Assembly: GCF_031769215.1 (NCBI RefSeq)
Contig: NW_026781915.1
Coordinates: 2,170,001 to 2,234,000 of the forward strand
From: Ylistrum balloti
Taxonomy: Eukaryota
Direction of reading: 5' to 3'
DNA: 64,000 nt
Shown here: piece after piece, positions 1 through 64,000 of the stretch
Position numbering within the stretch: position 1 is the stretch's first letter
Layout of the letters: every line of letters begins with the position of its first letter
Made by a program: the position numbers and the translations under genes
The notes under the pieces: model-generated
What the model saw: the letters and a program-made list of their open reading frames with translations, nothing else
What the model was told of the DNA's origin: nothing
The model's database searches: none

Positions 1-61
1 TTAAACTGTTCTGATACATTTTTATGTATACAGTATATAGGCCTCATAGAGAGTGACTTAC

Positions 62-3000
62 TTGTCTATGAGAGGAAGAAGGGCCTCTTTCATATTACTT
101 AGAATCATGTCTCTCTTGTCTGGCTGTACTAGTAACATCTGGTCCAGGGACTTTACGTCTGGGGTCTAAAAGCAAAAATATTGGATGATGGCTTCAACAT
201 GTCAAAAATTGAATCAAAATGTAAATAAATGATACATCAAACAAGTGAATTAATTTACAGTGAATCAGCAACACAAACTGTGTTATATCAAAAAATAATT
301 TCTATAACATGATCTAATTTTGTAATGGACAAAATGATATAACAAAATAGAATATCATAAAATGAAAAAATAGATTTACTAAAATTCATGTAATGTGTAC
401 ATCTATGTTAACCGAATTCTTACCTTGAAAAGCATAAAACTTGGACCATAAAACTCTTCTAGTAATGATAATCTCTGTGATGCGATGGCATATTCATTGT
501 AGGCAAACTCCACGACATCAGATGCTTCCTGGAGAGTATAAAACACTGATATATACAACTTGGTATCGCGAAGAAACAGAAACATTTAACACAGACGCCA
601 ATATATTCAAGAGTATTCGTTATCAGTGGCCATTTAAATTTTGAAAACGTGCCAAAAACAAATGTTTAAATGAGAGATCATCAATAAATTAGAATGTTCG
701 ATGTCGATAAAAATTAATCTGTGTCTATTTTCCATATTTTGAGGATATATATAGATGGATCTTTGATAACGGTATAATGTTTATGTCATACAGGTGAGAC
801 TATTCAGTGACATTTTTGGGTAGATGATACCAAATGTCGTTACCTCCTGAAAATTTGATACGGCACTCTCGTAATTTACAAATGTACTTACTTTGTGACG
901 AACCAGTTTCCTAACACTGCCTTTGAAACCTTTTATGACTGCGTTTCGATGTACTTTTGTCCTGGAAAATAATAAGTATTCCGTTATGTAACATGAATTA
1001 AAGTACAAGAAAGAGCTGATATTAAAATTGAAATATAAATATGTCATATTCCTAATTTCTATACTAAATATGAGAATCATACTTTGTAACCATCCAATAA
1101 GAAGTTAAAATATTTTCTCCATCGAAGCTTATTTTTCCTACAGTTCAACATCCTACAGTTCAACATCCTTACAGTTCAACATCCTACAGTTCAACATCCT
1201 ACAGTTCAACATCCTACAGTTCAACAGCAGTGGATATGTTGCTTGCACAGTAAGATATCACTTTTCTTTCACAGGCAACACAAACAGTAAGATTAAAATC
1301 TAAAATACTACCTATAAGTATATATACAATTGTCCTATGTTTTCAAGAGACAAAAGTGAAAAAAACAAACATTTATGGCACTTAATTTGATCATAAAACA
1401 TGTGTTTGCATTTCATTTACTTACCCATACACTAAAAACTTCTTCACAATAAATTTGGCGTACTTGGACTTTGCCATCATGCACATCTGATCTGTAAAAC
1501 AGAATGTTTACATAATTGTACATTTTTATATATTCATGACATTATGTAGTTCAAACAGGAGAGGTCAACATCTTGATGTTTTTGTAATGGATTAGTCCTC
1601 ATCCATCTTATTTATTTCTGACATGACACCTAATTTATGTTAGGAATTTACCCACTTTAGTGTATCTATCAACAGAATTGTTGCTGATGTTGGTACTGAC
1701 TTGTTTTCATTACTTTCATATACACATTTTATTCATAAAAAAATTGTTCAAGATTTTCATTTGAAATGACACAACATCATTGAAAATGAGGAGACTCTGT
1801 GCCAGTCTCTATTTGCTGAAAATGCAATAGCAGTAATTTGGAAATTGCTACATACAGACCAAAAATATTCATCAAAAAGATTGAAAGACTCCATAACCAG
1901 GAATTCCATAGAAGTGGAACCTACAGTCATCAGTGGAATTATAAAAACAAAAATGGATCTTAATAAATCCTTATATATTAACATTTCACCTTTTGACTGG
2001 AGAACAAGTATCCTGTGAGTAAGCACTGTCCGAGACTAATCTGTATATGGCACATAAACAATGTGCTGAAACTAATTTTCTAGCTAGAGTAAGTGATATT
2101 GGTTTCCACAAATCATATACACACGAAAGCAAGAGTTTCAATAGAGAAGCATTGCATGATGTTTAAATATCATCGGTCAACAGCAGCTCATTAATTCAGA
2201 CAATGTTGCCATGACAACTTGCAGACAAAAGAAGCTTTTGTATTGCCTTACAATCAACCATTACATGCACCTACCTTTCAGTTCACTGAAGACTTCTTCC
2301 CTTTTATCTGGTGTACCATACTGGACTAAACACTGCAGCACTCGTGCTGTGTCGTGGGCAAAGGCAAGCTGTCACAAAGAATTGTTATTGTTTAACATTG
2401 TAAATGACAAATTCATACACGACAGATTTTGAAATATATTGTGCCACAAAAATTTTAATAAAAAGATTACTTTTTTATTTACACTGCATATAACTGTAAA
2501 AAGTACAACTTAAAAATGTATGTGTATCCATCCCATCTGATATAATAACTTAGATTGGTTTGTACTTTATAGATGATCATGTCACTCAATTTTACAATGG
2601 AAAGAAGATAATCATATGAATCTAAATGAATGAAGCAAAGATTTTGTTGTATTTCTTTCGGCTTAAAATAAAAAGAAGAGAAATAAAACTTTTAACTTTG
2701 TTTTAGTCATTAGTTGATTTATTAACACTAAACTCACCTCCTTCATGTTGCCCTTGACCATGGTCATTAGTTCTGAGCATAACTCTGACCTCCTCTTCTC
2801 TTTCACATCATGTCTTCATTAAAAAAGAAAACCCAATCATTAACGAATCATGCTTCATTATGGAAATTCAAAAGATGTAAAAAAAGAGGTTGAAGTCAAG
2901 GTGGTTACATTAAATCAATCGAAGCCAACATTGAGATGTAGATATATTGGCAATCTAATTAAGTTTCAATCTGTCCTTTATTTCCACTTGAAATATTTTA

Positions 3001-3617
3001 GTAGCACTAGTAGCAGTAATGTAACCAGATACTAATTCTGATAATCTATAGACTTGTTTTTCTGACACAACACGGTAAGATTATCATCAGATCAAATATT
3101 GGTGTTGATATAGGAATCTAACCTTCTCAATTCATCCCAGATTTGTTTGGACCGCTGTATCATGCTGAAGTTATTCTTCAACATTTTCCTCACTTTCCTC
3201 CTGTCCTTGAAAGGAAGCTCCTTCAGTTTGGTTTTCTTGGATTCTGTTAATAAGCAGTGAGGAAAAGTCAATGCCTGTCTAAACTTTAAAACATTCAATC
3301 AATTCCTGAACATTTTAATCAAATAATTTGTCTTAAAGCCATATCGTAAAACACAAAGCTGAATATTTTCATAAAATCTATTTTTTACAATTTTTTCAAC
3401 TTTACTAGACATGTACCATGATGTTGTTTAGAACAAACTTTTTGAAAGCTATTCAGCTGAAGCACCATTTACACATACCATCTGTTTCTACTGCCTGCGA
3501 CTCTTCCAGTCTCCTCTTCCCAGCATTAAGCCCCGTCCGACTGTCATTCAGGTTTTTCTTTGCCTTCAGTCCTTTCAGTTTGCCCGCTGCATTGTTTGCA
3601 ACTTTGGAAATCTTCAC
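62..3617 (-). CDS. PUM3: Pumilio homolog 3 (Puf-A/KIAA0020/penguin) 5' coding exons; the gene continues off the left edge of the window
   Basis: Minus-strand GT-AG exons, all in phase: 3617-3479, 3243-3123, 2813-2738, 2368-2275, 1491-1425, 961-892, 528-424, 165-62. Joined translation includes ...NNFSMIQRSKQIWDELRRHDVKEKRRSELCSELMTMVKGNMKELAFAHDTARVLQCLVQYGTPDKREEVFSELKDQMCMMAKSKYAKFIVKKFLVYGTKVHRNAVIKGFKGSVRKLVRHKEASDVVEFAYNEYAIASQRLSLLEEFYGPSFMLFKTPDVKSLDQMLL... This matches recalled PUM3 motifs (AFAHDSTRVIQC, KAKYSRNIVKKFLMYG, EASAIVEYAYN, EELYG). Confidence 0.93.
1137..1226. repeat. 15-bp minisatellite (cctacagttcaacat) x6 in a PUM3 intron
   Basis: Read directly from the sequence; one unit carries an extra t. 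Confidence 0.95.
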
Positions 3618-3744
3618 CTATGGAAAAAATTACATCTCGAGTGAAATATTTCTGAGTGAAAGGAATTTTCATGTCAATTAGTGTGATAATGTACAAAACA
3701 ATACTAATTATTATTTATTAACTTGTACCAATAGATTTACTTAC

Positions 3745-4401
3745 TCGTATGGATTTCCTGCGTTCCATTGGCTGTGGGGCAGCTGGAGGTGGCATCAGAT
3801 TACCCGAGTCTCCCTCACTGCGGTTGGAACTTGTGTCTGTTACACCCTCAGCGGACTCTCTCACCTCCTCTATTGTGGGGTACCTTTGTACGCCTTTGCT
3901 GGCCATCCTATGGAAAGATTTTTCTGCTCCGTCAGGCTGTCCACGTGCACGCTGTACAGCTCTTTCCATTGTCACATCAGCTCGTCCTATTGGCTTTTGC
4001 ATGCGTGAGAATGTTGTCTGCATGGACATATCTGACACTGGGTTGATGGCACTAATCATACTAAGTGAATCGGGTGTATCTGTCTGGTCCAGTGTAGACA
4101 GATCTGTGTCACTGTACATTGTGTCTTTCTTAGAGTGATATTTCTGTGTGGCTTTTGCTAGTTGTTTCTGGTTTCTAAACACCTTTCGTTTCTTTGGAGG
4201 ACTAGACATTGTCCCAAATGAAGAATTCAGAGAGTCATTGTCACTGTTAGGGGGTGCTGTTAGCTTAGGTTGGTCCTCCTGTAAAATGCTATTTCCCTCT
4301 GGATTGCCACGAGTTGAATAATTGTATGTAGTCATCTTTCTTCGTTTAGTTTTCGGAGCATGTGCCTCTTCAAATGAAGAATCTTCAATTCCAAGGCGCA
4401 T
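3745..4401 (-). CDS. 657-bp exon encoding 219 aa of Ser/Thr/Asp/Lys-rich low-complexity sequence; probable N-terminal extension of PUM3
   Basis: Acceptor cattctacttgcag is followed directly by ATG (4401). The frame is open to KSIR, then a strong gtaagt donor at 3744. A 127-bp intron joins it in phase 0 to the VKISK exon at 3617. It lies within ORF-track ORF 3718..4407. Confidence 0.6.
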
Positions 4402-6739
4402 CTGCAAGTAGAATGTATAACTTCAAATTGTGCTGATTCTAATTCATAACTCAAACATACACTATAGATCATCTCGATCGTAAGAAATACATAACCAATG
4501 GTATTAAATTTACCACTTAAACATTCAAAAAGGTCTTTGTACACATTAAAACTGATTTACATTACACATATACTAAATAAATATAATAATCACAACACAT
4601 TTTCAATAGACATTCTAAAATTTAAAAACTTAAAAAATCTAATATTGATTGGCCTAGGATTAATTTCTTCCTTTTTCACTTAAATGATCACATAACATTC
4701 ATTCATACAAGACATTTACAACAAAATTATTTCAGACATATCCTAACATTACAATAATAAAATTTCAATACTATAGTTTAATTTCTTAATATTTGTAAAT
4801 CAGTTTAGAGCCTTATTTAGTTATCATCAAAACACAGTAGAATTTCTAAATAAATTTTCCAATCATTCACTTTAACAAGAATCATTAGGACATTTCTTAC
4901 CCATCCAAAATACTTTGAGAAATTGTTTGATGTTGTCACTTTACTTAGACAAGATGAAATGAATATTTTGGTGAGATACTCCTTGGGTGTTTAAGTATAG
5001 CAAGTGACTGGACAACTGAATAGATTTCAGAATGTCATTTGTCAGGGCTGATGTTCTGACAAGCCAATAATTACATATACAACATAGAAGAAAACTCAAC
5101 CAGTTCTATTGTGATAGTGTTAAACAATAAAATTGGCTACAACAACAGGCCCATCCTACCTGTGACACTTACCAGCCTCAGGGAGAGACATGATGTAATA
5201 AAAACATTACTAATTGGTCACGTATTGTTGTAGCAATCAATATAAATGTATCAGTACTCAAGTTCAATGAAGCATGACTGAATGCTTTCATGATTATGTC
5301 ACTTGTGTGACAAGCAAAAAAATAATAATGGACAATGGTATTGGCCATGGAGAGTATAACATGATGGAAAACTATAGCTACCGGACATTGTTGTAATCAT
5401 GTATGGTCAGCTAGCTGTAAGTGTTGAATGTATGCATACATCTATCTATCACAAAAAGAGCCATAATAACCGATATCAAAATGTAAGTTTACTGTTGTTG
5501 TATAAGATTTTCTAACTAAGAATATTTCAATATGCTTCTATATGTTTAACAAATATTTTTTTAATGTATTATAATTATCAGTTTAAAGATTCTCAGTTCA
5601 AGGGGCACTTTTTTAGCATCAATACTGCAAATACTGTTTGTTTCTGAAATTTCATAATTGAAATAGAGGTTACTTATAAACTTACAAACAAAACAGTACA
5701 TGCCTCAATAATGATGGAAAACACACACACAATTATTCATAAAAACTAGAAAAAATGTTGGAATCTTTCATATTAAGACTGATCCATGACCTGACCACTA
5801 ATCATATTTCATCACCTTAAGGAAAATTTTTCTCATGAGTTAATGAAATTTGAAATCACTTTGTTTCAAGTTTGGGCTGAATTAATTGGATAGCGAGTTT
5901 CTCCTTTCAAATTGAAAAAAACTTCGGAGCCAATGACACATTTCCTTTTCATTAGATAAAGCAGCTGTAGAGTACTATCTTGCAAATGGTGGATGCTATG
6001 AAAATCCCAGAAATTTAGTTTGAAGCACTATCTTCAACATTCAAGCTAGCTATTAAAAAACGTTGGGTTTCCCATAAAAGCCGGTTGCCAGCCAATTTGA
6101 CCGGCTACTTAAATCATTTTGCCGCCTACACCAATGATATAGGAATGGAAATCAAGTCCTAGGGGAGGCTTTAATTCTTTGACGTTTGCTTTTGTGTTAG
6201 CTAACTGAGTGTTGAAGTAATTGAAATCCCTCTCCTCAGTTATTCAATGATGCCCCATTTACTTCTATGCAGTAGTTTGTAGTGATTGGCCTAACAAGAG
6301 CCATTTTGTTAGCATGTGATAAGTGAATGTTATTCTACTGGCGTTGCAAAATATATGTATACTTATATATCAAAGTGATATATCATGAAAATTGCATGGG
6401 TGTAAAGGAAAACAGCTCTGCTAATTTTGAAATGGTTATTTTGAAAAGATTAGTTATGTACTTTTAGTTAAGACCCAGCAAGGTTAGTTAAGAAGGTAAC
6501 CTGAATTTATTTTGAAAAGAAATTGAGACAGCCCTATCTCTCATTTGTGTGCCCCTGTATAAAATGCTGGTGAGTGTATTGTTGCATTTTTCATATACAA
6601 TGTAAATGTTAGATATTTTATTAGTTTCACATGTTCTTGTGGGCTCAATTTAGATAACACTTGAAACTGCGAAATCACACAATAGCCTTATAGAAACTCA
6701 TTTTTATAGGACTATTGTGTGGTTTATTTTTTTTCTAAT

Positions 6740-11427
<4,688 letters not shown>

Positions 11428-11905
11428 TAGATCATTTGACGACAATTTGCGATAATCAAAGGTTGATGTGTTTGTTATGATTATACCTGTATGTAATTGT
11501 TATTGATTAAATATGTTAATTTGTTATTTTTTTAATTGATTTTTTAGATCCATCAATCAAAAATGTCTTCAGGTGCTTCATATTATTTTGTTACAACCAA
11601 GTAATAATTCCAGGTTGTTCCTAACGCCATATTTTACGGAAGTTGTAGTTGACTAAAAATTGTAGTTATTAACATGCATATTTTTGTAGTCATCAATACA
11701 TTTATAAACTGAATGACTAGTTGTGGAGTGAGAAACCTGTAGTTAATTGCAGGTTATTGAAGTCAATAAAAGGAATCTTAGTTAACAACAGTTTATAGAA
11801 ATAAATGAGAGAAATCTGTATTTAATGAAAGGTTATGGAATTGTATGAGAGAGATACATATTAAATGACAGGTTGTGAAAGTTAATGAGAGAATTTTGAT
11901 GACAA

Positions 11906-12207
11906 GTTGTGGAAGTTAATGTGAGGAATTTGTACTAAATGAGAGGTTGTGGAAGATAATGTGAGGAATTTGTACTAAATGAGAGGTTGTGGAAGATAAT
12001 GTGAGGAATTTGTACTAAATGAGAGGTTGTGGAAGATAATGCGAGGAATTTGTACTAAATGAGAGGTTGTGGAAGATAATGTGAGGAATTTGTACTAAAT
12101 GAGAGGTTGTGGAAGATAATGTGAGGAATTTGTACTAAATGAGAGGTTGTGGAAGATAATGTGAGGAATTTGTACTAAATGAGAGGTTGTGGAAGATAAT
12201 GAGAGGA
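11906..12207. repeat. 40-bp minisatellite (ggttgtggaagataatgtgaggaatttgtactaaatgaga) x~7.5 with degenerate flanking copies
   Basis: Period of 40 read directly (11906, 11946, 11986, ...); lies downstream of the AK3 stop codon. Confidence 0.95.
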
Positions 12208-15200
12208 AAATGTATTTTATGACTGGCTGTGGAAAATAACTATGTTGTTGCAGTGAGTTTGGCTTTGCCTATTGATCCGTCCCCTACGACCTGTTAAGGA
12301 AAATGTTGCTCAGCTGTCCACGTCTGGGAAACTGTAAGCAAAGTGCTACATACATAATACTTGCATTTGTGATACAACTGCAGATGCTGAACTATATTTG
12401 CATTAATGGTTCATTGAAGTTCAAAATCTGATTAAGAAGAATTGTGCAGTTTTGATTTGGAAAACTTAAATATCACCATATCCATTCTTGCTTAAGTGAT
12501 AAAACTACAGATGTTCTACAGAGTACATGTTACAGATGCTGGATTTCACCTACTTGTCATGCTTCAGTGACAGATCACTCTCTGCTTAAACAGATGTGGT
12601 CAGCTCATTATGGTAAAATGTGGTCAGCATTTGTTCAGAGATAAACTAAACAATGATTTATTAAATAACAAAGGAATCTCTATCTTTTAATAACAATATA
12701 ATGGGACCTTACATTCTCACCCAAAGTCAGAGGGAACTGACTGCGGTATGACTTGTTATTATAAACAATATGTTGTCCTTTGTGAAGCAATGGTAAACAA
12801 AAACAGACGTTGTAATAGGAAATCAGTAATGGAAAGATTTCAAACAATAAAACAGTTGGCATAGAAATGAGGTAATGCTTATAGCACAGATAATTCAAAG
12901 TGAACAAGTAAGTGTAAAGATGGCTCCAAAGGGGGAAACTGTGATGGTGAAATGATAAATATGTCAATACATATATAATGAATAAAGATTAAGCTGCTGT
13001 AAACAATCTGCAACATTTGTTAGAAAATCACACTTTGAAAAGAGTTTTATAATACCTCAAATGAAATGAAAACATTTAGATAGCTTCTTCTCTGTGATTT
13101 AGAAAAGTTACATTTTGATTGGTTCAAATTCAAAATGTGGAGTACAAAATCAAATGGAGGCATTGTATGCCATTTTCAATTCACGTTGATTTCTGACTGG
13201 TGCAGCAAATAATGAATGCTGCGAGGTATATAAGACTTAGAATATATACTCTAGTGTAACCATGGAAATCCTTTTTTTTGGGGGGGGGTAATTTCGGAAT
13301 TTCTTTGGGTAAACTGTATACATAGGGGTTATTTTTGCGGTAAATTTTCATTTTATTTTGTTTATGAAATTAAAGCACATCACAAAATATTATGTGCAAG
13401 GGAAATTTTTCACGATCTAATGACCTTTGCGTACTTAATGTAAATTTCACCTTATATTTTGACTTTCTGTTTGTAACTTAAAGCTGATGTTTAAGCAGCT
13501 TTGGGAACAGGATTTTATCCAACTCTTCTTTCCTATCTGTCCAGTTAAAAATCTCTAACATATGATCTATGTACATATTTATTACATATATATATAGATC
13601 TTCAACTGAAAATCATAGATATAATTACTTATGGAGAATAAATGTGAAAAGAAGGAACATTGGCAACTGTCACAAATCTTATTTTTAAAGTTGTTAACAG
13701 GTTTTTATGTTGCACAGAAAGAATATTCCTGTATAGCTATTGATTTATCAATGTTTTAATTGATAATAATCGTATTTGATAATTTCTAATAAATGAAGAT
13801 TGAACATACATATTTGTTCAGTATTTTTATAGTATGGTCTTATAAAACAAGAAGCCTAACCTAATGGTTCTAAGATGTTGTGTGCTTGAGGGTTTTAACA
13901 TATCAAGGTAATTTTTTTGCAAGTATTAAAAAGATTCATCCCAGGAAACTTTAAGCCAGATATGATTAAAGGCCTTTTGATTAATCACAACACAAGGACT
14001 TAAAAACACTTCTTACTACAACGTACGGGTCACGTATTACCTATCCAACATGTTTTACACCAGTTGAGACGATCTGTGTGAGGGACTTTGTCAGTATTCA
14101 GTAAAATTACACCTCTATAGTGTGTATTATAGGGTTTTAACGAATGTGATGTTGAATAGGGTCAGGGTTATTTCTTTTCACAACTAATAACTTATCAATT
14201 TAATATGATTCCATGTATTTTGTTTAACCAGAAGTCACTATACCTCAACAAAGTTAGTGGGTATGCTGGAACCATGTCCTTAGAAAAAAATGTCCAGCTG
14301 CTCCCAAAATTTTGAACCAATGCCAAAGCATGTTAGGGACCATTTATAGATGTGCTTGCAGGTTCTTCCAGCAGAAAATTTTGGTAGCAAGTAACTATAC
14401 ATAGAATATTACTTGTATTATTACCAAATGCTCATTAGTTCTTCAGGCAATTTTAAAGAATTTTGGTCAATTATTGTAATTTATCAAAGCCTATAAGTTA
14501 AAACACCAAAGTGTTTCCACAACCATTACTATGGAAACAAAATGGCAGCTTCTGATGGGTCAAAATTGGGATTGGTCGAAATTTGAATGTTGTCCTATTA
14601 TGCTGAAAATTAATATGCAAAGGTTTTGTAGAATTGTTATTAATCACAATGGTACTATTTTCCAAAGCATCTGATGTCATTTGGTTGCTGTAGACACAAA
14701 AGAAGAGGGACCCTGTCCAAATGTTTAGATATACATGTATATAATTTTATCTGCAAAACATTGAGCTTAAACCTGCACCAGGTAGCTCCATGCTTTAGCA
14801 CACCTTAGAATTCATGACTAGTTAGGATTTGAGACCTTTTTAAAGCGAATCCGTAACAAAGACATCTTGACCAATAGCGTACTCGGCATCAATTAAAATT
14901 TCCATGGGGAAGTAAAGTAACTGGCTGCTAGTTCTGATCAGTTTCAAAACATAGAGTGCAAATGTATTTTTGTCTGATAAAGATCCATTCAGTTGAAATT
15001 AAACTTGAACAATGTTCTCAATTCTGATTTAGCTCAAAATATGGAATGAAGAATGGGTTCCATGAGGATTCCGCGCGAGAAATGAAATGTACAGAACAGA
15101 CGATCTAGGACCAACACAAATCCGAGAAATAGCAATGAAGAACCGTTTATGTAAAAAAATTCAAATGGTAGTTATGTGGTCATTTGTAACATTCGATGCA

Positions 15201-15376
15201 GCTCAAGATGTAACATTTATATCTGGAGCAAATCAAGACCATCTTAACAAGATGATCATTTGCTTTGCAGTCTGACCGCTATTTATCGTGAGTATTCCGA
15301 AGGATGGGTTTCAAAATTCTGACAAAGGGGGAAAAACTATAATCAACACCCGACCGCCATAGAAAGTGCGCTCTGT

Positions 15377-15855
15377 TCATAGAAGTCTTGGTACGCAACA
15401 AGCTGATAGCTTTCTTATTCTAAGATCTTCCTTAAGAATGGAATGTACTCTTTCCTGTGAAATCCCAACTGCACTGGCTGTATACCTCTCTGTAACTCGC
15501 CTGTAACCCATAATATCATTGACTTGATTGGTCATTTCTGGGGTTGCAACAGTGGCAGGCCTTCCAGGATAGGCGTCATCCCCAAGACTCTCTCGCTTAA
15601 ATTCTGTCACCCACGTTTTCATTGTGGGATATGAAGATGCATCGTTCCCTAGTGTTGCTACCATATCAATATGGATATCCTTAGGTGATATACCTTTCTT
15701 ATGTAAATACTGAATCACTGCTCTTTCAACAATTTTCGACATAAATGGCAAAAACACCAGTGTTCAGGTACAAGGCCTTAAATCGTCAGGGAAAAAGGAC
15801 CTATCTGCTTAACTTCTTCAATACAAGGCTCACAACTTATCAATCAGCCCTCGTA
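15377..15855 (-). mobile_element. Truncated mariner (Tc1/mariner) transposon: left TIR plus the N-terminal HTH region of the transposase
   Basis: ORF 15377..15757 encodes RAVIQYLHKKGISPKDIH...WVTEFKR...GRP...VGISQERVHSILKEDLRIRKLSACCVPRLL, the mariner HTH region ending in a WVPRLL-like motif. Upstream on the minus strand is TA|CGAGGGCTGATTGATAAGTTGTGAGCC (15855-15827), a mariner-style TIR start. No DD34D domain or right TIR was found. Confidence 0.85.
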
Positions 15856-18057
15856 CATTAGTAGATAAGACACCGTGGTTCACTTTTATTCTCTTGTACA
15901 CATACTTATTACAAACAAATGATAGCCGCATTGACAGTAATTAGATCAATTGGAATAAATACTTTTCCTAGTCCGGTATATAGAATACTGGATTTCAGTG
16001 CAGTCGGGATGCACAACTTACTAGTTTATAAATATACAAGTAAGGAAATCCCGCGAACGGGTTTCGTCGGCCTCGCTCTGACTCGCGTTAATGACTAAAA
16101 CTTCAAGGATATAAAAACCAGAGAAACAAATCTGATTAAATAAAAATCCTGTCAAAGATATTAAATAATGTTTTTTTGAAGGCGTTTAAATCAGTTAGTT
16201 AATACTGGGACATAATTCAATGACTTTCTGATAATTCTCAAACCACTCAAAAAATCCCTCGCCTCAAAAATGAATCGGCATCTCAACTGAAGTCCAGATT
16301 TTAATTGTACAACCCATGGTATGATTGAATGGAACATGCTCGAACAGTAAATGTTTCCTTACTGACGAATTTGGAACCGTATGGGATCAATGCACCCCAA
16401 TCTGAAGAGCGTTAACATACGCAACGGTGAAGGTCGGGTGACATGTGATGGACTCCACGCGTCTGAAAAAGACCCAAGCTGCTAATATTAGCACACATTC
16501 AACCTGCGTTAGACAACAAAGAGTATACATCATATATCATAAGTTGAGTAACAAATAAGCAAATTACAGTCAAACGTTCAATATCACACAATTATCAACT
16601 GACTAGTATATAATAAATCTTGCTATCGTAGACCTTTGCGAGAAAAGAGCAAAGGTCGTCTGTACTTTTCAAAAGCACATTGTTTGTATAAGGTGTGTAT
16701 AAAACTGCCCCCTCTATGGAGCAAAGGAAAGGGATCTAAATCTTCATTGCTCTCTTGATTTTGGTTGTGAAACAGCTATATGTATCGGTTTAGGCCGAAA
16801 CATTTTTTTTCTGTGAGAAATTCTAGTAAATTTCAGGAGATTGGCGGAAATTTCTCCGGGAAGTTGCGATAACTACCGGAAACAGCCGAGTTGAAATGAA
16901 TTTAAGAAACCCCCTATGGAAATATGAACTCGTCCAACAGCATTTAATAAAGATCAATTTTTCATTGGATGAAAATATACCATTCTAAAACAATATATGA
17001 AATTAATGTCATGTATTTTTTAGAAATAGTAAAAAAACAAGCAAAATGAAACAAATTTGATTTAAAGTTACTTGTTTAGCGTTAGCTCTACTAATTTCAT
17101 TTTGGCAAGAACAGAATGGAAAAGTCCGTGACTGTCTTTGAGCTCGAAAAAGTGTTGAAGGTGGTAAATTCAACCAGGATACAATGATGAACTCGAGTGG
17201 ATCGCAAAGAAAATGGTATTTATTTGCTTACGGTCTCACTGTGTGATGAAATTGACATTGGTGTAGTTAGGCCTCACATAATAAATTTAGTGCTAGTATT
17301 TATATTTTGAAGAATTTTATCGAAATCAAAGCAGGTACATATTTACACACCCTACCAGTTACATTTACATGTTATGTATTTGTTACAACTATTACATGTA
17401 TAGTTGCCATTAATATAACGTAATTAGGTTAATGTTCTGCTTGCTTTTAAGAAAAAAGTACATGTAGGCCGATACAGTTCACATTTTTCTAAAGCAAGGT
17501 ACAATAGGCCTTAGCTTACTCCGTAAGGGTAAGGGAATGCTTGAATCATGGATTATTAAGCCCCCACTCTGACCGTCATTTTCCTTCATAATCAAAGAAA
17601 AAGTTTTCTGACTTCATTTCCTACACAACTTGTCATTGGAACTTCATGCTTGGGGCATGTGTTCACCATGGCGAGGCTTGTGTCCAGTAAGAAGATTACC
17701 GACCTACATACTGGCCTTAGACGGTTACATCTTAAAATCGTTTTCTAGCTTATTCTTCTACTGGCACTGCTAGTCACTGGAACTTACTACATAGGTTTAC
17801 CTTGGTGAGGCTGTGTCCTGTATTGGAAGTTGGTCACTGACCCACACACTGTCTGATCTACATAAAACAAGTTTGTACTCGATCTCCTGCACTTCTTGTC
17901 GCTGGTACTTTGGGGCATGGGTTCACTTGCAGTGCATTCCTAGCATATATTTTCACATACAGTTTGGGAACTGTAATTTGCCAAAAGTGTCTTACTGACT
18001 ATGAGATGAATATTAATTAAGTTGATTTTTGGTTTTAGTCAAGATGAAGAGAAGGAT

Positions 18058-19911
18058 ATGGCACAATTTCACAGACCTGAACTGCTGAATTTCACACACA
18101 GTGAGGCAATGAATGAAATAGATCGTATGAACAGAGACCTTAACAATCTGAGAGATGTCATGATAAAACATAGTGGTGAGTAAATATCAAGTACTAACTT
18201 CAGCTTGTGGATTTCCCACCTCCCACCCCCACCCAAATATTCCATGAACTTAACTTATAAACATAAAACATATATTTTAAAGCCTTTAAGCTTTTCGAAA
18301 TTATGAAAATTATGACCGATTTCAAAACTGCTGTACAACCTAGTTTGTTTATAATAATTGTGTTGTAAATCTATTGATCAAATAAAAGAATATCATTAAT
18401 ATTTTGACAAACCTGGTTACCATAAACTTGAATGTATGAATGAGGGATGAGCAGATTAGTTCTCAATACTGCATAAATGCAATTCCTTGAAAAAAAAAAA
18501 ACAAAAATCCAACAAGAGCCCCTCGAGTGATCTAAGCAGCCACCATCACTTTATCTTTATTTGTTCTTTAAAAGTTAGATATTTTCCTTTCTCTCCTCTG
18601 TTCTTGCTCTTAATAATATGAAATTTAAGATAAAATTTGAATTAAGATTTAAAACATGGCCTTACCATCATTGAGAAAAACTGATAACAGAAGATTCTAA
18701 TCTAGAGTCTTTAATTCTACAACCCAGATAGTATAGTTATATCAATTGTAAACCACTAACTCTATAAGAGTTTGGTGACTTCCGCCTAATCTAATAGATC
18801 ATTACGTCACATTTCTACCATTATCTACGACGTAACCAACTAATGTTGTTGTTATCAATATATGATGATGTAACAATCTGGGACTGTTGTTCTGAAGACG
18901 GGTCGCTTGGACATGTAAGCAACTGTTGCACGAATAAATCGTGAATTGGAAAGGAGCTGCTCGTGTTGTCATCACTCTTGACACGCATTGTTCTTTAAAA
19001 GTTAGATATTTTCCTTTCTCTCCTCTGTTCTTGCTCTTAATAATATGAAATTTAAGATAAAATTTAGATTAAAATTTATAAGATAGCAATAAATACCTTT
19101 TAACTGCCAAACCTAGATAGTTTCTAGCCACTTTTGTTTTTTAAATTAGTTCAAAATTCAAAAGGGCACAACATTAAAAATGAGGAATCTATGAATGATC
19201 CATCTGATGCTTCTGAAGAAATTGTGATCAGAAACATTCTTTCTCAAAATCCATGATGACCACTTATCCGCCATTTTGTTTTTCTGATCAAATGATTGTG
19301 CATAACTAGGGACCAAGTTAAGAAAGAAAGTACTTCTCAAAAAAATTGTTTACGGGTGAACAGATGACTGACCATGGATGTAAACAAAACATCTGACTTT
19401 CCATAAGGACAGCTCACACATGATTTTATCGTTCATAATTGTTAATAGTTTGTGTCATCATTTTATGGAATGTAAGCTCATCGTAAATTGAATTGATGGC
19501 ATCAACTTAGATGGATTTTGTGGACTAGCTGTTTGTCTGTGTGGTGTATTCAGTTCACCATAGTGACTGGCAGTATTCAACAATAGATAAGGGCGGAAGA
19601 AAATAATTGATCACCTCTGTGAGATATAAACAGAAATATAGTTCCTTTGAAGAATTTTTAAATCAGAGGGGTAAAAGATTCTTGACTTCAGACCAGCAAT
19701 ATGTAAAAATTTATTTGCTTGTCTTTTTTCAGTGCGCTGTCATATGTTGGAAGTTGACTTGGCTACACAGTTCAGCCCTGACCTTCAAGTGGCTCTTAGA
19801 TCAACAGAGGAGGACTGCAGTCGATGTAAAGAAGCTCTACTAAGACATGAAAATCAAAAGTCCATGATATTAAATGACAGTGAGGACCAAATACATTTGA
19901 CAGATCAGTGA
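18058..19911 (+). CDS. SYCE3-like synaptonemal complex central element protein, 98 aa, two coding exons (not in the ORF track)
   Basis: Exon 18058-18175 (acceptor ttttag at 18038, gatATGG start, donor AGTG|gtgagt) joins exon 19733-19911 (acceptor gtcttttttcag, TGA) across a phase-1 intron. Protein: MAQFHRPELLNFTHSEAMNEIDRMNRDLNNLRDVMIKHSVRCHMLEVDLATQFSPDLQVALRSTEEDCSRCKEALLRHENQKSMILNDSEDQIHLTDQ. It aligns by eye with recalled human SYCE3 (LNKDLEKLLEEMEKISVQATWMAYDM...PTLAESMRRLEDAFVNCKEEM). AATAAA at 20028. No symbol given because orthology is unconfirmed. Confidence 0.7.
18561..19065. repeat. Pair of identical 78-bp direct repeats (18561-18638 and 18988-19065) in the intron of the SYCE3-like gene
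   Basis: ttgttctttaaaagttagatattttcctttctctcctctgttcttgctcttaataatatgaaatttaagataaaattt occurs twice, about 350 bp apart. Confidence 0.9.
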
Positions 19912-20782
19912 ATTAGTGAATATTTTCAAAATTTTTTTTTCTGTAATGATGAACTTTCTTTAAAAAATGTTATCGCAAGTGAAATATGTCGATATCTTAT
20001 AAAAACAGTTGGTAATGTTATATTTTAAATAAATATGAAAGAATTGTTAAACAAATGTTGTTCTTAGTGTCATATACAACCAGTAACCAGTTAAGGTAAT
20101 CCGGACAATCTATTGTGACATCCATTCTTTTGTTTATTGCAACAACAATCCTCTTTTTACTTTTATACACAAACTGTTAGATTTTAAAGAAACTTTAGCC
20201 AATTTTAGGAACCAGAAACTACTCAAAACTACATTCCTGATGACTGAAGGTATTATGTGTATACCTTGTTTGTCTTAATTAAACCATCTGTCAGATTTTA
20301 ATCGATCATTTTAGTAATTATTGGTTTGGCGAAGAAAGAATGATTGTAGCCATCAATCAAGAAAAACAATGACCAATACAGTATCACTCTTTATTTCTTT
20401 AGTAATTTGTCCAACTTATTACAAAGAGAATACCTCATATGATTTCATGTTTCAGGGATTTCAGGCCACTGTTACTATCTATAGAAATTGTAGACCAATT
20501 TAGAAACATTCCAGTGTATTCATTATGTAAGGGAACCTGATCAACCTGAAACATCACAATAAGCTGAGATGAGCTGTAGTTTCATGGTTCTAAGGTCATG
20601 ATTCCCCTCCCAAATTAAAGTCAGTGTTCTAGACACTCATTTCTTAAAAAAACTTCGATCAAACTGTCCATAGTTTAAAGTAGGATATAGATATCCCTTT
20701 AGCTCTTATGTCAAGGTCAACATTACTTAACAATAATTAATATAAAGGACTGAATACTTTTAAAAAATGATGTTTTCTCATT

Positions 20783-22036
20783 TCATGTAAAAACCCATGC
20801 CTGTTGAATAGTAGAGAAAAAGCAAACCTTCTCAGAATTGTTTTCCTCACTAAATTGTCCACATTTGAATGCTAGAATATCCATCAAACTCTTTGGAATA
20901 GGCAAAGTTTCTATTTTTGGCACAATATTCCCAGAAATAAGATTTCGAATTCTGACACAGGCTATGTGCTGAAGTGATCTAGGGTTGCTGCCAGTCTCTA
21001 TCAATAATTCACAAAGAGCTGGTAGTTTTTGGACTACAAATGGAAATTGTTTTTCCCGAATCCATTTTTCCTTGCTAAAATCATAACCTGACTCAAGGAG
21101 AAGATAGACCAACTTCACATTCATACGTGCTGCTGCCAGGTACAAAGGTGACTGACCATTACAGTCAAAGGTCTGGATGTCTACTCCATGTTTAATTAGC
21201 AATTTACAAGCATTAATCTTACTGTGATAAAACGCAAGATGGAATGGTGTAAAACCCTGCATGTTTCTCCTGTTTAAGTCCAGATCTTGTGTTAAGAGGA
21301 TTTCCATCACACTCAGGTATCCACTACTTGCTGCTACATGTAAAGTTGTATTCTGATCCAAAGTTACAGCTTTGACAGAAGAGTGTTTTTCTAGAAGTAG
21401 TTCCACAACATGTGGCTGGCCATAGCACACAGCAGTGTGAAGAGCAGTCCAACCCTCTGCATCAACCCTATTCACATCTGCACCATTATCAATTAGTATC
21501 TCACACACATTAAGATGACCAAGGCAAGTGGCTGCATGCAGAGGTGTGAAACCATCAGTTTGTGTCACATTCACCACCGCTCCCTTTTGGAGCAGAAGTT
21601 GTGTTGTGTCAGTACGCCCGTAAGTTGCTGCCCAGTGAAGAGGTGTTCGGTGGTCTGAGTCCTTGCTGTTGATGTCCACTCCACACTCAATGAGACGGCC
21701 TACAATGTTTGAGTAGCCCTTAGACGCAGCCAGGTGTATAGGGTGTCGTAACCACATCGTGTCCTTCTGACACGACATGGTCAGGGAACTGTGGTTTGAT
21801 ATGAGAAGCTCTAACATATCTTCTTGTCCAAGGCAGACGACCCTACAAATTGGACTTGTTCCCCTGCGTTCAAAATTTGGCGAGACACCTTTGATTTGAA
21901 GGAGATTCTGTGCGGTGGCCAGATCATGTTGCTCGATAGCTTGCAGTAAAGAATCCTCATCAGTCATATCAGCTTGTGACTCCGAATCTGCTTGATTAAA
22001 CCAAAAAATATCCATATCGGCAGAAGATTCAGCCAT
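20783..22036 (-). CDS. Ankyrin repeat and SOCS box (ASB-like) protein, 417 aa, intronless CDS
   Basis: About nine ankyrin repeats (HPIHLAA, TPLHWAA, TPLHAAT, TALHTAV, TTLHVAA, TPFHLAF, SPLYLAA...) and a C-terminal SOCS box PRSLQHIACVRIRNLISGNIVPKIETLPIPKSLMDILAF. Acceptor- and donor-like sites near 22112 and 22793 suggest a 5'UTR intron. It cannot be assigned to a numbered ASB. Confidence 0.9.
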   Translation of the reverse strand: MAESSADMDIFWFNQADSESQADMTDEDSLLQAIEQHDLATAQNLLQIKGVSPNFERRGTSPICRVVCLGQEDMLELLISNHSSLTMSCQKDTMWLRHPIHLAASKGYSNIVGRLIECGVDINSKDSDHRTPLHWAATYGRTDTTQLLLQKGAVVNVTQTDGFTPLHAATCLGHLNVCEILIDNGADVNRVDAEGWTALHTAVCYGQPHVVELLLEKHSSVKAVTLDQNTTLHVAASSGYLSVMEILLTQDLDLNRRNMQGFTPFHLAFYHSKINACKLLIKHGVDIQTFDCNGQSPLYLAAARMNVKLVYLLLESGYDFSKEKWIREKQFPFVVQKLPALCELLIETGSNPRSLQHIACVRIRNLISGNIVPKIETLPIPKSLMDILAFKCGQFSEENNSEKVCFFSTIQQAWVFT

Positions 22037-23517
22037 GGTTAGTCCAGTTGAATGTCACCATGCAGTTGTAGGATGGAAAAGACTTGATCTTTCGCTGTAC
22101 CAAACATAAACCTGTGCAATGCAATCACATAGATCCAGTTAGCACCAGTGCAATTTGATTATGTAACACTTAATTTGAAATTTGTTATGTGTATCATTAA
22201 AGACCTAATATTTTACAGTTCTAACTAAATAAAATATTGACACAACTATATAGTTAGATCTTCTTAAATTCGTTGTTGAAATGGTTGCCCCAATTTCACA
22301 TATTGTGGGAATTTTTACAATGTTAATTTAATGCATATGTACACTGTACAGTACTGTTTTTCTTATTTTTTTTAATTTCACACAAGAATTCAGCAAAAAT
22401 ATTGAAACATGTATCAATTTGAGTTTGCACTAGCTAATATTTATCTGACATAAGAATTCATATTCAACAAAAACAACTGAAGACAAGTTAGGTATTAGTA
22501 CCTTATGACCAGGCCAAGATTAGCCCAATGTCACATATGACCTGGAGTTATACTCTAAAAGATACTCGTTTGAAATTATAAATACTCACAGAGTCACACG
22601 TAATTAACAAAGGACAAAAACTCCATCTTGCAAAAATCTAGACATTCTCGTCTTCAGGCTAAGCGAGAACTTACAGTTACGAGCCCTGTTACTAAGTGAA
22701 TTTACCAACAGGATTCCCTGTTGAAATGTCTTGCTTCCAAAAAGCACACTTAACCACATTAAATCTGATAGATGCCATCACGAAAAATACGTACCTTCAC
22801 CTTTTAATTCGATATCGTTACGAGTGACAGGACTGAGACGTTTTTACACTCTTTCTGCATAACAGCTGTCAAGTTTACTAGTACGTCATTCTTTTTCCGG
22901 TGTTGGAGAGGTTCACAAACAAGAGTTATCTTTCTTGTGTCACATAACAGATTTATTGCTTCTCTCTTGGATTACTCATGGGTATAACACCAGTGAGAAA
23001 CCAAGAGAGTGTAGTGAGGTGTCTCATTAATTAATGGTTTTCAGCAATGCGGGTATATTTGCTGTTATTGTCTTACTCTTGTCGATGTTGTTATGATAAT
23101 AAAATTTCACGGGGAAGTCTCTCAAGTGAGTATTTAAAGAGTTTTTAAAAAAGTTTAGTTACAACTTCCGTTTTCTGTGGTGATTTCTTGTTGGTACATG
23201 AGTGGATTCTGTGAATAATTTATCCCTCGTTTTCACTCTTTTGTATTCAATTGTTTGAGACAGTAATCACTGAAAAAATGAAACAGGAACTTCTCTATCA
23301 TCACAAATCAACAATTAAATATTAGACATCAATGCACATGCATGTCGGATAGAATGATATGAAAAATGTATTCATTTATTTATTAATTTCGAGTCTGGTA
23401 TAGAGGACTTAGATAGACCGGAACCGACAGAGACAAACGTACATGCACCACGCCCAAATCGTCTAAAACATTAAGATAAGCTTATTTTTGCCGGTTCAGG
23501 ACTATCAGAATCTTAAA

Positions 23518-23765
23518 TAGCTTCAAACGTGAGCAATTTAGTGAGGAAAACAATTCTGAGAAGGATGCATTTTTCTCTACTATTCAACAAGCATTGGTTT
23601 ATACATGAAATGAGAAAACATCAGTTTTAAATATACTCAATCCAATATATTAATTATTGTTTGATATTATCATATACAAAGTAATGTTAACCTTGACTTA
23701 GCTCAAATTAACTACTCTACCATGAACTAAATTTACTTTACAATGATACAGACTGAATTGAAAAC
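23518..23765 (+). pseudogene. Inverted duplicate of the ASB-like gene's 3' end (last ~28 codons, stop and start of the 3'UTR)
   Basis: Plus-strand 23522-23608 reads FKREQFSEENNSEKDAFFSTIQQALVYT*, against the ASB C-terminus FKCGQFSEENNSEKVCFFSTIQQAWVFT* (10 differences in 87 nt by hand count). Similarity continues into the UTR (tgagaaaacatca..., gtaatgtt.accttgac). The matching arm is about 20653-20874 on the minus strand. Confidence 0.85.
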
Positions 23766-24491
23766 CACCAATTAAAGATTAACATATATATGTCTGAGTT
23801 AATGGTCTTGTCTCCTGTTACTTACAGAAAAACTCTGTGTGCTATTTCTTCAACAGTAATTAAAGCTATTTGTCTTATAAATTATTATTGTAAACAGATA
23901 AAGTTTAGTTTGCACTCATTGGTGAAATAATTATTTTATTTTTGAATATCAATACTTTATGATATGGACATGATAAAACACGTTAATAGGTTTTTACTAT
24001 GTATACTATCCTATAATTCAATGCAGCTATAGAATTTGCTCACCATGTGTTATATAACGATGATTTAATCTGTGCTCCGTCACGTTCCCGATTTGAAATG
24101 CTTTGTAATGAGAGCCCTTATTGGAGAGTGTGAATAGTATTATGTTTCATGGCGTAGTACAGTTTACTGGGTAACAGTAAATTCCACTTTATTATATAAA
24201 AACTGCTCATGATCTGTATTACAGTAGAATTGTATTCTTCTCTAACCACGCTGCCCTAAACACATAGTCTGTACTTTGTAGATAACATCTATTAATAACA
24301 TAAAGGGGTAATTTTTTATCATTGCACACCTGAAAACATTGCTACGGTATCTAAGGGAACGGCAGGAAAACGTCTCATTAATGATTCACAACTATTGTTT
24401 CAGTAATAATCCGTACAGGTATCGATGACCCAGGTACGGTTTAGTAAGCCTGAACAGTGAACTACCCGTCCACTCCACGTAACCCTCCCGT

Positions 24492-24607
24492 TATAAATAG
24501 CTCTGATTATCGATTGAGGTGCCACAACGCTAACGAAAACAAGGAAGTGGTCGGACGGATTAACTATACCTACATACACCTAGAAACTCTGTTCACAGTC
24601 TTAACGG
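24492..24607 (+). promoter_or_regulatory. Candidate TATA box and ATG-free first exon of an unassigned plus-strand transcript
   Basis: TATAAATA at 24492-24499, followed by about 100 nt without an ATG, ending at a consensus donor ACGG|gtgagt (24607/24608). Confidence 0.35.
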
Positions 24608-25645
24608 GTGAGTGATAATTAATTTATTTCATGCAACGATTGTACAGTCTTAGATAAAAAAAACGAGCATACAAGTACTTAGTATAATCATTCAAGCGGG
24701 TAGTGAGAAGGAAGGAAACTAGTATCTGTCGAACATTTACACGCAAGTAAATCGCGTCGGTGGGCCGCGTGGAAGGCGTTTGTGATAGAGCTTCTTAAAA
24801 ACACTTATCAATGGTATGGTACATATGATGTCCAAGATCAGTGGTGTAGACTTGTTTGTAAATATACAAAACATTTTCTGTGTGTCAACAACACGATTGT
24901 GATAGACCTGCTATCTGATGTAAACAACGATATCCAGTTCACCGTACGTAGTCACCCTCTTTATATTCTAGGTTTTTATGCGGTATAGAAGTGGCATATT
25001 TTCACTAAAACTGGTGGCGTTGTGATATCTAACCATATAGTATTACTTTTAATTATGTCATTGTTGTAAGGCTTGAATTGAAAGCAGTATCAGAATTAGC
25101 ATAATTATCAGGATATTGTTTCAAATTCTTAAAAAAATGTACGTTTTACTATAACAATTAGAATGAAAGAATCTAGCCATTGATATCGACAATTGTTATC
25201 GGTGATATGTGATGGAACTGTCATGTCTTGAACTATTAAAACGACTCTCAAATAACAAGTGCTCTTTGACTGAATTACCTGTCTAAAATCAGTCCAACAT
25301 GTGTCTTTACTGTTTCATGGATCCTATATGTTTATATAAAATACACAGAGATAGTTTGTTGCAGCTAGCGCTGCTATTCGTGTTTATTGATACATTTTAC
25401 AGTTCAGTGAACAAAATATTAATTTCACACTTCATTGATGTTCCGATCCGTCACTGACATCGTTACCTTGACCAGTAAAATAGATAACACTGGGTATACC
25501 AGTAAGTGTATACACTATGGATACGGAGAGACAGTGACATATATCAACCCCATCCTGTTACTAGGGCAGAATTTTATAGCTGGCTACAAAAACAGCCTAT
25601 TGTAAAGCTTAGAATATTCAGTGACATATACACCAAGGATACCGA

Positions 25646-25968
25646 AACTCACTTAAGAAACGTATAAAGCCACGAGGTTGAAAGACACTTACATACCAAG
25701 GTAGGCTGAAAGTCTTTTAAGAAACGTATATAAACACGAGGCTGAAAACCAACCAGAAACTTATATACAAGTGAGACTAAAAGTCACCTAGAAACCTATA
25801 TATCAAGGAAGACTGAAAGTCACCTAGAAACCTATATACCAAGGAAGACAGAAAGTCACCTACGAAACGTACATACCCACGAGACTGAAAGTCACTTACG
25901 AAACGTACATACCCACGAGACTGAAAGTCACTTGAGAAACTTCTTAAGGAGGCTAAAGTCACTTAAGA
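25646..25968. repeat. Degenerate 36-bp minisatellite (gaaacgtacatacccacgagactgaaagtcacttac-like), about 9 units
   Basis: Read directly; it explains the repetitive ORF 25777..25962. Confidence 0.85.
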
Positions 25969-28300
25969 AGAACTGGCGTATGAATCCAAAAGATAATTAA
26001 AATTTTTAAATGTCATGAGAAAACTGAGTGACAAAACCATTAATGTTGATAATGGTCATCTGTAGATATAGATACTGGAATGTCTGACGAAATCTTTAGT
26101 TGTAGAAATGTCAGATTTTCTGAAACAATAACAAACGTGGCGGTGTTGGCTTACACATTTTCGTAATCTTTAAAAAAAATATTGATGAATTCTTTTCTGT
26201 ATAGAGACAAATTTATCGGGCTGAAAAAAAAACCCATTTAGCGATTTTTAAACCGTAAACTATTCTCAAACTCTGCTAAACATCTGGCTGTTGGTTTACT
26301 GCTTTCCCGAGATGTGTCATGTTTGATGTTTATTTTATAATCAACCACTTGGAACACACTAAAATGCGTCTTTACGAAATAAAAATCTTGACATTGTGCC
26401 TTTATTGAACGAATACTGTCGTAAAAACAAGTGTGTATTATTTATTGTTATACTATTTATAGGCCTGATCAAAACCAGCTACACTAGAATTGCTTATATT
26501 ATACGTGTAAGTCTTGCACGAACCTGCATTTTCTCGGTAATGATTAGGAAGTTGGTAATAATGTTATCTGTATTTTTTGTAGTTTATATCTGTAAACAAG
26601 TGATATATTTCAGTTTATGTTGATATCATTGTTTATACATAGACTACCTGTTTGATTTTTTCCCTATTAAGAGATCTTTATTACAAAGTACCTATTCCAT
26701 GTTGAATATTTGATAAGTTAGCTGTCGTTGCTAATGTAAGCAGCTCTCGTACATATCAAAATATATCAGATACTGCGTGTGAATTAATCTCCGAAAGTGG
26801 AGATTCTTGTACTCTGTTTTAACAGATAAAGTAGTCGTATTTTCATGTAAAAGGAGAAGAAGCTGTAACGCCCGTTTCTATGATAATACATTACAAGTTG
26901 TTGGTAAAATTATTCATTTAGGTATCCTTTTGAACAATAAACAGAAAGAACGAAATTAGCTTGTAGCGAAAGAAAAAGTGGTACTATGACCATTTTACGC
27001 TACAGTGCACACCAATGTGCTTCGAACTCATAAAACAATTTCCATGATTTTAAAAATTAAAGTTTTCCCTTCTGAATTGTACGGATAGAAACTTTGGATG
27101 GTTCCGAATACTGAACAATTAATGCTGGAGAAGATCCATCATTTTATTGTTGAATATATCCAGGATCTAGGTAAGGGAACAAGAACTTATATGTACACCT
27201 CTTTACTTGGATGGAAGACTTTGGAAGCTTATATAGATATCGAAAAAACCTGTTGTTTCAACGCAGGTTATGTAATATGAATGAAATTCTTTAACATGCA
27301 GGATTTTTATTCTAAGATTTTTTTTTACAGTTTATGAATGTACCAAAAAGTTCATATCGTCAGGATTTTTAAAAAGTATACTTTATTTGAACATATCTAA
27401 CTATTTCTAAATGATGGTACTTTCCCAGATATAGCGTATTGGAAGTCATTAGTGTGTAAATCTGTAAGTGATTACGAGACAGACGCTTGGTAACAAAGAA
27501 CATCTAACGACGCTGACTTCTCACGATTTTTGTTGTTATACAAAGGTTTGAATCCACAGTATCCATGAGGCTTAGCTCTGTGTCATCCAACTTATCTGGA
27601 CAATGTTTGGTATATAATCATAATAATGGTATCTGTACGGGTCTCGAATACACAGTTTTTGTGTCACAATTGTGTTTGCTTCTATACAGATATAGTAAGT
27701 CAAGTTATTTTACATTGTTTTGAAACAGAAAACATCCGTGATGATCTGTGGTGTGTAATCACCTTTGTTCAAATATTGAATCTAGTTTATACATTTATTT
27801 ACATTCTTTTCCAGAATTTACAATAACTTGCATTTTATTGGAAGGTCATCTTACCTACCAATTAAACAAATTTGATTTGAAACAAACAACCGTTGGCTGA
27901 ACTCAATACATACTATAAAAAATGTTTGACTTGTATATATAATTTAAAATTAAAGTTGATTTTAGTAGAATAAATTATGAATGATCTGTTATAAACCTTT
28001 GTGTTTATATTTGGTTTCTTTATACATATTTACACACAGGTACATTGGTATTCTGTTCAAACATATTTACGTTAAGAACATGAAATATATGTACCACGTA
28101 TTTATATAATAATTATAACATTAGACTTTTGAAAACAAATTTGAAATCTGTATGTAATTGAATTTCTTCTAAGTATAACTTGATACTTACTACTGATTTT
28201 GTATATATAACTGTTTATGTGAGCATGTGTTTAACTGTTGACAGCGCAAATTCCTTTGCACTCATCATTTTTGAGGTAGTAAAGTAAATAATGATAATAA

Positions 28301-29385
28301 CTGTTACTTACTTGAGACAGAGAGATGACGAGTATGATATATCTGTTGTTACTTACAGGATAGAGAGAGATGACGAGTATGATATATCTATTGTTACAGG
28401 GTAAAGAGAGATGACGAGTATGATATATCTGTTGTTACTTACAGGGTAAAGAGAGATGACGAGTATGATATATCTATTGTTACTTACAGGGTAAAGAGAG
28501 ATGACGAGTATGATATATCTATTGTTACTTACAGGGTAAAGAGAGATGACGAGTATGATATATCTATTGTTACTTACAGGGTAAAGAGAGATGACGAGTA
28601 TGATATGTCTATTGTTACTTACAGGGTAAAGAGAGATGACGAGTATGATATATCTATTGTTACTTACAGGGTAAAGAGAGATGACGAGTATGATATATCT
28701 ATTGTTACTTACAAGCTAAAGAGAGATGACGAGTATGATATATCTATTGTTACTTACAGGGTAAAGAGAGATGACGAGTATGATATATCTATTGTTACTT
28801 ACAGGGTAAAGAGAGATGACGAGTATGATATATCTATTGTTACTTACAAGGTAAAGAGAGATGACGAGTATGATATATCTATTGTTACTTACAGGGTAAA
28901 GAGAGATGACGAGTATGATATATCTATTGTTACTTACAGGGTAAAGAGAGATGACGAGTATGATATATCTATTGTTACTTACAGGGTAGAGAGAGATGAC
29001 GAGTATGATATATCTATTGTTACTTACAGGGTAAAGAGAGATGACGAGTATGATATATCTATTGTTACTTACAGGGTAGAGAGAGATGACGAGTATGATA
29101 CATCTATTGTTACTTACAGGGTAAAGAGAGATGACGAGTATGATATATCTATTGTTACTTACAGGGTAAAGAGAGATGACGAGTATGATATATCTATTGT
29201 TACTTACAGGGTAAAGAGAGATGACGAGTATGATATATCTATTGTTACTTACAGGGTAAAGAGAGATGACGAGTATGATATATCTATTGTTACTTACTAT
29301 TGTTACTTACAAGGGTAAAGAGAGATGACGAGTATGATATATCTATTGTTACTTACAGGGTAAAGAGAGATGACGAGTATGTTAT
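28301..29385. repeat. 45-bp minisatellite (gtaaagagagatgacgagtatgatatatctattgttacttacagg) x~24
   Basis: Near-perfect tandem copies; they produce the spurious 237-aa ORF (RVKRDDEYDISIVTY)n. Confidence 0.97.
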
Positions 29386-32300
29386 GTAACATACGTTTTG
29401 TTCAATTCCATGGATCGTTTATTTTGACGAGCCTACGTTTAATACGAGATAAATGAGACGGGGATACATAATTTACATTCTAGAGGACGTCTGGAGTACA
29501 AAATCAATTTTCTGATGAGTTTCATAATTCACATATTAGAGGAAACCATTATAATATGTAATAATTATATAAGTTTATTTCGATGATAATATAATTTTTG
29601 TCACAAGTATTACATATATATTTACCAATGTTACAGACCTACATAGTCAAGAAATAACTCGATGTATTCACAAACCGTTAAGAAAATATTTGTATGTACT
29701 TTATGTCAAAAGTAAAGTTTTGTCAATGTATTTAGATAAATAGAAGTATAGAACTTAATCTTCAACTCTAAACTAATTGATATACAGGTTGTACAAACAC
29801 TTTATACTAGTCGTTTATACAGCCCAGTGGGTGTTGTACTACACAGTCGGTTTGCTCGAAAACTGAACACGTGCTTAGACAGAAGACGTGAACGGGGTAT
29901 GTGTGCGATACAAGCATTTTAACATAGTTATCTTGATATTTATTGATTGGCGAAAAATCTTTATAACGTTAGAAATAATAATATAATAATAATTGGATCG
30001 TCTTTTATTATCACATATTATTTACGCGCTAATGAAGCGATTTAGTTTTAGACAAGTCCCATGCACACCGTATAAAGTTTTAGCATGTTGCCTTAAAGTA
30101 AAAGGTTACAGGCTGTTATGTGACCTTTGTGTACAGTCAGTGTATCCGATCACCCGCACAGACCCTCTTTAGAACCGTATGACCAAATTAAATAGTAATG
30201 TAATTCTCGACTCCCGTACTGGGAACAATACAGTTTACTTTAATACATATGTATTAAAAAAGACTGTTATTTTACAGAGCGGACTTTAATCCAAATCCCC
30301 TGACTGCACAATAGAGCCAGTCTTTGTTGTAAACGTCATGCGTTACCTACCTAAACAATTGTGTAGGTATATTGATTGTGTGTAGTTCCCCCGATACTTG
30401 TACACGGTAGTGTGGCCGTGAAAATGTGTCCGTCGGTTTGATAACAGTCTGTGTTAATTTCAGGACATATCGGAATGCTGACCATGTGAGGTGCTCTCCT
30501 TCCGGGCCTAATTTCTATGCAACACAGGAGCACTGAGGTAAGTTTGCTGCCTCCTGGAAACATACATGTTCTTTATATCATATTAATGTAAGTAAATGGG
30601 TGACGATTGCGTTGATATGTACATTTTATGTTATACAAGTTTAAACGTATATGTTCGATAACCCGACAAGTCTCGTCCCTGATAAAATTAACCCATACCC
30701 CACATCACATACCTCCATATTTAAGTAACTCAATCCATACCCCCATCTCATTCCTGGTTTACCGTTCTACGTCCCTCCCTCGTTACCCAGACCTCACTCT
30801 CACCCTGGTCTCATTAGCTGTACTTTATTCGACATTATTTACCATATCATCGGTAATTGAACAAATGTTAAAAGGTAGGTCATCTTAAAAGAAAACAAAA
30901 CTTGATAGAAGTTTAACTGTATACCTTGGAATACATATTTATCATGATTACCAAACTTCGATGAAGATTTCGTTCTATTTACTAGAACACTTTCAAATTT
31001 TGATTTCAGTGTCATCGTTGCTACTTGTTTGCATACAATATATATACCCGAGTTAAATATGTTCCCTTTGGAAATTCTTACGATCTTCTGTAAAGTGAAA
31101 TAATTTGGACGTTACCACCAAAACCTGCCAGTGGGAAGAAAATAGACTGCAGCGTACTTCTCTGTCGTTTAATTATTTATGTAATTTGTGTAAGAATGAA
31201 GCTTAACTGGCATATGTCCTGTGTTAGATTATACTTAATATGGTTACAATACAGGATAATTATAACACCATGTACATGTGTGTATACCTGTACATTTATT
31301 CTATAAAATATGTCACAATTGCATTTGCAGTTATATGCAGTTAATTGGCAAGTCTGCAAATGGCTCGAAGTTTCATATCCTTCTTTTAGATAGGAATGAA
31401 GATAACGCTAGCTGACAACAAGCAGACAGATAGGGTGTATTTAAAATACATGTAGTATATATTATATAGTTAATATCATGGCGAAAAATCAAGACAAAAC
31501 CACGTGATTGTTTAGTTATCGTATTTTTAATTCTACATTTGATAGTATGTAATTTAGTATACATGGAGGTTATATTAAGATAAAAAATATAACCAATTAA
31601 ACAATAATTTTTTTTTATCTATGTTTCAACCCTTATAAACAGGACAGTTAAACTTGTAAAAATATGACAGGAAAACTTTAACGTTTAAATAGTCACATAA
31701 TATACACGGCCGGAAAAACTAAACTTGACCAGTAAAAATAAGCTTCTGTCCTAATGGTGTAAATAGAAACAGATCAAACTAACATGGCGTTGCTACAGTT
31801 GTACCTTTCTAGCACGGCTGAATGGACTGTTTCTTTACAATAATGTCCATATTTACAGATATACAACCAGTCATAAACATGTAACACTGGTGTTACATAT
31901 ACTGATTAATATCAACACAAACACAATAATGGCACAAAGAAAACTCACGCTGTTATCTCGTTTACAAATTTAAAACGAATAACGTAAAATGAAATACAAC
32001 AATCAAAATTCTATCGCCTTCCAGTGTAAAGTCAATATGTCACGACTTTTCACAGATTTAGAACAAATACACGTGTCCTGGATATTCAATTACACAGTAT
32101 TACCTGATGGTTATAGGGTTTGAAATGAATTGTATATTTGTTTACAGTGTGATATATATTGCTGGTTGATTAAACTTGGTGTTTACTTTTAACCCTTGAC
32201 AGACAGTCATAATTTGAATAATTACGAATGTAAACATGGGGATGTCAACTTGTCATGAATGCTAATTACATAGACCCAAATATTTCATGTCTAATTTTCG

Positions 32301-35300
32301 GTGTCAGTGTTGAGATAAAGGGAAACTATCATTGTCAAACTTTAATTTGTGTCCGAAGGGTGACCATTCATAGTGAAACACGCTAATCAGTCACGAAATG
32401 CGATGATTGCCAGATAAGCATTGTAATTTCTCCTCTCGACAGTTCAGAAGGCGGTCACGTGTACAATATTTTTTAATTTAAACCCCGGGCTAATTGTTCA
32501 ACCATATCATTATTAATCTGTTAAAAATAAAACCAAAGCGAGGGACACACGACAATAGCCTATGGTGTCATTGATATGGAACCTCCGTTTTCTTATAAGG
32601 CATGACCAATCGACATCGAAGAACAAATAAACTTGCATTGTATGCCTTTTCCTCGTTTACAACCATCAAAATCATTACGCCCTATTTATTTTTAATCAGT
32701 TTTATTTTGTCTTTCTTGACGTTTATTTAATCATTGTTCTGCACGTGTGTATGAAAGATGAAAATGTGCAGTCTCTTTCACGCTTAAATTACAATGAAAC
32801 TTTCATTTTTGCCAATGGAATGGACTAAAGTTTCAGCCTTTTTAAACAAGCTTTCCTCTATGACATAGACTTATATAGTATTTACACATTTGTACTGATA
32901 ACGCATTGAATCCAGATAGTTTTGTATTTTTATCGGATCTTTGATATATATACAAATTCAAGATAGATATAAATACCTGCACGAAAATATATGTCAGAAA
33001 TTGATTTGTATATAACACACGTCTAAGGACTGCACAACAAACCGCTTCCAGAGTAAACATATAAAGACCCATGTACCAAACTGGACCCATACTACGTCAG
33101 TGGCGTGCGTCCTGTTGTATCAAGGGAACATTAAAAAAAGAGAAAATTACGCCACCTTTATGTTACACTTAAACAAAATGGTTTAAGCTACACGACGCGT
33201 ATTCTCGAAATCCCGGGGGTTAAGGTCACACCTACAGAGAGTGTCAAAGATGAAACTCGCAATGACAATTAGACAGCTGACTTAGTCGCGCTGGTAATAA
33301 GCTGTACATTCTTTACTAGTTACTACCGCGTGGGGCGCACAGTGTCTGTGAAATAGGAAGATATTCCAAAACATAATTAGGTTTCAATGTTACGGAAATT
33401 GTAATAATAAACATTATACACCTGACTGCCTCGATAGAAATATGAATCTATAGTCTACTACATGGGTTTATTGTCAGTAATAAAATCAATCCTACGACAA
33501 TGAAATAGACGCATTTAAAAAGATAAAATTTGGATGGGCTTTGAGTTAATTATCACATCAAAAACAGAACTGTTTGGCATATCGACCCATTGTGTTGTTT
33601 AGAAATAATAGTCGTAAAAAATTTCGCTAGCAGTGTTGAACATAATACGATAACATATATGCATAAAACTATGCAGGGGCTATAATGAGAATGAATCTTT
33701 TATAACTTAGAGACAAAGTGTTAAACAAAATAACGATAATATTGTAATGTGATACAATACGTACAGGAAACATGATACCATTTACAAACACTTGTACATG
33801 TTTTAGAACAAACTTAGTCTGAACGGTTCTGGCTAGACGTGATTTTATCTTGTTTTGGTAGCGGACTCATAGTCAGAGTTTCTCTCTGCATTAAAACGGC
33901 AAATTCTAGCGACCCCAGCAAGGTTCAGCACTCAGTCAATGTATAATAGTTTTCAACATTTGCGATAGTTATAAATAATACATTGATGGAACATTTTTTT
34001 TACCAACTTGCATATGGGTCCAAGCAATAAAATAACCAAGTATTTCCAATAATTTCCCTCGACAATGTTACTTTCCAGCATATGTCAGCCATTATTCGGA
34101 ATTTTTTCTCTAATTCTTCAGCTTGCCTTGTCACAGGCTTGATAAAGTAGAAAACATCCCCGTTTCATAAATCTGGAAAGAAATTTTATCTCAAGTAGGA
34201 CCCCTTTTCCCTTTTCACCACTCATTCAATCGTACATGTATCACACTAGATAGGTGGCAAGTCTGTTGTCGTAGTGATGTGACAGGCTGGATATATCATA
34301 GACAAATAGTGTAGGTCTGTTTTTATATTGTCATAACATTCATAGTGTGTCCAGATTCTGAACGGAATGTCCCGTCATCAGTAGACCTGGTCACCCTATG
34401 GCCTTATCGGCGGCTGTTGCTAAGAAGTGAAACAAACACAAAACAACAATATAATTAACAATATGTTAGGTGACATCTCTCTACGACTGAATGAAATCGT
34501 TTGAGATAATTGCACAATCGATATACATTATCCTGTATATATATACAGCGTGGCTGTCGGGCAATGGCGCATCGTTGCGCAGAATACGACAATACTTAAC
34601 TTCATCCTCTAGAGATTAACTGTATGAAGTAGTGGAAGATCTTTTTATATAAACTCGTTCGAGCTTTTACAACAAAAAACCGGAGCTGACCGTGACCCAG
34701 GATAATCGCAGCAGATAAATTCTCTTGCCAAAAACAGATAAAAAACTTCTCATAACTTCAAGGAAATAATCCATTTGTCATATCAGGACGATCCTTTGCT
34801 TTTCATCGTTGTATTTACGTATGTTAAGTAATATCTGTCATTACGTATGCTGACATTTGTCATAAATCGAAAGGACTAATCTGATATCACACGCGCATGA
34901 AATTGAACTCTGATTTAAAGACGATTAACAAAACCAACGTTTGGTTGAAGAGAGACAAATGGCGGAATCAATCGCACCTGTCACACGGACAGATAAACTC
35001 AATAGAGATAGATGTGACGTGCACGGGGATCACTAACTAATCTTATCACCTGTGTGTTTACATTGCCACCCTTTGAGAAATGTGTACATGTTTTGGTCAA
35101 ATGACCGTAGGTCCTTTCGAGTCTTTGTCTATCCCGTTTTGTAATTGAAATGAGTACAACGACATTAACATCGACATGTAACCAAAAATAAATCGAGCGT
35201 GTCACTCAATTCGATAAAACGAGGGCAAATTATGAACAAAGAAAGAATTACAGGAAAAATATGAAGAGTACGCGGAGAATAAAATGAAATGTTTCTGAAA

Positions 35301-37833
35301 CTTGTTTTCTGCTCCATCTATTGAAAAATGGGACGACTCCTGACCGAAAAAGAGGCTTTCTAAGCATTAGCTATAGGCAAGATAATTTTTGATTGTTTAG
35401 GTGTTTCGTTCCTGGTAAAATAAAGATTATTTGAAAATCATACGTAAAATATCTATCTGGGTCAGTCTAAAGAATGAATATAAAACGATTAAAAGGATTC
35501 CTTTGTGGTCAAGGATTTCAGATCTTAGATTTCAGAAAACTATATGATAATTGGATAAAGAACGCGGATTAAGATATGTATTGATGATTGACATTTTGTT
35601 AAAGGGTCTTCTGCATAATTTTTTATATAGTTTATAGGAAGCGAGACCAGGGACCTTAAAAATTACCAAATATAATAATACTGAAATAAAAATGGCAACT
35701 AGTTAACATATGTGAGCGCGCTATGTCGAAACTGATAATAATTTATCACTTTATCACTGTAAAATATTTTAGTGTTATTACCCGACATTAAATACTCGAA
35801 AGTGCCTTGAGTGCTACCTAAATTTTGGACGAGTATGATAAATCAGGATTTAAAAGGTGTCATAGAATTTTGAAGTTCTTCCATTCCAATTAGAAGATAA
35901 AAGCCATAACTTTATCTTGTAAATCTTAAAATCAATCAGGAACGCTATACATTTACATTGAATATATCGAACACCTGTTTCCAAATCATGTCGCAAAATA
36001 TGATGACTATAGGATTTTAATCCTCATACATTCGTTTTAAATTCAGGCTCTTGGTCGGTCCAAAAGTAACCAATCTTTGTTGGAAGCTTTCCTATAAATG
36101 ATATAGTTTGGTAAATGTGATAGAGATCGAATGGTTTGTGTAACGGTACGAGAGAGATAGGGGATTAGTACAGAGACAGATGAAGAAGAAAACCTGTATT
36201 TATCTCTGTACAGCTAAATGTTAGCCACACACCAGATATTTCCACCAACACAAAGAATTCATGCTTTACCCGTTTTTCTATGTTTTACATTTACAGCATA
36301 ACGTTAGAATGTCAGATGTAAACACGCTGGTAGTCCCTGTTAAAGCATTTCGGTTGGAAGACTAAATAGAACTGTTTCTATCTCCTTCATCATCAGAGTA
36401 TCCCGGTAATAGCACAATTACTGTGGAACATATTGGAAGGTGACAATGACACACGGTAGTTAATGGTAAACCTTTTAGTCACTTAGACTCCGTTTATATA
36501 ACTAGATAAAGCAAATAGTCTTATTGGTGTTTCAGCATTTAAATTGTTATCTTGGTAATTACAAATGTTTATCATTACTTTGCTAATGTAATGGAGAAAC
36601 ACGAACTATATAGGTAAGTGATTTCATATACAATGTATACGTTTTTTTTTCTGATGTAGATTTAGACTAAGATTAAATATTGAAAATTGGTTTCATTTGG
36701 TGATCTGTGTTTAGGACTTCTGTAATGTACAGTAAAACACCTGTACGATATAGAAACTTAGATTACAGACAATCTACTTAACAGGAAGATCAATGTTCTG
36801 AATGGACAAAATGTAATACCATGTAACGATATTACTGGCAAGTTAAATGTCATAAGAACAAAGAGGCAATCATTCTTTAGAATAAGTTACACAATGATTT
36901 GAAACAGTACACGTCTGAAGCGATAAAACAATTGCATGTGCTGGTGTATGGATTGATCTTTTAATAAGATGTTCTTCAGTTTTCAGTAAAATGTTCAAAC
37001 ACATCATTTTTTGTGAAAGCAAGTCCAGAGTTGAGAGCCCTCAATTAATTTGTTTTCGGACAGGTCTCTCACCCTCTTTCTCTCTTGCACTCTCTAGTTT
37101 CTTTTTTCTCTTTCGGTCAATCATTGCATCTGTCTCTCTCGTACAATCGATGTGAGATTTGGAAAGGTATGCATATAGATATATACACTTCTGAGTATAT
37201 ATATCACATAATGTTCTGTAGAGTAGCACCTAGCTTTCACACTTACACTTCACCGGTGTTATAGATTACATGTCTGTCTAGGCGTGTTACGCTTATATAA
37301 TCATATATATTCAGGCTATAATTAGCACAATCTAAAGAGCCAGCCTATCATTGATTTTGTTTTGAGTAAATATGCGAACAATGACAAATTCCTTTCCTGT
37401 TTATTGGCAAGTTTGTTGACCTCGAATACATACACAGACGGGTGTTTCGATTTTGTCCCCATTCACCAACAAAAAATATGTAGCATACCTTCTCGGTTTA
37501 CTTGTCGGCTCTAATTTTATGATATGTATCGGTTAAAAGTCTGATGTATTATCAAAGATAGCTATATGTAAACGGTGTAATATGAACGACAGGTAGAAGT
37601 CACGTGCTAAGTGAACGTAGGTACCAGCTAAGCGATAGACCCTTAATGCATTTTCACAATTTTGGCACAAAGCTTCACGAGACATGACTGTCAAAACAAC
37701 CTTATCAGTTATCCACGTCTCTGCAACAACTTTTTCAATGTGGTGCGTCATGTCCCATGTCTCGAGGCGATAGCGTTTCAATATCGAACCCTGAGCGTGC
37801 AAAACATCAGAATGATTTTCTGTTTATGTCTTA

Positions 37834-38467
37834 CACTGATCATTAATGACGGTGTCAAAATTGCTCACTGTTTCACTGATCATGAATGACGGTGTCAAAA
37901 TTGCTCACTGTTTCACTGATCATGAATGACGGTGTCAAAATTGCTCACTGTTTCACTGTTCGTTAGTGACGAAGTCAATATTGTTAACTGCTTCACTGTT
38001 CGTTAGTGACGAAGTCAGTATTGTTCACTGTTCGTTAGTGACGAAGTCAGGATTGTTCACTGGTCGTTAGTGACGAAGTTAGTATTGTTTACTGTTTCAC
38101 TGTTCGTGTGAGACTAAGTCAGTATTGTTCACTGTTTCACTGTTCGTGTGAGACGAAGTCAGTATTGTTCACTGTTCGTTAGTGACGAAGTCAGGATTGT
38201 TCACTGTTTCACTGTTCGTTAGTGACGAAGTCAGTATTGTTCACTGTTCGTTAGTGACGAAGTCAGTATTGTTCACTGTTTCACTGTTCGTGTGAGACGA
38301 AGTCAGTATTGTTCACTGTTCGTTAGTGACGAAGCAGTATTGTTCACTGTTACACTGTTCGTTAGTGACGAAGTCAGTATTGTTCACTGTTCGTTAGTGA
38401 CGAAGTCAGTATTGTTCACTGTTCGTTAGTGACGAAGTCAGTATTGTTCACTGTTACACTGTTCGTC
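37834..38467. repeat. Composite minisatellite: a 40-bp unit x3 grading into 31/39-bp units (gttagtgacgaagtcagtattgttcactgtt[tcactgtt]c)
   Basis: Read directly; both unit types share a tcactgtt core. Confidence 0.9.
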
Positions 38468-39673
38468 GACAACCAAGTCAGTAGATCAAACATGTAAAAT
38501 TTACACGAGACAAATGATGCCCATAATGGAATGAGTGAGAGTAAGTTGACATGTTCATTTTAGTTTCTCTCTCCAATAATCCATTATCATATTTAGTCGC
38601 CCCATTGTTTGACAGCAAACAGCAATGCTTGGTATGTGAACTAATGCATAAGCAATTTGCTATTTGTCCTAATGTGGACATAGTCCCTTTGTTTACACTG
38701 TTTCTACAGACTCGCGCCAAACAAAGCTATCTCGATCACGTGTGAAAGATAAGTATTTCTGTAAATTGACAGGCAGAACAATATACTCGATAACTGTTTT
38801 CACATTTTTTCCCTTTTGATATGCTTACATTTATGGAATGAGTTTGGGAAAAGTTACGTCTTCTACCAACAATCCTGCACAAGCATAACATGACCGAGTG
38901 CATACGCTTTCAACACTTTATGGAATGATTTTCGTATAGTAAAAAGTTATGTAGAATGAATGACTGAGGGAATTGCCAGTCACATTAATATTATAGATGG
39001 TCTGTAAAGGTAAGTTAGCGTGAAAGTATGCATACTGATGATGGAAAACGTAACCGTGCAAAACATTCGTATGACTACAAACGGACTAGTGTATTTAGCG
39101 CTAACATATCAATACGCCATTTAAATGTACTAGGGAAACTTAAAAGTATAAAATCCAGGATGTATGTCTATATTTAGATATCAAAGACATGAGCTAACTG
39201 GTCTGAAGTATCGGCATTCTGTAAACAGTGGGCGTCAATGGAGTACATATACATACCATTTAATAAACATCAGGTCCTGTATCGTATGAACAATTTAAAC
39301 CCCAGCGTGATTGTGCGATCTGTGAAGTCAACTCCACGTCACAAATTATCTATTACCTGGACCCTTTCTAGATGAAATACAATTATCCGTATTTCTAGAC
39401 GGCATATCTGTTCAGCTGAAAAGGAAAACTTCAGTGGAAAATATTTTCTTGTATGAATTAGAGAGGAACAAAACATTTGACTTAATTCACGCACACACTA
39501 ACGGTATGTGTATATGTAAAACTTTTGTGCACAGAGAACGTCATTGACCGATTTAGAAAAGAATATCATAATTGGATATAACTGACTTTATTCGAAATAT
39601 TCATTTAAGTTAATTTTCTTCTCATTTTCAGAACAGGAAGTGATGTAACACGATCTGGACGTAGTCAGAAATT

Positions 39674-42600
39674 ATGGGATCAGGAAGCAGCTCAGCGACA
39701 AAAGCAGAGCAGCGCCCCGCCACCTCCCCAAATGTAGGCAAGACGGCACTAAACGGCTCGGCTGCAGCCCCAACCGTAGCTCGCACGCCTCGGTCTGCTA
39801 TGCCCGTGAGTTCTTCCGCTTTACAGTTTCAGTCTCCCCTCAGGGATGTTCGCACCTGTAGATACTGACGAGGTACGACCACTACACGCATGGCGACCAG
39901 TGCTCGTGCTTGTCGAGAATTGGCGTTAAGTGTAGCTTAGTACTTCGTCGGTGTTTTACAGGTCTATTGAGATCAGACGACAGTTAAATTATGACTGACA
40001 AATCATCAATATATCGAACCTAATTAATATATTAACAGTTTCGTTGAACATTGTGCTCCAGTCATTTCAGCGTTAAGATATCTGTGTCGTAGTTACTGTT
40101 ACACCGTCTAATGAATAATGACGAATCCCGAACACACGAGTAGACAATTATGTGCATAGAATGTTTTATCAAGATTCACGTATGATGCGCCAATGGTAAT
40201 TGCTATTTCTTTGTTCGCGTACCGCAAGCAAAACATCATGATACAAAGCATTTTCTATAGAAAAATCCGATCGATTACCACTTTCTTAGGTATATAACAC
40301 AACTTTATTGAATTCTTTTGTATCTTAGTTGAATTATTATGGAAGCCCTGAGAGAAACTTTTGGAAGAACTCATGTACATATATCATGAACACACCTGCT
40401 TTCTTCTGTCAATGGTGTAGCATGGAATGCGCATGTGTATATATTTTAGTTTAAATGTTGTGTAATTAGTCACTATAAACGTTTAGATGCACCCAAACTT
40501 TTTTATTTGTTCTATCCTGATATGAGCATGAATCCTTAAGTTCTAAATATTCATAGTCAATATCAAAATTCCTAGAAACAGGAGCAAATTATTTTTTTCC
40601 TCATTAAGCTTAAAATTATATATATATATACTCAGAAGTATCTATAGTGTTGATGATCGAGTTCACGTCAAAGAAGTGTAAATACAAGATCAGAGTGAGT
40701 ACCTGACAGGGAAAGTGGTATTATTTGCATTGGTTAATGTATTTGGTGAGGTGAATTTATTACAATTACCAAACAGTAATCGGCTCAAAATTCTATTTTC
40801 AAATTTCCTGTTCATGCTGCAGAATATGAAATACACAAAATACCAACTTAATTTACAAGCTTTCTCTACACTTCGTTTTTATTTTGTGCAAATCTATTCA
40901 TGGATATGACACAATGAGCAATTTTTGTAAAAAATGTAGTTATGTTCCTATATTGGAAGACATTTATTTAGCAACTTAACTCCATTGTGTATATACCTCT
41001 AAATGACAGGCTGCGAATCGGGACGAGGAGGATCAGAAGGTAAGACCTACTACAGTGTTTACTAAATAGAAACACATATTGACAAAAGCTGACACATGTG
41101 ATATCTCTAGAATACTAGACTTTAAAAATGATAGACAAATCATAACCTTTTTTCTATGTATGCACGAAGATTATATAAAAATAACAGATTTTAATATCAA
41201 GCATGATTAAGGATTTATTTTTTGTATTCTGGTGTCTTGTGTAACAAAATGCACGGATGAAAAATTTCAAAAATTATTAACATGTAATTTCAAATACGCA
41301 CCATGTGTAGAATGAATTGTGAAGAGGTAGCATTTGTTTTTCGTTACTCCCAAACCTCTGTACTACCCAGTTCACTGTATATATATGTATCTTAAACACT
41401 TTCAGAAGTCTTTTTCTCCATTTATTTCAGCCCTTCACACCGCCGTGAACTGACTCTTCCCCATGACAGTAGCTCCTTTTCCTTGCCCCTATCCCACACT
41501 ATTTAAACAGATAGTGACCAGTGTACAGACACTCTGTGTTGAGACATTCTATTGTGCTTCATTTTCCGTGTTTAGTCCATTTCCCCTCAAATAAACGTAC
41601 AACGTATCAACATCCCATACATATTACCTTGGTATTATTTCTGTATCTGTAAGAACTAATGCTACCTTTTCTTCACCACATATAGAATTACTCTCACCTT
41701 TAACGAATTTATTTACAGGCTCCTATATTATTTATGATATACAGTATTTTCAATAAAAGTCAGTATTTGATATGTGATATATTAGCTAGATTGTAGCAAT
41801 ATAGAAGCCAGTATATGATATGTACATAAACCAGTTTGTATTTCTTTTACAAACCAGTGTGTAATATGTGTATAACTGAGTAATTGTTTGACATTAACGA
41901 AATGGTCTTACATATGTTGTGTATCCAATTCAATACCAGCATCTTAAGTGCTCCAGACTTTTTCTTATCTGAAGACGCTCTAAATGTCATTGATAATACA
42001 GATAATAAACATACACTCAGGACATGTTTAGCGATAGTAGAGGCATATGATATTTCAAACTTAAGATTAAGAACATGCTTGTCTAGGAGCAGTAAGCAAT
42101 TAAAAAAAATACCTGATATGTTACATCAACAAATCTACATTTTATCCAATTATGTTTCTAGTCTTCGTAAATCAGGCGGAACTTTAAATCACAATTTATA
42201 TTGCTAAGATATATGTATCCCATTCAAGGCGACATGTCGAAACCGGACAGACTATTTAAGTCAATCATGTGTAAACCGGACAGATTGTGTAAATCACTCT
42301 TTAGTAAACTCACTGATTTACGATTTCTCATTCACCGAATATTTACACAGACAGAAAATATTTGTATGCCAGTTTAAAATGTTTATTATTATAAAAATGT
42401 TCCTATAAAAACATGAACCCTTAGCGGTACTGTCTTTTATGTCATTATAACGTCATGGTTGACGTTCTGTTTAGGATTGCTACTAAATCAAACATCCATT
42501 ACGCCTTTGTAATTATATTAACCAAGCAATAGAACCGACAACATATAGGAGTCGAGGTCATGTCTGTATGAACACAGTTGTTATTATTTATGTGAACTCC

Positions 42601-45600
42601 TGTAACAATAACGCTACCCTTGGCGTGATAGTCACGGTTCATTGGACACGGAATTTGCTGCCGATATAAAACCAGTCAGTTTATACGATTTACCAAGCCG
42701 TACCATTTAACGTGTATATCTTTTCCTAAAGAGGCTATTTTATTTTATTGAAATAATTACATTTGAACTTAACATAAAACTGTTTTTTTTTAATATTAGA
42801 ACCATATGCTTATTTACCATGATATAAGCCCTTATCAATGTTTCGTATTTTAATGTGTGTAAGTATTGATCAGTTCCACCTGAATTATTTCTATATAACT
42901 TCCGGTGATTTAGGTGTATTAAGTTATACGTAGGGTTTTAAAGATAACTTGTTTAAACTGACTGATCACGTTTCAGTTCCACGAATTTCCTCTGTTTTTC
43001 ATAGAATTCCCCTAACGCCCATTTTCTGTTTCTGATCATTAGGACATCAATACGTATATATATATATATATATGCATATATTTCTGTGTACGTTATTGTA
43101 ATTCGGACATTTTTTCCGGTATGACATTGTTTGTTACCATACCTTAAGTTACGACAAGTTTTGACAATAATTCTATGAATAACCAAGTAAAATCTACACA
43201 CCTGATGATTTAATGGTTTATCCGTCAAACATTGTGCTTCTTGCCCTAGAATGGCCGTATGTGAAGTGTACCATTGTCGAATCATTATGCAGAATATTTT
43301 TGAAAATGAACATATTTGTATTCCCATTTTAATGACCGGCGATTTGTATTCACAGGTGCATATTGTTTTCTTGTTTACTAGTACTTGTTGAATGAAAACC
43401 AATCTGAAGAATTCATTCTTTTTATTGACCGATTGATTTTCCACCTTATACAACATGTTTGTCCTGTTATTGCCATTTAGACCGGTCAGCACCTTTGTCT
43501 GATAGGTTGCTTGCAGAGTTTGGATATCTGAACAATTGCTATACATGATTAGGTAAATGGCCAAATGCCTTGGATGTATGGTTGGCGAGGATTTAGGTTG
43601 CTGGTTTCCAAGGAAGTTCTATTAATCCGTGTATCTTCACCGAGCTGTGCCTATTGTCCTCTCTCTTATCATACTATTGATCACCGTAAATAATCTCTGC
43701 AATATGTTAATAAGTATTGATTAGTTTGATATTATTTCTAAGGCCTTAAGGTTTCTGGACAATCTTGTGTCATACCGCCCTCCAAAAGCCACGTTTTCAG
43801 TGCCATAAAAATTCCTATATTGACTTTAGAAATATTGTGTTACATAGGAGCTAATCCTGTATTTAACCTTGGCAATGTCTGATACGGTAAGTAAGACACA
43901 ATACTTCGTTAGATATCCGAATAGGATATATTATATCTAGCCATACTGATACCAGCAAAAACATGTGATTTGAACGTTATAGAAACATGTATGGCACATT
44001 TACGTGTTATTGACTGTTGCAGTTGAATTTTTTAATTATGTTATAATTAGTAGAACATGTCAAAATAGGTATTACTCATAACAAGTTACTATTCAGTTTA
44101 ACGCATTTAAATATTTACTGAAGATATGGTCTAAAGAACTCTTTCATTTCTAACCTGTTTCTCGGTTATCTGTGACATTTTTATTACTTAAATGTCTTCT
44201 CATGCGGGAGAATGATATTACAAAACTACACACCAAATCATTTGATTAATAGTGTATAGAAAGATAATTTTATGCTTTAAATATTTCGCCAATCAATGAC
44301 GAGATCGTACACTTGACTGAAGTTTTTTTATCCTTATCATTGGTAACTGTCAGCTGTGTAAGGAGAACAAGCTAAAACGGAGGTAATAAAAAAAATATGA
44401 TATCTTCATGAAATTTAGAATGAAATATTTATGGTATGCTTAAAAAGTATAAATAACATAATATTGAAATATATGACTGTTGTTTATCTTAAGTATGTAA
44501 AACAAGATATTAAATATACACTACACTCACATATATCAAATTAACTACTTCTTTATATACATTGTATATTCAACAGACAAATTATAAATAGTGATATTGA
44601 ATAAATGTCAAAATATAGATCCTGTTTGTTTGATTTATGAGATTGGCCATTTAAATCAGTTTAAAATTACTCTCGTTGAGACATTGGTCCATACAAATAT
44701 GAGATTTAATGGAAAACTTATGTTTCGAATATCGACCTGTGCTCATGGTAATGCAAAGCTTTTCAAAAAAATCATTATTCGTCGACTATGGCGTCGGCAT
44801 TACAGATTCATTTAACACACACTATCGATACAGAGAGATATGTAACTATCTCCCTAGAGCATGATAGGTGACAGGATGGGCGATAAACAAGAGACGACTA
44901 CTCCTACCGGGGAAACTGAGGTACTCTATGTATATGTAAAATAAACAACATTCTTTTTAACTATTATGTTGTACATGTATAAACATACATTGTTTTGTGA
45001 ATATCAATGCTGATTTTGCTTCTGATGTTCCTTACGTCCTTTCTGAATATCACGTCATACATGATATATCTAGTTATTAGAGTATACTGAGTTGTCCAAA
45101 ATCATATTTCAGACTTTCATCCAACGGCATATATCAGAATTGGGAAATTTTTGCAAAGTTAGTTATAACATGTGTAGCAGATTTATTTAAGACATTCTGT
45201 TATAAAGTTTAAGTAAATGATACATTCTGATTTGTTTCCCTGATCGGGGACCGCTGATTTTTCGTTTTGTATCGTTTTTTCTTATATTGATGTCTGGTGT
45301 TATTACGCCAATGTGTTTTCGTTGTATTACCGATACCTTTGACTGTCATTATGAAATGATTTTATCGTATTACCATAGTTACCTGTCTTTCCGACGACCA
45401 GATTTCAATTTTGAGTCAGTATAATAATTAGTCTTGATACTTTTATTTTGTCCTTGAGCATTTTGGTTCTTAACATTATCTAAAACTTAATCCAGTTATG
45501 ATCCAGTTTACTCTTACCGTTAAGCACACCAGGATTCAGTCATTTTATCTTTTCTTGTTGATTTTTGACTTCAGATAAAATTAGGTCTTTTTAGTTAAAT

Positions 45601-48600
45601 ATCATTCTGAATATACTATATATCTAAAACATCTATTGCTAAACTAATAAAAATTTGCCGTTTCACTGTGGTATCTTTATAATTCTTTAAGATTATTGAG
45701 TATTTACCTGGAACACTTTAGTTATGGTGGTAACTCCTGCGTGTTATGTTTGAAATATAACAAATACTGTAGAATATACACAGGTGCTGGATTCTCCTTT
45801 GGAACTGCTCAATGACACACTTTTACCAAATTTATAAATGTATGAAGTAAGTTCACATATTCTGACGGGTTTCGTTTTGCTAACTGACTTTCTAGAATTC
45901 TTTTGGTTATTGGCATAATTGATGATTCTTCGAAGACAAAAAACTGTATTACGTACGTATGTGTCACAAATATACGTATAAATTACTTAAGTCGTTTTGG
46001 ATGTGTGTTTTGTTTAGTTCATTGTGTATTGACTGATACTTTATCGTTTGTGTTGACTTGTCTTCCTTTCGGTTGATGTTGTCTTTAATTAATGCTCCTT
46101 CGACGTCTTCTGTCAATGTGTTATGATCTTCCGACTTCTGTCGTTATGTAATGTCCTTTTGGCTTATTCTGTCCTTGAATAATGTTTCTTCGGCTTATTC
46201 GGTCTTTGTGTAATGTCCTTCTGACTTATTCTGTTATTTCGCAATGTTTCTGCGACTTACTCTGTCCTTTTGTAATGATCTTCTTACTTTGTTTAGTAAT
46301 GTTGCCTCGACTGTTTTTTTATTGTTGTTTAATGTTCTTTCGACTTATTCTTTTTTGTAACGTTTTTTCATGACTGTTTTTATCATTGTGAAATGTTTTT
46401 TCTTCTTACTTTGCCTTTGCGTTATGTTCATTAGACTAATTTGGTCTTTGTGTGTCGCTGCTATCTGTGAAGACGTCATGCTATATTTCTCTCTATATGT
46501 TGACGATATAACACATTTTGTATATGAACTGAATACGTAGTTTCTGTTTATGGCGTTTATTCGAAGCTATATTATTCTATATTATTTCATATTATTTTAT
46601 GGGTTGATGCGAAGGTTTATTTTTCTGTGTTGGTGTGAAGAAACTCTAGTCGGTACGTGCTAATGTTCATAGAGATTTTCTTTGTTGATGAAAATGTGGG
46701 TTTCCTCGCTTTGCGTTGATTTGTGATTTTTGGTTTGTATATGTTGAAGCTTATGTTGGTTCTGTCTGTATTTGTTGATGCTGAAGCTGATGTAGAATTT
46801 TTCAGTAGGTTTTGTTGCTGATGTAGGTCTTGTCAGTAGGTGTTGGTGCTGTTGTAGGTGTTGTCAGTAGATGTTGATGCTGATGTAGGTGTTGTCAGTA
46901 GGTGTTGATGCTGTTGTAGGTGTTGTCAGTAGATGTTGATGCTGATGAAGATTTGTCAGTAGATGTTGATGCTGTTATAGGTGTTGTCAGTAGGTGTTGA
47001 TGCTGTTGAAGGTTTTGTCAGTAGATATTGGTGCTGATGCAGGATTTGGTAGTAGGTGTTGATGCTGTGTAGGTTTTGTCAGAAGGTGTCGAGGCTGATA
47101 TAGGTTTTGTCAGTAGATGTTGATGCTGATGAAGGTTTGTCAGATGTAGAGGCTGATGTAAGTTTTGTCAGTAGGGTTGATGCTGATGAAGGTTTTGTCA
47201 GATGTTGAGGCTGATATAAGTTTTGTAAGTAGGGTTGATGCTGATGCAGGTTTTGTCAGATGTTGATGCTGTGTAGGTTTTTTCAGTAAGTGTCGAGGCT
47301 GATGTAGGTTTTGTCAGTAGGGTTGATGCTGATGAAGGTTTTGTCAGATGTTGATGCTGATGTAGGTTTTGCCAGTAGATGTTGATGCTGATGTTGTCTA
47401 TGAGTATTTATGTATGTAAGTAAGACCAAGATAAAGTGAAACTAAAGTTTCGCGAATATTACAAATTAGACAGTATACCATATTTAGAGAAAGACTTAGA
47501 TTATTATTAATTGACTCGCGTGTGTCGTTTGTACAATCTATGGACTAAGTGGATAACATATCTTTGAAAACTCGTGTTAAATTCCGATCTCAACGTGATC
47601 ACATGGTTAATCTCACCATAACGCTACTTAACGTGTGGCGAAAGGATGATACGTTTTGTTGGAGATTTGTTTTGGTTACATTGTCCGCTGGTATGTAGGG
47701 ATACTAGTACTTGTCAGCGATTGCTTATCTTAACCTCAAATGTATTGATTGAGCATTTATTAACCTGCCAGTGTTGGAGATGACAGCTTAACAAATCGAT
47801 AGCCGTATCTCCCAAGCACATGCCCCGACAAACTTTCGATCAACCCCACGTGATAACGTGAAGGCCGTTTGGTCTAATGGCGACCAGGTATTATTCCGTG
47901 AAGCAAACCGTATTGACTTCAAACGACACTAAAATTGACCACAATTTAAACTCCAAAGAGAATCTTCCATTTGTTCTCATACGGTACGCATACGGTAGGA
48001 TTCAGACGTCACATGATTGTGAGTTAAAAGGGCCCAAAGTTTGCACAAACTTTCTAGATTGTGTACAGCTGTAAGTAAACGGCATTAATCTAACGGCCAC
48101 TGATGCATTCAGATAAAGTACTCGATGGAAGTGAAGATTGTTATGGATTATTCGTATAAAACAAAAGATGACTTCTAATATCTAGATTAAGATAAAAACT
48201 TCTTCAATAAAAGGATTAGATCCTTGTTAAACACTTCAGGAGACATCTCCCCCTGTGGTGTAATTTTACTGGTGCTTGTTAGAGTCGATATCAACACTTG
48301 TGTGTTGTTCAGCGCCATATCAGCACATTAATAATTGGCTTAACCAGAATGACTCAGGTAAATCTATATATCACTCAGAACTACACAAGCAGATCATTTA
48401 TAAACAATTTCCTGGTGGGATTGTGTTAAACATTTAAGATTAAGTGTTTGTTTAGATTCCATTCATCAAGCACATAAATGTACATAGCAATGTGCTAAAG
48501 ACCTAGGATTTAAGGATCTTTTCTGTTACGTCATGAGTAAAACCCACGATTTTATATGGCCGGAAAAGACACCTGTCATTGTTTGCCTTTTTTAACTACT

Positions 48601-51600
48601 TAGTTATGCTTAGGGCAGACTAAATATAGGGGACAATTACCTTCTCGTTCTCATTTTTGTTTCTTTTTTCTCTAAATTTCATTGTCGACTATACTTTTAC
48701 GGGACGATATACACTAGTTGAATTACCGATTTCCTATTAAAAGAGAGGTATAAAAAATCCGTTTATATTTTTGTTCAATTTCGCCAAAAAGGTTTTGTGG
48801 GTATGGCTTTCTTCATTAAGGGTTAAATGATTTTAATTTCACCTTGTTTGTTGACAAATCAGTCATTTGACAAAAATAAATTTGAAATGTTTTGTTCGAC
48901 TGTATGCCATTTAAATCTTGATGCCATTTTATATACTGTTAAAAGACGATGTACAGGAATAATCCAAAACCATATTGTTATAATATTCATCTCACCAGTA
49001 TTTTCAAATATTGGGAAACCAGGATATTGAAATGCATAAAATTTAGGTATTCGAATCACGATGATTCCATCGTCTTTACTGTTTATTAAAATTGTTCAAA
49101 GATTTTATTACGAATATTTTGTGATATTGAAATTTTTTGTATCCATATATATGCTGCTTCACGTTAGTTTATCTGTACACTGACCTGACCAGATAACAAC
49201 ACTGGACCATTTTCATACGGTCTTGGGTGTAATTGCACATTCTATATTCCCTTAGCGGCACCAAAAATAGTATTTACGTAACTGCACTTTTCTTCGTTGA
49301 CAAATACTTATCGAACGAATAAAACAAGTATCCAAATACAATGTATTCCTAACCAAAATTCTTTCATAGATGAAGTTGTTATTTCATATCTAATCGAATT
49401 GTAACAACAAGAATAGTGAACATCCATGTATATATTCATTTATGATTTTCATGATGGGTAATTTCTTGACAATTAATACATGCGTTCGATTTTAGGGGTC
49501 AAGGACAGCAGCCGCTGGTAAAGATGATGATCACACAAAGAAAACTAAGTTACCTCCCCCTTTGCCATCCACGAAGACCAAGGATGAGTTGTACTTGATT
49601 GAGGATTATAGTTATGTCGAGGACTTCGTGCTTAATGTAGGTGCAGATTTCTGATTGCTTATCAAATAACTTTTTTTTAACCTTTGTTTTGATTTCATTA
49701 ACATATTTCCATTTCCCATATCAACACATCTTTAGTTGTTTTTCCTGTTTTGTTGATATTAGAAAAAAATCTCCTCTCGAAAACCGGATCAGAACAATGT
49801 TTCGGAAAATTCAAATATTATTTATCAATGAAGTCAATGAATGACTTGAGTCTTGAAGCTGATGAACTGTGAAACACGTGGTTCTTTGCAGGCACCAACT
49901 AGTTTGCTGATTGGCACATTCAAGGAGCTCATCAAATACCTTACATCTAATGAGAAATGGGACGATGTCGCCAAAGCCAGAGCAATCTTTCGATGGGTGA
50001 CGTCAATAAATGTGTTTGAGCTTGTGGTAGAGGATGAACCTCCGGTACATTCTCCACTCGAATACTTTCTCAAGATCCAGAATAATCTGGGAAACCATGC
50101 TCATCTTGTTTCCGGTCTCTGTCAGTAAGTATAAAATGAAAGTGGTGTTGTAAGTTTTACAGCGCCAACTAGCATACAATGACACAAGAACAAACTTTAC
50201 CCTGTCCTGCGAACAGTACTGTATCACACATACAATTCGTGCGTAAAGGGATGGTAACGGCCCGGAATGTTCCGGACGTGACATATATGTGTGATGTTTA
50301 CAGGTGTATCATATTTATGTGTGCAGAGTAAAGAGAAAACATTTCGACAAATTAAACAGTACTGATATGGAAACTTTGCTTCCTGAACACATCATAATTT
50401 CTACGTACAGTTATAAATTTCATATAAAAAACAAAATTGTTAAAACCCAAAGTATGTTTGGAAATCCACAGACTTACCACATTACCTGCTAATACATTTA
50501 AATATGTAGAAAATTTAGAAATAAGGTATGTTCAAATCGACATTAAGTTTGCTAATACCTATTTTTTTGACAGAATGGCGGGAATTCCTTGTGTGATAAT
50601 AAGTGGCATGAACAAAAGCGCGGCTTTTGAAGTCGGCGGAAAAGTAGATCGAAAAAGCATGGGGGCTCAGTGGAATGCTGTCTTTGTAAAAGGGGAATGG
50701 CGATTCATAGATGCCTTCTGGGCCTCTGCTTGTGTAGTAGGCAAGAAGTCTGGGGAATGGACGCTGATAGACTCGGATGGAAACATAACTCAGGACGAAG
50801 ATCAGACGTCGGATGGGGAAACACAACACCGTATCAACGAATTTTACTTCTTACCCAACCCAGACCAGTTCATATGGACACATTTTCCGGATGAATCGCA
50901 GTGGCAGTTGTTGGAAAAACAAGTTACGCTGAAGGAATTTGAATCTCATGTGTACATTAGAGAACGGTTCTACTATCTTGGAATGTCTTTCAGCAAAGAG
51001 AGTGAGCAGCAGTGCTTACTAACTGCAAATGATGGGGCTGTTGTATTATCATTCAATTTACCCTTCCGTGATAGCGAGCACTTCCGGTACAAGTATATGT
51101 TGTACCAAGCCAGATCAGGCGGTGGTGACCAGAATTCGGATATGGTGTTGGACAGATTTGTAATGTATGAACATACAGCCGAAAATCTTCGATTTGCATT
51201 ACGTTTTCCGATGAAAGGAAAGTTCAAAATGGACATTTTCGGACTGGATGTTCGTGACTCAGACATTTTTGACCTAACGTGTACATATGTGATCAATTGT
51301 TCAACTCCACAAAAGAACTGCCAACCTCTTCCTGACTGCCCCGCAATTGGTTGGGGTCCAGGAGCTGACGCAAAGAAGGCGGGACTGACAGCAAAGACTC
51401 ACGAAGGTGCCGTGATCACAACGGAAGACGGCGTAGTGGATATCAAATTGGGATCGCACAAAGATGTACAGTTACACCAGCTCCTTAAAAACACAGTGGT
51501 TGACGAGGCAACGTTAAGTAAGTATGCTCTGGTTCGAGAAGAGAATGGCGAATTCATAGTCAGCGTTCGTCTACCACAGACAGGCGAGTATGCTATGAAA

Positions 51601-54283
51601 CTATACTGTAGTGACGAAGGCGAGGAAGGTGACGCGGAAAACGTCCTTAATTATCTCATACAAAGTCTAAGCAATGACATTAATAATAAACCTTTTCCAA
51701 ACGTCATTGACGGAAGACTGGGGAAGAAACCATTGGCAGACATTATGGGGGTGAAGGCGATGAGTCATACTGACTCCAAGATTGATTCAAAAGATGGAAA
51801 GTTGAAAATGAATTTTATTGCCAAGAACAATTTGGATCTTCTATGTGAGCTCCATACAATTGACACTGAAGCAGCGAAACATATGAGCATGGTTGTACGG
51901 GAAGTAAATGGCAAATGGACGTTTGACTGCGACTTACCGGTCGCTGGGGAGTATTCTATAAATGTGTTCGCCAGAGTGAAGAATGGAGGGCCGAGGGTAT
52001 ACAATACTCACAGCTATCTGATAACATCTGTCGGACATATAGCAGGCCAGGAAAAAGGAGACGACTCTAAGAGTGTGTCGAGTGACACCGAAGAGAACAA
52101 AATCATCACGGAGACAGTTCAAACATCAGATAGCGAGGTCCTGATACCTATTCCCCATGGGTACGACGAGGTCTTGGCATCGTATCAACGACGGCATGCA
52201 AATGACCTTCCAAACGAAGACGAACTCAAGGTTGTAAAACAGGACTTGATGAAGTTCTTCAGTGCGAAAATGTTCGAATACGGCGAGTACTTACTAGATC
52301 TATACCAAAGAGAATCTGGTAGTAGAATTATCAGACATATAGCTAAGTATCAGGTGGACAGGAAACCGGCTTCAGAGTTGTTTGAAGACAACGCAAAACT
52401 GCTAATGTCTAATCTTGGTATGGTACCAGAAGAGGACACAGCCTCGTATGGCGAAACAGACGAGGAAAAAAACAGACGGACAGCCAAGAAGATGATACAA
52501 AGAGCTATGGAATTAAAGGATATCGAGTTGTTATCACGTGGTCTATTCGCATATGAATCTACAGAGCCTCCGGACATGGACAAGGACCCCTTCATCAGAA
52601 AGGCCAAGAGACTACTGGAACTTTTGCAAGCCAAACAGGGTGAGATTTGTTTCTTCATCTTTCCAACCGCACCACATGTACGCACATACACTCACAAACA
52701 CACATCTACTCTTACACACAGACACATACATACCTTGCTGTCTATGCCTATCTATTTTTTACATAATTGTCAGCATGTTTTGGAAACTGATAAATTTTGG
52801 ATATATGAAAGACTGTCCCGTATCATTGCTGGTATGTTCCTGTTTTAAAACATATGAAAGTCGAGTAGTACAGTATACATCGTCATCGTCTTTGCTACAC
52901 TATTGCCTGCAATATATTTGTTTTACTTTTTAGAACTGAACAGTGCCTCGTCCAAGAGGGATCTTAAAGCTCTCGAAAGTGCTATAGAACGTGCCAAGGA
53001 AGCAAATTATGACCATCTGCTCGACCTCCAAATTGCAATGGCTTCACGTCTTAAGGATCAGTTATTAAGAATAGAAAAACTACGCCACTCGGTGCTTAAT
53101 ATGGACCAGAAAGCTGTCTCTGAGATCAGAACGTATGCCAATCCTCCAGACGGTGTACATCAGTCCCTCATGGCGACATTCTTACTGCTCGGGCATCCTA
53201 GGAAAGACGTGAAAGTCAGTATCAAAAATAAAACTTCAATTAAACAAAAAAAAAAAAAAAATGACATGTACCTACCTCCCTACTCGACTACATGGTCTTA
53301 TTTATATTGTACTGTCAGGTGTCTTCATGAAAATCTTTCTTTTGTTTATATTTTGTCCTTGTTTCATCGAACTTTTAATTAAGATACTTTTGACATGTGG
53401 GTGTATTTATTTGTTGTTTCTATAAAATCTTTGAGTCTCTATATTCATAAGCAGATGGTTGTTACGTCTAATTTAAATGCTAATTTACATACCCGGAACG
53501 ACAACCGGCGCGGATCACACAACATTTTGTTTAAATAACAACATATAACGTGATTTGTTTTATATTTAACCATTTACAAATTTTGTTGAATTATTGCAAA
53601 GAAGATAAATTTTAAGTTTGATGCGTACATAACATAGGCTTGTTCTGCATATAACAGATCTGGAAGAATTGCCAGGCGATCCTGGGTAAAACCGGCAAGG
53701 AGTCGGTGATGAGGAAGATATCGCAGTTTGATCCAAAGGACTGTTTTCTTGATGTGGCTCTTGCAGCACGAAAAGTCTTAGAACCTTACACTTTGGAGGT
53801 AATTCGTGACGTCAGCGCTGGAGCTGCCACTTTTTATGTATGGGTAAGTGTTAATCTATCTATCAGTCTTTGAGAAACTTCGTGTGTATTTACATGGTAA
53901 AAACAATAATACAATACCATTAATATGAAAAGCATGGTTTACGATACATAAGCGTTCGAGATATAAATGATTACATGTATACGTAAATTAGCTTCATATA
54001 TTTTTCAAAATAAATTTAAAACTGTACAATAGAACCCAAATTGCAATATATTAAAGTACATTGCAAATCATGGCTTTAAATGAAATGAAATAAGTCCAAT
54101 GAGTGCTTTACGACAAGAGTAGGTTTCAATGGGGGTAATAAGGATTTCATCTACTGGATGTTGTAATTTCAGTCGAAAGGAATGATTGATGTGGTCGAGA
54201 ACACGGGAGGGGCGCAGGCCAAGGATGGAATGGCTGGGGGCGGGTCAAAGAACACAAAGTCAGTAGCGAAAAAGAAGCGATAG
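39674..54283 (+). CDS. Hillarin/KY-like pseudo-transglutaminase protein with an N-myristoylation motif, four beta-rich repeats and a C-terminal dynein-type microtubule-binding domain (~1,060-1,080 aa)
   Basis: In-phase GT-AG exons: 39674-39805 (MGSGSSS...SAMP), 41010-41039, optional 44858-44920, 49496-49636, 49892-50124, 50574-52639, 52934-53214, 53658-53843, 54173-54283 (TAG). The TGc-like core is KARAIFRWVT...LCQMAGIPCVIISG...QWNAVFVKGEWRFIDAFWAS...NEFYFLPNPDQFIWTHFP. Exons from 49496 onward are high confidence; their link to the 39674 start exon is supported by the MGSSSS start of the paralog. Confidence 0.85.
41431..41448 (+). CDS. Candidate alternative terminal exon (PFTPP*), giving a 59-aa short isoform
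   Basis: Strong acceptor tctttttctccatttatttcag at 41430, in phase 0 with exon 41010-41039. Immediate TGA, with AATAAA at 41590 and 41752. Confidence 0.45.
   Translation, partial: PFTPP
46080..47395. repeat. Two adjacent degenerate ~30-bp minisatellites (atgttcttcgacttattctgtc...-like at ~46080-46440; gttgatgctgatgtaggttttgtcagtag-like at ~46740-47395)
   Basis: Read directly; intronic, with no ORF of 60 aa or more spanning the larger array. Confidence 0.85.
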
Positions 54284-55346
54284 AGTCATCAAAAGCCAGC
54301 ACAAGATCACGACGACTGAGCTAATATCCGGACTCACAAGACACGTGTTCACGACGTCTTGTATACCCCAGCTAGTATCAGTTAAGATAATTAAGGTTTC
54401 AGTACAGTAAACCATAATTTGGTCACTGATTTTTCATGTCTTTTATCTAGCAATTCGTTTTCAAAGCCATAAGATATCAGCTTGGGGTATGCAAACACTG
54501 GTTACTAAATAGAATTCACCCTGTATTTTATAGATTTGCATAGCATTCAACCTTTCTTTGACTTCTCCGAGTTGTTATTCGTATGCATTAAAATAGATAA
54601 TGAATGCAAGAGTTGATTCCATTGAGACTTCATATTAACTCGGAAGGGTCAGGAAGGGAAACATTGATACGTCATATATCCGGAGTATTGTTTTTGGTTC
54701 TATAACACTCCTCGATGAAATGGATGTAACATTGTTTTAGTAGTTATACCAATGAAACTTTGCACTGAGATGGTGTTGTATTTCATTGTTATTCATGTTT
54801 ATCACATGAGATGTAGATTTTCTGTTACCTTTTGTTAAGTAACACAAATATTATGTCCATCAAAATGTTGATATTTTTGTGTATTGTACCAGAATGCCGG
54901 AATACCTGCTGTTGCCCGTTGGGAAACTAAACTTACGTTATTGTTTATCTTGTAGAGTACGATTCTTTAATGAGCGACTCGGTTTAAAAAGGTAGAATGC
55001 AGACAAAGGAAAATATTAACGTTAGTTTGATCGAATATGACGTACCAATGTCGCTACCGTTACATATATAACTACACCACTGCAAACGTTGTATTTTCAC
55101 TCATCATAATTTCACAGTATTCTTGACTTAACAAAACAAGCACATTTTAAATTTCTAGCGTCAACACACTGACGTTACAAATTATATTGAAATAATCAGT
55201 TACCAGAGCATTCTACCTTAATAAACCGTTGTTGTTGATTAAGTTACACTAACAAATAGTTTGTCTCGCGAATTCTTTGATATCAGTTTGAAATTATTTA
55301 AATTTAATATTTTTACCTGTTATCGTTTTGTTATTGTACCAATCAA

Positions 55347-55865
55347 ATGTCATGTATATGCCTCTATGGTGCAAAGCTGCGAGGACAAAACGGAGAATGC
55401 TTTATGTTGTAAGTGATATATGTAAACATGATGTCTTGCTGAACATACTCTTTTTCACATGTCAATCTTACTTTCATTACTGTTTATTGATTGACTAAAA
55501 GTGAAGACTCATATTCTCCTTGCTTGGCACGATATTTCAGTCCTTTGGGTCCCGGTCATTTTACCTGGAGGGATTTCAACATATCAGATGTCGGGAAACC
55601 GATGTTCCTCTCGGATATAATGATGGACTTCCTCAAAGACTTTGGTCCACCTAAGGATTTGGGCCTAGACAGACATCACGCGCTTAAACACATGCACTTT
55701 CAGTTTGTTCGTCCGGCGTCAGCGATGTCTAAATATGGAAGTTTGTCAATGTTACCAGACTCAAGAACCGGAAGTTTCCGATCGACGAGATCACTGCGTT
55801 CTGTTCGGTCAACAAGGTCAAGGTCAAGGGGGAGGGCTAAATCAGCCTCAGTGAGGTATAGGTGA
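55347..55865 (+). CDS. Small orphan protein with a basic Arg/Ser-rich C-terminal tail (two putative exons: 55347 or 55404 to 55408, and 55541-55865)
   Basis: Exon 55541-55865 follows the acceptor gatatttcag, is higher in GC than its flanks, and encodes PLGPGHFTWRDF...RPASAMSKYGSLSMLPDSRTGSFRSTRSLRSVRSTRSRSRGRAKSASVRYR*. The upstream ATGTT|gtaagt donor (55408) is in the required phase 2. No family recognised. Confidence 0.55.
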
Positions 55866-56484
55866 TCGGAATACAATGCATTCATTACTAAACGCAAATT
55901 TGTCATCATCTGTAGTAGTGTTTTTAATAAGAATATTCTAAGTCTTCTCCCGCATCAATATATTTATAGACGTTCATGTTTTGTTCGTTGACACTTGCTT
56001 ATTCTTTGATATTCTTATAGTGTTATTTTTCACACTCCATTTTCGAATTATATCATCGATATATTATTGGTTTTGAGTAATCAAAATAAAAGAAAATTAC
56101 TCGGTCAAGTGTATAATGTTTCCTGTAGAATATACTTTTATTTGTTTGGTATCTATTTAGATTTTTAAAGATTATCAAAAATTGAACGAATACAACAGTC
56201 TGTGCCAGAGTTTTGATTTGTTGAAATAAATATGTTATCCGTCCAAAATCAATTAAACTTCATTTCATGTTGTAATTGTTTGCCATACGTTCTTCCGCTA
56301 CGTTGTTTTATAAAACTTTTTTCTGTATTCAATTCTTTCTTCTAAATCTGAAAGATCTGTTACTATATTGTCCATATAAAATACTAAAACATTTTTTTTT
56401 GGTTTGTCATTTGTATTGTTTGGATTCCACATAAAAAAACTGGCAGGATGGCTTCATTATCTATGACAAATAATGTGGTAATAA

Positions 56485-58268
56485 GACGGCTGAACAGTTT
56501 AACGATCACAGACAATGATTCAGGTGATCAGATGGCTGAGGGGTTTAATTATCACAGACAGTGATCCTGGTGATCAGTCGGCTGAGGGGTTTAATTATCA
56601 CAGGCAGTGATCCTGGTGATCAGTCGGCTGAGGGATTTAATTATCACAGACAGTGATCCTGGTGATCAGACGGCTGACGGGTTTAATTATCACAGGCAGT
56701 GATCCTGGTGATCAGACGGCTGAGGGGTTTAATTATCACAGACAGTGATCCTGGTGATCAGTCAGCTGAGGGGTTTAATTATCACAGACAGTGATCCTGG
56801 TGATCAGCTGACGGGTTTAGTTATCACAGACAATGATTCAGGTGATCAGATGGCTGAGGGGTTTAATTATCACAGACAGTGATCCTGGTGATCAGTCAGC
56901 TGAGGGATTTAATTATCACAGACAGTGATCCTGGTGATCAGACGGCTTGGGTGTTTAATTATCACAGACAGTGATCCTGGTGATCAGACGGCTGAGGGGT
57001 TTAATTATCACAGACAGTGATTCAGGTGATCAGATGGCTGAGGGGTTTAATTATCACAGACAGTGATCCTGGTGATCAGTCAGCTGAGGGATTTAATTAT
57101 CACAGACAGTGATCCTGGTGATCAGACGGCTGAGGGGTTTAATTATCACAGACAGTGATCCTGGTGATCAGACGGCTGAGGGGTTTAATTATCACAGACA
57201 GTGATCGTGGTGATCAGTCAGCTGAGGGATTTAATTATCACAGACAGTGATCCTGGTGATCAGCTGACGGGTTTAGTTATCACAGGCAGTGATCCTGGTG
57301 ATCAGACGGCTGAGGGGTTTAATTATCACAGACAGTGATCCTGGTGATCAGACGGCTGAGGGGTTTAATTATCACAGACAGTGATCCTGGTGATCAGACG
57401 GCTGAGGGGTTTAATTATCACAGACAGTGATCCTGGTGATCAGCTGACGGGTTTAGTTATCACAGGCAGTGATCCTGGTGATCAGACGACTGAGGGGTTT
57501 AGTTATCACAGACAGTGATCCTGGTGATCAGTCAGCTGAGGGGTTTAATTATCACAGACAGTGATCCTGGTGATCAGTCAGCTGAGGGGTTTAATTATCA
57601 CAGACAGTGATCCTGGTGATCAGCTGACGGGTTTAGTTATCACAGACAGTGATCCTGGTGATCAGTCAGCTGAGGGGTTTAATTATCACAGGCAGTGATC
57701 CTGGTGACCAGACGGCTGAGAGGTTTAACGATCACAGACAATGATTCAGGTGATCAGATGGCTGAGGGGTTTAATTATCACAGACAGTGATCCTGGTGAT
57801 CAGTCAGCTGAGGGATTTAATTATCACAGACAGTGATCCTGGTGATCAGACGGCTTGGGGGTTTAATTATCACAGACAGTGATCCTGGTGATCAGACGGC
57901 TGAGGGGTTTAATTATCACAGACAGTGATCGTGGTGATCAGTCGGCTGAGGGATTTAATTATCACAGACAGTGATCCTGGTGATCAGCTGACGGGTTTAG
58001 TTATCACAGGCAGTGATCCTGGTGATCAGACGACTGAGGGGTTTAATTATCACAGACAGTGATCCTGGTGATCAGACTGCTGAGGGGTTTAATTATCACA
58101 GACAGTCATCCTGGTGATCAGTCAGCTGAGGGGTTTAATTATCACAGGCAATGATCCTGGTGATCAGACGGATGAGAGGTTTAATTATCACAGGCAGTGA
58201 TCCTGGTGATCAGACGGCTGAGGGGTTTAATTATCACTGACAGTGATCCTGGTGATCAGATAGCTGAT
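56485..58268. repeat. 46-bp minisatellite (gacagtgatcctggtgatcagacggctgaggggtttaattatcaca) x~39, with 42-bp variants
   Basis: Read directly; variant units recur in blocks. Confidence 0.97.
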
Positions 58269-59145
58269 GAAAATGTTCCAATATATTAAACAGATACTGT
58301 CATTGTGTGTTCTTTTCATGACGTAACATCATTGTTTATTACATGACATTAAAGCTAATTTCTGACTGGCGCAGATAATGAAAAAAATGTTCCATGGTAT
58401 AATACACTAACAGAATGTGATATCAGTTGGACAAATTCATTGGATAACAACGGGATAATTAGATGAAAGGATATGTAATTTCTTCTCTGGCATTTAGGAT
58501 AAGCCAAACGAAAGCGAACAATCATGAAAGCAATTGTGATATTACCTTCAGATCGTTACTAATTCAGCCATTCCTCAGATACAGCTAGTGGACACAATCA
58601 TATTAATTAAACGCATAGCAAAGTCGTACTTGCTCATATCGTTTTTATAACTATGGAAGACAGTTGTCAAAATACATCAAAAAACGTGTTCAGAATTAAC
58701 TTAGTAATATCTGTAGACAGTATACACATATATTTGTACCGCTGAAAACGTGCTAATTTAACAGAGGGGCGTGAATAATTACTGTCCAAAACTACCGAAA
58801 AATGGCAGCTACTTGTCCACCATACCATCGGAATATTCTCCAGTTCATTGCTGCTGGAACATTTGATCTAATTCAGAGGATTACATTGTGACGTCACAGT
58901 GATAGTAACGGCGCCATTAATCAGAAGAAAAATGACGTCTATCACGGCCAGGACATTCGTTCTTTTTTGTCGTGTTACCATGGAACTCGTTTGTAATATC
59001 TAACAATTTTATTAATCATCACTGTGTTATGCAGGCACAGAAATCACAAGAACCAGGACGAAAGTTTGATGCTCATCAGAAATGGTGCTTAACCACGTGT
59101 AGAAATCTGTCTGTCTTTATTACCTCAAGGTGATGTATTCTCATG

Positions 59146-59843
59146 TTCGACCATATTGTACATTTGACACACGGTACTGTGAGATCCGATATTGATAGGT
59201 AAGAGAATATTCGACCATATTGTACATTTGACACACGGTGATGTGAGATCCGATATTGATATGTAAGAGAATATTAGACCATATTGTACATATGACACAT
59301 GGTACTGCGAGATTCGATATTGATATGTATGAGAATATCAGACCATATTGTACATATGACACATGGTACTGTGAGATTCTATATTGATATGTAAGAGAAT
59401 ATTAGACCATATTGTACAATTGACACATGGTACTGTGAGATTCTATATTGATATGTAAGAGAATATTAGACCATACTGTACATTTGACACATGGTACTGT
59501 GAGATTCTATATTGATATGTAAGAGAATATTAGACCATATTGTACATTTGACACATGGTACTGTGAGATTCTATATTGATATGTAAGAGAATATTAGACC
59601 ATATTGTACATTTGACACATGGTAATGTGAGATTCTATATTGATATGTAAGAGAATATTCGACCGCACTGTACATTTGACACGGTGATGTGAGATTCTAT
59701 ATTGATATGTAAGAGAATATTCGACCGCACTGTACATTTGACACATGGTACTGTGAGATTCTATATTGATATGTAAGAGAATATTCGACCATACTGAACA
59801 TTTGACACACGATACTGCGAGATTCGATATTGATAGGTAACAG
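59146..59843. repeat. 64-bp minisatellite (gaccatattgtacatttgacacatggtactgtgagattctatattgatatgtaagagaatatta) x~11
   Basis: Period of 64 checked (for example 59461 and 59525). Confidence 0.95.
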
Positions 59844-61004
59844 ATAAATGTGTAAACCTTGTATATTTACTAAGGAAAAGAAATCTCAAAATTATTCGCT
59901 ACGCACAGTTAGTAAACCTTCATCATTTGTCTAACGATGACTATCAGAATTTTATATTATACAGAGTGGTTTACAGGGCACAAGCGAATCGTTAAAGTAG
60001 TTTAGTGAACCGACAAATCTTGCCCTTCCCTCCCCCTCTAAGGTCATGTATGAAATGTATCTTGAAAATTAGATTTGTTGAATAAATAAATAAATAAAAA
60101 GTGAAAAGAAAATTAAAAAAATAAAGACGAATAAATTTTTTTCTACATATTTTAGTTTATAATTTGATATTTCAGTGAAGGTAACATTGAAACAGATTCA
60201 CTTGTTTAGATAGGCGATAAAACTATATACCTGAGTACCTCTTGTTAATGCTGTTGATCTTTGAACCACTGACACAAATATTATTTCAGTTACGTATAGT
60301 CCACGGCAAATTGAAAACTTATCCACAATGGGTATAAATACGTCGTTAATCTATGTAATAATAAGGCTTTAACGTAATCTCCTTTCTGAGTACCTCAGTT
60401 CAAATAAAAACAATGGTAACGCTTGACGGAATGAAATCCAGCCATCCTGAGCGAGTTAAATCGATTAGCCGACTAAACCGAAATGCATTGAATGTTTTAC
60501 GTTTTAAGGCTTTACAATAGTAGCTAACCTTATGGAGTTACAATAGGAAGTAAATCTCGTGTTAATTATACATGGTTATTGTATCTAATTCGGTATTTAA
60601 AACTGACGTATCGAACTGATGGGTTATAACACATTGGGAAGCTGTTGATAATTATAAATGATATCTTTTTCGCTATTGTCGAAGAATGTGACATGGATTT
60701 GTCTTAATAACTAGTAAGTTTTAAGAAGTGTAAGTATGATATCAACTTTACAACGATGTGGCTCTGGACTTTTATGCTTAACCACTTAAAAGTATATCTT
60801 TATACAATGTGTTGCTAAATGTGGCAGTGAAACGGTGTCAACAGCGAGTGACATTCCGGAGCTTCGATCAGCTAACAAACCATGACAGTAATGGTGCCGA
60901 CCCACAGGAGTTCAACACAATCCCAGATATTTGGTGTTTAGATTGTGAAATGCCGTGCAATTTAAACAAGTAACCTCCTCCGATAGTATTTAAGTGCATA
61001 TAAC

Positions 61005-64000
61005 ATGGGATCGAGTTCATCCAAGGGAAGCCGTTCGTCATCGGTGGCATCAGCTGTTACCAAAACAGTACAAAAAGCGGTAAAGTATATAGTTAATCAG
61101 CATGGGAGAGCGAATTCATCTCATTATCTATGACAGAGACACGTATTTTATAATCCCTGCAGGTATTCATTTCATTATTAATGAAACAGATATGTTTTTT
61201 TATATTCCATGGAGGTCGCCATTTTATAATTTTAGAAAGATATATGTATTTCATAATTCTTCCTGGTAGCCATTTCATTATCAGTTTCACACAATAGCTA
61301 TTGGTCATCAAGCGCTTACTGTGACATATCAATTTCATCACTTATTTTAAGCTTTTTGAAAGAAGACAATAGCGTCGATCTCATTTTATTTTGACCCTTG
61401 CTTCTGAACATGATTAGAAGTAAGAAATGAACATTTGTCAGACATCGTCGCTTTTCCATTTCTCCTGCGGACCAATTTCGTCATAATGTTTTCAAAAATT
61501 AGAATATTGAAGAATGTTGGTGTTAAACGAATAATCTTATGCAACGTAAACATACCGGGTAGAATATTACAATGTTTTTGGAATATCGGTTAACTGGCAA
61601 AAGGCTTTATCAGTTCTAAATTACTTCACAACTTTTAATTAACCCTATTAAAACTGAACAAACCCAGATAAAAGGTAACATTATTCTCCCGCAATCCTTT
61701 TAAAGTGATAGATTGATATTCTACCTCTCCAGTTATGCAGTATTCTACCAGAAATGTTAAAATGAAATACTCTTTTGCTAACTTTGGTAAAATGGTATTG
61801 TTATCTACCAGTCCTCTTATAGTGACAAAATATTTAACCAATTATGGTAGAATGATGCATTCTACTAAACCAGGTCAAGTGATAAAGTATTCTACTACTT
61901 CTCTTCGAATGAAGTGACATAAAGTTGTTCCTCCCTGTGAAAATGATGACGTATTCTACCAATCCTGATAAATTGTTAAGATATTGTAAAAATCCTCACA
62001 AAATTCTGCCAGTCCTCTCAAATCAATATAATATTTTAAAAGTCCTCTTTAAATTATACAATATTCTACCAGGTCTGATAAAATAACACAATATTTAACC
62101 AGTTCCGATAAAACAGCACAATATTCTACCAGGTCTGATAAAACAGCACAATATTCTACCAGGTCTGATAAAACAGCACAATATTCTACCAGGTCTGATA
62201 AAACAGCACAATATTCTACCAGGTCTGATAAAACAGCACAATATTCTACCAGGTCTGATAAAACAGCACAATATTCTACCAGGTCTGATAAAACAGCACA
62301 ATACAATATTTAAAAACCAATATTCTACCAGGTCTGATAAAATAACACAATATTCTACCAGGTCTGATAAAACAGCACAATATTCTACCAGGTCTGATAA
62401 AACAGCACAATATTCTACCAGGTCTGATAAAACAGCACAATATTCTACCAGGTCTGATAAAACAGCACAATATTCTACCAGGTCTGATAAAATACAAATG
62501 TGTTATACCAATCTAAGTAAAATGATACAATATTCTAACAATTGTGAAAAAGGATACAATTTTCTGTCAATCCTCTACGAATTATCTACAATATGATAAT
62601 GATACAGTATTCAACCAGTCTTGATAAAATGATAAAGTGTAGTTGAAATCCTAGTAAAATGATACAATATTCTTCCAATCGTGATAAAATGATATTGAAA
62701 CCAATCGTGATAAAATGATACAATATTGTAGATAAAATGATAAATCCTCGTGATAAAATGATACAATATTCTTCCAATCGTGATAAAATGATATTGAATT
62801 CTACCAATCGTGATAAAATGATACAATATTCTACCAATCGTGATAAAATGATATTGAATTCTACCAATCGTGATAAAATGATATTGAATTCTACCAATCG
62901 TGATAAAATTATATGAAATTCTACCATAAGTTACATAGCACTTTATTCTAATGGTAAGTATTTCAACTTGCAGGTTTTGAGAAAGCCAAAGAAACCACCA
63001 GCAGGCACAATCGCAGCGGATGGAACACCAATACCAGTCCCTCCCGTCAATGATAAAGCTGTTATATTGCAAGGCATCAACTTTGATGTGCTGGATGAGA
63101 TAGCACTGCATGTAGGTGTAATTGTTATATTCATATCGAAATATATGAATTAATATAACATTGAAAATATTGATATTATTATATATCCTTGTGCACAAGA
63201 ACATACTTTGAAGATACATGTATATTGCCTCACGTGTTTCTTCATGGAAACCAAAGGGAATAACCTGATTTGCCGTAAATAAAACAATATAAGACTGGCA
63301 TGTAATATATGCCCGATGTCCCAATCCTCATGTCTTTTTGACAATGCACGTGCCATTCTATGATCTCTGATTGGTATAGATATAGATTTCATTGAAATTT
63401 TTATCGGATGTTTTTGTAGCACTGCTGTTATATAAATAGAAAAAAGGATGTTATGTAAAATATGCACCGTTGTTTTCTTATGCTCAAGCAACATTGGTGA
63501 ATATGAAAATTTGACATCGTGAAAAACGACTGTTCGATTCACCGAACGGCGGCAGAAGGTCATCTACTCGGTCACAAAGGTTTCTTTGCGTGCTTTAGTT
63601 TTCTCCCGCAGTACGACATCTCGCGTGCTTCCTTCAAGGACAACGATAGTGATTGGTATAAGCTGAGATGACTTATTTTGCAATATTTGTAAAATATATT
63701 ACATTAACTTACACTTATAGATGAACCATTTTAATTGAATGTTTTGCTTTCTCTCTTCGCTATTATGTTTATTTTGTTCCATTACAGGCCCCTCTCGATA
63801 TATTACTGGGGACATTCTGGGACGTTGTGGAATATCTTGTGATAACACCAGAAGGAGAAGTATTGGATGATTTATCAAAGGCAAGAATGTTTTTCCGTTG
63901 GATAACGTCGTTTGATGTTTACACAATTGACACGGAAATTATCCCCCCTGAGGAGTCACCTCTTGAATACTTTATGAAGATCCAGTACGACCTTGGTGAC
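61005..64000 (+). CDS. Second, tandem hillarin/KY-like paralog, 5' part (runs off the right edge of the window)
   Basis: Phase-0 exons: 61005-61079 (MGSSSSKGSRSSSVASAVTKTVQKA), 62974-63111 (VLRKPKKPP...PVPPVNDKAVILQGINFDVLDEIALH) and 63788->64000 (APLDILLGTFWDVVEYL...DDLSKARMFFRWITSFDV...PPEESPLEYFMKIQYDLGD). The last exon is clearly homologous to exon 49892-50124 (APTSLLIGTFKELIKYL...DDVAKARAIFRWVTS...PPVHSPLEYFLKIQNNLGN) and starts at the same boundary. Confidence 0.85.
62058..62928. repeat. 30-bp minisatellite family in intron 1 of the paralog: caatattctaccaggtctgataaaacagca (62058-62495) and aatattctaccaatcgtgataaaatgatac-like (62605-62928), with degenerate copies back to ~61735
   Basis: Read directly; it explains the repetitive ORFs YCAVLSDLVE, ILCCFIRPGR and FNIILSRLVE. 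Confidence 0.95.
63531..63700 (+). mobile_element. Degenerate tRNA-derived SINE remnant (bivalve Meta/V-core type)
   Basis: B-box-like GTTCGATTC at 63532, then ggtttctttgcgtgctttagttttctcccgcagtacgac, resembling the recalled SINE core ggtttctctccgggtactccggtttcctccca. It ends in the AT-rich tail ...gtataagctgagatgacttattttgcaatatttgtaaaatatatt. Confidence 0.55.

Follow-up and report, generated by a model that had tools for sequence, protein, structure and literature searches.

In mammals, SYCE3 forms a compact dimer and binds the N-terminal core of SYCP1 in a 2:1 complex; it remodels the lattice of SYCP1, assembles with itself, and brings in SYCE1-SIX6OS1 and SYCE2-TEX12 (PMC7614228). Its loss blocks synapsis and leads to sterility, and in the mouse its coding sequence lies on two exons (PMC3102746). 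Pro53, a loop residue, is required for the closed conformation of the SYCE3 dimer (PMC6556580), and two surface aromatic residues, Trp41 and Tyr44, are needed for higher-order self-assembly, as described in mammals only (PMC6556580, PMC7614228). SYCE2 and TEX12, likewise short helical meiotic proteins, have been traced in the literature to early metazoans, and SYCE3, the mammalian adapter for the SYCP1 lattice (PMC7614228), is the one central-element protein still called vertebrate-only. It is given as vertebrate-specific in the part of PMC4132317 that summarises the work of Fraune et al., a 2014 proteome survey listed nothing like SYCE3 for either Mollusca or Hemichordata, and Nematostella was described in October 2026 as being without SYCE3 "to our current knowledge" (PMC13693662). 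Among the papers searched (to October 2026), we found none pairing SYCE3 with the oyster, no report of a mollusc orthologue, and no mention of the gene and run identifiers of the family described below. These papers agree with the original prediction for this locus, in which SYCE3 was described as reported from vertebrates only.

The window, that is, the whole 64-kb stretch of DNA that was analysed, has a GC content of 35%, contains no N, and holds 187 open frames of at least 58 codons. The original prediction placed here a two-exon, SYCE3-like gene of 98 amino acids and drew its conclusion for the case of a molluscan host; the host is indeed a mollusc, the scallop Ylistrum balloti (Pectinidae). 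We found that both proposed exons, 18058-18175 and 19733-19911, and the GT-AG intron between them are present in the window, while a third coding exon further upstream (17184-17215, followed by an acceptor between 18038 and 18039) had been omitted. The proposed start codon, the ATG at 18058, exists and opens a frame of 39 amino acids, a split Val, 58 amino acids and TGA, but it encodes Met18 of a 115-amino-acid protein, of which the 98 amino acids are residues 18-115. This gene is annotated at window positions 17184-19911 on the + strand (contig JAUZWB010000590.1, assembly GCA_031769215.1) as LOC132561370, with the 115-amino-acid product named "uncharacterized protein" (hereafter P0025). The contig was identified through an exact match of the protein encoded by the neighbouring single-exon ankyrin/SOCS-box gene. 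A piecewise comparison of translations showed that P0025 corresponds to three window stretches, 17184-17213 (residues 1-10), 18040-18174 (residues 12-56) and 19735-19908, joined through the split codons TG+T (Cys11) and G+TG (Val57). Once matched in this way to all three exons, P0025 was used as the query for whole-protein searches. Its N-terminal extension is also kept in Mizuhopecten, Pecten and Argopecten. The gene model is as follows:

17184-17215, + strand: coding exon 1, with the start codon, 10 codons and 2 bases of Cys11; donor GTATTT
17216-18038, + strand: intron 1, phase 2, GT..AG, splitting the Cys11 codon as TG+T
18039-18175, + strand: coding exon 2, with the linker, Met18 (ATG at 18058) and most of predicted helix 1
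18176-19732, + strand: intron 2, phase 1, within the Val57 codon (G/TG), containing repeated DNA; donor GTGAGT, polypyrimidine tract closing with CAG at 19732
19733-19911, + strand: coding exon 3, with the end of predicted helix 1, the conserved core motif, the loop with Pro72, predicted helix 2 bearing Cys85-x2-Cys88, the tail, and the TGA stop at 19909-19911
20028-20033, + strand: candidate polyadenylation signal AATAAA, 117 nt past the stop, recognised from the sequence only

Since the length of the open frame alone is not beyond chance in a window with this many frames, the case for a gene rests on conservation. In an exhaustive search of 1.84 billion proteins, the peptide of coding exon 3 alone detected 14 relatives at E <= 0.001, with the best at 5e-16, and a full-length profile built from six sequences extended the family to 36 proteins. 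All members are named "uncharacterized" or "hypothetical" in the source databases. The family includes bivalves (four scallops, Mytilus and the oyster Magallana gigas, with a second copy in Mizuhopecten), other molluscs (Patella, Haliotis, the chiton Liolophura, Batillaria, Littorina, Pomacea, Bradybaena and Babylonia), and a deuterostome, the acorn worm Ptychodera flava (Hemichordata). In an alignment of 16 sequences, Leu45, Leu62, Val64, Leu66, Ala67, Phe70, Pro72, Cys85 and Cys88 (P0025 numbering) are invariant, and Val57, His60, Asp65 and Gln69 are nearly so. When each exon was searched alone against Pfam and PDB, no relevant match was obtained. A word search with the peptide of coding exon 3 gave no candidate either, as the lengths it admits (32-101 amino acids) leave out the 115-amino-acid product.

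Many of the database relatives proved to be exon-only mispredictions that begin or end exactly at the Ser-Val junction, indicating that the intron at this point is conserved. Direct mapping of the junctions showed that the same Val codon is split by a phase-1 intron in three species, with a slash marking the boundary between exon and intron: in the scallop (donor AGT G/GTGAGT; acceptor CAG/TG CGC), in Ptychodera (donor AGC G/GTAAGC; acceptor CAG/TA AAG), and in the oyster (donor AGA G/GTATTG; acceptor TAG/TT CGA). The scallop junction, which reads TTTTTTCAG/TG CGC at the acceptor of exon 19733-19911, is the phase-1 split of Val (AGT G/TG) that had been proposed for this locus. Close to the position of scallop intron 1, a phase-2 intron is present in the oyster orthologue as well. 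Transcript-like oyster contigs from two independent runs (SRR13374880 and SRR18748338) carry an uninterrupted coding sequence from which the 198-nt intron has been precisely removed, giving AGA GTT CGA, which shows that the oyster gene is transcribed and that its splicing follows the model. For Ylistrum, the sole public run containing the stretch is of DNA, and it shows an even depth of about 10 across the introns and no splice joint. The scallop locus is a real gene of three coding exons and belongs to a conserved family.

Intron 2 of the scallop gene contains a direct repeat of 100 nt (18561-18660 and 18988-19087; 94% identical, 427 nt apart). At two places in this intron, 18444-18627 and 18812-18995, read depth climbs to 100-140 from a background of about 10, and a contig from another individual skips 685 nt of the intron (from 18584 to 19270). 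The repeat is probably a polymorphic insertion of a repetitive element. About 1.4 kb upstream of the SYCE3-like gene, at 15377-15757 on the - strand, lies a fragment of a mariner/Mos1-type transposase (HTH_48, E 1.9e-7), and a read depth of more than 1,000 at this site indicates that the element is present in high copy. Further downstream, at 28319-29385, we noticed a minisatellite in which a 45-nt unit is repeated about 22 times (97% matches) and which reads as an open frame of 237 amino acids made of 15-residue repeats.

The resemblance of the family to SYCE3 was assessed in both search directions. The only Pfam match of P0025 was PF15191 (Synaptonemal_3), at E 2.6e-4 and 21.3 bits, with residues 35-93 aligned to positions 15-74 of the 92 in the model. 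This score is under the gathering cut-off of 27 bits. That value is an operational threshold and no biological feature, and the model was presumably built chiefly from vertebrate sequences. The Argopecten irradians orthologue, which is 68% identical to P0025 in the 16-sequence alignment, lies over the cut-off at 27.9 bits, followed by the proteins of Ptychodera (25.6 bits), Pecten (22.6 bits), Mizuhopecten (21.8 bits) and Haliotis (18.6 bits), with four more members lower. In total, 10 of the 16 family members matched PF15191 at E <= 0.1, all of them collinearly, from positions 11-18 through positions 71-85 of 92.

In the reverse direction, the six-sequence family profile searched against all PDB sequences placed SYCE3 (4r3q, 6h86) first at E 4.3e-4. 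The 16-sequence profile matched mouse SYCE3 (4r3q/6h86) over residues 7-83 of 88 at E 1.4e-5 and 28.2 bits, and the runner-up was at E 2.1. Single sequences used as PDB queries all ranked SYCE3 first as well (P0025, E 0.029; Ptychodera P0012, E 0.07; Argopecten P0027, E 0.089). Reciprocal searches therefore put SYCE3 closest to the family, in line with the SYCE3-like identity first proposed, and the best reciprocal match was not an unrelated coiled-coil family, since nothing other than SYCE3 appeared below E 2 in the reverse search. HMMER, run against the chain of mouse SYCE3, gave the alignment that the original prediction had proposed, including the one-residue gap before the loop proline. 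No Pfam match to SYCE2 or TEX12 was found, and SYCE2 appeared in PDB as an insignificant match (E 0.63) of the hemichordate protein. A word search with the hemichordate protein returned this protein alone and gave no bridge to echinoderms, amphioxus or vertebrates. FANCL_d2, second to PF15191 in the number of members matched, was judged spurious; it matched 6 of the 16 members, with a best E of 0.004, far weaker than PF15191.

AlphaFold2, run on P0025 with the family alignment, predicted a helix at residues 31-69, a break at 70-71 and a second helix at 72-110. Mean pLDDT in blocks of 10 residues was at least 88 over residues 31-100 of the monomer model, with a pTM of 0.38. The helix-turn-helix character expected for the protein is thus seen in the model as two predicted helices around a loop with Pro72, a residue that all 16 members share and that aligns with Pro53 of SYCE3. 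Foldseek gave no match with this model, and VIA-align returned generic long coiled coils alone (Z <= 6.6); comparison of the predicted fold neither helps nor hurts the link to SYCE3. Cys85 and Cys88 are invariant across the family, His60 is nearly so, and Cys59 is frequent. Cys59-His60 (19738-19743, in predicted helix 1), Cys85 (19816-19818) and Cys88 (19825-19827, in predicted helix 2) are kept in molluscs and in the hemichordate. We speculate that this Cys/His cluster on the two helices may form a putative metal site or some other specific contact.

These data lead us to the interpretation that the gene is real and that the small helix-loop-helix family to which it belongs is the counterpart of vertebrate SYCE3 in invertebrates and probably orthologous to it, a reading to which we assign a probability of about 70%. 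The possibility that the scallop frame is a chance open reading frame and no gene has virtually no weight. Although the window contains 187 frames of comparable length, the relatives of exon 3, the reach of the family profile and the splicing of the oyster orthologue refute it; the conservation spans two phyla and the last exon alone gives E values down to 5e-16, the intron positions are conserved, the oyster transcript contigs are spliced, and the source assembly carries an annotation of the gene. A less remote, but still distinctly improbable, explanation is that the resemblance to SYCE3 is convergent, and that the family is an unrelated group of small coiled-coil proteins with a similar helical composition. 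The weak E values of the single sequences (0.03-0.09), the position of most members under the Pfam cut-off, and weak matches to unrelated families, such as that to FANCL_d2 in 6 of 16 members, speak for convergence. PDB is rich in coiled coils, however, and with the 16-sequence profile SYCE3 alone came below E 2 there; moreover, every member aligned in the identical register in both directions, the match improved as sequences were added (from E 4.3e-4 to 1.4e-5), and the family and SYCE3 share the loop proline as well as the Ser-Val where the exons meet.

We also considered true homology of the family to SYCE3 combined with another or an extra role, for instance as a helical hairpin stapled by a metal through its Cys/His residues and acting outside the synaptonemal complex. 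The invariance of Cys85 and Cys88, together with the near-invariant His60 and the frequent Cys59, would fit such a role, as vertebrate SYCE3 keeps the second Cys only; the equivalents of Trp41 and Tyr44 are not aromatic, the divergent second copy of Mizuhopecten has no PF15191 match, and the link to meiosis comes from sequence, not from expression. Nevertheless, the length of the protein, its arrangement in two helices, its loop proline and the mostly single-copy state in molluscs fit a conserved structural role, and the remaining vertebrate-type synaptonemal complex proteins have all been reported in invertebrates, so that a network of partners for SYCE3 is present there. We regard a different or additional role as unlikely, and prefer the reading that the family is the invertebrate counterpart of SYCE3.

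If the family is indeed the counterpart of SYCE3, its function may be outlined by analogy with the mammalian protein: its members would dimerise, bind SYCP1, be expressed in meiosis and take part in synapsis. In the scallop, two copies of the protein would pair into a compact four-helix bundle that the proline loop closes, and the protein would most likely do in the bivalve synaptonemal complex the job that SYCE3 does in mammals. The presence of the family in molluscs and in Ptychodera, with the intron at the same position, speaks for an origin no later than the protostome-deuterostome ancestor, so that SYCE3 probably dates to the bilaterian common ancestor; this is the age that had been suggested from the scallop sequence, and the hemichordate member adds to the mollusc family in its favor. 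A more elaborate version of the scenario, for which we see slightly less than an even chance, is that the family is a true invertebrate SYCE3, that the full set of SYCE1, SYCE2, SYCE3, TEX12 and SIX6OS1 was present in the bilaterian ancestor, and that SYCE3 originally carried a Cys/His cluster, which may have bound a metal and so stapled or bridged the hairpins, and which was lost in vertebrates with the gain of the Trp41/Tyr44 self-assembly surface.

The surroundings of the gene differ among the species. No shared gene neighbourhood was seen across the scallop, hemichordate and oyster loci. In the scallop, the upstream neighbour (7432-10305, + strand) is a multi-exon adenylate kinase gene with ADK and lid domains, and the downstream, convergent neighbour (20783-22036, - strand) is a single-exon ankyrin-repeat/SOCS-box gene of 417 amino acids; neither of these flanking genes is known to resemble a neighbour of human SYCE3. 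The neighbour at the hemichordate locus is a kinase. In the oyster, contigs L003 (3-1118, - strand) and L004 (3-566, - strand) carry a divergently oriented open frame of 372 amino acids about 360 nt from the SYCE3-like orthologue. This frame has no Pfam match, and no counterpart of it was found in the scallop window or at the hemichordate locus; it and the oyster orthologue may be paired head to head, their 5' ends overlapping.

Two further members of the family deserve mention. The second copy in Mizuhopecten yessoensis (LOC110466489; P0002, 113 amino acids) is more divergent; it retains the core motif and the Cys-x2-Cys, and does not match PF15191. In P0042, a protein of 90 amino acids from a marine ENA metagenome contig, the core motif opens with Val-Gln-Ala-His, the Val-Gln-Ala being as in the aligned vertebrate SYCE3, and the remainder resembles the Ptychodera protein. 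Judged by these sequence features, P0042 may represent an intermediate deuterostome form.

Automated PF15191 matches are already stored in databases for the Argopecten and Ptychodera proteins; the link to SYCE3 was therefore latent in databases, unnamed and undiscussed. With the interpretation preferred here, the family is new in being the first branch of SYCE3 from invertebrates. With a counterpart in molluscs and a hemichordate, SYCE3 would be at least as old as the protostome-deuterostome ancestor, and research in bivalve aquaculture would gain a candidate meiotic marker gene, for example for work on triploid sterility.

In comparison with vertebrate SYCE3, which has 88 amino acids, the invertebrate proteins have 88-165, with a core of about 70, and usually carry a longer, poorly conserved N-terminal extension on an extra exon. 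The two groups are reciprocal best profile matches and are collinear over almost the entire SYCE3 chain. They have in common two long helices and a short loop with a conserved proline (a layout that is predicted for the invertebrate family), as well as a Leu of helix 1, the Ser-Val of the junction, an Asp, the Pro, an Arg, a Glu and the second Cys. In the invertebrate family, one intron interrupts the core coding sequence, and in the mouse two exons encode the protein, a likeness that concerns the number of exons. The strongly conserved core motif from Val57 to Pro72, which closes helix 1 in invertebrates, is largely replaced in vertebrates. His60, Phe70 and Cys85, among the best-conserved residues of the invertebrate family, are not found in vertebrate SYCE3, which of the four Cys/His positions keeps Cys88 only, as Cys69. 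Conversely, Trp41 and Tyr44 of SYCE3 align with Met61 and Val64 of the scallop protein, which are hydrophobic but not aromatic. A comparison of the invertebrate and vertebrate forms could thus separate ancient surfaces, such as the loop proline and the end of helix 1, from vertebrate inventions such as Trp41/Tyr44.

Follow-up and report, generated by a model that had tools for sequence, protein, structure and literature searches.

An uncharacterized gene of the scallop Ylistrum balloti encodes a protein whose C-terminal domain is, as orthologue profiles and structural modelling strongly support, a true homologue of the microtubule-binding domain (MTBD) of dynein, although the protein lacks the dynein motor and is otherwise related to the hillarin/KY family. 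We give an even chance to the reading that the protein is a hillarin/KY cortical scaffold in which a stalk-less MTBD homologue would bind microtubules, and which would thereby serve as a membrane-to-microtubule tether.

Structure and splicing of the gene

The stretch of DNA that we analyzed, referred to below as the window, comprises 64,000 nucleotides. When the protein product, P0001, was aligned to the window by tblastn, the gene resolved into eight coding exons on the + strand (39674-54283), with a locus span of 14.6 kb (Table 1). P0001 was retrieved by a search with the large exon, and is a 1059-aa NCBI model annotated as "uncharacterized protein LOC132561948 [Ylistrum balloti]". The original prediction, which was made from the DNA alone, held that the last three exons splice in frame, and this proved to be so: residues 868-1059 of P0001 are identical to the in-phase spliced translation of coding exons 6, 7, and 8, and the exon borders are canonical. 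Exon 6 is preceded by AG and followed by GT, and its first two bases complete a Glu codon that begins with the last base of exon 5. Exon 7 is flanked by AG and GT, whilst exon 8 follows an AG and ends with the TAG stop codon at 54281-54283.

The sole sequencing run that we found to hold the Ylistrum locus (X1) is a DNA run, and its contigs continue through the introns with no joints. A 90% identical orthologue from another scallop (P0004), which has the same C-terminal MTBD-like domain, is uninterrupted on four independent contigs of 3.5-5.3 kb from four SRA runs. Given that the 1047-aa open reading frame of P0004 lies on contigs of this size, and that the scallop locus spans 14.6 kb, we concluded that the contigs represent spliced mRNA. 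The transglutaminase-like part and the MTBD part are therefore joined in the mRNA of a close scallop relative. The idea that the gene model is a chimera was rejected, since the P0004 contigs carry both parts uninterrupted. A search of the 64-kb window for a second MTBD-like copy found none.

Table 1. Coordinates of the gene, its predicted parts, and neighboring features in the window
Feature	Window position	Strand	Description
Coding exon 1	39674..39805	+	Start codon, MGSGSS motif, aa 1-44; tblastn 100% identity, GT donor
Coding exon 2	41010..41039	+	30 nt micro-exon, aa 45-54; exact peptide match, AG/GT borders
Coding exon 3	49496..49636	+	aa 55-101, low-complexity linker; tblastn and splice borders
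Coding exon 4	49892..50124	+	First part of transglutaminase-like core, Leu at catalytic Cys position; Pfam and alignments
Coding exon 5	50574..52639	+	Remainder of core (His to Ala, Asp kept), three KY-type Ig-like domains, first helical hairpin
Region matching FAP246	~50574..50930		aa 171-296, core and following segment; exon 5
Coding exon 6	52934..53214	+	Second helical hairpin, CC1 helix, MTBD helices H1 and H2
CC1 helix	53023..53097	+	aa 898-922; within exon 6
MTBD helices H1 and H2	exon 6	+	H1 aa 926-933, H2 aa 942-952; ANPP motif; invariant E931 aligns with yeast E3122
Interspersed repeat	53232..53480		Intron between the first two MTBD exons
Coding exon 7	53658..53843	+	MTBD helices H3-H6, invariant W963, family-specific GKTGKES insertion, W1023
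Coding exon 8	54173..54283	+	Short CC2 stub (to ~aa 1034), disordered basic tail aa 1035-1059, TAG stop
Open reading frame	55491..55865	+	124 aa, immediately 3' of the gene; candidate exon of the following gene
Second KY-like gene start	63725..64000	+	Runs off the window end

Sequence evidence for homology to the dynein MTBD

Pfam found no match on the single exons, in agreement with the expectation that the domain, being split over several exons, would be invisible exon by exon. P0001 itself, or its last 210 residues, gave no match to PF12777 at E 1 or better, and the InterPro-style test that had been proposed would thus have been negative for the scallop sequence alone. We attribute this failure to the splitting of the domain over exons, together with the divergence of the scallop orthologue. 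The MTBD-like domain is revealed only by orthologues and profiles. PF12777, the MT family ("Microtubule-binding stalk of dynein motor"), was matched by the Gigantopelta orthologue P0045 at 33.5-37.5 bits (gathering score 24; E 2e-9), and the match covers profile positions 85-213, corresponding to the MTBD and the adjoining coiled-coil ends. Of 28 orthologous C-termini, 14 matched PF12777 (E ≤ 0.01), and none matched any other Pfam family.

We aligned these 28 C-termini (A1), and prepared a second profile confined to the domain (A2). Against the sequences of the whole PDB, the A1 profile returned 62 chains with a best E of 1.2e-8, whilst A2 gave the same picture (dyneins only). Because all 62 A1 matches are dynein heavy chains, aligned at the MTBD, the similarity to dynein is far beyond chance. 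In a language-model look-up, PF12777 was carried by 80 of the 100 nearest ESM Atlas clusters. The ordered landmarks on which the original prediction was based also lined up, with E-I-R, ANPP, LLG, the Trp of H3, and the S...W of H6 all in register with dynein in residue-level alignments. Orthologue profile, PDB matches, and modeled fold (see below) all point to the dynein MTBD, as had been proposed.

The domain is conserved across phyla, with a mean column identity of 52%, and on this basis we rejected the idea that it is a recent dynein pseudogene fragment. A reading of the GKTGKES motif as a P-loop was likewise rejected, as its spacing is incompatible with GxxxxGK[ST].

Predicted fold and differences from dynein

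An AlphaFold2 model of residues 870-1059 has a mean pLDDT of 83.5, with values >90 in the core and <50 in the last 20 residues, and contains a predicted six-helix bundle between CC1 and CC2. The structural search suggested in the original prediction gave the anticipated result, in that dynein MTBD/stalk structures occupied nearly all of the first 48 places when the model was compared with the PDB by Foldseek. The microtubule-bound mouse MTBD (6rzb_C) matched with a TM score by target of 0.72 and an rmsd of 2.6 Å, and the yeast domain (6kjo) with a TM score of 0.71 and 2.2 Å. In a separate fold comparison, the highest scores were those of 3ERR (17.0; 140 residues, rmsd 2.9 Å) and 5AYH (16.9), followed by nine other dynein MTBD structures (11.0-16.1), versus 5.0 for the best unrelated chain.

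The dynein MTBD (PF12777; PDB ID codes 3ERR, 6RZB, and 6KIO/6KJO) comes with an AAA ring and a linker, whereas P0001 has neither: Pfam, run on the full-length protein, detected no domain of the dynein motor, AAA and linker domains included. The CC2 stub amounts to ~20 helical residues after H6, so the predicted lack of a ring, a linker, and a long CC2 was borne out. Since a long CC1/CC2 stalk was tested for and is absent, the region cannot be classified as a dynein stalk. CC1 of P0001 instead emerges from an array of α-helical hairpins (an extended model places helices at residues 808-840 and from residue 851, upstream of CC1), whereas CC1 of dynein belongs to a long antiparallel stalk. The conserved Trp is W1023 and is followed by 36 residues, very close to the ~35 that had been expected before a basic end; the tail is disordered with a net charge of +6, and the MTBD core is also net positive. 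Relative to dynein, the P0001 family has a three-residue insertion that gives rise to the conserved GKTGKES motif between H3 and H4. A second invariant motif of the family is SAGAATF, and neither motif occurs in dynein.

N-terminus and transglutaminase-like part

The claim that the protein carries an N-myristoylation motif agrees with its sequence. P0001 begins with MGSGSS, so that Gly follows the initial Met, position 3 holds a small residue, and position 6 holds Ser. We compared 43 full-length orthologues from molluscs, brachiopods, and an annelid, and 39 of them start with MG[SAV]xxS or MGCxxS. An MGxxxS start fits the consensus for N-myristoylation, and Cys3 fits additional palmitoylation. 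The motif is followed in P0001 by a low-complexity linker of ~90 aa.

Pfam identified Transglut_core (PF01841) at residues 116-226 of P0001, with 29 bits (cutoff 23), and Ig-like_KY (PF23265) in three stretches with 199 bits. When aligned with FAP246, Lingula hillarin, and a KY-like protein of fish, P0001 has Leu where the catalytic Cys would be and Ala in place of the His, whilst the Asp is retained. Since both Cys and His are lost, the term "pseudo-transglutaminase" used in the original prediction appears justified. The combination of Transglut_core and KY-type Ig-like domains is common to P0001 and the hillarin/KY/LTD-1/Cyk3 family, and the P0001 core is 30% identical to that of Lingula "hillarin", which also lacks the catalytic Cys and His, and 26% identical to that of the fish KY-like protein. 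Compared with the family, P0001 adds the N-terminal acylation motif and the C-terminal MTBD-like module, the latter being absent from both the Lingula "hillarin" paralogue (P0245) and the fish KY-like protein. Pfam detected neither a LIM nor an SH3 domain in P0001, and Hirudo Hillarin was not among the proteins returned when the Helobdella orthologue P0172 was used as query. The best PDB sequence match of this part of the protein was to FAP246 of the Chlamydomonas central apparatus (7n6g_6E; E 0.004), which faintly suggests that KY-like proteins are related to transglutaminase-like proteins of cilia.

A large family of proteins ending in the module

A scan of 1.84 billion representative proteins with the A2 profile matched 1905 clusters at E 0.001 or better, 589 at E 1e-10 or better, and 63 at E 1e-30 or better. 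Proteins in the best 150 clusters range from 98 to 1861 aa, and none comes close to the length of a dynein heavy chain. The module almost invariably lies at the very C-terminus; among the 204 module-bearing proteins analyzed, the median number of residues beyond it is 17. Judged from these matches, the architecture is not a one-off, and the scallop gene belongs to a large family of module-ending proteins. Approximately 90 of 148 representatives have no other Pfam domain; the partners that were found include Ig-like_KY (44), Transglut_core (20), and PF12777 itself (12), plus a scatter of CLCA/VWA, CARD, EGF, TMIE, CD20-like, EF-hand, and CFAP97 domains. The databases thus label the family in part, with PF12777 already flagged in some orthologues.

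We assigned names to 30 of the 1905 clusters, and these derive from amphioxus (many), the tunicate Styela, a sea cucumber, bivalves, gastropods, and annelids, all being "uncharacterized". Fold clusters of the AlphaFold DB add sea urchin, rotifer, orthonectid, ascidian, and leech. KY-like proteins that end in the module occur in molluscs, brachiopods, annelids, and amphioxus, and many proteins that are not KY-like end in the same way. As the combination of KY and module is found in both amphioxus and lophotrochozoans, the fusion is old.

Many of these proteins also have a predicted membrane anchor. A myristoylation-like start is present in 33 of the 141 representatives that begin with Met (24 of 43 KY-like and 9 of 98 others, counts that are not phylogenetically independent), and 19 of these 33 start with MGC. 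A strongly hydrophobic segment ahead of the module was found in a further 19. In the CLCA/VWA proteins among these, a signal peptide is combined with one transmembrane segment, and the module would therefore be cytoplasmic. In about one-third of the family, therefore, a membrane anchor appears to precede an MTBD-like module at a cytoplasmic C-terminus, which supports the idea of a tether independently of the KY part.

Several members have unusual domain compositions. The amphioxus proteins P0089, P0092, P0091, and P0099 are CLCA+VWA type-I membrane proteins or KY-like proteins with CARD, with the module at the end. In P0125/P0235, P0139, P0165, P0190, and P0195, which are of protist or metagenome origin, there are three to five MTBD-like units in tandem, and P0125 scores 118 bits on PF12777. 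P0139 comes from a marine-protist transcriptome (MMETSP), and the others from ENA, JGI/IMG, and Logan assemblies.

Other non-dynein proteins with the same fold

Two solved structures of non-dynein proteins contain the fold, namely Chlamydomonas RSP2 in the radial spoke (7jtk_C, residues 441-587) and a Toxoplasma protein of the intraconoidal microtubules (9ya2_L, residues 1207-1457), although each is only 9-11% identical in sequence to the scallop domain. From its residue range and the accompanying text, 9ya2_L is probably ICMAP2, the paper on which leaves similarity to dynein unmentioned (PMC12819142). Among AlphaFold models of Swiss-Prot proteins, weak fold matches (TM score 0.5-0.6) were obtained with Trypanosoma brucei FAZ1 (Q585H6, residues 64-227) and the C-terminus of human EFCAB5 (A4FU69, residues 1319-1480), both of which are possible candidates for distant membership on the basis of the models. 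A search by regular expression for an EF-hand-bearing family member, as a possible link to EFCAB5, did not find one. Full-text literature searches (non-dynein MTBD, hillarin, RSP2, intraconoidal links) found no published description of the family.

Tubulin-contact residues and the likely ligand

In the yeast dynein MTBD, six residues form salt bridges with tubulin, and their mutation lowers affinity (Nishida et al., PMC7042235). We mapped these contacts via the HMMER alignment, with numbering checked at K3116/K3117, E3122, R3124, R3152, R3159, R3201, and K3204. Three of the six are kept in the scallop protein. E931, the counterpart of E3122, is invariant in 46 orthologues and present in 98% of the wider family; R933 (R3124) is K/R in 98% of orthologues and 80% of the wider family; and K964 (R3152) is K/R in 76% and 37%, respectively. 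The other three are shifted by one residue: scallop has Gln, Gly, and Asp at the positions of K3117, R3159, and R3201, and in each case K/R is found one position off in at least 93% of orthologues. By these alignments, the dynein-type microtubule face is conserved and charged in the family, but is not identical to that of dynein.

The dynein MTBD is treated as part of a motor, with its affinity set by the stalk through registry sliding. The scallop protein would carry its domain on a cortical scaffold, the predicted order of parts from N- to C-terminus being N-myristoylation motif, linker, dead transglutaminase-like core, three KY-type Ig-like domains, two hairpins, and MTBD homologue, with the latter composed of the CC1 helix, the six-helix bundle, ~20 residues of CC2, and the basic tail. 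Because the AAA ring is absent, as is the long antiparallel stalk in which CC1 could slide against CC2, we infer that the domain would not be switchable as in dynein, but would be a constitutive binder. Its most likely ligand would be the microtubule lattice, contacted via the H1/H3/H6 face with help from the basic tail. In that case, the protein would link microtubules to the inner face of a membrane and to the partners of its KY-like part.

The main rival to such a tether, which we consider unlikely though still worth weighing seriously, is that a true MTBD homologue has been re-used to bind a non-tubulin partner, cytoskeletal or signaling, in which case the protein would be a cortical scaffold with no direct link to microtubules. 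RSP2, with the same fold, lies at the radial spoke neck rather than on tubulin, and CARD domains are among the partners in amphioxus. The change at half of the salt-bridge positions, including one to Asp, and the invariant motifs that dynein does not have, would also suit a different ligand. Against this, the Glu/Arg pair of H1 and the basic residue after the Trp of H3 are retained across the family, every lost contact is adjoined by a basic residue, both core and tail are positively charged, and a non-dynein protein with the same fold has been observed on a microtubule.

An improbable alternative is that the protein belongs to the structural framework of cilia or flagella, docking on axonemal microtubules and not acting as a general membrane-to-microtubule tether. 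The match of the transglutaminase-like core to FAP246, the CFAP97 domain in one family member, and the fold relatives RSP2, FAZ1, and EFCAB5 all lean in this direction. However, these ciliary links are each weak or indirect, and a conserved motif for acylation at the N-terminus is more in keeping with a protein at the membrane than with one internal to the axoneme. Finally, although P0001 alone has no Pfam MT match and helical folds can reach middling structural scores by chance, the suggestion that the likeness arose by convergence on a generic helical bundle, or that the gene model fuses two genes, is already largely refuted by the evidence above and strikes us as very improbable.

Returning to the membrane-to-microtubule tether, we propose, tentatively and with slightly less than even confidence, that the scallop gene exemplifies a class of static microtubule-associated proteins that is large and has yet to be described. 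In this class, a stalk-less MTBD would form the C-terminus of proteins that invertebrate bilaterians anchor in membranes, either by myristoylation/palmitoylation or by a transmembrane segment, and protists would have versions with tandem repeats. Such proteins would couple membranes or cortical scaffolds to the lattice at the dynein site, and might compete with dynein. If true, this would be a new class of microtubule-associated proteins using the dynein footprint, and would provide a natural registry-independent MTBD with which to study how the domain binds. It would also connect the hillarin/KY scaffolds, a poorly understood family, directly to microtubules at the molecular level. The wider family would then be a sizeable set of candidate membrane-microtubule linkers, with lineage expansions in molluscs, annelids, brachiopods, echinoderms, tunicates, and amphioxus.

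Neighboring features of the window

In DNA run X1, the intronic stretch between the first two MTBD exons has a word depth of 150-210, compared with ~10-12 elsewhere, together with many loose ends and a poly-A run, and is an interspersed repeat lying inside the intron. The 124-aa open reading frame downstream of the gene has a Ser/Arg-rich end. At the end of the window, the start of a second KY-like gene is 47% identical to residues 94-169 of P0001, and this gene, which runs off the window, is therefore a tandem paralogue.
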